DNA of 63,291 nucleotides, filler included, from Octopus bimaculoides (lineage: Eukaryota), in the NCBI RefSeq assembly GCF_001194135.2. It is 6 parts of 6 records of this genome, joined end to end, with 100 filler letters (N's around TTAATTAATTAA, not from the genome) between each part and the next. Parts side by side here need not be neighbours in the genome. Positions count along the whole stretch, not along the records: positions 17,533 to 23,030 come from NC_068997.1; 5 more parts are not named here. One strand, 5' to 3'. Below the pieces are notes generated by a model. That model had not been told where the DNA came from and did no database searches. It saw nothing but the letters and a program-made list of their open reading frames with translations. Of this stretch, positions 1 to 63,291 are shown in pieces (positions within the stretch are counted from its first letter, which is position 1; every line of letters begins with the position of its first letter). Position numbers and translations under genes: made by a program.

Positions 1-266
1 TATATGCATGTATGTATGTATATATATGCATGTATATATGTATGTGGGTGCATGTTTTATAGGATTCTAAACGCACAAGAGTATGTGTATGTATATGTGT
101 GTGTGTTTGTGTGTGAGAATGTGTACGTATGTGTTTATTGGCAAGCACATCATTTGTGCATTCATATGTATGTGTGTGTTTATGCGTGCTTATGTATATG
201 TATGTGTGTGTGCGTATGTGTGTGTGTGCATGCATATGTATATGTATGTGTGTGGGGAGGTGTATC

Positions 267-641
267 TCTTTTAGTTGTTTCAATCATTAGTCCGCGGTCA
301 AGCTGGGGCACCGCCTTGAAGAACTTTTTTGTCGAATGAATCGACGCAAGTACCTGCTTTTTTTAAAGCCTAGTACTTATTCTCTTGATCTCTTTTGTCG
401 AACCGCTAAGTTACGGCAACGTAACCACACCAGCTCCGGTTGTTTAGCAGTGGTGGGCTGTGGGACAAAACGCAGACACAAAGACATACGCACATAGATA
501 TATACATATCTATACGACGGGCTTCTTTCAGTTTCCGTCTACCAAATCATCTGACAAGGTGCAGAAAACACTTGCTCAAGGTGCCACGTAGTGGGACTGA
601 ACCCGGAACCATGTGGTTCGAAAGCAAGCTTCTTACCACAG
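267..641 (-). mobile_element. tRNA-derived SINE, family A (internal CA/TA microsatellite)
   Basis: Same architecture as copies at 28737 and 29415: tail gcaccgcc..gaaccgctaagttacgg, then a CA/TA tract, then head caaggtgccacgtagtgggactgaacccggaaccatgtgg. Confidence 0.8.
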
Positions 642-861
642 AATTTATTAAACAACAGAGCCTGCATAACCTCAAAGGCTCACTGGAAACTCCATTTGGG
701 GTCAAAAGGGTCTGACTTTATTGAGAATTATAACTTGGTATTCGGTCGGGATCTAGAACCAGGATCGTGTGTTCCTACTGGAAAAACTCGGAATAACAAG
801 AGGGTGACTCGACTAACATAAAATATCATGACTCTTTACCAAGGTGTTGTGTACTCTAGGG

Positions 862-1136
862 CAGGGGTTTTCAAACTGTGGTCCGCAAGGACAAGACAGG
901 GGGTCCGTGGACAGCGAATACTTTTTATGGGCAATTTGATTTTATGTATGTTTTTTAATCGAAATCTTTTAATTGACAATAAACCTATTTGTTAAATATT
1001 GTTAAAGAAATAAATGTAAAAATATGTTATTTTAAGCAAATATTTACGTATAAATTTCATAAGCGTTTATAAGGGAGTCCCTAAGGTAAAGCCTGAAATA
1101 TAAAGGGGTCCGCAAGTCAAAAAGTTTGAAAACCCC
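862..1136. mobile_element. hAT/Charlie-type non-autonomous element (MITE)
   Basis: Terminal inverted repeats CAGGGGTTTTCAAACT (862) and AGTTTGAAAACCCC (cut by the gap at 1137). Inner GGGGTCCGC subterminal motifs. The left flank ctctaggg resembles the NTCTAGAN Charlie target site. Confidence 0.75.
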
Positions 1137-2099
1137 NNNNNNNNNNNNNNNNNNNNNNNNNNNNNNNNNNNNNNNNNNNNNNNNNNNNNNNNNNNNNNNN
1201 NNNNNNNNNNNNNNNNNNNNNNNNNNNNNNNNNNNNNNNNNNNNNNNNNNNNNNNNNNNNNNNNNNNNNNNNNNNNNNNNNNNNNNNNNNNNNNNNNNNN
1301 NNNNNNNNNNNNNNNNNNNNNNNNNNNNNNNNNNNNNNNNNNNNNNNNNNNNNNNNNNNNNNNNNNNNNNNNNNNNNNNNNNNNNNNNNNNNNNNNNNNN
1401 NNNNNNNNNNNNNNNNNNNNNNNNNNNNNNNNNNNNNNNNNNNNNNNNNNNNNNNNNNNNNNNNNNNNNNNNNNNNNNNNNNNNNNNNNNNNNNNNNNNN
1501 NNNNNNNNNNNNNNNNNNNNNNNNNNNNNNNNNNNNNNNNNNNNNNNNNNNNNNNNNNNNNNNNNNNNNNNNNNNNNNNNNNNNNNNNNNNNNNNNNNNN
1601 NNNNNNNNNNNNNNNNNNNNNNNNNNNNNNNNNNNNNNNNNNNNNNNNNNNNNNNNNNNNNNNNNNNNNNNNNNNNNNNNNNNNNNNNNNNNNNNNNNNN
1701 NNNNNNNNNNNNNNNNNNNNNNNNNNNNNNNNNNNNNNNNNNNNNNNNNNNNNNNNNNNNNNNNNNNNNNNNNNNNNNNNNNNNNNNNNNNNNNNNNNNN
1801 NNNNNNNNNNNNNNNNNNNNNNNNNNNNNNNNNNNNNNNNNNNNNNNNNNNNNNNNNNNNNNNNNNNNNNNNNNNNNNNNNNNNNNNNNNNNNNNNNNNN
1901 NNNNNNNNNNNNNNNNNNNNNNNNNNNNNNNNNNNNNNNNNNNNNNNNNNNNNNNNNNNNNNNNNAAACTACACAGGAAAACTGGTGCGGTCATTCGTAG
2001 TCACCTGCGTCTCTTATCTAACAGTCTTCAATTAGCAATCGTTTGGAGAAGTCCAGAGCCTACGTAGGATATCGTATTTTAATAACCAACTGGACGGCT

Positions 2100-2150
2100 A
2101 ATTTGATACGCCATTTTTCACATGAAACTCGTAACTTCCGGTGTAGACCT
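2100..2150 (-). promoter_or_regulatory. Candidate housekeeping-type promoter (ETS + YY1 motifs)
   Basis: Minus strand CACCGGAAGT (2134-2143) followed by AAAAATGGCG (2109-2118). A CAG|GTGACT donor-like site lies at 2005. Confidence 0.4.
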
Positions 2151-2571
2151 GAATCTCAGCTGTATCCGTCAGTAAATATTGTGTGCATGTGTAGTGAGTG
2201 TGTGTGTGTGTGTGTGTAAGAATGTGTGTGCGTTGAGAATGTTTGTGTGAGTGTATGTGAATGTGTGTGTTTATTTTATGCTTTGCATTTCTGTTATATA
2301 TTTCTGTCTATCTGCGTGTATTACATTGTGTTTATGTTGCCATTAGTGTATAAGTGAATACGTATATATGTGTGTGTATGCGTACACAGGTGTATATGCG
2401 TAAGCCGTGTGCGTAAGTGTACATTAGTACATATTTTACACACACACACAGACATATGCATACACATATCTATATATGTAAATATGTACGTATGTATGTT
2501 TGTATATATATGTATCTATCTATGTATATACAAAGTATGTATGTATGTATGTATGTATGTATGTATGTATG

Positions 2572-2606
<35 letters not shown>

Positions 2607-2810
2607 GAAGTATGAATGTATATTGACACACACGCACGTGTATATTTGTGGTGAATGTGTAAATCTAGTCTTCTGTAAATATATTTACGTAATTCTATAT
2701 CAGTCGATGTTTGTTTATAAATATGCAATTACAGGTGCGTACCTGTATATAAATACAATTATATTAACAGACACACGCACATGCTCCTTTTGTGTCTCAC
2801 TTTATATATA

Positions 2811-3198
2811 TACCGTAAATCCTCGAGTATAATCCGCACTTTTTTTCCAAAATTTAAAGGTCAAAATTTCTAGTGCGCACTATATACGAGGTTAAAAATG
2901 AAATATATTTTCTAAGCAAAATTTTCTAAGTGATAAATATGTAAAGGCAATTTACTTAATATTTATTTGTCACTGACGTTATTACTGTTATTTCTTTATT
3001 TTCTGGAAATAAAGTGCACAAAAAAGCTACACGTTTGCATTATGTTATATATACAATAATAATAAAGGACGTTACCGTATATACGTTTACAAACCAAGGC
3101 CGTTATATAGACCTCCTTGACTCAAGTTAAAGAAGGGGTGCGTATTATACACAAGGTTTAGGTTTTTCTGAGGTACAGCCCCCTAAAATCCCCTGCGT
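2811..3198. mobile_element. Tc1/pogo (Tigger/Tc2-like) non-autonomous DNA transposon, right end lost in gap
   Basis: Begins TA-CCGTAAATCCTCGAGTATAATCCGCAC after a TA run. Subterminal gtgcgtattatac and cccctgcgt motifs occur near the gap. Confidence 0.55.
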
Positions 3199-3304
3199 NN
3201 NNNNNNNNNNNNNNNNNNNNNNNNNNNNNNNNNNNNNNNNNNNNNNNNNNNNNNNNNNNNNNNNNNNNNNNNNNNNNNNNNNNNNNNNNNNNNNNNNNNN
3301 NNNN

Positions 3305-3371
<67 letters not shown>

Positions 3372-3559
3372 CGTACACACATACATGTATATTATTTTAA
3401 TTTGCAGAAAATTGCAAAACTAACACATGGTTTACAGAGTTTCGTACCATGTATGAAATTTTCGGCTGTTTAATCCCTTTTGTAACAATCCTGCTTAAAA
3501 ACATTTATACAATGTAAAGTATTCATCTATACTTATGCATTGAGTTCTATTTCTTCTGT

Positions 3560-3960
3560 TTGTTCCGCAAAACCTATGCATATACATATGTAGCGACGCA
3601 GAGGCCAAGACCAGGACCAAGACCAGGACCAACACCAACAGCACCAACACCAACAACAGCAGTGCCAGCAACACCAGCGTCAACATTAACAGAAACAGCA
3701 TCGCCAACGGCTATATACAAAGATGCATCAGATGTTCCAGAAACTCCTTCAAACAGCGCCTCTCCAACCACAGGTCCTCGTTCAGGACTCTGGAGAGACA
3801 ATACGCCACGTCCTTGGCCATTCACGTGCGGCGCCTGAAGGACGAAGGAACTCCGCAAATAACCTTATGGAAGATCCTAGAAGAACCGGACCCTTACATC
3901 AACGAGAGCAGTGTTGCAAGCTGCGCACAGCTGAAGGCGCCGATTACATGTGCCCTGTAC
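3560..3960 (+). pseudogene. Penelope-like element GIY-YIG endonuclease remnant
   Basis: One frame reads ..RNSFKQRLSNHRSSFRTLERQYATSLAIHVRRLKDEGTPQITLWKILEEPDPYINES, then after a frameshift CCKLRTAE. This fits the PLE endonuclease pattern FK.R..NH..SF..T.L..H...LK....W.IL....Y...C.LC..E. Confidence 0.7.
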
Positions 3961-4267
3961 CACCTTCTTTCGTTTGTCCACTCCTGTGTGTGTGTGTGTG
4001 TAGCTTTTATCATTTGCTTATTGCAATCATTAGACTGCGACCATGCTCTAGCACCACCTTGAAGAATTTGGGTCAAACAAACCGACACTATTACTTATCT
4101 TTTATTTCGGTCACTTTCGCAGAACCGCTTAATTACAGGGATGTAAACACACCAACATCAACTGTCAAGTGTTAATGGGGGACAAGCATAGACACAAAGA
4201 CACACACATACACACACGCGTGCACGCACTCACGCGCGCGCGCACACACACACACACACACAAACAC

Positions 4268-4311
<44 letters not shown>

Positions 4312-4614
4312 ACCCATACATGTGTATACGATAAACTTCTTTCAGTTTCCTTAAGATAAATACATACATATATTCCATACATTCATACATGTATGTAATG
4401 TATATATGCATATATATATGTTTGTATGTATGTATGTATGTATGTATGTATGTATGTATGTATGTATGTATNNNNNNNNNNATGTATGTATGTATGTATT
4501 CCCGTATGCAAGGGTGTATATTTGTGTGTGTAATGGAAATCTGCGTCGATATAGGTTGCATATCAAACTGATGTAGATGAAAAACATTAAGAGGCAGAAA
4601 GATAGAGAGAGATT

Positions 4615-4646
<32 letters not shown>

Positions 4647-4749
4647 GAGAAAGAGAAAGAGAGAGGTGTAGAGAAAAATAACAAGAGAGACAAAACGAAG
4701 GAGGGAGGGAGAGGGCGAGTCTCTAAATAGCTCGGCAGTGAAACGGGTC

Positions 4750-5110
4750 GGGTGAAGGAGGGGTGAGCACAAAAATTATGAGCTGATAATCCAATTAGCA
4801 AAAACCAGATGCTCGTGGAATCTAACAAGCATAATTTCAAATCTCTGATAAGGAACATTCTGAAGATATAGCGGCGAGCACGTAGCGAACTCACAACCAA
4901 TTTCCTCACACTTATCTTAGTCAACATACTTCTCTTGAACTTTAACGTCTTGGTGCAATCATTTTATACAATGCCGTTCGCAACTGTGGGCGTTTCACCA
5001 GAATATTTCATCGCCTAATATTTGATACTGTCCCTAAATGAGCGAAAGAATGGGTTAGACACAGCGAGGGTCTGCTACCATCTCGTGCGTTCTTTGGTTC
5101 CAGTCCGCTG
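4750..5110 (-). pseudogene. Possible decayed Tc1/mariner transposase N-terminal fragment
   Basis: Frameshifted minus-strand fragments resembling F..TGS...SG.P and ISVRKL..IRDLKL (HTH region). Weak. Confidence 0.3.
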
Positions 5111-5340
5111 ATGGAATTTCGTTATTTTAACTTGTTTATTTTTTAAATAAATTAGGATGTTTTTATCACTACGCTAATTTATAATTTGAGCGCTTTATAA
5201 TTTCGGCAGAAAATGTGAGGCATTTTTATAAGAATTTAGCGAAACTCACTTAACTACTTCAGCAAGTAACGGTGAAATCTATACTTCACTGAGGATGTCA
5301 AATAAACTATTACTACTACTACTACTACTACTACTACTAT

Positions 5341-5404
<64 letters not shown>

Positions 5405-5788
5405 GGAGGCGCAATGGCCCAGTGGCTAAGGCAGCGGACTCGCGGTCATAAGATCGCGGTTTCGATTCCCAGACCGGGCGTTGTGAGTGTTTATTGAGCG
5501 AAAACACCTAAAGCTCCACGAGGCTCCGGCAGGGGATGGTGGCGAACCCTGCTGTACTCTTTCACCACAACTTTCTCTCACTCTTACTGCCTGTTTCTGT
5601 TGTGCCTGTAATTCAAAGGGTCAGCCTTGTCACACTCTGTGTCACGCTGAATATCCCCGAGAACTACGTTAAGGGTACACGTGTCTGTGGAGTGTTCAGC
5701 CACTTGCACGTTAGTTTCACGAGCAGGCTGTTCCGTTGATGGGATCAACTGGAACCCTCGACGTCGTAAGTGACGGAGTGCCAACAAC
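5405..5788 (+). mobile_element. tRNA-derived SINE, family C (young, ~385 bp)
   Basis: A-box-like TGGCCCAGTGG, B-box-like GGTTTCGATTCCC, and a CCAACAAC tail. Near-identical to the copy at 26458-26842. Flanked by (TAC)n on both sides. Confidence 0.85.
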
Positions 5789-5809
5789 AGCTACTACTAC
5801 TACTACTGG

Positions 5810-6030
5810 TTTCAAATTTTGGCACAAAGCCAGAAAATCCGGAGAAGGGGGTTAAATCGATTAAACAGACCCCCAGTGCTCAACTGGTACTTTTTTCATC
5901 GACCCCCTGAATAGATAAATGAAAGGCAAAGTCAACCTCGGCGGAATTTGAACTCAGAACGTGAAGACTAACGAAATGCTGCTAAGTATTTCGCTCAGCA
6001 TGATAACGATTCTGCCAGCTCGCCGCCTTA
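5810..6030 (-). mobile_element. tRNA-derived SINE, family B (MetaSINE-like central domain)
   Basis: Reverse complement of taaggcggcgagctggcagaatcgtta..gttctgagttcaaattccgccgagg..gcctttca..ggggtcgat..agtaccag. Confidence 0.75.
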
Positions 6031-6129
6031 CTGCTGCTGCTACTGCTGCTACTACTATTAATAATAATAATAACTGACAATTATAATAATAACAACAATA
6101 ATAGTGATAATAATAATAATAATAATTAT

Positions 6130-6280
6130 CCTTTCTACTATAGGCACAAGGGCTGAAACTTTGGAGGAGGTGGGTTAGTCGATTACGTCGACCCCAATTG
6201 TTTCACTGGTACTTAATATATCGACACCGAAAGGATAAAAGGCAAAGCCGACATCGGCAGAATTTGAACTCAGAACGAGA
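6130..6280 (-). mobile_element. SINE family B, 5'-truncated
   Basis: cctttctactataggcacaag tail after an (AAT)n tract; core gaaaggataaaaggcaaagccgacatcggcagaatttgaactcagaacg. Confidence 0.7.
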
Positions 6281-6454
6281 AGACAGCTGAATAGTAATAG
6301 TAATAATAGAAACAAGTTAATAACAACAACGACAGCAACAATAACATGAACAGCATTAAGAAAGAACAGCAGCAGCAGCAGCAACAACAACAACAACAAC
6401 GCACATATTAACACTAATAGGAATTAGTTTTGCTCCATCATGGTTGATGGTGAC

Positions 6455-6506
<52 letters not shown>

Positions 6507-6629
6507 GTAAAAATAAACAGAAACCAAGACAAGGAATTAGCGCAGACCCAACACGGAAGGGGTAATTAATTGATCTGGGCTGTTTCATGTGTAGTAATAC
6601 GATTGAATAATAATAGGGATGAGACAGAT

Positions 6630-6770
6630 TATCTCACCGGAAACGGATGTTGTAAGTGACGGAAGCGGCAGATTTAATAGTTTGTTTAAACAATCATTTT
6701 TTCTCGTTCGATAGACGCAGTCGTTGTTTGTTGTTCATTGGTGAGAGAAATAAAATGGCTGACCGTCGTT
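6630..6770 (+). promoter_or_regulatory. Candidate promoter (ETS-like x2, YY1-like), possibly for AOPEP
   Basis: ACCGGAAAC at 6636, GACGGAAGCGG at 6658 and AAAATGGCTG at 6752 in a CpG-containing non-repeat patch. Confidence 0.35.
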
Positions 6771-7025
6771 AGCTTTGATCAGAGACTCTTGTCATGTGTG
6801 TGCGATATGAATGTATACAAACGTATACATTCATATATAGACTTATATATGTGTGTGCATGCGCACGCAACGCATGGCCCTGTGGTTAAGAAGTTTTTTC
6901 CACAGTCACATGGTTCTGGCTTCAATCGCAGTGTGCGGCACTTTGGGCAAGTGTCTTCTATAGCCACGGGGCTGACTAAAGCCTTGTGAGTGCATTTCGT
7001 AGGCGGAAAGTGTATGACAGCCTCG

Positions 7026-7060
<35 letters not shown>

Positions 7061-7453
7061 TGTATATATATGTGTGTATATATATATATATATAGTGAAA
7101 AGTCTTTAATGTTTCGAGCCTACGCTCTTCCACAGAAAGGAACACAGAAAGAAACAGGGAAAGAAAAGAAAATATATACGTTCATATACACGCAAAAACA
7201 CATTATATTTCGGTGTCCAGTAATACAAGAGACATACCTTTTCTGCAAATGAGTACAAGAAGCGTAAGGGTGTAGTAGAGTACAAAAGTACATCAATTTG
7301 AACATATATCGAATTCCATAGAATGTGGAGCTAAATATTATACTTCACACCGAGTGACAGGCGAAAGCGCAAAACGGCAGACAAATACCATACATTATAT
7401 AGATACATGTGTGTGTCTGTGTATAGAGTTTTATATATATGTATGCGTGTGTG

Positions 7454-7484
<31 letters not shown>

Positions 7485-7613
7485 ATGTATATGTGTATAT
7501 ATATATAATGCGTGTGTACGTATGTGTGTGTATGCGTGTGGTTGTGTACAAATACGTGTATATATACATGCATTTATATATATATATGTGTATACAAAGA
7601 TTTGTATAGGTGT

Positions 7614-7651
<38 letters not shown>

Positions 7652-8033
7652 TACAATTTTCGAGGCTAGTTAATATATATGTTAATTTGATAATAATTTC
7701 GATAACAGGATTGATGTAAAATACAAATAGAAGAATATGCCAAGTTGTAGACATTTTTTAACTTCTTTATAAATGTTTAGCGAAGAAGCACAAATTCATG
7801 TCCGGGTAAGAAAAAAAAACAAAAACAATTTTTCTCGCGCTTTATTTAAATATATTCGATTCTACACACCTTCTCACCTCTTATTTCGTTCTGTTTCTTT
7901 CTTTTCTCTTTCTATTTTCATCTATTTCTTTCTTTTCTTTAATTCCTTCTTTCGTCCTTCACTTCTTTCTTTCTCTTTGTCTTCTTTCCTTTCTTCATAA
8001 CTCTTTTCTTGAATCTCTCTTACTTTCTTTGCT

Positions 8034-8068
<35 letters not shown>

Positions 8069-8463
8069 CGTTTCATTTTATTTTCTTTCTCTGCCTTTCT
8101 TCCTATTTCATTTCCTTCCTTCCTTCCTTTCCTCCTCTCTTTCCATTTCTTTTCTTTCTCTAACATTATACTATTTACATGTAATTCCAACCTCAGTGAC
8201 CCCTAATTATTTTACCCCTAAAATACCAGTAATTAATATGATTGATTTAGACCATTATTTATTTTATTACATATTTATTTATGTTTATATTTATTTACTT
8301 GATGTTATCGTGCCATACGTAACTAATCGAATAATTTCTATTTATTCGATTACATCTTTTACACATGTAACAACAAACCAAAATGTCTCCTTTGTGTTTG
8401 CATCGATACGTACGTACATACATACATACATACATACACGCATACATACATACNNNNNNNNNN

Positions 8464-8531
<68 letters not shown>

Positions 8532-8556
8532 AACTATATATATATATATATGTAAC

Positions 8557-8588
<32 letters not shown>

Positions 8589-9292
8589 CATGAATGTACA
8601 TATGAATGTATATGAATGTATATATACACACATTTATATATATATATATATACATATGTATGTATATATGAATATATATATGTATGTGTGTGAGTGTGCA
8701 TATGTATATATAATATATATAGCGCGCTCTCGATATATATAATTATATTACATTATTATATTATATATATTATATAAACATACACACACACACGTATATA
8801 GATATATATATAGATCGGTAGATTGATAAATACTATATCATATATCAAGTTATAGATAGATGTAGATTTTATAAATATAATGTTTTACATGGAATAATTT
8901 CATATATTTAAAATATATATAAATAATATATATATATAATACACAGATATATATATATGTGTGTGTATACACAACTTATGCATGTGTATATGAGCATATT
9001 TGTATACGCACTCTCACACGACACGGAGTTGTCGAAAGGTTCGCTTCACAATTCTTGTTTCGGGATTGTTGCCCCACTGTGTCATCCAGATGAGATGTTT
9101 TTACCTGTATCTTCGAGTTGATCCATGAGTTTAGGAAGTGTACGGAAGCGTTTCGAATGGATTGCTTGTGTAAATAACTTCAGCTTGGTCACACTTTGTT
9201 GTATGGATTCGTTCTGTGAAAGACAAAAAATGTAGATGTGTTGGTGCAAATGTCAGTCAGTTTAGAGGACAGTTCAATCATATATATATATA

Positions 9293-9392
9293 NNNNNNNN
9301 NNNNNNNNNNNNNNNNNNNNNNNNNNNNNNNNNNNNTTAATTAATTAANNNNNNNNNNNNNNNNNNNNNNNNNNNNNNNNNNNNNNNNNNNN
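9293..9392. other. Scaffold-join spacer (100-nt N gap with TTAATTAATTAA linker)
   Basis: Identical spacers at 17433-17532, 23031-23130, 33402-33501 and 56943-57042. Confidence 0.95.
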
Positions 9393-9610
9393 GGGATACA
9401 CCGTCTGCAAGTAGTTGGGTTCAGCATATCATCCTCCATTTTCTAATTGTTACACAAATTTTGGGTAAAACCTCCACTTTTACCCGCTCCCATTGATTGC
9501 ACCTAGTATAGCACTAGTGTAGCAATAATTGGGTACCCTCCCAGCAGTATACTGGATAGATACTATCCCTTAGTGGGTTGAACCCCCAACCCCTAACTCT
9601 CTCACGTTAC

Positions 9611-9642
<32 letters not shown>

Positions 9643-9914
9643 GAGTGTGTGTGTCTTAACAAATACAGAACACTGCTGCCACATACTTATCTTGTGGATG
9701 TCTTTCCAGAAATTTAACATCTGTGATTTGATGTTGTTTGAAACCAAACCTTTGCTATGATTCCTCTCAATTTTTATCATTTATTGATTGTTTTCTATTT
9801 GTAACTTTTAAAAAAAAAGTTGAAAGTTTTTAGTTTTAAATATGCTTTATCATTTTTAATTTCATGTTTTTTTAAAATTTTTTATTATTTTCATTTTTAA
9901 CCAGTTAAAAGAAA

Positions 9915-10975
9915 ATGGAACAGAATAATACTAAAGAAAATGATCTGCCTCTGATGGCAAACATAGACACATATTGTGTCCAGCATTATGTTCTGGATTT
10001 GACGTGTGACTTTTCTAAAAATATACTTTCTGGATCAACAACACTCTTTGTTAATCGTGTTAAATCAGATCCAGTGAAATCTCATTCACAAAATGACATT
10101 TTACAAACAAAAAAACGGAAACACTTAATTACGGACCAAATTATTACAGAGAAGAAACAGAAGAATTGCACCGATGTTTCAAAATGTTCTGAAAGCAATT
10201 CAAATAAACTTACAGATTCTTTAAACTCTGATAATGTGTCTCTTGATGAAGAACATTCTAGTTTTCTTCAGTCTGAACAATATTTAAAAGACTGCAATGA
10301 AACTGAGTCAAATATTGCAACGCATGATATTACAAGGAATAATGAGAAAATGTCAATTATTCCAAAATTGGGTACTGTTGGATCTTCACAAATTAATTCT
10401 TCGTGTTTAGAAGAGGAAATTTTACCAGCAGATATTACATCAAATGATAAAAATGTCAAAGAAATAATTGCATCAACTGGCGATCAGAGAAATCTTATGA
10501 CTGCAAAGAATATAAGTAAAGAATCTACAGAGTCAGTGAATTCTTTTACAATTTGTCATTTAGAACAGAAACAATTTACCAAAGTTTTACCTGGCAATTC
10601 AGATGTTAACCTTCAGACAGTGGAAGATGGCAGTAATCAATATAACCATTCCATATTTATACTTGATGCCTGCGATATTATTGTTTCTGAAGTTACTTTA
10701 TTACCTCTTCTTTGGTGTGATAAATGCCAAAATAAATGTTTTAAAGAATGTGAAACGGGTGCTGATTCCTCTGCCAAAAGAGAAGAATTTTATCATCAGT
10801 GTTCTTTAAAAATTGGTAAAGAAATGTCATTTAAAAATGACAAATGGTCACTGAGAGTTTTTGAGAAGGATCCAACAGAAGAATTCTGCCTAAATTCCAA
10901 GTTTGCTATTAAAATTAAATATTCAACACATGCCAAAGGGAAGTCATTAAAATGGGTACCAGATCAAGATGGGAA
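9915..10975 (+). CDS. AOPEP: Aminopeptidase O (peptidase M1 family), coding exon 1
   Basis: ORF begins MEQNNTKENDLPLMANIDTYCVQHYVLDLTCDFSKNILSGSTTLF. This resembles the AOPEP N-terminus as I recall it (DLPLMAN..VKHYVLDLDVDF). Later blocks FILDACDIIV, DKWSLRV and IKYST..GKSLKWVPDQDG also match. A polypyrimidine tract and ccag acceptor lie at 9901-9904 just before the ATG. Donor AA|gtaag at 10976 (phase 2). Confidence 0.93.
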
Positions 10976-11115
10976 GTAAGTTTGAGATTTTCTTGAAACA
11001 TTTATATATATATGTATATGTATAATACTAATTCACAGCCTTTTCTATTTTTACTTGGTTTATGCCATTTTTGTAAGCAATTTTTGTGGCTATTTACACT
11101 TATATTGGGCATATT

Positions 11116-11590
11116 CATCATCATCATCATCATTTAACGTCCATTTTTCATGCTAGCATGGGTTTGACGATTTGACTGGGGACTGGCAAACCAGATGGCT
11201 ACACCAGACTCCAATCTGATCTGGCAGAGTTTCTACAGCTGGATGCTCTTCCTAACGCCAACCACTCTGAGAGTGTAGTGGGTGCTTTTTACGTGTCACT
11301 GGCACGAGGGCCAGTCCAGCGGTACTGGCAACGGCCACGCTCCAATGGCGGTTTTTACGTGCCACCTGCACAGGAGTCAGTCCATTGTTTTGTTCACATA
11401 CCACCAGCACAACTGCCAGTAAGGCGAAGCTGGAAACGATCGCGCTCAAATGGTGCTTTTTACGTGCTACCGGCACGGAAGCAAGACCTGCTCGGATTGT
11501 GCTGCTAGCACTCCACTGGCACGGGTGCCAGTCATTGAATTTAGTTCAGTTTCGATCTCAGCTTGTGAAAACCTGTTGGGGCAAGTGAGG
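11116..11590 (-). mobile_element. RTE-type retroposon 3' remnant in AOPEP intron 1
   Basis: On the minus strand it ends ggacgttaaa(tga)n. Contains ctacagctggatgctcttcctaacgccaaccact and three internal gcttttacgtgccaccggcacg-like units. Related copies at 12130-12400 and 14215-14510. The RTE assignment is inferred from the tail type. Confidence 0.6.
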
Positions 11591-11844
11591 TATTACAGGG
11601 ACAATTCATATTAATTTCACCAACTTTATTGCTATCAGGTGGTATATAATTGTAATTGTTGTCATTATGTGGGAGATATGCCAGAGCTTCATTATTGTAG
11701 CTAGGCTTACGATTAGATATGTCCTGGTTAGCAGAGAGCAATGATATATGGGAAGATGCACTGTTTATTATGGAATATATGATGGCTTTTGGATGATTCA
11801 AAAAGTGATTAACATAAGTTAGATGCTGATTTGGTTTTTGAAGA

Positions 11845-11880
<36 letters not shown>

Positions 11881-12129
11881 ATTTAAATATGAGCTACTAT
11901 AAGTTTCATGCTTCTGATTGCCATGTACTACTGAGCAATTTTTCAGGCTAAAAGATTGCCCAGTAGTACACAGTATACTATACAAGCTTGCCCAACTATT
12001 GTGCTATCAGAAGCATGCAGCTTATTGTAAACTCACATTTAAATCCTGTGTATATTAAATATCTCTTACTGGATGGAATACTTTTTTTGTTGATTCTCAC
12101 TGAAATGGAACAGTACACTATATATACAA

Positions 12130-12400
12130 GTAACCGAGACCTTTGGTGATATGATGTGCTTGAGAAGACTTGTCAAGCCAAGTAAAGTCATGGCTGATGC
12201 CAGTGTCATGTAACTGGTAGGACATAAAAGCACCTGTACCGGTGGCATGTAAAAAGCACCCATTACACTCTTGGAGTGGTTGGCAGCTGTAGAAACCATG
12301 CCAAATCAGACTGGAACTTGGTGCAGCTCTCCGGCTTACCAGTTCCAGTCAAACCGTCTAACCCATGCCAGCATGGAAAGGAGACACTAAATGATGATGA
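12130..12400 (+). mobile_element. RTE-type retroposon 3' remnant (inverted relative to 11116 copy)
   Basis: Reverse-complement match to 11130-11300; ends taaatgatgatgat. Confidence 0.6.
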
Positions 12401-12429
12401 TATATATATACACACACAACACAACAATA

Positions 12430-12590
12430 AGCTGATTTCAGTTTCCACTCGTCAAATTCACTCACAAGGCTTTGGTTTTCCCAAGGTTATAGTAGAAGGC
12501 ACTTGCCCAATGTGCCATGTAGTGGGACTGAACCTAAAACCCTGTGGTTGGTAAGCATATTATTCAACCATACAGCCATGCCTGTGCCTG
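12430..12590 (-). mobile_element. SINE family A head, CpG-decayed
   Basis: cactcacaaggctttgg..tatagtagaaggcacttgcccaatgtgccatgtagtgggactgaacc; consensus CG sites appear as TG/CA. Confidence 0.7.
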
Positions 12591-12738
12591 GATATATTAA
12601 TGTATTTTAAGATGTTAGTATTGTTATCATAAAAACAGTAATCTGTATTTATTGGTATTGATCTTATGAAACTATACACTACTATCAACATCTTTATTAC
12701 TAAGGTTTTTTTTTCTTTATATTTACCAATCTTTTCAG

Positions 12739-12905
12739 TATGTGCATGTTTACTTGTGGACACTGGATAAACAATAGATCATTATTTCCGAGTCAAGATC
12801 ATTCTGAAGCTCTGTCTACTTGGCAAGCCTATGTTACTGTTGAGAATATTCACACAGTTATCATGACAGGAGATAAAGAACCTCTGATTACTAACACTGA
12901 AAATG
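12739..12905 (+). CDS. AOPEP: Aminopeptidase O, coding exon 2
   Basis: Acceptor cttttcag|T; phase 2 joins exon 1 (AA+T=Asn). Encodes MCMFTCGHWINNRSLFPSQDHSEALSTWQAYVTVENIHTVIMTGD, matching the AOPEP/LTA4H-type INNRALFPCQE..STWQA motif. Donor G|gtaag at 12906 (phase 1). Confidence 0.93.
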
Positions 12906-13581
12906 GTAAGCATTTGAATTATATTTTGGAAAAACTACCTCCTCCTCAGGTTTACTACAGCTGTTTATGATGCGTTTTTTTTTATTGATGAACAAATCAA
13001 TTACATCATGAAAGAAACTGTTTTCTTCAGGTGAATTAAAATGTTAGGTCAAGTCTGTATACGGATTAATATATGCATGAGTGTCCAGGTTAGGGTTTCT
13101 GAAAGTGAGTTTGAAGTAACCCCAATGTTCTGTGAAAAATTTCTGGGGTTCTGCAAGATAAAGTGTCTTTTTATAAAATTTAATGAAAAGTCATTTTATG
13201 AAATAAATTGTATTTAAATTTTTCTATGTTTTAACATTATTTTTCTATTTGAATAATTTCTTTCTGAAAATGTTTAGGGCATTTGTCACTGAGGAGACTA
13301 AATCAGACTGAAACACTGGTGTTCTGAATGATCCACTGACCTTTTGAGTGAAACTCTGTTTTTAACACAAGTCTCTTTGAGAAATTTTTTGGAAGCAAAA
13401 TGCTACAAGCTAGTGCCATTCCACACTTGTATACACATATAAATCCTAGACACATCAGAACTTTTGTTTCATTTAATATTCTATTAAAATTAGCTGAATT
13501 GATTACCTTCTTCCTTAAAGGAAATATGCTTTTCACTACACATATGTTTTTAACATAAATTAATTGTATTTCTTTTTGTAG

Positions 13582-13702
13582 GAAAGTTTTGTTATTTTTA
13601 CCAGTCAACCATGTTGTTACCTAGTTCTACATTAGCCATAGCAGTCGGACAATGGGAACATGCCACTATAACACATCTCATGTCCACATATCAAGATTCA
13701 CA
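13582..13702 (+). CDS. AOPEP: Aminopeptidase O, coding exon 3
   Basis: Not in the ORF track; found by reading. Acceptor tctttttgtag|GA, phase 1. Encodes GKFCYFYQSTMLLPSSTLAIAVGQWEH, matching M1 'MPMPASTFTIAVG.W'. Donor CA|gtaag at 13703 (phase 2). Confidence 0.9.
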
Positions 13703-14214
13703 GTAAGTTATAGTTTCTTTTCTTAACTCATTTTTATTGGCCTGTTTAAATTATCCTCAGATTTTAGGGCAGCAAACTGGCAGAACAATTAGAAAATTGG
13801 TAAAAAACTGACATGACATATGACTTCTCATCATCACTGTTATATCTGAACTGTTATGATATCAAACTTTCTTGATGTTCTCTTATTACTCTCCAGCTGT
13901 ATATCTTCAGCAAGCACTCCATGATATCTCTATTCAATAATTCCTACGACCTGTACAATATGACTGCGCATATGACACTCTTCCCAATTGTTCTGTGCAT
14001 GCTCATTTATACTAACTAGTATAGTTCACTTAGCCAATTACAGGGGTGTACAGATTCCCCTTACAACAAAACTGGATTGTGGATTTGTTTCAGATCTTTA
14101 CATTTGGAGTTTAACTCTTTAGTATTTGGATAATTCTGTCAAATGTAATGCTTATTTAATTACATTGTTTTGAATTAATCATGCATTATCTTGTAGCTTC
14201 AAGACTTCAACGAC

Positions 14215-14510
14215 ATCATCATTATCATTTTATGTCTGTTGTCCATGCTGGCATGGGTTGGGTGGTTTTACCAGGGCTGGTAAGCTGAGGGGCTGCACCA
14301 GACTCCAGTCTGATTTGGCATGGTTTCTACAGCTAGATGCCCTTCCTAACGCCGACCACTCCAAGAGTGTGGTGGGTGTTTTTATGTGCCACTGGCATGG
14401 ATGTTAGTTGCACGACACCAGTATCTGCCATGGTTGCGATTTTACTTGGCTTGCTGGGTCTTCTTCTCAAGCATGGCATATTGCCAAAGGTCTCGGTCAT
14501 TTGTCATTGC
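14215..14510 (-). mobile_element. RTE-type retroposon 3' remnant in AOPEP intron 3
   Basis: catgctggcatgggtt..ctacagctagatgcccttcctaacgccgaccact shared with the 11116 copy. Confidence 0.6.
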
Positions 14511-14599
14511 CAGGTTAGGTGTGAGATGTTGGATTTGGCCAGTTTGAACATAAAGGAGGCAGAATATTTTGGCTAGATATGGCTGGTTTAAATGCTAAA

Positions 14600-14800
14600 G
14601 GGTTGAATTCCACTGAGGTCAATTTTGCTTCTCATCCTTTTTGAGGGTTGATAAAATAAAGTACCAGTCTAGTACCAGGGTTGATAAAATAAAGTACCAG
14701 TCTAGTACCAGGGTTGATGTAATCAACTTGCCCTTCCTCTCAAAATTATTGACCTTGCACCTAAATCAGAAACCATTATCCAGTGTCTCTGTATTTCTCA
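14600..14800 (+). mobile_element. SINE family B, CpG-decayed, with an internal 33-bp tandem duplication
   Basis: ccactgaggtcaattttgcttctcatcc..; gggttgataaaataaagtaccagtctagtacca occurs twice in tandem. Confidence 0.7.
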
Positions 14801-15580
14801 GGAGACCTTGGAGATGCACCGAGGAAGTTCTTCTCCACAAGGCAGGCCTAAATAAGGTATTTTTATGGAAGATAAGGGATTGCTTATATACTCAAGTGTC
14901 ACCTCTTCTTGCTACTAATATTGTCCAAAAGAAAGGCAATGGCCAATAAAGTTTGGCACCAGTACCATTGCAGGCATTACCAATCTGAAGACATTGAGCT
15001 GGAATAGACACCACAAGGCCTTCTGCCTACTGCTCTAACAACTTTGCCAACCCACTACCCTCAATTAATACTTATTTTATACTTATTTATTGATTCTCAA
15101 AAAATGAAAAGCAAAGTGGAACTTGACAGGATTTGAACTCAGAGTACTGAACACCAGAACCCACATTACAAAGCATTCTATCTGATGCTTTTTGACTGCC
15201 AAATCTCTGCTGTTTTGTTTAGGAGCTGTTTAAAGTGTTTTGCAGAATAAAATATCACTTCTTGGTTTCCATAGTAAAATATTTATTCCTTGATTATGGT
15301 TTATTTTTTTGAAATATTTTCATTCCCTGATTGAATTTCCATATAGGTGCTGCTGTGGCTGTGTGATTAAGAAGTTTGTTTCTTAACCCCATGCATAGCA
15401 TCTTGCGCAAATAGCTTCTACTATAGACCCAGGCTGACTAAGGCTTGCTGTCGAAATATAGTTCAACCAATAAAATATCTATTGCTATCGCATCACACTC
15501 TTCGTCTTGTCTGTTTAAATTTTGTGAAGAGTTACATCAATCCTTTTAAAATATTATTATTATTATTATTATTATTATTA

Positions 15581-15636
<56 letters not shown>

Positions 15637-15739
15637 GTTGTTGTTGTTGTTCTTTGTATTATTTTGATGCTAATTTTTGTTTTCCTCTGTCACATTCCAT
15701 GACAAGCTTCTGATTAATGTTCAATATATTTATCTGCAG

Positions 15740-15988
15740 ACAAAATCAAAAATGGGTTCCTGAATTTTGTGCCTCTATGCATGGTTCTTGCAGTGTCAAC
15801 TATTCTAAGACTCCTGTGCCTTGTAGAGTTTTTGCTCCAAGAAGTCTCATATTAAAAGCAGAATCAGAATTTAAATCATACCTTCCGAAATGTCTTACTA
15901 AGGCCTGTAGCATTTTGGGTCCTTATCCATTTCGCCGATTAGATATCCTTATTACTCCTTCTTGTTTTAGTTGTCTTGGATTGACAAG
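15740..15988 (+). CDS. AOPEP: Aminopeptidase O, coding exon 4 (gene continues beyond; catalytic exons not found)
   Basis: Acceptor tttatctgcag|A, phase 2. Encodes PCRVFAPRSL...LPKCLTKACSILGPYPFRRLDILITPSCFSCLGLT, matching AOPEP PCRVFAP..HPFSRLDVLIVPANFPSLGMAS. Donor AG|gtaag at 15989. Confidence 0.92.
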
Positions 15989-16424
15989 GTAAGTTAAATT
16001 CTTTTATACTTTCGCACACTTACAAATTGTCAAAGTTTAATTACAGATTATACAAAAAGAAAATGTTGTTGTACTTTGGTAGGGTCATAATGGCAATAAT
16101 AAACACACACACTGGTTCTACCTCACTTCTTTTATTATTAGTCAACTGGTTCATCATTTAACCAGTTAACTAATCCATTGTTTGAGTTATCTTTAGGACA
16201 ATTAGTAATTCAGCTAGGTTTGTCAAAGTCTTTTCATCGTCATTTGCAACCTCATCAATGAGATAAGCCCTCTCTACTCCAAGTTTGCTTCAGATCTGTG
16301 TATAATGTTTCATTTAAAAAAAAAGTCTATATGAGAGGTGATATAAGTACATGGAAATTATGAAAGATTGCTAATGGTCTTTGTTTTTTTTTTCTTTTCT
16401 TTCTGTACCTTTGTTAGTTTGTAG

Positions 16425-16715
16425 CACAGTTAGGTATAGAATTAATTAGAGTACAATTAATTAGGAACGGAACTGGTTTGCATTACAATTAAGTAGGTAC
16501 AGAATTAATTTGTAGTACAATTAATTAGTAGAGAATTAATTTGTATCACAATTAATTAGGAACAAAAATAGTTTGTATCACAATACAAAAATAGTTTGTA
16601 TCACAATTAATTTGGTACAGAATTAATTTGTAGCGCAATTAATTAGGTTGAAAAATAGTTTGTATCCTAATTAATTATATACAAAATTAACTTGTAGCAC
16701 AATTAATTAGGTACA
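16425..16715. repeat. ~31-bp AT-rich minisatellite (GGTACAGAATTAATTTGTAGCACAATTAATTA-like)
   Basis: About 9 degenerate head-to-tail units, most carrying CAATTAATT. Confidence 0.85.
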
Positions 16716-16981
16716 AAATGACTATCTAATTTCTTGGCGAGTAACAGTTTAAATGGGTTTGTAGAAACAGACTGTCTGATTGGCTGAAAATAGCTACAAA
16801 AATAGTCATATGATGTCAGTTCTCTCAAATAACAAAGTAATATGACAGTAAAGAACATTTGGATGTGTGCCAAAATCATAGCTGTTACGTTAGTAACTGA
16901 ACAAAAGCAAACTGACTACTTGTTGCTTCTTTATGAACAACAGATGGTTATGTATCTGTATGTATGCTTGTGTACATTTGT

Positions 16982-17044
<63 letters not shown>

Positions 17045-17048
<4 letters not shown>

Positions 17049-17310
17049 AGGGCAGAATAAGAGTTAGAGTTAGTAATAGAGGTAGACAGAGTAAGAGTTT
17101 GTAAGAAAGGAAAACAGAGCAAAAGATAGTAAGAGAGGAAGACAGAGTAAGGGATGGTAAGAGAGAAAGACAGTAAGAGTTAGTAAGACAGGAAGGCAGA
17201 ATAAGAGTTTGTAAGAAAGGAAAACAAAGCAAGCGATAGATAATAAGAGCGGAAGACAGTAATAGTTAATAAGAGAGGAGGAGAGAATTAATCAGAGAAA
17301 GCAGTAAAAG
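17045..17310. repeat. Purine-rich degenerate minisatellite
   Basis: Repeated gacagagtaagag / agaataagagtt units; gagtttgtaagaaaggaaaaca occurs twice. Confidence 0.65.
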
Positions 17311-17320
17311 TTACACTATA

Positions 17321-17432
17321 TAAGCGCAGGAGTGGCTGTGTGGTAAGTAGCTTGCTTACCAACCACATGGTTCCGGGTTCAGTCCCACTGCATGGCACCT
17401 TGGGCAAGTGTCTTCTACTATAGCCTCGGGCC
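17321..17432 (+). mobile_element. SINE family A head (young, cut by gap)
   Basis: gcgcaggagtggctgtgtggtaagtagcttgcttaccaaccacatggttccgggttcagtcccactgc. Confidence 0.8.
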
Positions 17433-17857
17433 NNNNNNNNNNNNNNNNNNNNNNNNNNNNNNNNNNNNNNNNNNNNTTAATTAATTAANNNNNNNNNNNN
17501 NNNNNNNNNNNNNNNNNNNNNNNNNNNNNNNNGATAACAAATAATTACATTTATGGTTAGTTATTTAATGTTTTTCCTGACTAAATATGTTTATGTGTGC
17601 GCGTATGCGTGTGTTTAGGAGAGATGTATGTATATAAAGGTGAACATGTTTGTGCATATGCGTCTGTTGCATGCGTATAAATATAATTTTTAAAGGTTTG
17701 TCTTCCCTGTGTAGTGGTGAGTTTCCCTAAATATCCAAACTTTGGGTCAAAACTTTATCACATTCCTTTTTTTGTTCTTTTGTTTTTTTTTTACTTATTA
17801 TATTTATTTATTTATGTGTTTTAGCCAAGTGGCTGCGGTCATGAAAGAAGCAGTATG

Positions 17858-19678
17858 TTATTTCAGTATTTCAATTTTTATGTTTGGGGACATAGACAAA
17901 TGTTTCGACTCACAAGAACGATAAAAGCGTACATTTCTAGCGCGAAGAATTCTCCACGTTGACAAAATGTGTAAGCCCTTATCTCCATCAACCTTGATAT
18001 GGTCTACATCAGAAAAACCATCTTTGATCCACATGGAACGGAACCTAATAAATGGTAAAAATGTCGAAACGCTGGCCATGGATATATTATACACTAGTAT
18101 CTGAGTCTGTGTTCGATTGCTGATAACTTCAATATTAGCTGATGAATTATCATAATATTGAATGACTGCGATTAAAGTTGGTTCAACTCGGACAATCTTG
18201 AAAACTTCAATGTCTGCGAATGGTCGAAAACTCGACAAATTTGTTGGTCCAAGAATTACAGACGAACCGAAAGGTAACCAGTCAACACCATGAAGTAACG
18301 GTGGAAGACACCGTGCGTTACCATCTTGGTAAAGGACAAACACTTGCGACGTATTACTTGATCCCAGGACACGTTTGCTCAATCGAATGAAATCGATATT
18401 ATCGAATTTAGTGCCTTCCAGAATGACACTCATAGTTTTCGGTCGCCGCCACCAAAAATCAACATTGACGCCCTCTAATATTGTGTTGAGACTTTGATAC
18501 AACGGTTTCACCGTCTCTCCTCGTTCTGGTCGCCTAACTAAACTAATTTCGTCAATAATAACAAGTTGGTCTTCATCCGAAACCAAGATTAGAAATATGG
18601 CATTTATATTACTTTCGGACCATGTGAAATCTGGAATAGACCAAACGCCTTTCAGTGTTCGTGGAGAAAATTTCCTGTGTTGTAATTCCGAAAGTTTGCT
18701 ATTTCTACCATTATAAGTCATATTTATATAAAGTGGTCGAGTAATTTTCTTTAGTTTTACAGTAAAATTCGATCCGATATCAGCATCGATCACGCCACTC
18801 ATCTTACCTTTCAACGGGAAGAATATTATGAATTTGTAGAGTCTTAATTTTGTTAGTCTTAACACAAATGAGTTGATGTTCATCACAACGTTATGTTCGG
18901 GATCAAGTGGTTTACCTTTTAACAGCCAAAGCTGTGACTGAGAAATACTAAAACAATCCTTGAACATTGCACCGCGATTATTAAGCATACTGTTGAATCG
19001 AGGATAGGAAGGAGTGACGCGATATTTCTTTACCGATGCATGAATGAAAGCTATATCAATGTTGTCCTGTTCAGCACATTTGGTCGGGAAACTTCGCTGG
19101 ATTAACGTTACCAGATCAGACCTACGAGTATGATCTTTCTTCACGGGTTCTGCTTTATCCAGTTCCTGAAAACAGCTTAACCTGCATGACATCAAGTCTT
19201 CAGAAATGTAAGGATTGTCCGTCATGATAGTCAAATGATCGATTTCAATTCCTTGTGTCTCGTTCGAATTTATATGAATATCCAAAAAATGAATTCCTTT
19301 TGATAAAAATAAAGGTTTCCTGGCAGGTCCGGAGTCCCGAAATACATTCCACAGTTCGCCACCTTTCGATTGGCCGGATATTGAGAACGACTGCAGTTGT
19401 TGATTATCAATGTTAACAAGAACAACAGTTGCTTTGCCGTCGATTGAATATCGAAATCCCATCATCCGAAGTGAGGAATTATTTGCTATACATAAATCCA
19501 AACGAAGAGTTTTCCCTGGTAATAAATAAACAACTTTCTTGTTAGAAGCATTAGATCGCCTATGGACTTGCAAATTTCCAGGCTGTTTCTCAGCTTCGAA
19601 AATCAATTCGGAAGTTTCTGCTAACAAATATTTTATAGAGAGAAGTAAAAAGAAGATGCTTTTCCAACAAACAAACAT
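17858..19678 (-). CDS. Intronless 606-aa predicted secreted glycoprotein with N-terminal CBM6/CBM35-like module and unassigned C-terminal region
   Basis: 1821-nt uninterrupted ORF of normal complexity. The first ATG is at 19678 with A at -3; the ORF-track start at 19825 is a GTG. Hydrophobic signal-like N-terminus MFVCWKSIFFLLLSIKYLLA. CBM-like pattern FEAE..NASN..V.L..G..RYSIDG..V.V.ID..LWNVF..L.KG.H.L..GIEIDHL. 11 N-glycosylation sequons. AATAAA on the minus strand at 17803-17808. Confidence 0.9.
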   Translation of the reverse strand: MFVCWKSIFFLLLSIKYLLAETSELIFEAEKQPGNLQVHRRSNASNKKVVYLLPGKTLRLDLCIANNSSLRMMGFRYSIDGKATVVLVNIDNQQLQSFSISGQSKGGELWNVFRDSGPARKPLFLSKGIHFLDIHINSNETQGIEIDHLTIMTDNPYISEDLMSCRLSCFQELDKAEPVKKDHTRRSDLVTLIQRSFPTKCAEQDNIDIAFIHASVKKYRVTPSYPRFNSMLNNRGAMFKDCFSISQSQLWLLKGKPLDPEHNVVMNINSFVLRLTKLRLYKFIIFFPLKGKMSGVIDADIGSNFTVKLKKITRPLYINMTYNGRNSKLSELQHRKFSPRTLKGVWSIPDFTWSESNINAIFLILVSDEDQLVIIDEISLVRRPERGETVKPLYQSLNTILEGVNVDFWWRRPKTMSVILEGTKFDNIDFIRLSKRVLGSSNTSQVFVLYQDGNARCLPPLLHGVDWLPFGSSVILGPTNLSSFRPFADIEVFKIVRVEPTLIAVIQYYDNSSANIEVISNRTQTQILVYNISMASVSTFLPFIRFRSMWIKDGFSDVDHIKVDGDKGLHILSTWRILRARNVRFYRSCESKHLSMSPNIKIEILK

Positions 19679-19855
19679 CTTGGGCTTGTTTTTTCGGATG
19701 ATGTCCGGAAAGCAGGAGTGAATTCTTCTTCTTCTCCAGTAGAATCCGTTTAGAAAGTGGTGAGCGAGTTGTGTGTAAGAATTCGCTCTATTGTTTTTAA
19801 CTCTTACAGATATCCCCACACCCACCTCTCTCTTCCTTCGCTGCCAATTTACTCA

Positions 19856-19950
<95 letters not shown>

Positions 19951-21257
19951 ACACATACATACACAAACACAAACACATACGTATACACATACGTATACAA
20001 CACACACACATACACAATACATACACAAACACAAACGTATACACATACGTATACAACACACACACACATACACATACATACACATACATACACATACACA
20101 AACACANNNNNNNNNNNNNNNNNNNNNNNNNNNNNNNNNNNNNNNNNNNNNNNNNNNNNNNNNNNNNNNNNNNNNNNNNNNNNNNNNNNNNNNNNNNNNN
20201 NNNNNNNNNNNNNNNNNNNNNNNNNNNNNNNNNNNNNNNNNNNNNNNNNNNNNNNNNNNNNNNNNNNNNNNNNNNNNNNNNNNNNNNNNNNNNNNNNNNN
20301 NNNNNNNNNNNNNNNNNNNNNNNNNNNNNNNNNNNNNNNNNNNNNNNNNNNNNNNNNNNNNNNNNNNNNNNNNNNNNNNNNNNNNNNNNNNNNNNNNNNN
20401 NNNNNNNNNNNNNNNNNNNNNNNNNNNNNNNNNNNNNNNNTACATACATACATACATACATACAAACACATACATACACATACAAACACATACATACATA
20501 ACACACACACACATACATACACACATACACATACATAGATACACACACATACATAGATACACACATGCATACACACATGCATACATACATACATGCATAT
20601 ACACATGCACGCATACATACATATATACATACATACATACATACATGCATGCATACATACACACAGGCATGCATACATGTATACTTACATGCATGCATAC
20701 ATACATACATGCATACACGCGCACACACACATATATACATACATACATACATACATACATACACGCGCGCACACACATACGCACATACGTATATATACTC
20801 TGACATGCAAGCACCTACATGTATTCTGAGATATTCACACACACACATACACATGCGCACACACACAGTAACACACGTGTACACATTCACAAAGACACAC
20901 AAACCTCTGTGTGTGTGTGTGTGTGTGCGCGCGCATTGCCCTTCAGCAACAACTCATCCTGTACACTGACATTCCTAACAATTTATTTATCAAACTGACA
21001 AAACAGCAACAACAACAACACCACCACCAACTTCACAGGGAAGATCTTAAAGCAATGCACTGAGAGCGCCATTTGTGATCAGGTTTAATGACATTTAAAC
21101 GATGTGACATGTATTTCGCGCTTATTTAAACAGCAGCCACATTACACTCGGTAACTCTCGTTAAATGTCTTTAAAAGTCTTTGCCTATCAAAGACTAAAC
21201 AGGACGATTATTCGGTCATCATTTTCAATCTAGAACTTTCCTGAATTACATCGTTAT

Positions 21258-21314
<57 letters not shown>

Positions 21315-21319
21315 GCTTA

Positions 21320-21448
21320 CAGTCGGATGAATCGACACCAGTACGGATTTTGTTTTTCTTTTAAGGCTAGTACTTATTATATCGGTTCCTTTTGCCGAAC
21401 CGCTAGGTTACGGGGGCATGAACTAACCAACATCGATTGTCAAGCGTA

Positions 21449-21495
<47 letters not shown>

Positions 21496-21630
21496 TTATC
21501 GTCGCTACAGGCTTCTTTCAGTTTCCATCTACAAAATCCACTCACATGATCTTGGTCGGCCCGCGGTTATAGTAGAAGACACTTGCCCCAGATGCTACGC
21601 AGTAGGACCGAACCCGGAACCATGTGGTTT
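21320..21630 (-). mobile_element. SINE family A
   Basis: Tail gccgaaccgctaggttacgg, a (CA)n tract, then head tagtagaagacacttgccc..gaacccggaaccatgtgg. Confidence 0.7.
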
Positions 21631-22689
21631 CTTTATCTTTTTTTACTTATTTCAGGCATTAGATTTCGGCCATGCTGGAGCACCGCCTTGAATTTATATA
21701 CCCTCCAGCCTTCATCAACTGTCTTGGGGAAACAACAAACAAGACGAGGACAAATATCCGTCAATTGTAAATAATGTACATAATTCCTCATCTCTTAAAT
21801 ATAGAACTGAGCGATAAAGTTGTCATAAATTAAAGGGCTGTGAAACTTCGTAGGTATTCATGGCTTCCATTTTAAGGACAACCCTACTCTATAGAATGTT
21901 TAATAAGCTAAACCATAATCATTTATAAAATGATGTATTAATAACGAAGAAATTCAGAAAATTCTTTCGAAGCACAACAATGAAATGTTTGTATGTGTAG
22001 GAGGGGGATGGGTTGTCAGTGCAATACGCATAAGTAACTTGTCAAATAAGAACCTTTATCACGATGTGACAATGTCAAAATATTTTGACAACAAAATACA
22101 AAATACAGTTCTATACATGCATGCGTGTGCGTGCGCGTGCGTGATTTCAAATTTGGACACAAGGCCACCAATTTCAATGGACGGGATAAGTCGATTACAT
22201 CAATCTCCAGTGCTCAGGTGGTACTTAATTTATCGACCCCAAAAGGATGAAAGGTGGAGTCGACCTCGGTAGAATTTGAACCAGAACATAAAGACAGACG
22301 AAATGCCGTTACGTATTTTGTCCAACGTGACAAAGGACAAAAAGACATGAAACCATTTGCAAATAACATGCAATGTTGTTCAGAGTTACTCCCCTTGCTT
22401 ATTCATTGATTCTCAAATTTTGTTTCGATGCATTTTTCACTTGATAATTTTTAGACTAACGGAAATATTAAATTTTAGTTTTAGTCTTTCTACTATAGCT
22501 CCATTCGAATCCAAAGTGATTTATAGGAATGTTAATTTGAATGCGTGATCGCTTTAATTGACTGCCATCTAATTTTATTGACCCCGGAGGGGATCAAAAA
22601 GAAAATCGATCTTTGCAAATTTTGAACTCGGAACGTAAAAAAAGTTGTAACTAGATACCGTACGACAGTACGACAGCGTAACGAAGGAT

Positions 22690-23030
22690 CAATGGGCTTG
22701 CAGCCTGATCCGGGGTAAAATTGCAACGAAAAAGCATGGGAAACCATGCCCCCATGATCCCGGACCACGGGGGGAGAATAAAGGATCAAATAGGGACGGA
22801 AAAAAACGAAACAAACTTGGACCGGAAATGGATAATGAGAAAGGATGCGGTAAAGGATTGGTAGACGAGGAATTCAGCTGCTGCGGAAAGGTGTTTGCTA
22901 GTTACATCGGGCTCAGAATCCACCAAGGGAAGGTATGTCAGAAGAAAGTAATTCAACAGCGCGGGTTGATGAACCGTAAGACGTGTGGCCAGAACCTCCG
23001 GGAAAATAACCACAGCGAGGGACATTCCAC
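22690..23030 (+). mobile_element. 5' end of a HERO-like (REL-endonuclease) non-LTR retrotransposon, cut by gap
   Basis: ORF 22828 reads SCCGKVFASYIGLRIHQGKVC..QR..T..E..HS. This matches the N-terminal C.CGK....GL.IH...C zinc-finger pattern I recall for HERO/R2-like elements. GC-rich leader with CCCCC..GATCCCG..GGGGGGAG motif. Confidence 0.6.
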
Positions 23031-23130
23031 NNNNNNNNNNNNNNNNNNNNNNNNNNNNNNNNNNNNNNNNNNNNTTAATTAATTAANNNNNNNNNNNNNN
23101 NNNNNNNNNNNNNNNNNNNNNNNNNNNNNN

Positions 23131-23214
<84 letters not shown>

Positions 23215-23425
23215 CCTTTCTACTAAAGGCACAAGGCCTGAAATTTTAGGGGAGGGGACTAGTCAATTACATCGACCTCAGTGTTTCCCTGGTACTTAAT
23301 TTATCGACCTCGGTGAAAGTCAAAATCGACCTCGGCGGAATTTGAACTCAGAACGTAAGGACGGGTGAAATACCGTTAATCATTTCGTTCAGCGTGCTAA
23401 CCATTCTGCCAGCTCACTGCCGCCT

Positions 23426-23484
<59 letters not shown>

Positions 23485-23695
23485 ATAATAATAATAATAA
23501 TAATAATCCTTTCTACTAAAGGTACAAGGCCTGAAATTTGTGGGGAAGAGATAAGTCGATTTCATCGATCCTAATGTTTCGACCCCGAAAAGATGAAAGG
23601 CAGAGTCGACCTTGGCGGAATTTGAACTCAGGACGCAGAAACGGATGAAATGCCGCTAAGCATTTTGCCCGATGTGCTAACGATTCTACCAACGA
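23131..23695 (-). mobile_element. Two head-to-tail SINE family B copies with (AAT)n/(TAC)n tails
   Basis: Copies at about 23213-23425 and 23505-23695. On the + strand each begins cctttctactaaagg after a triplet microsatellite. Confidence 0.8.
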
Positions 23696-25575
23696 TAATT
23701 TTCCAGATGGTGCGAATGAAGAAATTCAAAGAATACGCTGCTGAAGAAGAGTTTAACGCTTCACAGATATTTGAAGAGAGGAAAAAAAGACAAAAACAAA
23801 TATAACAACAAAAGTTGTACCGTTTTATTCTTTTACTTGTTTCAGTCATTTGACCACAGCCATACTGGAGCACTGCCTTGAGGGGTTTTAGTCGAACAAA
23901 TCGACCTTNNNNNNNNNNNNNNNNNNNNNNNNNNNNNNNNNNNNNNNNNNNNNNNNNNNNNNNNNNNNNNNNNNNNNNNNNNNNNNNNNNNNNNNNNNNN
24001 NNNNNNNNNNNNNNNNNNNNNNNNNNNNNNNNNNNNNNNNNNNNNNNNNNNNNNNNNNNNNNNNNNNNNNNNNNNNNNNNNNNNNNNNNNNNNNNNNNNN
24101 NNNNNNNNNNNNNNNNNNNNNNNNNNNNNNNNNNNNNNNNNNNNNNNNNNNNNNNNNNNNNNNNNNNNNNNNNNNNNNNNNNNNNNNNNNNNNNNNNNNN
24201 NNNNNNNNNNNNNNNNNNNNNNNNNNNNNNNNNNNNCAAGCTTCTTACCGCGCTGCCACGTCTGCGACTATAAGAAAATGCAAGGAAAAATTTCAATCTT
24301 TGTCATCCGTTTGAATTTCTTTGTTTAGTTAGTATCATATCATATTCAACAGATAATCACAAGGAAAAAAGAAAGAAAAAAAAAAAGGTAGGAAATGAAG
24401 AAAGTAAAAAGAAAGAAAATAAAAACGAAAGCGGAAGAAATTAATTAATTAATTAATTAATGAAGAAAGGAAAACAAAGGTATAAAATATAGATGTTGAC
24501 AAATTAAACAATAAAAGAAGTAGAACAAGATGAAAGAAAGCGACAAAAATATAAGTATGGTAGGAAGATGGAAAGAATGAAGAAGAATAGAAAGACGAAA
24601 AGCAGGAAGGAAAGTAGAAGGAAAGGGGGGGAAGAAGGAAGAAAATATGAAAAAGTGAAAGAAATGTATATAGATGGAAAGATGCGAGATAGAAATGAGA
24701 ATAGAAAGAAGGTGAGCTAAAAAGAATGGAGAAGAAAAAGTAATAAAATGTTAAATAAAAGTGAAAACGAAAGTAGAAAGAAAGAAAACAGAGAAGAAAA
24801 AAATGAAGGAAATGAAGGAAAGAAATAAAAAACAAAAGAAGCAAATAAGAAGGAGATAAAGTTCGGCAGTTCTAAACTAAGTATCTATGATGTATTTTCT
24901 TATATATCTTCCATTTGTCAAGCGCTTTATTTNNNNNNNNNNNNNNNNNNNNNNNNNNNNNNNNNNNNNNNNNNNNNNNNNNNNNNNNNNNNNNNNNNNN
25001 NNNNNNNNNNNNNNNNNNNNNNNNNNNNNNNNNNNNNNNNNNNNNNNNNNNNNNNNNNNNNNNNNNNNNNNNNNNNNNNNNNNNNNNNNNNNNNNNNNNN
25101 NNNNNNNNNNNNNNNNNNNNNNNNNNNNNNNNNNNNNNNNNNNNNNNNNNNNNNNNNNNNNNNNNNNNNNNNNNNNNNNNNNNNNNNNNNNNNNNNNNNN
25201 NNNNNNNNNNNNNNNNNNNNNNNNNNNNNNNNNNNNNNNNNNNNNNNNNNNNNNNNNNNNNNNNNNNNNNNNNNNNNNNNNNNNNNNNNNNNNNNNNNNN
25301 NNNNNNNNNNNNNNNNNNNNNNNNNNNNNNNNNNNNNNNNNNNNNNNNNNNNNNNNNNNNNNNNNNNNNNNNNNNNNNNNNNNNNNNNNNNNNNNNNNNN
25401 NNNNNNNNNNNNNNNNNNNNNNNNNNNNNNNNNNNNNNNNNNNNNNNNNNNNNNNNNNNNNNNNNNNNNNNNNNNNNNNNNNNNNNNNNNNNNNNNNNNN
25501 NNNNNNAACGTAACGGCAGACGAAATACTGCTAAGCATTTCGCCCGGCGTCCTAACGTTTCTGCCAACTCGCCAC

Positions 25576-25576
25576 C

Positions 25577-25633
<57 letters not shown>

Positions 25634-25892
25634 TAATAATGATAATAATAATAGTAATAATAATTAGAAGAAATAAGATGAAGAAGACGAAAAAGAGGAA
25701 GAAGGAAAAAGAAAAAGGAGAAGGAAACGAAGAAGAAGAAGAAGAAGAAGAAGAAGAAGAAGAAGAAGAAGAAGAAGAAGAAGAAGAAGAAGAAGAAGAA
25801 GAAGAAGGCCACAACAAAGCAACAGCAACAATAACGATGTTGATAATAATGTTGATAATGATGATGAAATTGATGAAAATGACGACGACGAC

Positions 25893-25976
<84 letters not shown>

Positions 25977-25980
25977 AATG
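25576..25980. repeat. Compound trinucleotide microsatellite (AAT)n-(GAA)n-(GAC/GAT)n
   Basis: Directly visible; it produces the poly-N/E/M/H/S ORFs in the track. Confidence 0.95.
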
Positions 25981-26457
25981 GCAATGCTGCTGATGCTGAT
26001 ACACTTGGGCTCGGAGATATAGAAAATTCAAGATAACTTTAACTTACAATGGTAGAAATGAATTGCAATGAAGGATGTCATACAACATATAATTGAACGC
26101 GTTATAAATTTCTACGAAAATATACAGAAAAAAAAAAGAAGAAAATATATGATAAAACAGTAATACAGAGATATTTACGTAAAGTTTAAATATCCATTTG
26201 CATTGACCAGGGTATGTATCTAATATTGCTAATAACGACTGAAGTGTGATTCGCTGTAGATTGTTCAGATGAGGCGATTCTGAAGTCTTCAGTGAAAAGT
26301 TCTTGCGTTATATTTGTGGATCGTTGAATGATCGTACTTTGTAAGGTTTATCTGAAATCTGAATTATAATTGCGTCGTTTTATGCTGCTTAGAAAATAAT
26401 CTAATTTCCTTCATTCTTAATTTGTTTAGTTTTTTTCCTTGCGAATATTGTATAAAA

Positions 26458-26842
26458 GGAGGCGCAATGGCCCAGTAGTTAGGGCAGCAGCCTCGCGGTC
26501 ATAGGATCGCGGTTTCGATTCCCAGACCTGGGCGTTGTGAGTGTTTATTGAGCGAAAACACCTAAAAAGCTCCACGAGGCTCCGGTAGGGAATGGTGGCG
26601 AACCCTGCTGTACTCTTTCACCACAACTTTCTCTCACTCTTACTTCCTGTTTCTGTTGTGCCTGTAATTCAAAGGGTCAGCCTTGTCATACTGTGTCACG
26701 CTGAATATCCCCGAGAACTACGTTAAGGGTACACGTGTCTGTGGAGTGCTCAGCCACTTTCACGTTAATTTCACGAGCAGGCTGTTCCGTTGATCGGATC
26801 AACTGGAACCCTCGACGTCGTAAGAGACGGAGTGCCAACAAC
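26458..26842 (+). mobile_element. tRNA-derived SINE, family C (second copy)
   Basis: Colinear and highly similar to 5405-5788 along its full length; ends CCAACAAC followed by an A-run. Confidence 0.85.
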
Positions 26843-27114
26843 AAAAAAAAATGTACAAATATTTTAAGACTGTTTTTCTTGCGAATGGTTGTGAATTTCA
26901 TTTCTTTCAGGCTGGGAGTTGCTTTGACTCGACATGGCATTGGTTCTCCTTCCTAAGTAGTGACAGTTCCTTCTTTGTAAGAGACGTACTCCATGTCACA
27001 CGTTTTAAAACTATTTTTTTTCTTTTCCATTCAATCTTTTTCATCAGCTTGCCTACCCCGTATTTGTTTCTATGCCGATCTCATTCCTGTAAGTGAAAGG
27101 TTGGTACTGCTGGG

Positions 27115-27238
27115 AAGGGGTACTGCTGCAAAGGGGTGCTGTTGTTAAGAGGTGCTGCTCTGAAGGGGTACTACTGTAAAGAGTTACTGCTGTGAAGGGG
27201 TACTACTGTAAAGAGTTACTGCTGTGAAGGGGTACTAA

Positions 27239-27240
<2 letters not shown>
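27115..27240. repeat. Minisatellite (AAGGGGTACTACTGT / AAGAGTTACTGCTGTG units)
   Basis: About 8 degenerate 15-16-bp units. Confidence 0.8.
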
Positions 27241-27284
<44 letters not shown>

Positions 27285-27299
27285 TGTATGTGTGTGAAT

Positions 27300-28490
27300 A
27301 AAAATAAAAGCGTAGGGTCGGGGTTTAAGACTCGCTAGCTAAGGCTAAAGAACAAAGGGAGGAGGACAGAAATACACAGAATTTAGGGGTATTCTGTGGA
27401 CATTGGTTGAAAGTTGGGGGCGGGTACGAAGGCAGTCGAACAATCAGATCTAACTTTTATGGAGAAGTGGAAAGATGTAGGGTGTTGTTTAAGATACGAA
27501 AATGTATATGGGCTAGTGGGGACCACATGTAATATTAGGACATGTTTATCTGGAGAGGGAAAAGCTGGTACTAATAGTAGAGTACTACTTATTAAGGATT
27601 ATAAAGAGAGAATATAATAAACGACACCTAGCACAAAGTTAAAGAAAATACCAGATCGGATATCAAAGAAAGCCGGCGGTAGGGAATAGTCTAATGATTA
27701 AAAATATTGAATGTTAATCAGATAGTGTTGACATTATCTAATTAGATAGTATAATCACTATTGTGGGAATTAAGTAATGCAACTCCGGACAATAGTCACG
27801 GGTAAGAGCTTTGTATAGTGTGTACTATCTATCATTTAACAGGTGAGGGCACAAGTAACTGTATCTTAGTGTCAGGATTACTTACTTAGTAGAACTGGAA
27901 AAGAGCTGGCTAGAGTGTGCAGGCTGCTACTTCTAGGTTAGATATCAATGCTATCGCTATTGTATAATACTGGGTACACCACAGATAGAATGGTTAGTTA
28001 CTTCAGTATAACATACCACGCAAATATAGAAAGTAATGGTAAAGGGAAACTAGACCAGAAGGACTCAGAAACAAATAGGTAGATCGACTGACTATTGGGT
28101 CAACAATAGAAGGAGTAAGTAAATTAGATTGGCCCTAGGTTAGGAGCTATTAGAGAGGTTGTTTAATGTTCTTAAAATATTTAAAGGAGCGGGTAGCCTT
28201 ATGTATACAAGAAAGACGAAGTTCTAGTTTATTATTTAGTAGATTTTTACTATTTGATCTCTTTTAGAATTTCAAACAGCCACGAAGATTTGGGAGCTCA
28301 AGGACTACAATGTTAATATTGATTTGAGTTGGGATATCATTAGGGTCGCTAAACTGTACTTAAACAGCAGAGGGTTGATTTTCTCTGTGTACAATCGGAA
28401 TATCCTATTTGATACTTGCCAACTATAGGCTGGACCCACAGGTTTATCCAATCCTACCCGTTGGATATCTTTTCAAGTACCTGATTCTAT
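27300..28490 (-). pseudogene. Probable highly decayed LINE fragment
   Basis: Non-microsatellite segment riddled with stops. Minus-strand LYKALTR resembles the post-RT LYK.L.R motif of CR1/I/Jockey-type LINEs. Weak. Confidence 0.3.
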
Positions 28491-28496
28491 CTGAAT

Positions 28497-28531
<35 letters not shown>

Positions 28532-28736
28532 TAGGGTGTTAGAAACACCTACATTGCAAGATCTGTTGGCAATGTAGGGGTTTCTCACACCCTAGTCATA
28601 TTTAGTGACAATTATGGTTTTCCTTTTGGGTAAAAATTGCATACTACTGTCTATATTAATATTACATGTATGAATGTATGTATGTATGTGTGTATGTATG
28701 TATGTATATATGCACACACACAGACACATACATATA

Positions 28737-29145
28737 TAGTCTTTTATTCTTTTATTCTCTTACTTGTATCAGTCATTTTGACTTCGGTCATACTGGAGCA
28801 CCGCCTTTTTAGTCGAGCAAATCGACCCCAGGACTTATTCTTTGTAAGCCTAGTACTTATTCTATCGGTCTCTTTTGCCGAACCACTAAGTTACGTGGAC
28901 GTAAGCACACCAACATCAGTTGTCAAGCGATGTTGGTCGAACAAACACATACACACAAACACACACACATACATATATACGACGGACTTCTTTCAGTTTC
29001 CGTCTACCAAATCCACTCAGAAGGCTTTGGTCGGCCCGAGGCTATAGTAGAAGACACTTTTCCAAGGTGATATGCAGTGGGACTCAACCCGGAATCCATG
29101 TGTTTGGTAAACAAGCTACTTACCACACAGCCACTCCTGCACCTA
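28737..29145 (-). mobile_element. SINE family A, full length
   Basis: Tail cttttattctttattctcttacttgtatcagtc..ggagcaccgcc, core, CA tract, and head ending acagccactcctgcaccta. Confidence 0.85.
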
Positions 29146-29414
29146 TATATATATATATATATATATATATCGCCATGATAGATCGCTGACCACTACATTT
29201 ATATATTTTTCTCCTTGTTTTTCTCCTTATTTCTTTCTGTGTTCCTTTCAGTTGAAGAGCGTAGCTCAAAACATCAAAGACTTTCTCTATTCCCGAGCGT
29301 TAAACTAATACATCCATTTGTTGTTTACACCTCCTGTCTTCGTCTGTTGTTTTTTCGTAAATTCTCCCATATATACATACATATATATATATATACACAT
29401 ACATACATACATAT

Positions 29415-29810
29415 TCTTTTATTTGTCTCAGTCATTTGACTGCGGCCATGCTGGATGATGGAGCACCGCCTTTTTTTAGACGAAGAAATCGATCCTAGGA
29501 CTTATTCTTTGTAAGCCTAGTACTTATGTTATCGGTCTGTTTTGCCGAACCGCTAAGTTACGGGAATGTAAACCCACCAGCATCAGTTCTCAAGTGATGG
29601 TGGGGTGACAAATACACACACACACACGCACGCGCACACACACACACATATACATATACGACGGGATTCTTTCAGTTTCCTTCCACCAAATCAACTCACA
29701 AGGGTTTGGTCAGCCCGAGGTTATAGTAGAAGACACTTGCCCAAGGTGCCACGCAGTGGGACTGAACCCGGAACGATGTGGTTTGGAAGCAAGCTTCTTA
29801 CCACCACACA
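29415..29810 (-). mobile_element. SINE family A, full length
   Basis: Colinear with 28737-29145. Confidence 0.85.
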
Positions 29811-29853
29811 CACACATATTTACACACACATACACATATATTTACACACACAC

Positions 29854-29912
<59 letters not shown>

Positions 29913-32649
29913 GTGTATCTAACAGTGGCTGTGTTTATTGCTCTTAGACTACTTGAAGATGATAAAGATGACAAAGCGTATGCTATGAACATATCTCATA
30001 TCTCATCAGCAAAATGTCCCCACTTCATACCCCGGTATATTAGACACACAGACAGACACACATACACTTTATCCCTCAAACACGCACGTATCCACACGCG
30101 TTTATGTGCCTGTATGTTTTCGTATGATGTTTAATTTTGCTTTATTTTTTTACACGCTTATAATTTTTTATTATTTCCTCCTCGCACTTCCTTTTATGAA
30201 AGATGGGTTACATCTTTAGGTGTTCTTCAAGAGCACAGATTCTCTGCATGTTTTGAGATCTCTCTGTCTCGGCACTTGATTCTCAACTTCATCTCAACCC
30301 TTGTGAACTCCCCAGATGCCCTTCTGTCACTGATGATGATAACACTAAGGAGATTATGAAAACTCGTCGATCCGTATAAAACTAATAAAAAAATTCAAGT
30401 ATAACATGCAAAGTAAAAATAAAAACAAAAATACCTAGTATGGAAAAAAAAAAAGAAACTCAGTAAAACATTTATATAATTATTTGTTTATATTTTTAAA
30501 ACTGTAGCTAAACCGTTTATAAGATTATGAAATAAAAACAATCAAAATCATTGTAAAAATCTATGAAAGAAAGACCTTGATTGCTTAGTATTTCTATGTT
30601 TGAAAGCAGGCATGATTCCATGTAGAGATGTAAAGTCATCACCAACACTTTAAAGTGTCCCCTCCTTGGCTCCCTAAACATTATTGTTGCATTAACAGGC
30701 AATTTCCAACAAAGACCTTTGTTACATTAGATTAATAAAAATTAGCCTCTTAACATTAGCCCGAAAAGCCTTTCAAAGCAATGTAACAGAAAAATTCAAT
30801 TTCATCTCAGAAAGAGACAGTAAATAACAAGAAAATAAGTAGAAGAAAAAATAGTAATACAAACAAAACAATGTTTGTTTCGTTTGTAACCGTTAGAAAT
30901 TCAATTTCTGGAAAGAAGTTTCGAGTGAGGAGCAGCAACACTGTCGCAATAGAGTTACTGTCAGAACTTACACTTTAAATAGGTATATTACAAGTGGCAT
31001 AGGTATATTAAATAAATAAGCTTCCTAAGTTTGTTTTTTGGGTGTAAATACATAAGTAATAAAGGGCACTTAATGAAAATAATATTATTGAATGTCTCTC
31101 CTTTAAAATCATTTGATAAACCCTAATGATATAATACATCAATTGGCTAATATTCAAATGCATTACTTGGTTCTCTTAACTGTTATTTAACTCGCGGTCA
31201 AATTTGTTTGTGCTGATGGAAAAACAATCCAGACGGTATCATCTCTTTTTCTATACACATATAACTACGGTTTCTGATTTTGATACAATCAGTCAACAAT
31301 TTTGAGAGAATGGAGTCGATATCATCGAACTTGACACTTGACTTGTATTATATTTTTATTGATTTCGGGAGAATAAAAGGCAAAGTTGACCTCAGCGGGA
31401 TTTAAACTTACAACGTAAAGAGTCGGAAACATTACCGCATGGTATTTTTTCCGTCTGTAACGATTCAGTCACTCTGCTGCCAGAATATAACAATATCAAT
31501 CGATGATTTCGTTCTCTTTCATGAATGTAAGATGTGATTTGTGAGAACTTGGCGGCTATTTGTGGCAAATCGAGGCTTCCTCGACTTGTCAGAAACAGCA
31601 AATAGAGGCTTTCACGTTGGCTCAACTGATTGCTTAGTTAATTGATTCCGTTGGTTTTAAAATTTGAATAAGCTACAAAATATCTAGTCTCTATTATCTA
31701 ATTTGCTTAATAAATTAATCTATCTATTCCACCCTTGCATCAGTATACAAGTTAGGCAAACTTGTTTCAATCTATTAGAATTTATAGACACTACAAATAG
31801 CCATTAGTAAATAAAATGGGTAATCATTTCTTGAAGAATGTATAAAATTTAGAATTTAATCAGATTGATCTTTTTCTATGGAACGGGTAACTAAATTTGA
31901 CGTGTTGGTAATTTGTTTATTTTACATAGGGAAGCTAAATTATTTTATCATTATTTTTTAGCTAAATTATTATATTTTTTTTTCTTTTAGAAATTTCTTT
32001 TAATTTCAGATTTCTGAAAACGCTTTGCAAAACTTTATGATATTTTTGTGTGTTTATGCGTGTCACTGTTTACCTAGTTGTGTTGGATGCATGTGTTTTG
32101 CGCGTGTGGTTGTTTGTCACGAATACTGAACATGCAGATGAGGACGCTTTGCGTGGAAACCTCTAGAAAAGGTGCATGACTAATCTGTGAAGAAATCGCA
32201 AACTCGCCGTAAAATAGCATGAAAATGTAACATTATGCAAACACACACGAAAAGCATGTATTAAATAGCACTATTACATTCAGAAATATTATTACTGAAT
32301 AAGGTAAAAATTGTAGCTCCTACCGTATGAATTTCCCTGTTGTCAATGCTTAGTTATAAGTGTATAGATTCTACATTCATTGAAGCCGATTTTTAAGTTC
32401 TCGCGAATATTCGGCTAATGTAAGTAGATTCCGGCGATTTCATTAACAGTAAGATCACGACATATATAACACTAAATAGAGTGTCAATTATCCGACAAAC
32501 TTCGGACCTAGGGTGATCTGGATATCAGAATTTCCTGCTTTTCCGGAGAGAGTCTAAATATATACTTCAGATATAAAATAAACAATAAAAGGTGAAGAAT
32601 GAAATTGTTATTAATAAATTCAAAATAGTACTCTTCTGAAGTAGTGTCT

Positions 32650-33170
32650 AATTGATATTTATTAATCCACTTAAAATATATCGGACTCTAACATGTATAC
32701 AGTGTAATGTTTAAGGGATAAAAACTAAACAAAGAACATGATTTTATTTAACAGATATCGATACAAATTAACACGATTCTAAAGCAGAGTATGTTTGATA
32801 TTTATTAACTCACTTAATATATCAGACATGTATACAGTGTAATGTTTATAGGATAACAATTAAATAAGAGAACATGATTTAACAGATATAGATAAAAATT
32901 AGTACGATTCTAAAGCAGAGTACGCTTGATATTAAAACACTTACAATTCTAAAAAGATATCACTATGTCCCACGCATACAGTGTAATGCTTATAGGATAA
33001 TAATTAAACAAAGAACATAATTTTATTTAACACATAAAGTATAAATCAACACATTTTAAAAACAGTATGTTTAATCTATACTGAAAAAAGAAAAGAATAA
33101 AATTATGTTTAACACACCATATGCAAATTAACAAGCTTTAAAACAGAGTCTGTTTACTCAATACAAGAAA
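32650..33170. repeat. ~140-bp tandem repeat, 3 to 4 degenerate copies
   Basis: (c)atgtatacagtgtaatgttta..ggataa..aagaacatgattt..cgattctaaagcagagta recurs at about 32691, 32828 and 32975. Confidence 0.85.
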
Positions 33171-33501
33171 CAGTATATTTCATGACATAATAAGCTTAGT
33201 ATTCCTAGATTTCTGGAAAGACCGAATTTCTAGAAGTCGAATAAGAATTCCGGTGCTACGTCAACGATTTTAGAGTGTTTCACTCTATCACCTGCTAATG
33301 AAGGCGCGATGTATATACATAAATTTGCATCTACATTTCCAGAATAAACATAGATTTAAATTAAGAGAAAGCCTATGTACACATACACACGCATATATAT
33401 ANNNNNNNNNNNNNNNNNNNNNNNNNNNNNNNNNNNNNNNNNNNNTTAATTAATTAANNNNNNNNNNNNNNNNNNNNNNNNNNNNNNNNNNNNNNNNNNN
33501 N

Positions 33502-33543
<42 letters not shown>

Positions 33544-33995
33544 GATGAGTCCTTTAAATTTCTGTCTGCCAAATCCACTCGCAAGGCTTTGGTCGGCCCG
33601 CAGCTACAGTAAACGACACTTGCCCAAGGTTCCACGCATTGGGGCTGAACTTGGAACCATGCGGCTGTGAAGCAATATTATTACACGGCCGATTGAGTGA
33701 AAGGGTGCATGACCTAATAGTCAACGTGTTTACACTCGCGATCGCGATTGGCGATTTGTGTTCTTGAACAAAACACTTCGTGTGGCCTTTGCCTGTGATC
33801 ACTTGGACATTTGGCATGTGGTACAACACGCACCTGTTCAAGCAACCGCGATTTTATGGAGGGAGTGAGATAATATACAGTGCATTACATTTGATCACTA
33901 GAAACAAGTCATTTGAGTAAGGTTGTTCAGGAAGAAATTGTCGAACCGTCTTTCTCGGACTACGGGAGACTACAATCTCTACCGTCTCCCTCCCG

Positions 33996-34033
<38 letters not shown>

Positions 34034-34899
34034 ATCTATCTATATATATATATAGTAGTTGTATACTGCCAAATTCACGTGACAGTCCCAATAAGGGAAT
34101 ATACTACTGCTATATAGCCCTAGGAAGCTGGACTGCTTCCTGTCGGCCTTGACACATTTCCTGTGTCATATATATATATATATATATATATANNNNNNNN
34201 NNNNNNNNNNNNNNNNNNNNNNNNNNNNNNNNNNNNNNNNNNNNNNNNNNNNNNNNNNNNNNNNNNNNNNNNNNNNNNNNNNNNNNNNNNNNNNNNNNNN
34301 NNNNNNTATATATAAGATTCAAGGATCGAGGTGTAGGAAGACGGTTAGGTTCAAGCAATCCGTAGTAAATATATAGAAACAACTTTCAGAGTCAATAGTG
34401 GTTTACTAAGGCGGGAGGTTGCGGATTTCTCCATAACGAAGTGCGATAAACTGAAAAAGATTCCTTTTTCAGTTGGTGACCGAGGTTGCCGGTTTTGCGA
34501 ATAACAACACAAGAGTTAAGGAATGGAGGAGACAAGATCCGGGCTACATATGATCCATAGCGAGCGGAACGTCGGAAGTGGCAAATATCCGAGCGAGGTG
34601 TATACCGCAGGCTACTCATCAGGCCAAGGCCATTTTCATTAAATGAAAGTTTGTATTGTCGCAAAGAGGTACATATTAACACATGGAAAATTCGATCAGA
34701 CTGTCTACCTTATCTGCTTCATTTCTTAACTGTTGTATATTTATATATATATGGATAAGGTGTTGCTTTCCGGAGATTGCGGGTTCAAGTTCCATCAGGA
34801 TCATTAATCACGAGACGCAGGTGTGACTGTGTCGTAAGAAACTTCAGGTGGAGAAACTGTAGAATGTTTTCTGAATTTACTCAGTACATCTAATAGATT

Positions 34900-49560: not shown

Positions 49561-52522
49561 GATAAGTTAAAACGAGTGAACTATCCGATTTCCAATGAGG
49601 TAAACATTTTAGAGTGCTGAAGATTTGAAACCAGAAGTGGATCAACTTCGAATCAAATAAAAATCACATATAACTAGGTCTTACCTAGTTGAACAAGGGC
49701 ATTATTAGGTCCTTATGCCCATCCCTTGTACACTCACTCACACATACATGTGTGTGTGCGTATGTCTACCTATGCATATATGTGCTTGCTCATCATCTTT
49801 ACGGTTCGTGCTTTGCGTACATCTGTAGTTAAAGATCTGCTCCTTCCAGACTATGCCGGTAAAAATATTTATCTTCATATGCTTTAGAACGAATCTTTGT
49901 GTGTATCTGTTGCGGTACACACGATGATACACTATGAAAACATTTCGAGAATTGAAAATGATTAAAGATTACTGGAAAAAGACCTGTTAGCCTGCAAAAT
50001 TTCTTGTCCACCCTTAATATAATCCCTCCTTCTAAGGCGGCGTACTGGCAGAATCGCTATAACGCCGGGCAAAAATACTTAGCGGCATTTCGCCCGTCTT
50101 CACGTTCTGAGTTTAAATTCCGCTGAGATAGATTTACCTGTTTTGTCCTTTCGGATTTGTTAAAATAAGTACCAGATGCCTACTGAAGTCGATGTAATCA
50201 ACTTACCCGCTTTACCGAAATTTCTAACGTGGTGAAAAATTTTAAACCGATATCATCCCTCCTTCTTCTATCGAAGGGGAGGGAACCTTTAGTATCAAAA
50301 CTGCAATATAATTTGGGATACAACACTATCAATAATATATGATTTTTAACCATTTTGATTGAAATATTTTTTAGTATTTGAGTAAATTTTATTACCGTTT
50401 TCTATTTCGTAAATTGTTAAAGATTTCCACGCAAGTACACATTTTTATTTTATATTCTAATGGAATTATTATTTTCTAATGGAATATTCATAACTATTGC
50501 CTTCTAAGTATACACGTTTGTGAATGACTTTTAAAAAATATAGTTAAAAGAAAATGAAATATTAATATTGGCGTCTATTCTCGAAAAATTCCTGGGAATA
50601 CGAGAATAATTTTTCATACTCCCTATCTGCCGAGAATGATCAGTTCCAGGATTCGGAGAACTAAGAAACCACAACTGCAACATCGGTGACTATGATTGAT
50701 TCAGCTTCAAGAGGCTTTCCCACCTCCCTGTCTTTCTGACACTCTTCTCTCTCTCTCTTTCTTTCTGTCTGTGTCTCTGTCTCTTTCAGTCTGTCTGTCT
50801 CTCTCTATTTGTATCTCTCTCCCTCTTACTCTCTCTCTCTTCCATCATACATACCCACACACACACATACATTGTTCACACAAAGTAGCTGAGCTGTCTC
50901 TTGGAGTATAGCTGTACAAATGTTTCTCTTGTAAACAAGTCCGGGCTTGTCATCTCTTCATCTCTAATACTACAGGTGATTCATCATCCAGTAACTGTCA
51001 TCTCTCCATCGCTTACCTTTTGTATTTGTCTTTATTAATGTAGTTTTATATTCATTTGTTCTTAACTGTGTACTTTTTATTAGTCTGTTATCCTTTTCAG
51101 TATTCATTTAATAGCACTGAACTGTCAGTGAATCCTTTGTAAACTATACACGCCTATTGAGTAAGCTTCCCTTGTTGAGATAACAGCGTAGTAGAATATA
51201 TGGTTACTCACTCTGCTAGAAATAGAAATTGAAAATTTCCCCACATTATAACTTAACATCATAAGGGAAAGAACTGTAAACCTAAACTAAACTAGGGTTG
51301 AGAAATGATGTGATGGTAACGACTGAAGAAACATCTTTTTCCTTGGTCTATTAGTCCTGACTTAAACAACAACACGGAGAAGCTCCCGATAGAGGTTGTT
51401 CGATTTGCTGGAAATAGCAAGTAAATCTCCTGAAAAGAAACCCTGTTTCTTTCAAAAGAATAAAAGTAGGCATGGGTAACAAAAATATGAGAGGGTCATA
51501 ACTGGAATCCCTTTGATCCTAAACCTGTTCAAAAAAGTAAAATATAGAGCTAACTAAACAAGGATAACAACAACAACAACATAAGTAGCAATTCTTAGTA
51601 TGTCTCTCATAACTCAAAAATCGTCAGACATATTGAAACATTCGTTATTCTCTATACAAGTCTTATGTAGCGGTGGGTGCTTTTGTGGTGGTGTTCTTAA
51701 TTTGGGAGGCACTATAGCACTCAACAGGCATCTATGTCATAAAAATGCCAAATTCCGGGTTCAATATCATGGATGAAAGATATGTAAATATCTGGATGTA
51801 ACTGGATCGAAACCAGAAATCTTCATTTCGAAATTACCACAAAAGCGTTTCTCTGAAATGCACCATTGATGTATGTAATGTGTAGGTGGCCTTTTGGTTA
51901 TTTAGTTACATCCCTTACTTATATTTAAACTTCTTTGTCTGACATTTACAGTTATTCTCCAGATATTTGCCTTTAAAAAAATAAATGAAAAAAAAACCTA
52001 TTCATTTGGGATTTTAACAACAGCTATAATTCTCCATTCAGTAATTCCTTCTAAGAATGAAGCTTTCTATCTTTTCTTCCAACACACACACCAGAAGTAA
52101 AGATATGCCTCACTGGTTAAATAAACAGTCATGCGAAATATAGAGTAATATTTAAAAGGAAATTTATATAAAATTCACATTTTCTTTAAGTGCTAATCTC
52201 TGGACGAGAAAATCAGTTGTTATTCTTAATATTTCTTCAAAGAGAAAATACTCCCTGAAATAAACTTTCATACATGTGAGTATGTATGTATGTATATATA
52301 TATNNNNNNNNNNNNNNNNNNNNNNNNNNNNNNNNNNNNNNNNNNNNNNNNNNNNNNNNNNNNNNNNNNNNNNNNNNNNNNNNNNNNNNNNNNNNNNNNN
52401 NNNNNNNNNNNNNNNNNNNNNNNNNNNNNNNNNNNNNNNNNNNNNNNNNNNNNNNNNNNNNNNNNNNNNNNNNNNNNNNNNNNNNNNNNNNNNNNNNNNN
52501 NNNNNNNNNNNNNNNNNNNNNN

Positions 52523-52566
<44 letters not shown>

Positions 52567-52778
52567 GGTGTGTAATGTACCGTTTTGTTATTAGTAGGTG
52601 CAACAAAAGAAGTCCTACAACCAGCGAGATATAAATAGTAAGTTGCAGGATATTACATAGCACGCTAAACTATAGGAAACTTATAGCATCATAGTTATAA
52701 ATACTGTGTCTATGTATGTGCAGATTTGTATACTTTATGTATGTATTTTCATGTATATAGTTTCATATCTAGACATGC

Positions 52779-53065
52779 TTATATATATTTAAATGATAAA
52801 CTCCTTGAAAGTTTTACAGCTAAAGTGATTAGATTTGTAGTCCTACGAATTAGCTTTCTCCTTTCTGGTTTTGAGAAGACTAACTTCTCAAGATTGGTAC
52901 TTAGGCGGTGTGTTACATATACCAGGGCCCCAATAGTTATAGATATAAACCTGAACTTGCAATCTGGATAGAGCAGCTGCAGATTTCTTAATAGTTCAGC
53001 ATAGGTATTCTCTTTTTCACTGATCTTCAGGTTTTTGTTAACATCCGCTAGGCGGCTGATTTCCA
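52779..53065 (-). pseudogene. R4/Dong-like LINE C-terminal REL endonuclease remnant
   Basis: EISRLADVNKNLKISEKENTYAELLRNLQLLYPDCKFRFISITIGALVYVTHRLSTNLEKL fits the REL end motif IS.P.D.N..K..EK..Y..L....IGALG. Confidence 0.7.
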
Positions 53066-53071
53066 TGTATG

Positions 53072-53105
<34 letters not shown>

Positions 53106-53352
53106 TGTATGTATGTATGTATGTATGTATGTGTGTGTATGTATGTATGTATGTATATGCATACACATACACACACACACATACATATATATTTTAATAT
53201 TATCATTTAATAATAATATTTGATATTTTACGATATTTTACATATTATATTCATTGAAGAAATATGTCTTCAAAATATAACATTAAACCGGGGTATCTTG
53301 GATAAAATATACGTATAGGAGGTTTAAACATCCTTATGGTGACTAAATGTAA

Positions 53353-53388
<36 letters not shown>

Positions 53389-53389
53389 G

Positions 53390-53560
53390 GAAACAGGCAC
53401 AAGCGTAGCTGTGTGGTAAGAAACTTGCTTCCCAACTACATGGTTCCAGGTTCAGTCCTACTACGTGGCACCTTGGGTAAGTGTCTTCTACTATAGCTTC
53501 AGATCGACCAAATCCGTGAGTGGATTTGGTACACGGAAACTGAAAGAAGTCCGTCGTATA
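53390..53560 (+). mobile_element. SINE family A head
   Basis: gtagctgtgtggtaagaaacttgcttccc..ggttccaggttcagtcc..cttgggtaagtgtcttctactatagc..ggaaactgaaagaag followed by a TA tract. Confidence 0.8.
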
Positions 53561-55200
53561 TATATATATATATATATATATATNNNNNNNNNNNNNNNNN
53601 NNNNNNNNNNNNNNNNNNNNNNNNNNNNNNNNNNNNNNNNNNNNNNNNNNNNNNNNNNNNNNNNNNNNNNNNNNNNNNNNNNNNNNNNNNNNNNNNNNNN
53701 NNNNNNNNNNNNNNNNNNNNNNNNNNNNNNNNNNNNNNNNNNNNNNNNNNNNNNNNNNNNNNNNNNNNNNNNNNNNNNNNNNNNNNNNNNNNNNNNNNNN
53801 NNNNNNNNNNNNNNNNNNNNNNNNNNNNNNNNNNNNNNNNNNNNNNNNNNNNNNNNNNNNNNNNNNNNNNNNNNNNNNNNNNNNNNNNNNNNNNNNNNNN
53901 NNNNNNNNNNNNNNNNNNNNNNNNNNNNNNNNNNNNNNNNNNNNNNNNNNNNNNNNNNNNNNNNNNNNNNNNNNNNNNNNNNNNNNNNNNNNNNNNNNNN
54001 NNNNNNNNNNNNNNNNNNNNNNNNNNNNNNNNNNNNNNNNNNNNNNNNNNNNNNNNNNNNNNNNNNNNNNNNNNNNNNNNNNNNNNNNNNNNNNNNNNNN
54101 NNNNNNNNNNNNNNNNNNNNNNNNNNNNNNNNNNNNNNNNNNNNNNNNNNNNNNNNNNNNNNNNNNNNNNNNNNNNNNNNNNNNNNNNNNNNNNNNNNNN
54201 NNNNNNNNNNNNNNNNNNNNNNNNNNNNNNNNNNNNNNNNNNNNNNNNNNNNNNNNNNNNNNNNNNNNNNNNNNNNNNNNNNNNNNNNNNNNNNNNNNNN
54301 NNNNNNNNNNNNNNNNNNNNNNNNNNNNNNNNNNNNNNNNNNNNNNNNNNNNNNNNNNNNNNNNNTATATATATATATATATACATATATATACATAGAC
54401 GGTTTAGATATAGATTCAAGGTTGAATATGGTACTTATGCGTATGCACCCAAATATCGTATCCCAAAATGATAGCTGATCAAAATAAAAAAATAAGCAAC
54501 ACGGATTTCATAGGTGATTGCAGTACGCACGTTTCATGCTACTCCAGTTTATTTAAGTAATGCGAGCATTACATTAAATGCAATATGAAGAGCAATCTTC
54601 AGCTGTATGAAAATGCGGAAAATTACTGTAGAAAAGACATATTATAAATGTGGCAACATTTAAAATGCAAGTGGGAGAGAGAATACATAAAAATCCAAAT
54701 GTGAGGAAGAATACATAAGTCCATCTTGACATAGCCGAGTCTATCAGGCTAGTAATTGATTCTAGACAAAAATTTTAACTGTCTCAGATTTTATTGTTTC
54801 TTATCTAGTGGTGATAGCATAAGGGGCAATTACTTCTAAAGGGAGGGAAGGTGTAAGCAGTATGCATGGATTAGAATCTAAGGTTTCACTGGTCATAGTA
54901 GTATCAGGTCATTTTACTACTATCAAAATGTTGAGGAATTAATGTTGAGGAATTACTTAAATAAATTGGAATAGCATGAAACGTGCGTACTGCAATCACC
55001 TTTGAAATCCGTGTTGCTTATTTTTTTATATATATATACTCACACACATATACATATATATATATATATATGTGTGTATATATAAATATACATATATACA
55101 CATATATATACATATATATATACATACATATATGTATTCATACATATATACACATATATACATACATTCATACATATATATATATATATGTATATATATA

Positions 55201-55550
55201 TGTTTATTTTTGTTTTTTTGTTGTAGTTTCAGCTCAGAGCTGCCGCCATGCTGATGTACCGACGTTTTGCTACACTGTTATTACTGAGATCCTCCTCCAA
55301 TATGTGGTACTTGGGGAAGAATGGAGTTTGATGTAGCAATCCTCATTTGCACCTCTGTCTTTCACAGGAGAGTCCCAGATGAACTTACCTCACGGCAAGA
55401 GGTGCAAATGAGGGTAGCTACATCAAACTCCATTCTTCACCAAGTACCACATATTGGAGGAGGATCTCAGTAATAAGAGTTTAGCAAAACGGCGCTACAT
55501 CAGCATGGCGGCAGCTCTGAGGTGAAACTACAGTAAATAAAGAAAAACAT
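55201..55550. mobile_element. ~350-bp fold-back element / MITE
   Basis: Arms 55201-55356 and 55398-55550; 8 mismatches counted over the ~134-bp core. TA repeats on both sides. Confidence 0.8.
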
Positions 55551-56354
55551 ATATATATATATATANNNNNNNNNNNNNNNNNNNNNNNNNNNNNNNNNNN
55601 NNNNNNNNNNNNNNNNNNNNNNNNNNNNNNNNNNNNNNNNNNNNNNNNNNNNNNNNNNNNNNNNNNNNNNNNNNNNNNNNNNNNNNNNNNNNNNNNNNNN
55701 NNNNNNNNNNNNNNNNNNNNNNNNNNNNNNNNNNNNNNNNNNNNNNNNNNNNNNNNNNNNNNNNNNNNNNNNNNNNNNNNNNNNNNNNNNNNNNNNNNNN
55801 NNNNNNNNNNNNNNNNNNNNNNNNNNNNNNNNNNNNNNNNNNNNNNNNNNNNNNNNNNNNNNNNNNNNNNNNNNNNNNNNNNNNNNNNNNNNNNNNNNNN
55901 NNNNNNNNNNNNNNNNNNNNNNNNNNNNNNNNNNNNNNNNNNNNNNNNNNNNNNNNNNNNNNNNNNNNNNNNNNNNNNNNNNNNNNNNNNNNNNNNNNNN
56001 NNNNNNNNNNNNNNNNNNNNNNNNNNNNNNNNNNNNNNNNNNNNNNNNNNNNNNNNNNNNNNNNNNNNNNNNNNNNNNNNNNNNNNNNNNNNNNNNNNNN
56101 NNNNNNNNNNNNNNNNNNNNNNNNNNNNNNNNNNNNNNNNNNNNNNNNNNNNNNNNNNNNNNNNNNNNNNNNNNNNNNNNNNNNNNNNNNNNNNNNNNNN
56201 NNNNNNNNNNNNNNNNNNNNNNNNNNNNNNNNNNNNNNNNNNNNNNNNNNNNNNNNNNNNNNNNNNNNNNNNNNNNNNNNNNNNNNNNNNNNNNNNNNNN
56301 NNNNNNNNNNNNNNNNNNNNNNNNNNNNNNNNNNNNNNNNNNNNNNNNNNNNNN

Positions 56355-56389
<35 letters not shown>

Positions 56390-56699
56390 ATGTGTATACG
56401 CGAAAATGTCGAACGATGAAAATTAGTGCTCAGTGAAGCACTGGCGGATATAATTTCTTTATTTGTGAATTAAGTTTACCGATAGATTCATGTTAAGAAA
56501 AGTAGGAAAATATTCTAGTGTCTTAATTTTTCAAGCGGATCACATAGAGATATGTCTTCGCGTCTATTTTCAAATATATATACATACATACATATATATA
56601 TATTAGAAATGCAGAGACGCCTATAATAGGACATCTACTCGCTAGAAATAGCAGCAAACATACTACATACCACAAAAGTTAGGGATAATTTCGAAAGGA

Positions 56700-56942
56700 A
56701 AATGAAAAATAAAAACTTTTACCAATCTATATTCTGTACCATGGTTTCAAGTCAATTTTAGTAAGATAAAGATTAGACATAAAAACACGAACCATGCTGC
56801 GTACTGATTCGTGCTTCATATGTTGTCTGGTCAATTCTGCTGACGATAGTCTGACCTTGTAAGATATAATCTTTATCTTACTAAAATTGACTTGAAACCA
56901 TGGTACAGAATATAGATTGGTAAAAGTTTTTATTTTTCATTT
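56700..56942. repeat. Perfect 76-bp inverted repeat with 91-bp spacer, ending at a contig edge
   Basis: 56700-56775 is the exact reverse complement of 56867-56942. Confidence 0.9.
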
Positions 56943-58458
56943 NNNNNNNNNNNNNNNNNNNNNNNNNNNNNNNNNNNNNNNNNNNNTTAATTAATTAANN
57001 NNNNNNNNNNNNNNNNNNNNNNNNNNNNNNNNNNNNNNNNNNATATATATATATATAGATATATAGATATATATGTATATACACATGCATACATACATAC
57101 ATACGTAAAACATATATGAAGCTAATTTATTCCTTTTCTCGAAATTAAAACTTCGACTGAAATAATCAGTCAAAGAATTAATATTGACATATTACAATCA
57201 GCAGTTTAGTGGTTGACTCATTAATGGCTTTAATTTGTTGAAAATTACCAGCAAATTTATTAAGTATATCTATTCATCAGTTTGTTCACTAATTGATGTA
57301 GAGGTAGCAGTAAAAGAGATTAATAGAATGACCTCAATGCCAGAAGGTAGCCTAACACAGGCAAGTGAATATAACAAGTTTTTACTTATGTTTTGAATTC
57401 TCATGAATGCCATATTTATATGAATATGATCAAATGTTTCTTCAACTTCTCATACAAACGAAATAGAAAAAAAATATAATGTAGATTTATTTAAAGCAAC
57501 CCCTTTTTTGAAAGAAAACGTGGCTATTCACAGGAGGTCAATACTTATTTAAGATATATTTCTGTAGTGGCATCATTGATTGATTGAATACGGCGAACAT
57601 CAGAGAAGCTATTAAGAAGTTTAACTAACACACCAATTATGTATGTATGTATGTATGTATGTATGTATGTATGTATGTATGTATGTATGTATCTATCTAT
57701 CTATCTATCTACATACACATAGTATATATATGTATATGTATGTATGTCTCCATGAATGTATTTATGTATGTATGTGTTTATGTATGCATGCATATATGTA
57801 TGGATAAGAATATATATGTGTATGTCAGTGCATATGCGCATGAGTGTATGTTTGTGTGTGTGCGCGAGTGCGTGTGAAGTAAGATAGACATTGGTATGAA
57901 ATCACACGAGGAAGGCATGAGCTATTTTCCAGAAGTGCGCTTTTAACAGATATTTTTCTTGCTCTCCTTGTCTAGTGTGGGAATATAATCAAATATGATG
58001 CTAAGTAAATGAATGAGATGAGATGAAAAGAAATTACGAATGAAAAGCGAAAAAAAAACAAAAAAATTCTTGCCTTGAAGAACACTCCTTAAAAATGATT
58101 CTAGATCAACCATTATTTTTTTCCATTATCCCATTTAGAATTTAAAAAAAAAATCAAACAAACAAAATTCCAGGCATTGCACTTCTGTGTAATAGACACA
58201 AATACACACTCACGTACATACGCACGATTATTGAAGCTATTAGTTGGGATTGCATTTGCGACTGCTTATTATGAACTCAAAGATTAAATATCCCGCAAGA
58301 AAACGGTTGATTATTATTGCTATTATTATAGAGGATTCGTCTTTAAGCCTTTGTAGACGAGGAAGTGATGGGTGTACATTTGAGAAATCTTTAGATATGT
58401 GCTTTAGGTGTTATAATATATATATATGTGTGTGTCTGTGTATACATTTGTGTGTCTG

Positions 58459-58502
<44 letters not shown>

Positions 58503-61500
58503 GTTTCTGTTTTCAATTTAAGGCTTTAAGATAGATGATACAATGATGAATTAGATATTTAATTTTATAGCCGCTGTAGAAAAATTGGATCCCGTAAGGA
58601 CCTCCCGATCCAATCATAGCACACGGTATAATGTTTAAGCATATCATTATTGTGTGGTAATACTTGAAATAATTTTTTTCAAAATACGTTTAATTAGAGT
58701 GTATAATATATTTCATTAAAAACTTGTCACTGGGCAAATTAGAACACCACCACCTTGCGAATATCACACTGTGTTCTCTGATAAATAATTTACTCTATGA
58801 CTAATACCGTTCTTGTTGTTCACTCGTCCAAAAGTTATACCTCTGTCATTGTAGATGGAAACTAATGATGATCTAGTAAATAACTTGGCAAATGGTCAGA
58901 GGCTCGTATATCTTCAGTAGCGCTGCATATGTATATGACAAAGATATTTATGTCGCAGATAATCCAATTAATTTAACGGTGCATAGGTATCGTAATATAA
59001 GAATATTTCCCCATTCAAAACTACCATAAGACTGTAATATCGACAAATAATTTGTTAGATTACAGTATTGTGTTGAACCTGTGAGTAGCTGAAACTGGAA
59101 TTAGTTTGGGCTTTGCCAAATTGACTCAATAAATATGATGATAAAAGCAATCTTCAGTGGTATTCCAATGATCAAAGAAGTAACTGTATTCAACATTGTC
59201 ATCAATGTAGATGGATTGTCTATAGATTCTGTGTTTTTGTCGTTCTAATTAAAGGAGAAGCGGAGTCACTTTACTATCAATTCACCATTTAATCATAATT
59301 GAGTGTTTTAGAAAACAAAACAAAATTATCTCTAAATGATATAATGCTACGATTTTAACTACGTGCACATGGTGAGATATTTAAATACGATTTTTGACAC
59401 GACTTTAAGATCTTCAAGATTTATCTGAGTGCTAGGGTTCTTGATATTTAGTCCTCTAACATATTTAAAGAAACTCAGGTAAAAATGACGATTCCTTTGG
59501 ATGAGATTTCAGTATTAGGATAAAATATGCGTTTCTCTTACGCACTAGCGGAAAAATACTACTCAAATTATGAATAGTCATATTTATTTCGGGGCTGAGT
59601 GTAAATCAATTACATTGACCTCACTGCTCAACTGGTACTTATTTTATCGACCCCGAAAATATGACAGACAGAGTCAACTCAGAACGTGAAAACGGACGAA
59701 ATGCCACTAAACATTTTGCTCGGCGTTCTAACAATTCTGTCAGCTCATCGCCTTACTATAATGACCAGTCATATTGACTTTAAGGACAGGTGGAAACATT
59801 TTTTCCAGGTAAAATAGCTATAACTCTAAATCTGCATCAAGGACTCTTTTTGTCGAGATATTATGATATAATGCTATAAATCAATAAAGTTCTATTTTCT
59901 CAGTAAACCACAAAATTTTTAATTTTTAGTGCTAATTATGAGGCAAAGCGATGCGCGGAGGATAACGTCTCCTGTCTAGAGAAACAATACAGTGTTTGTA
60001 GGGGTTTGAATCTTAGAACTGTCATAGTTCAGGAGCATAAATATCTTTGATATAAAGTATGATTACCTCTCCCTGTGTGTTCTGTAAAAAACATCGTTCA
60101 GTAATAGTTGTTTTTCCTTTTGCGATTCTGGGCGTTTCCAATAGTTTTGCTCTTAAAATTTAATCCTTTAACATTTAAACCGGCCATATAGTGCCAAATT
60201 ATTCCACCTGTTTTATGTTCAAAATGGCCAGATCTGGACTCTCTTACCAACCTAACAATATCATTCTAAAGATTACTTGTTACCTTATCAAAATCTCAAA
60301 GCTACAAGATAATGCATGATTAATACAAAGGAATGAAAATAAATAAGCATTACTTTTGATAGAAAAATGTGAATACTAAAGGGTTAAAGAGCAAAGTGGT
60401 AATGAAAAAAAACTTAGAGCCACACAGTTTTTAACAGCGAAAATTTCATTAAAATTTCTTCAGAAATTCAAAAAAATTATTCCACTAGTTGCCTTAGCTT
60501 CGTAAAGTAACACGTATACCGGTGCATCACACGGTCATAAGAAAACGTAATCACAAAAGCAGAGTACACATACGTACATGCATATATACATGCATAAACA
60601 TATGTGTGTATTTACCCCAATGTTTCCGTGTCTGCAAGTATGAGCACAGGCAATGCTGTGTGCTTAAGAAGTTCGCTTCGAATCTCATGCTTTCTGGGTT
60701 CTTCTACTCTATTGTGTCTTCTACTCTATTGTGTCTTCTACTCTATTGAAATAAAATTACTGCTATACATATTCACGAACAAAATACTAAGAACCAGCAT
60801 AAAAACAGTTAAATAAAATGAATAAATATAAATACGTTCGGATGTACATCACTATACATATATTTACATTTATGTGTATTCCTGTTTTGGGTGACAGCTT
60901 TCAATAGCCCTTTTATCCTCTCCTTTCACCTGTCACCAATACTTGACTGCTACAACCTCTTTAACGTGCCAACACCCAACATACCTAACACACGCTTCTT
61001 CTGTTACTTCGTTCCCTTCACGGTCTACTCTTCCTCAAAACAGAAACATTTTGTTCCTTCCGTTATTTTCTATTTCGAAAACTGCGTTACGTCAAACTTC
61101 TTGTTTCTCACAGTTATTTCCTCTCCGTGGATTTTACAAGATTTTTTTAATGCTTGTTATCTCTCCTCCTTTTTCGATTTTACCACTTCTTACCATTCCC
61201 TGGATATCGATTACTTTCTCCGGACATTTATCATTGTGTGATTTTTACCAATTTAAAAAAATTTTCGTTTCTTTACAGACTCCCCACCTTTTTCTCTCTA
61301 CTTCAAATTTTAGTTTAAACATTTCTTCTTTATTACAAAATATTTTCACGCCCCTTCGCACTTTTGTTAACACTTGCACACACATCAACAACACCTTCCA
61401 CGTTGTTCTTACCTCTTTCCAACCCATGTGCTTTACCAATGTCTTTATTCACTCACTCGCGCACCTGCTCTCACCTCATAGCAAACATTATTTTACACCA

Positions 61501-63194
61501 CCCACCGATTAATTACACAGACACAATATCCCGCACCCTAATAACCAACGTTGCTATACTCACATCCTTCTATACTCGCTCATACGCCACACTAACGTGC
61601 ACAGCGCACACATTACCTGCTTTCAGACAAATGTATACCTTCATACTTCCATTTTCACACCCACCTCTTTCTCCCCTCTTAACTCCTTTGATAAAATAGC
61701 ATTTTTACTAGGTTTCAAACACGCAACCTTCTATTTCTCACTGACTATTTTTCTTTCTAACTCATTTTATACTTCTCTATTTTATTTGTTCCGATAAAAG
61801 ACTAACACTCGAAAGGTTAAGGTAGTATCTCTTCCCATTAAAAGTGTTAAGCAAACATATTATTTGTCAAACCTTGTGCCTTCCATGTTATCCATTTATC
61901 CATTTTATTATTATTGTATTTATGCTGTGTGTATGGGTGTGTGTGTGTGTATGAGTGTGTGTGTGTTTGTGTATATGTATTTGTTAAGTATTTTCAGCTA
62001 AAATGCAGAGATGGAAAATGAAAGAGATAATATAGAATATATATCATACACACACATACATGCGAGCGCGCGCGCACACACACACATGTGTATATTGATA
62101 TTGGGAGAGAGAGAAGTGTTTTAGGGAAAGAAGAAACACATATCTGTAGCTTCAAGGGTGGAACCAGAAAACTATGTGAATGTATATAATGAGAAATTTT
62201 GAGTGTTGAGTTAATGTATCACGAAGCAAATTAACGTTTATACGAAGAAAATCCAAACAACTACGATCAATAAAATTGCAAGCTATTTCATTTACACATA
62301 AAATAACTTTGTTGCGGCGTGATCGCTGAAGAATCGTCTGCTTTGTCCAATTTTATATGAAACTTTGTTATGAAGGATTATCCTTAATATTATTTTAAAT
62401 TAAAATAAACTTATTTTTTGACAGCTTTTCTTAACTTCCTTATCTTTCTTGTCATAATGTTTTTTTATTGGTTTTTAAGTACTTTACATCGCATTATGTA
62501 GACAAATAAAAACAACAAAAACAAAAACAAAAAATGATACGATAATCATTTTCTAAATACAGCGGTGATTAGAGATAATCCAACAACGATGCGCATGCGT
62601 TACTTGATGTGGCTGTGAGTATGAGATTTCATCTAACGAAGTAGAATGCTAGAGAAGAGTTGCTAGGTTGCAATAGTTGAAGCATAAATGATCTTTCAAG
62701 TTAGATTCTATGGAAATTTCCTCCTCCCATACAGATAACTTATTGATTTCTTTCTCAATAACTGCAAATAGTAAAAGTTCGATCGAAAGAAATCACAATC
62801 ACTTGAATTAATCAAAGATTGAAAATATCCGTATATTTCAGAGATCGCATTCTTCAGTTACTTTTCCAGATTTCCATATCTGAAAAGCTTCTTTCACCCC
62901 TTTATACTTTGTGATTATGAGTTGACACAGGAGGTCAGAAAAAGCATCGCAATGAAGAAAAAGGAAGGGCCTTTTGATAACCTGAACTTCTCACTTAACA
63001 GACTGACAGGCAGACCGAAAAACACACAGATAGAAAGATTGCCAGTAAGGAAAATACCTTCTTAGACGTTTTGATGTATGTATGTATGTATGTATGTATG
63101 TATGTATGTACATATATACAAACACACATACGTTAGATATATATGGATGAATATGAGTGTGAGTGTATACACAAACACACACATACACAGACAC

Positions 63195-63254
<60 letters not shown>

Positions 63255-63291
63255 GTATAAATCAGTGTGGGTCTGGATGTGCGAATATATA

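What the first reader, a model, noticed from the sequence alone, without database searches (positions are those of the whole stretch)
17858..19678. Intronless secreted protein: bacterial-style CBM6/35-like module fused to an unassigned ~430-aa region
Seen: a single-exon 606-aa ORF in a genome whose neighbouring gene has kb-scale introns, with a signal-like N-terminus, 11 N-X-S/T sequons, 7 mature Cys and an AATAAA about 50 nt after the stop. Known: the FEAE..NAS..RY..W..F..L..G.H..ID pattern is typical of CBM6/CBM35 beta-sandwiches, mostly found on microbial glycan-degrading enzymes. Inference: the beta-rich C-terminal part (TKCAEQDNID, GVNVDFWW, FVLYQDGNAR..DWLPFGSSVILG, RFRSMWIKDGFSDVDH, RSCESKH) has clustered D/H/R/W motifs that look like a conserved functional site, but I cannot place it in a named family. 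It may be an uncharacterised glycan-binding or glycan-processing effector (digestive, mucus, venom or immune), possibly of retrocopy or horizontal origin. Best candidate for an undescribed system in this window.
Basis: partly seen in the sequence, partly recalled or inferred. Interest (0 to 1): 0.8.

Follow-up and report, generated by a model that had tools for sequence, protein, structure and literature searches.

The report
Octopus secreted CBM6 protein, unnamed core
This is a real, strongly conserved octopus gene for a secreted protein that joins a sugar-binding module to a large domain that no database names, a domain shared by molluscs and marine bacteria and most likely a new kind of carbohydrate-acting module whose substrate is unknown.

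Summary
Window 17858-19678 (minus strand) is a single-exon 606-aa gene of Octopus bimaculoides. It has an N-terminal signal-like helix, 11 sequons (about 5 expected), 7 mature Cys and AATAAA 46 nt after the stop. It is under strong purifying selection (dN/dS 0.08 against O. sinensis).

Residues 22-158 are a true CBM6 relative (hhalign 98.8%, E 1.4e-16). The remainder is a ~280-aa all-beta core (189-244 plus 384-606) interrupted by an inserted beta domain (245-383). The core has no Pfam, NCBIfam or PDB sequence match. It nevertheless defines a large family: 1263 cluster representatives.

Many members are ~300-aa secreted proteins from Planctomycetota, Verrucomicrobiota and other bacterial MAGs. 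In multidomain bacterial members the commonest partner is CBM6. The only significant structural neighbour is E. coli OpgG (GH186 beta-1,2-glucanase; TM about 0.46), and no sequence-level link to it was found.

All named full-length homologues are molluscs, in several paralogue lineages. All seven further animal genes checked are intronless. Eukaryotic members form one clade (98% bootstrap).

Best reading: a secreted glycan-targeted protein whose core is an undescribed carbohydrate-active module of ancient bacterial origin. Catalysis and substrate are unproven. Octopus carries a unique D599N change.

The parts
17858..19678 (-). Complete single-exon CDS, 606 aa plus stop (stop codon 17858-17860)
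   Evidence: Exact match to O. bimaculoides CM046617.1. dN/dS 0.08 against O. sinensis.
19616..19678 (-). Signal-peptide-like N-terminus (residues 1-21, MFVCWKSIFFLLLSIKYLLAE)
   Evidence: It is the only hydrophobic segment and forms AF2 helix 5-18. Homologues have equivalent hydrophobic N-termini. The cleavage site was not predicted with a dedicated tool.
19205..19615 (-). CBM6-type beta-sandwich (residues 22-158; FEAE...RSNAS...W..F...G.H...IEID)
   Evidence: hhalign 98.8%, E 1.4e-16 against Pfam-validated CBM6 of bacterial homologues. Foldseek CBM6E 8j3x, 129 columns, rmsd 3.2. pLDDT about 90.
19115..19204 (-). Linker with the eukaryote-conserved C-x3-C (residues 159-188; C165, C169)
   Evidence: Alignment A1. 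pLDDT is lower here.
18947..19114 (-). Core module, part 1 (residues 189-244), with the near-invariant S196, C201-A-E203-x-D205-N206, P226 and C242
   Evidence: These columns are shared with ~300-aa bacterial minimal proteins. CAEQDN lies at 19061-19078.
18530..18946 (-). Inserted beta domain (residues 245-383) that splits the core
   Evidence: It is absent from minimal bacterial members and present (160-165 aa) in a bacterial subgroup and in all eukaryotic members. There is no hhalign link to CBM6.
17861..18529 (-). Core module, part 2 (residues 384-606), holding W409/W410, Y450, D452, R456, G471/S473/G477, R485, Y508, R547-S548-M549, D557, H593 and P598; N599 stands where D is the rule
   Evidence: Motif coordinates: QVFVLYQDGNAR 18311-18346; FGSSVILG 18248-18271; RFRSMW 18029-18046; RSCESKH 17900-17920; SPNI 17879-17890.
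17807..17812 (-). AATAAA polyadenylation-signal hexamer, 46 nt after the stop (a second overlapping copy lies at 17803-17808)

Best explanation
The gene encodes a secreted, N-glycosylated, basic protein with three beta domains.

Shown:
- An N-terminal CBM6-type carbohydrate-binding module.
- A ~280-aa beta-sandwich core that belongs to a large family found in bacteria and marine eukaryotes and has no name in any database searched.
- An extra beta domain inserted into that core.
- Strong purifying selection on every domain.
- Intronless orthologues and paralogues across molluscs.

Inferred:
- The CBM6 module docks the protein on a polysaccharide or glycoconjugate.
- The core is the working module. 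It uses a conserved polar cluster (E203, D205, N206, Y450, D452, R456, R485, R547, D557, H593 and position 599) to bind a glycan chain and most likely to cleave or remodel it. The many invariant arginines and the protein's net charge of +19 suggest an anionic glycan.
- The family entered a marine eukaryote lineage from bacteria long ago, from the bacterial subtype that already carried the inserted domain. It then diversified by duplication in molluscs.
- The Octopus orthologue keeps 30 of 33 family-wide conserved positions but has D599N and Y228F. It may therefore be weakened or converted to binding only.
For: Real, constrained gene:
- (dN/dS 0.082 and 0.066, all domains).

Secretory features:
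-.

CBM6 homology:
-. Weak Pfam CBM_6 hits occur in homologues.

Core family:
- 1263 representatives at E<=1e-3 and 349 at E<=1e-30.
- The minimal bacterial form is a signal peptide plus the core.
- All bacterial members carry only 'hypothetical' names and come from Planctomycetaceae, Phycisphaerales, Verrucomicrobiae, Marinimicrobia and Deltaproteobacteria MAGs.
- 33 positions are at least 90% conserved over 85 bacterial and eukaryotic sequences, most of them polar or aromatic.

Architecture typical of a catalytic module:
- Among 52 multidomain bacterial members the commonest Pfam partner is CBM_6 (5 members, best E 2.6e-26), followed by CBM_35, dockerin, SLH, Ig-like and FG-GAP.
- There are no recognised GH/PL domains apart from beta-helix-type matches (Beta_helix, NosD, DUF1565), each in one member.

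Fold:
- The AF2 models are confident (pLDDT 88.4 and 93.2).
- The only significant PDB neighbour of the core is OpgG, a GH186 glycanase (E 2e-4 to 8e-4, prob 1.0, TMq 0.45-0.47).
- This shows such a sandwich can carry a glycosidase site built from Asp, Arg, Tyr and Glu (PMC10514313).

Pseudoenzyme-like pattern:
- Two diverged bivalve paralogues have lost about 10 of the 33 conserved positions, while nearly all other members keep them all.

Origin:
- The eukaryotic members are monophyletic (98/100 NJ bootstraps).
- They share the inserted domain with one bacterial subgroup.
- All seven further animal genes checked have an uninterrupted CDS.
Against: - No activity, ligand or expression data exist for any member.
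- The link to GH186 is at fold level only and is modest (TM about 0.46). Profile-profile comparison with OpgG/OpgD gives probability below 1%.
- I could not inspect model coordinates, so clustering of the conserved residues into one pocket is assumed, not shown.
- The four bacterial gene neighbourhoods examined show no polysaccharide-utilisation context.
- A foraminiferal member is fused to MACPF. This would suit a targeting or binding role as well as a catalytic one.
- The Octopus protein is the only one of 85 with Asn at position 599.
- The direction of transfer rests on diversity and on a midpoint-rooted NJ tree, not on a rooted ML analysis.
Confidence: 0.5

Rival explanations
1. A non-catalytic lectin or pattern-recognition/adhesion protein. 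Both the CBM6 module and the core only bind glycans, for example microbial or mucus polysaccharides. The protein would then act in immunity, mucus organisation or the extracellular matrix rather than as an enzyme.
For: - The Octopus orthologues carry D599N and Y228F at near-invariant positions.
- The family has expanded into several paralogue lineages in bivalves and gastropods, some with eroded conserved sites, as seen in immune lectin families.
- The Bolivina member places the same unit in front of a MACPF pore-forming domain, where a targeting role is natural.
- The only confidently assigned domain is a binding module.
Against: - 33 positions, many of them charged, are conserved from bacteria to molluscs at about 30% overall identity. 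That is unusual for pure binding modules.
- In bacteria the core occurs alone as a secreted ~300-aa protein. It is also itself decorated with CBM6/CBM35 modules, the place usually taken by a catalytic domain.
Confidence: 0.3
2. An enzyme that acts on something other than a glycosidic bond, for example an esterase, amidase or peptidase using the invariant Ser/His/Asp residues, with the CBM6 module serving only to anchor it to a glycan matrix.
For: - S473 and S548 are invariant; H593, D452 and D557 are at least 94% conserved.
- No match to any GH or PL family was found.
Against: - There is no similarity to any known hydrolase fold with a Ser-His-Asp triad.
- The only structural neighbour is a glycanase.
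- The partner domains are glycan-oriented.
Confidence: 0.1
3. Not a functional host gene: a decaying retrocopy, a recent bacterial insertion or assembly contamination.
For: It is intronless, sits in a gene-poor stretch with no other gene called within 10 kb, and lies next to microsatellites and an assembly gap.
Against: - The ORF is intact and dN/dS is 0.08 with 53 synonymous against 17 nonsynonymous differences.
- Orthologues lie on chromosome-scale scaffolds of O. sinensis and Argonauta hians, the latter next to an animal EGF/TSP1 gene.
- GC content is 38%, as in the flanks.
- It has a eukaryotic polyadenylation signal.
- The nearest bacterial relatives are only 23-27% identical.
Confidence: 0.02

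Closest known systems
CBM6 (Pfam PF03422) carbohydrate-binding modules of bacterial glycan-degrading enzymes, e.g. Saccharophagus degradans CBM6E (PDB 8j3x)
   Same: Residues 22-158 share the ~130-aa beta-jelly-roll and the sequence pattern (EAE start, S.AS, W..F, G.H, I.ID end). hhalign gives 98.8% against CBM6 modules that pass Pfam's threshold. The structural alignment covers 129 columns at rmsd about 3.2 A.
   Different: The octopus domain itself does not reach any Pfam CBM_6 score. It lies N-terminal to the core, whereas bacterial relatives carry CBM6 on the C-terminal side. Conservation of ligand-binding residues and sugar specificity were not assessed.
GH186 / MdoG superfamily (E. coli OpgG and OpgD, beta-1,2-glucanases; PDB 1txk, 8ip2; PMC10514313)
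   Same: It is the only significant PDB structural neighbour of the core module (Foldseek prob 1.0, E 2e-4, alignment over about 310 columns). Both are secreted or periplasmic large beta-sandwiches. GH186 shows that this kind of fold can host a glycosidase site built from Asp, Arg, Tyr and Glu.
   Different: TM is only about 0.46 and rmsd is 6-11 A. There is no Pfam MdoG hit in 55 members. hhalign probability is below 1% against OpgG or an OpgG+OpgD profile. The OpgG C-terminal domain has no counterpart here. Catalytic residues could not be mapped. The core is about 280 aa.
Animal carbohydrate-active genes regarded as acquired from microbes (e.g. GH5 and GH45 cellulases of nematodes and beetles; PMC3032686, PMC6509783)
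   Same: It is a secreted protein with a bacterial-type CBM, a patchy eukaryotic distribution and a very large bacterial family. It shows domestication features: host-like GC content, a polyadenylation signal and purifying selection.
   Different: Those cases involve catalytic families with known activities. Here the working domain has no known activity. The acquisition would be old (shared by cephalopods, gastropods and bivalves, and grouped with an octocoral-labelled and a foraminiferal sequence) and was followed by paralogue radiation.

Membership tests
CBM6 (PF03422) | Sequence match to the family profile | tested here: inconclusive
   The octopus protein gives no Pfam hit at E<=1. Homologue P0024 scores 17.4 bits against a 28.9-bit cut-off. 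However, a profile of 30 eukaryotic N-terminal domains matches Pfam-validated CBM6 modules at hhalign 98.8%, E 1.4e-16.
CBM6 (PF03422) | Beta-jelly-roll sandwich of about 120-140 residues | tested here: met
   AF2 predicts strands across residues 23-153 with pLDDT about 90. Foldseek matches CBM6E 8j3x (129 columns, rmsd 3.1-3.4) and MiXBM 7ehg (TMt 0.59).
CBM6 (PF03422) | Demonstrated carbohydrate binding and conserved cleft residues | not testable with these tools
   This needs glycan arrays or ITC on recombinant protein. Binding-cleft residues were not mapped.
GH186 / MdoG superfamily (PF04349) | Sequence membership in the MdoG profile | tested here: not met
   None of 55 core-only members hits PF04349 at E<=10. 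hhalign of core profile A3 gives 0.3% against OpgG and 0.06% against the OpgG/OpgD profile.
GH186 / MdoG superfamily (PF04349) | Fold of the OpgG N-terminal beta-sandwich domain | tested here: inconclusive
   It is the only significant PDB hit (prob 1.0, E 2e-4), but TMq is 0.45-0.47 and rmsd is 6-11 A.
GH186 / MdoG superfamily (PF04349) | Catalytic Asp acid (OpgD D388 / OpgG D361) and Asp base acting through a water chain; beta-1,2-glucanase activity | not testable with these tools
   No residue-level structural alignment or coordinates were available. The residues are taken from PMC10514313.
Unnamed 'CAEEDN / YxDGNxR / RSM / SxH' core family (this work) | Match to the family profile over both core halves | tested here: met
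   The octopus protein aligns over residues 189-244 and 384-606 with bacterial minimal proteins.
Unnamed 'CAEEDN / YxDGNxR / RSM / SxH' core family (this work) | Retention of the 33 positions that are at least 90% conserved | tested here: inconclusive
   30 of 33 are kept. A223P, Y228F and D599N deviate, and D599N is unique among the 85 sequences.
Horizontally acquired animal gene | Eukaryotic members nested in or sister to a much more diverse prokaryotic family, with patchy eukaryotic distribution | tested here: inconclusive
   The eukaryote clade has 98% bootstrap support. The family has hundreds of bacterial clusters. The inserted domain is shared with one bacterial subgroup. The tree is NJ and midpoint-rooted, and many eukaryotic sequences lack a taxon label.
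Horizontally acquired animal gene | Integrated in the host genome and domesticated | tested here: met
   It lies on chromosome-scale scaffolds in three cephalopods. GC content is host-like, AATAAA is present and dN/dS is 0.07-0.08.

The most novel reading that the evidence does not exclude
The split beta-sandwich core is the catalytic module of an entirely new carbohydrate-active enzyme family (a glycoside hydrolase or lyase, only fold-related to GH186). It would be used by marine Planctomycetota, Verrucomicrobiota and relatives on an anionic marine or host glycan. Marine eukaryotes would have captured it once, after which it became a conserved, multi-paralogue secreted enzyme of molluscs.
Probability: 0.35. 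Interest if true: 0.75.

Novelty: new variant of a known kind. Interest (0 to 1): 0.6.

Why it matters
If the core is catalytic, this locus points to a new CAZyme family with more than a thousand sequence clusters. It occurs in bacteria known for degrading complex marine polysaccharides and in every major mollusc class, yet no database names it and no structure exists. The ~300-aa bacterial members are small, secreted and easy to express, so the question can be tested directly. For mollusc biology it adds an intronless, strongly constrained, probably bacterium-derived secreted gene family whose role (digestion, mucus or matrix remodelling, or defence) is open. The family also contains natural 'dead-site' paralogues that would help define the active site.

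Tried and rejected
- Pfam, NCBIfam and PDB sequence searches with the single protein and with family profiles found nothing for the core.
- Whole-protein Foldseek gave only low-TM multi-sandwich matches. The minimal bacterial core was therefore modelled and searched separately.
- BFVD, the viral structure library, gave no hit.
- hhalign of the core against OpgG alone and against an OpgG/OpgD profile found no sequence relationship, so GH186 membership is rejected. The OpgG homologue search returned only close relatives (at least 70% identity), so that profile was shallow.
- hhalign of the inserted domain against CBM6 and against the N-terminal domain found no link.
- Four bacterial gene neighbourhoods showed no polysaccharide-utilisation loci or other informative context.
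- Literature searches by locus names, by 'CBM6 domain-containing protein', and by OpgG-like or HGT-in-mollusc terms found nothing about this family.
- The retrocopy reading was rejected. No intron-bearing parent or paralogue was seen, and every animal member checked is intronless.
- The pseudogene and contamination readings were rejected on dN/dS and on the chromosomal orthologues.
Full report
**1. Observation**

The piece (17533-23030) holds one long ORF on the minus strand. The first ATG is at 19678 and the stop at 17858-17860, giving 606 aa.
- 11 N-X-S/T sequons, against 5.0 +/- 2.0 in 5000 shuffles of the mature chain (P about 0.005).
- 8 Cys, of which 7 lie beyond the N-terminal hydrophobic segment.
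- AATAAA 46 nt after the stop, at 17807-17812.

The only strongly hydrophobic stretch is residues 7-20, which AF2 predicts as a helix. The mature protein is basic, with a net charge of +19.

The exact protein is encoded on Octopus bimaculoides chromosome CM046617.1, with no other gene called within 10 kb.

**2. It is a functional gene**

Orthologues exist in O. sinensis (97% identity) and Argonauta hians (83%), both as uninterrupted CDSs on chromosome-scale scaffolds. Nei-Gojobori dN/dS is 0.082 against O. sinensis (53 synonymous and 17 nonsynonymous differences) and 0.066 against Argonauta. Every domain is constrained. GC content is 38%, as in the flanks. Pseudogene, contamination and recent insertion are therefore excluded.

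**3. Anatomy**

AF2 with a 38-sequence alignment gives a confident all-beta model (pLDDT 88.4, pTM 0.79). Alignment with bacterial relatives divides the protein as follows:

| Part | Residues |
|---|---|
| Signal-like segment | 1-21 |
| CBM6-type domain | 22-158 |
| Cys-containing linker | 159-188 |
| Core, part 1 | 189-244 |
| Inserted beta domain | 245-383 |
| Core, part 2 | 384-606 |

The bacterial minimal form is a signal peptide followed directly by the two core parts, about 280 aa in all, with no insertion.

**4. N-terminal domain**

Pfam does not score the octopus domain. Three other results place it in CBM6:
- A profile of 30 eukaryotic N-terminal domains matches CBM6 modules that pass Pfam's threshold in bacterial homologues (P0078, P0082, P0120). 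hhalign gives 98.8%, E 1.4e-16 over 116 columns.
- Foldseek aligns it to CBM6E at rmsd about 3.2 A.
- UniProt labels the Magallana homologue a CBM6 domain-containing protein.

**5. The core is an unnamed, large family**

No Pfam, NCBIfam or PDB sequence match exists for the octopus protein, for bacterial members or for family profiles.

A profile search of 1.84 billion cluster representatives finds 1263 proteins at E<=1e-3 and 349 at E<=1e-30. The core occurs in proteins of 300 to more than 4000 aa. Named bacterial members are all 'hypothetical'. They come from MAGs of Planctomycetaceae, Phycisphaerales, Verrucomicrobiae, Marinimicrobia and Deltaproteobacteria.

Across 85 bacterial and eukaryotic sequences, 33 positions are at least 90% conserved. 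They include E203, D205, N206, W409/W410, Y450, D452, R456, S473, R485, Y508, R547, S548, D557, H593 and D599, in octopus numbering.

In a census of 52 multidomain bacterial members the commonest Pfam partner is CBM_6 (5 members). Next come CBM_35, FG-GAP, Ig-like domains, dockerin, SLH, PA14 and similar modules. No recognised GH or PL catalytic domain appears, apart from beta-helix-type matches (Beta_helix, NosD, DUF1565), each in one member. The core thus sits where a catalytic module normally sits in CAZyme architectures.

**6. Fold of the core**

The minimal Planctomycetaceae member (313 aa) was modelled at pLDDT 93.2. Its only significant PDB neighbours are E. coli OpgG entries (1txk, 8ip2), with prob 1.0, E 2e-4 to 8e-4, TMq 0.45-0.47 and about 310-346 aligned columns. 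Everything else is noise. BFVD gives nothing.

OpgG and OpgD define GH186, beta-1,2-glucanases with an Asp acid and an Asp base acting through a water chain, supported by Arg, Tyr and Glu (PMC10514313). Profile-profile comparison shows no sequence relationship, with probability below 1%. The protein is therefore not a GH186 member. The resemblance shows only that such a sandwich can be a glycanase.

**7. Distribution and origin**

All named full-length homologues are molluscs:
- Cephalopods: Octopus and Argonauta, with two sub-lineages.
- Gastropods: Patella, Lottia (three paralogues), Haliotis and Nucella.
- Bivalves: Mytilus, Magallana, Mizuhopecten, Mya, Mactra, Dreissena and unionids.

The exceptions are one sequence labelled Paramuricea clavata (an octocoral) and one from the foraminifer Bolivina argentea, in which the unit is fused to MACPF. 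A further group of unlabelled eukaryotic sequences carries mucin-like tails.

All seven further animal genes examined are single-exon: Patella, Haliotis, an unlabelled ENA eukaryote, the O. vulgaris paralogue, O. sinensis and Argonauta are the six named or described here.

An NJ tree on 274 core columns places all eukaryotic sequences in one clade (98 of 100 bootstraps). They share the inserted domain with one bacterial subgroup. This fits one ancient bacterium-to-eukaryote acquisition followed by duplication. It does not fit a retrocopy or an octopus-specific event. The direction of transfer is inferred, not proven.

**8. Function**

The best-supported reading (about 0.5) is a secreted glycan-targeted protein whose core is a carbohydrate-active, probably catalytic, module. 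The invariant arginines and the basic charge hint at an anionic glycan.

Support also comes from a pseudoenzyme-like pattern. Nearly all members keep 32-33 of the 33 conserved positions, but one Mizuhopecten paralogue and one Magallana paralogue have lost about 10, including E203, D452, R547 or H593.

The main rival (about 0.3) is a non-catalytic lectin-type protein. Three things favour it: the MACPF fusion, the paralogue expansions, and the Octopus-specific D599N and Y228F changes. D599N is unique among the 85 sequences and is shared with O. sinensis, whereas Argonauta keeps D.

Bacterial neighbourhoods gave no hint of a substrate. The literature holds nothing on the family.

**9. Verdict**

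The protein is annotated only as 'uncharacterized'. Its core is a large, undescribed domain family with a fold barely related to any solved structure. Catalysis, substrate, tissue and biological role remain open and can be tested directly.

Noticed in passing
window 19852-20795: A block of (CT)n, (CA)n and (TACA)n microsatellites starts about 170 bp upstream of the start codon. It is interrupted by an assembly gap of N at 20107-20440. The long 'ORFs' listed there are repeat artefacts.
   Followed up: partly
window 21261-21309 and 21450-21492: A 49-nt poly-T run and a perfect (AC)21 repeat lie upstream of the gene.
   Followed up: no
window 22828-23030 (+): An ORF cut off by the piece's edge encodes a C2H2-like zinc-finger fragment (FSCCGKVFASYIGLRIHQGK). 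The Pfam zf-C2H2 match is weak (E 0.007, below the cut-off). It may be part of a transposon or a neighbouring gene.
   Followed up: partly
window 17879-17890 (residues 597-600, SPNI) and residue 228: O. bimaculoides and O. sinensis have Asn at position 599, where 79 of 85 family members have Asp (3 have Glu). Residue 228 is Phe where 81 have Tyr. Argonauta keeps D599 and Y228. This may mark weakened or altered function in the genus Octopus.
   Followed up: partly
P0068 (Mizuhopecten yessoensis LOC110464240) and P0296 (Magallana gigas XP_011416968): These paralogues have lost 9-10 of the 33 family-wide conserved positions, including E203K, D452S, R547S and H593Y. This looks like a 'dead-site' paralogue lineage.
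   Followed up: partly
P0118 (Bolivina argentea, EukProt EP01084): This foraminiferal protein of 1253 aa carries the CBM6-like domain and the core, followed by a long Pro/Thr-rich linker, a MACPF pore-forming domain and a C-terminal transmembrane segment.
   Followed up: partly
P0105, P0108, P0113, P0136: These proteins of 530-630 aa match only the N-terminal CBM6-like part of the profile, in 3-5 tandem stretches. The module therefore also occurs as repeat arrays without the core. Their taxon is unknown.
   Followed up: no
Magallana cluster of P0072; also P0004, P0007, P0064: Many members sit on Logan contigs of about 2.0-2.4 kb. This is close to mRNA size for a 1.85-kb CDS and suggests transcripts from RNA-seq runs in oysters and other molluscs. 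No such contig was seen for the O. bimaculoides protein itself.
   Followed up: no
Lottia gigantea ESO85406 (P0053) and ESO85408 (P0079): Two paralogues with nearly consecutive accession numbers were each seen on a longest contig of the same length (4,798,402 bp). This suggests a tandem duplication.
   Followed up: no
window residue C457 (within 18311-18346 region, NARCLPP): The mature chain has an odd number of Cys. C201/C242 are conserved family-wide, and C63, C165, C169 and C589 are conserved in eukaryotes. C457 is not a conserved Cys position in the family alignment (consensus Leu).
   Followed up: no
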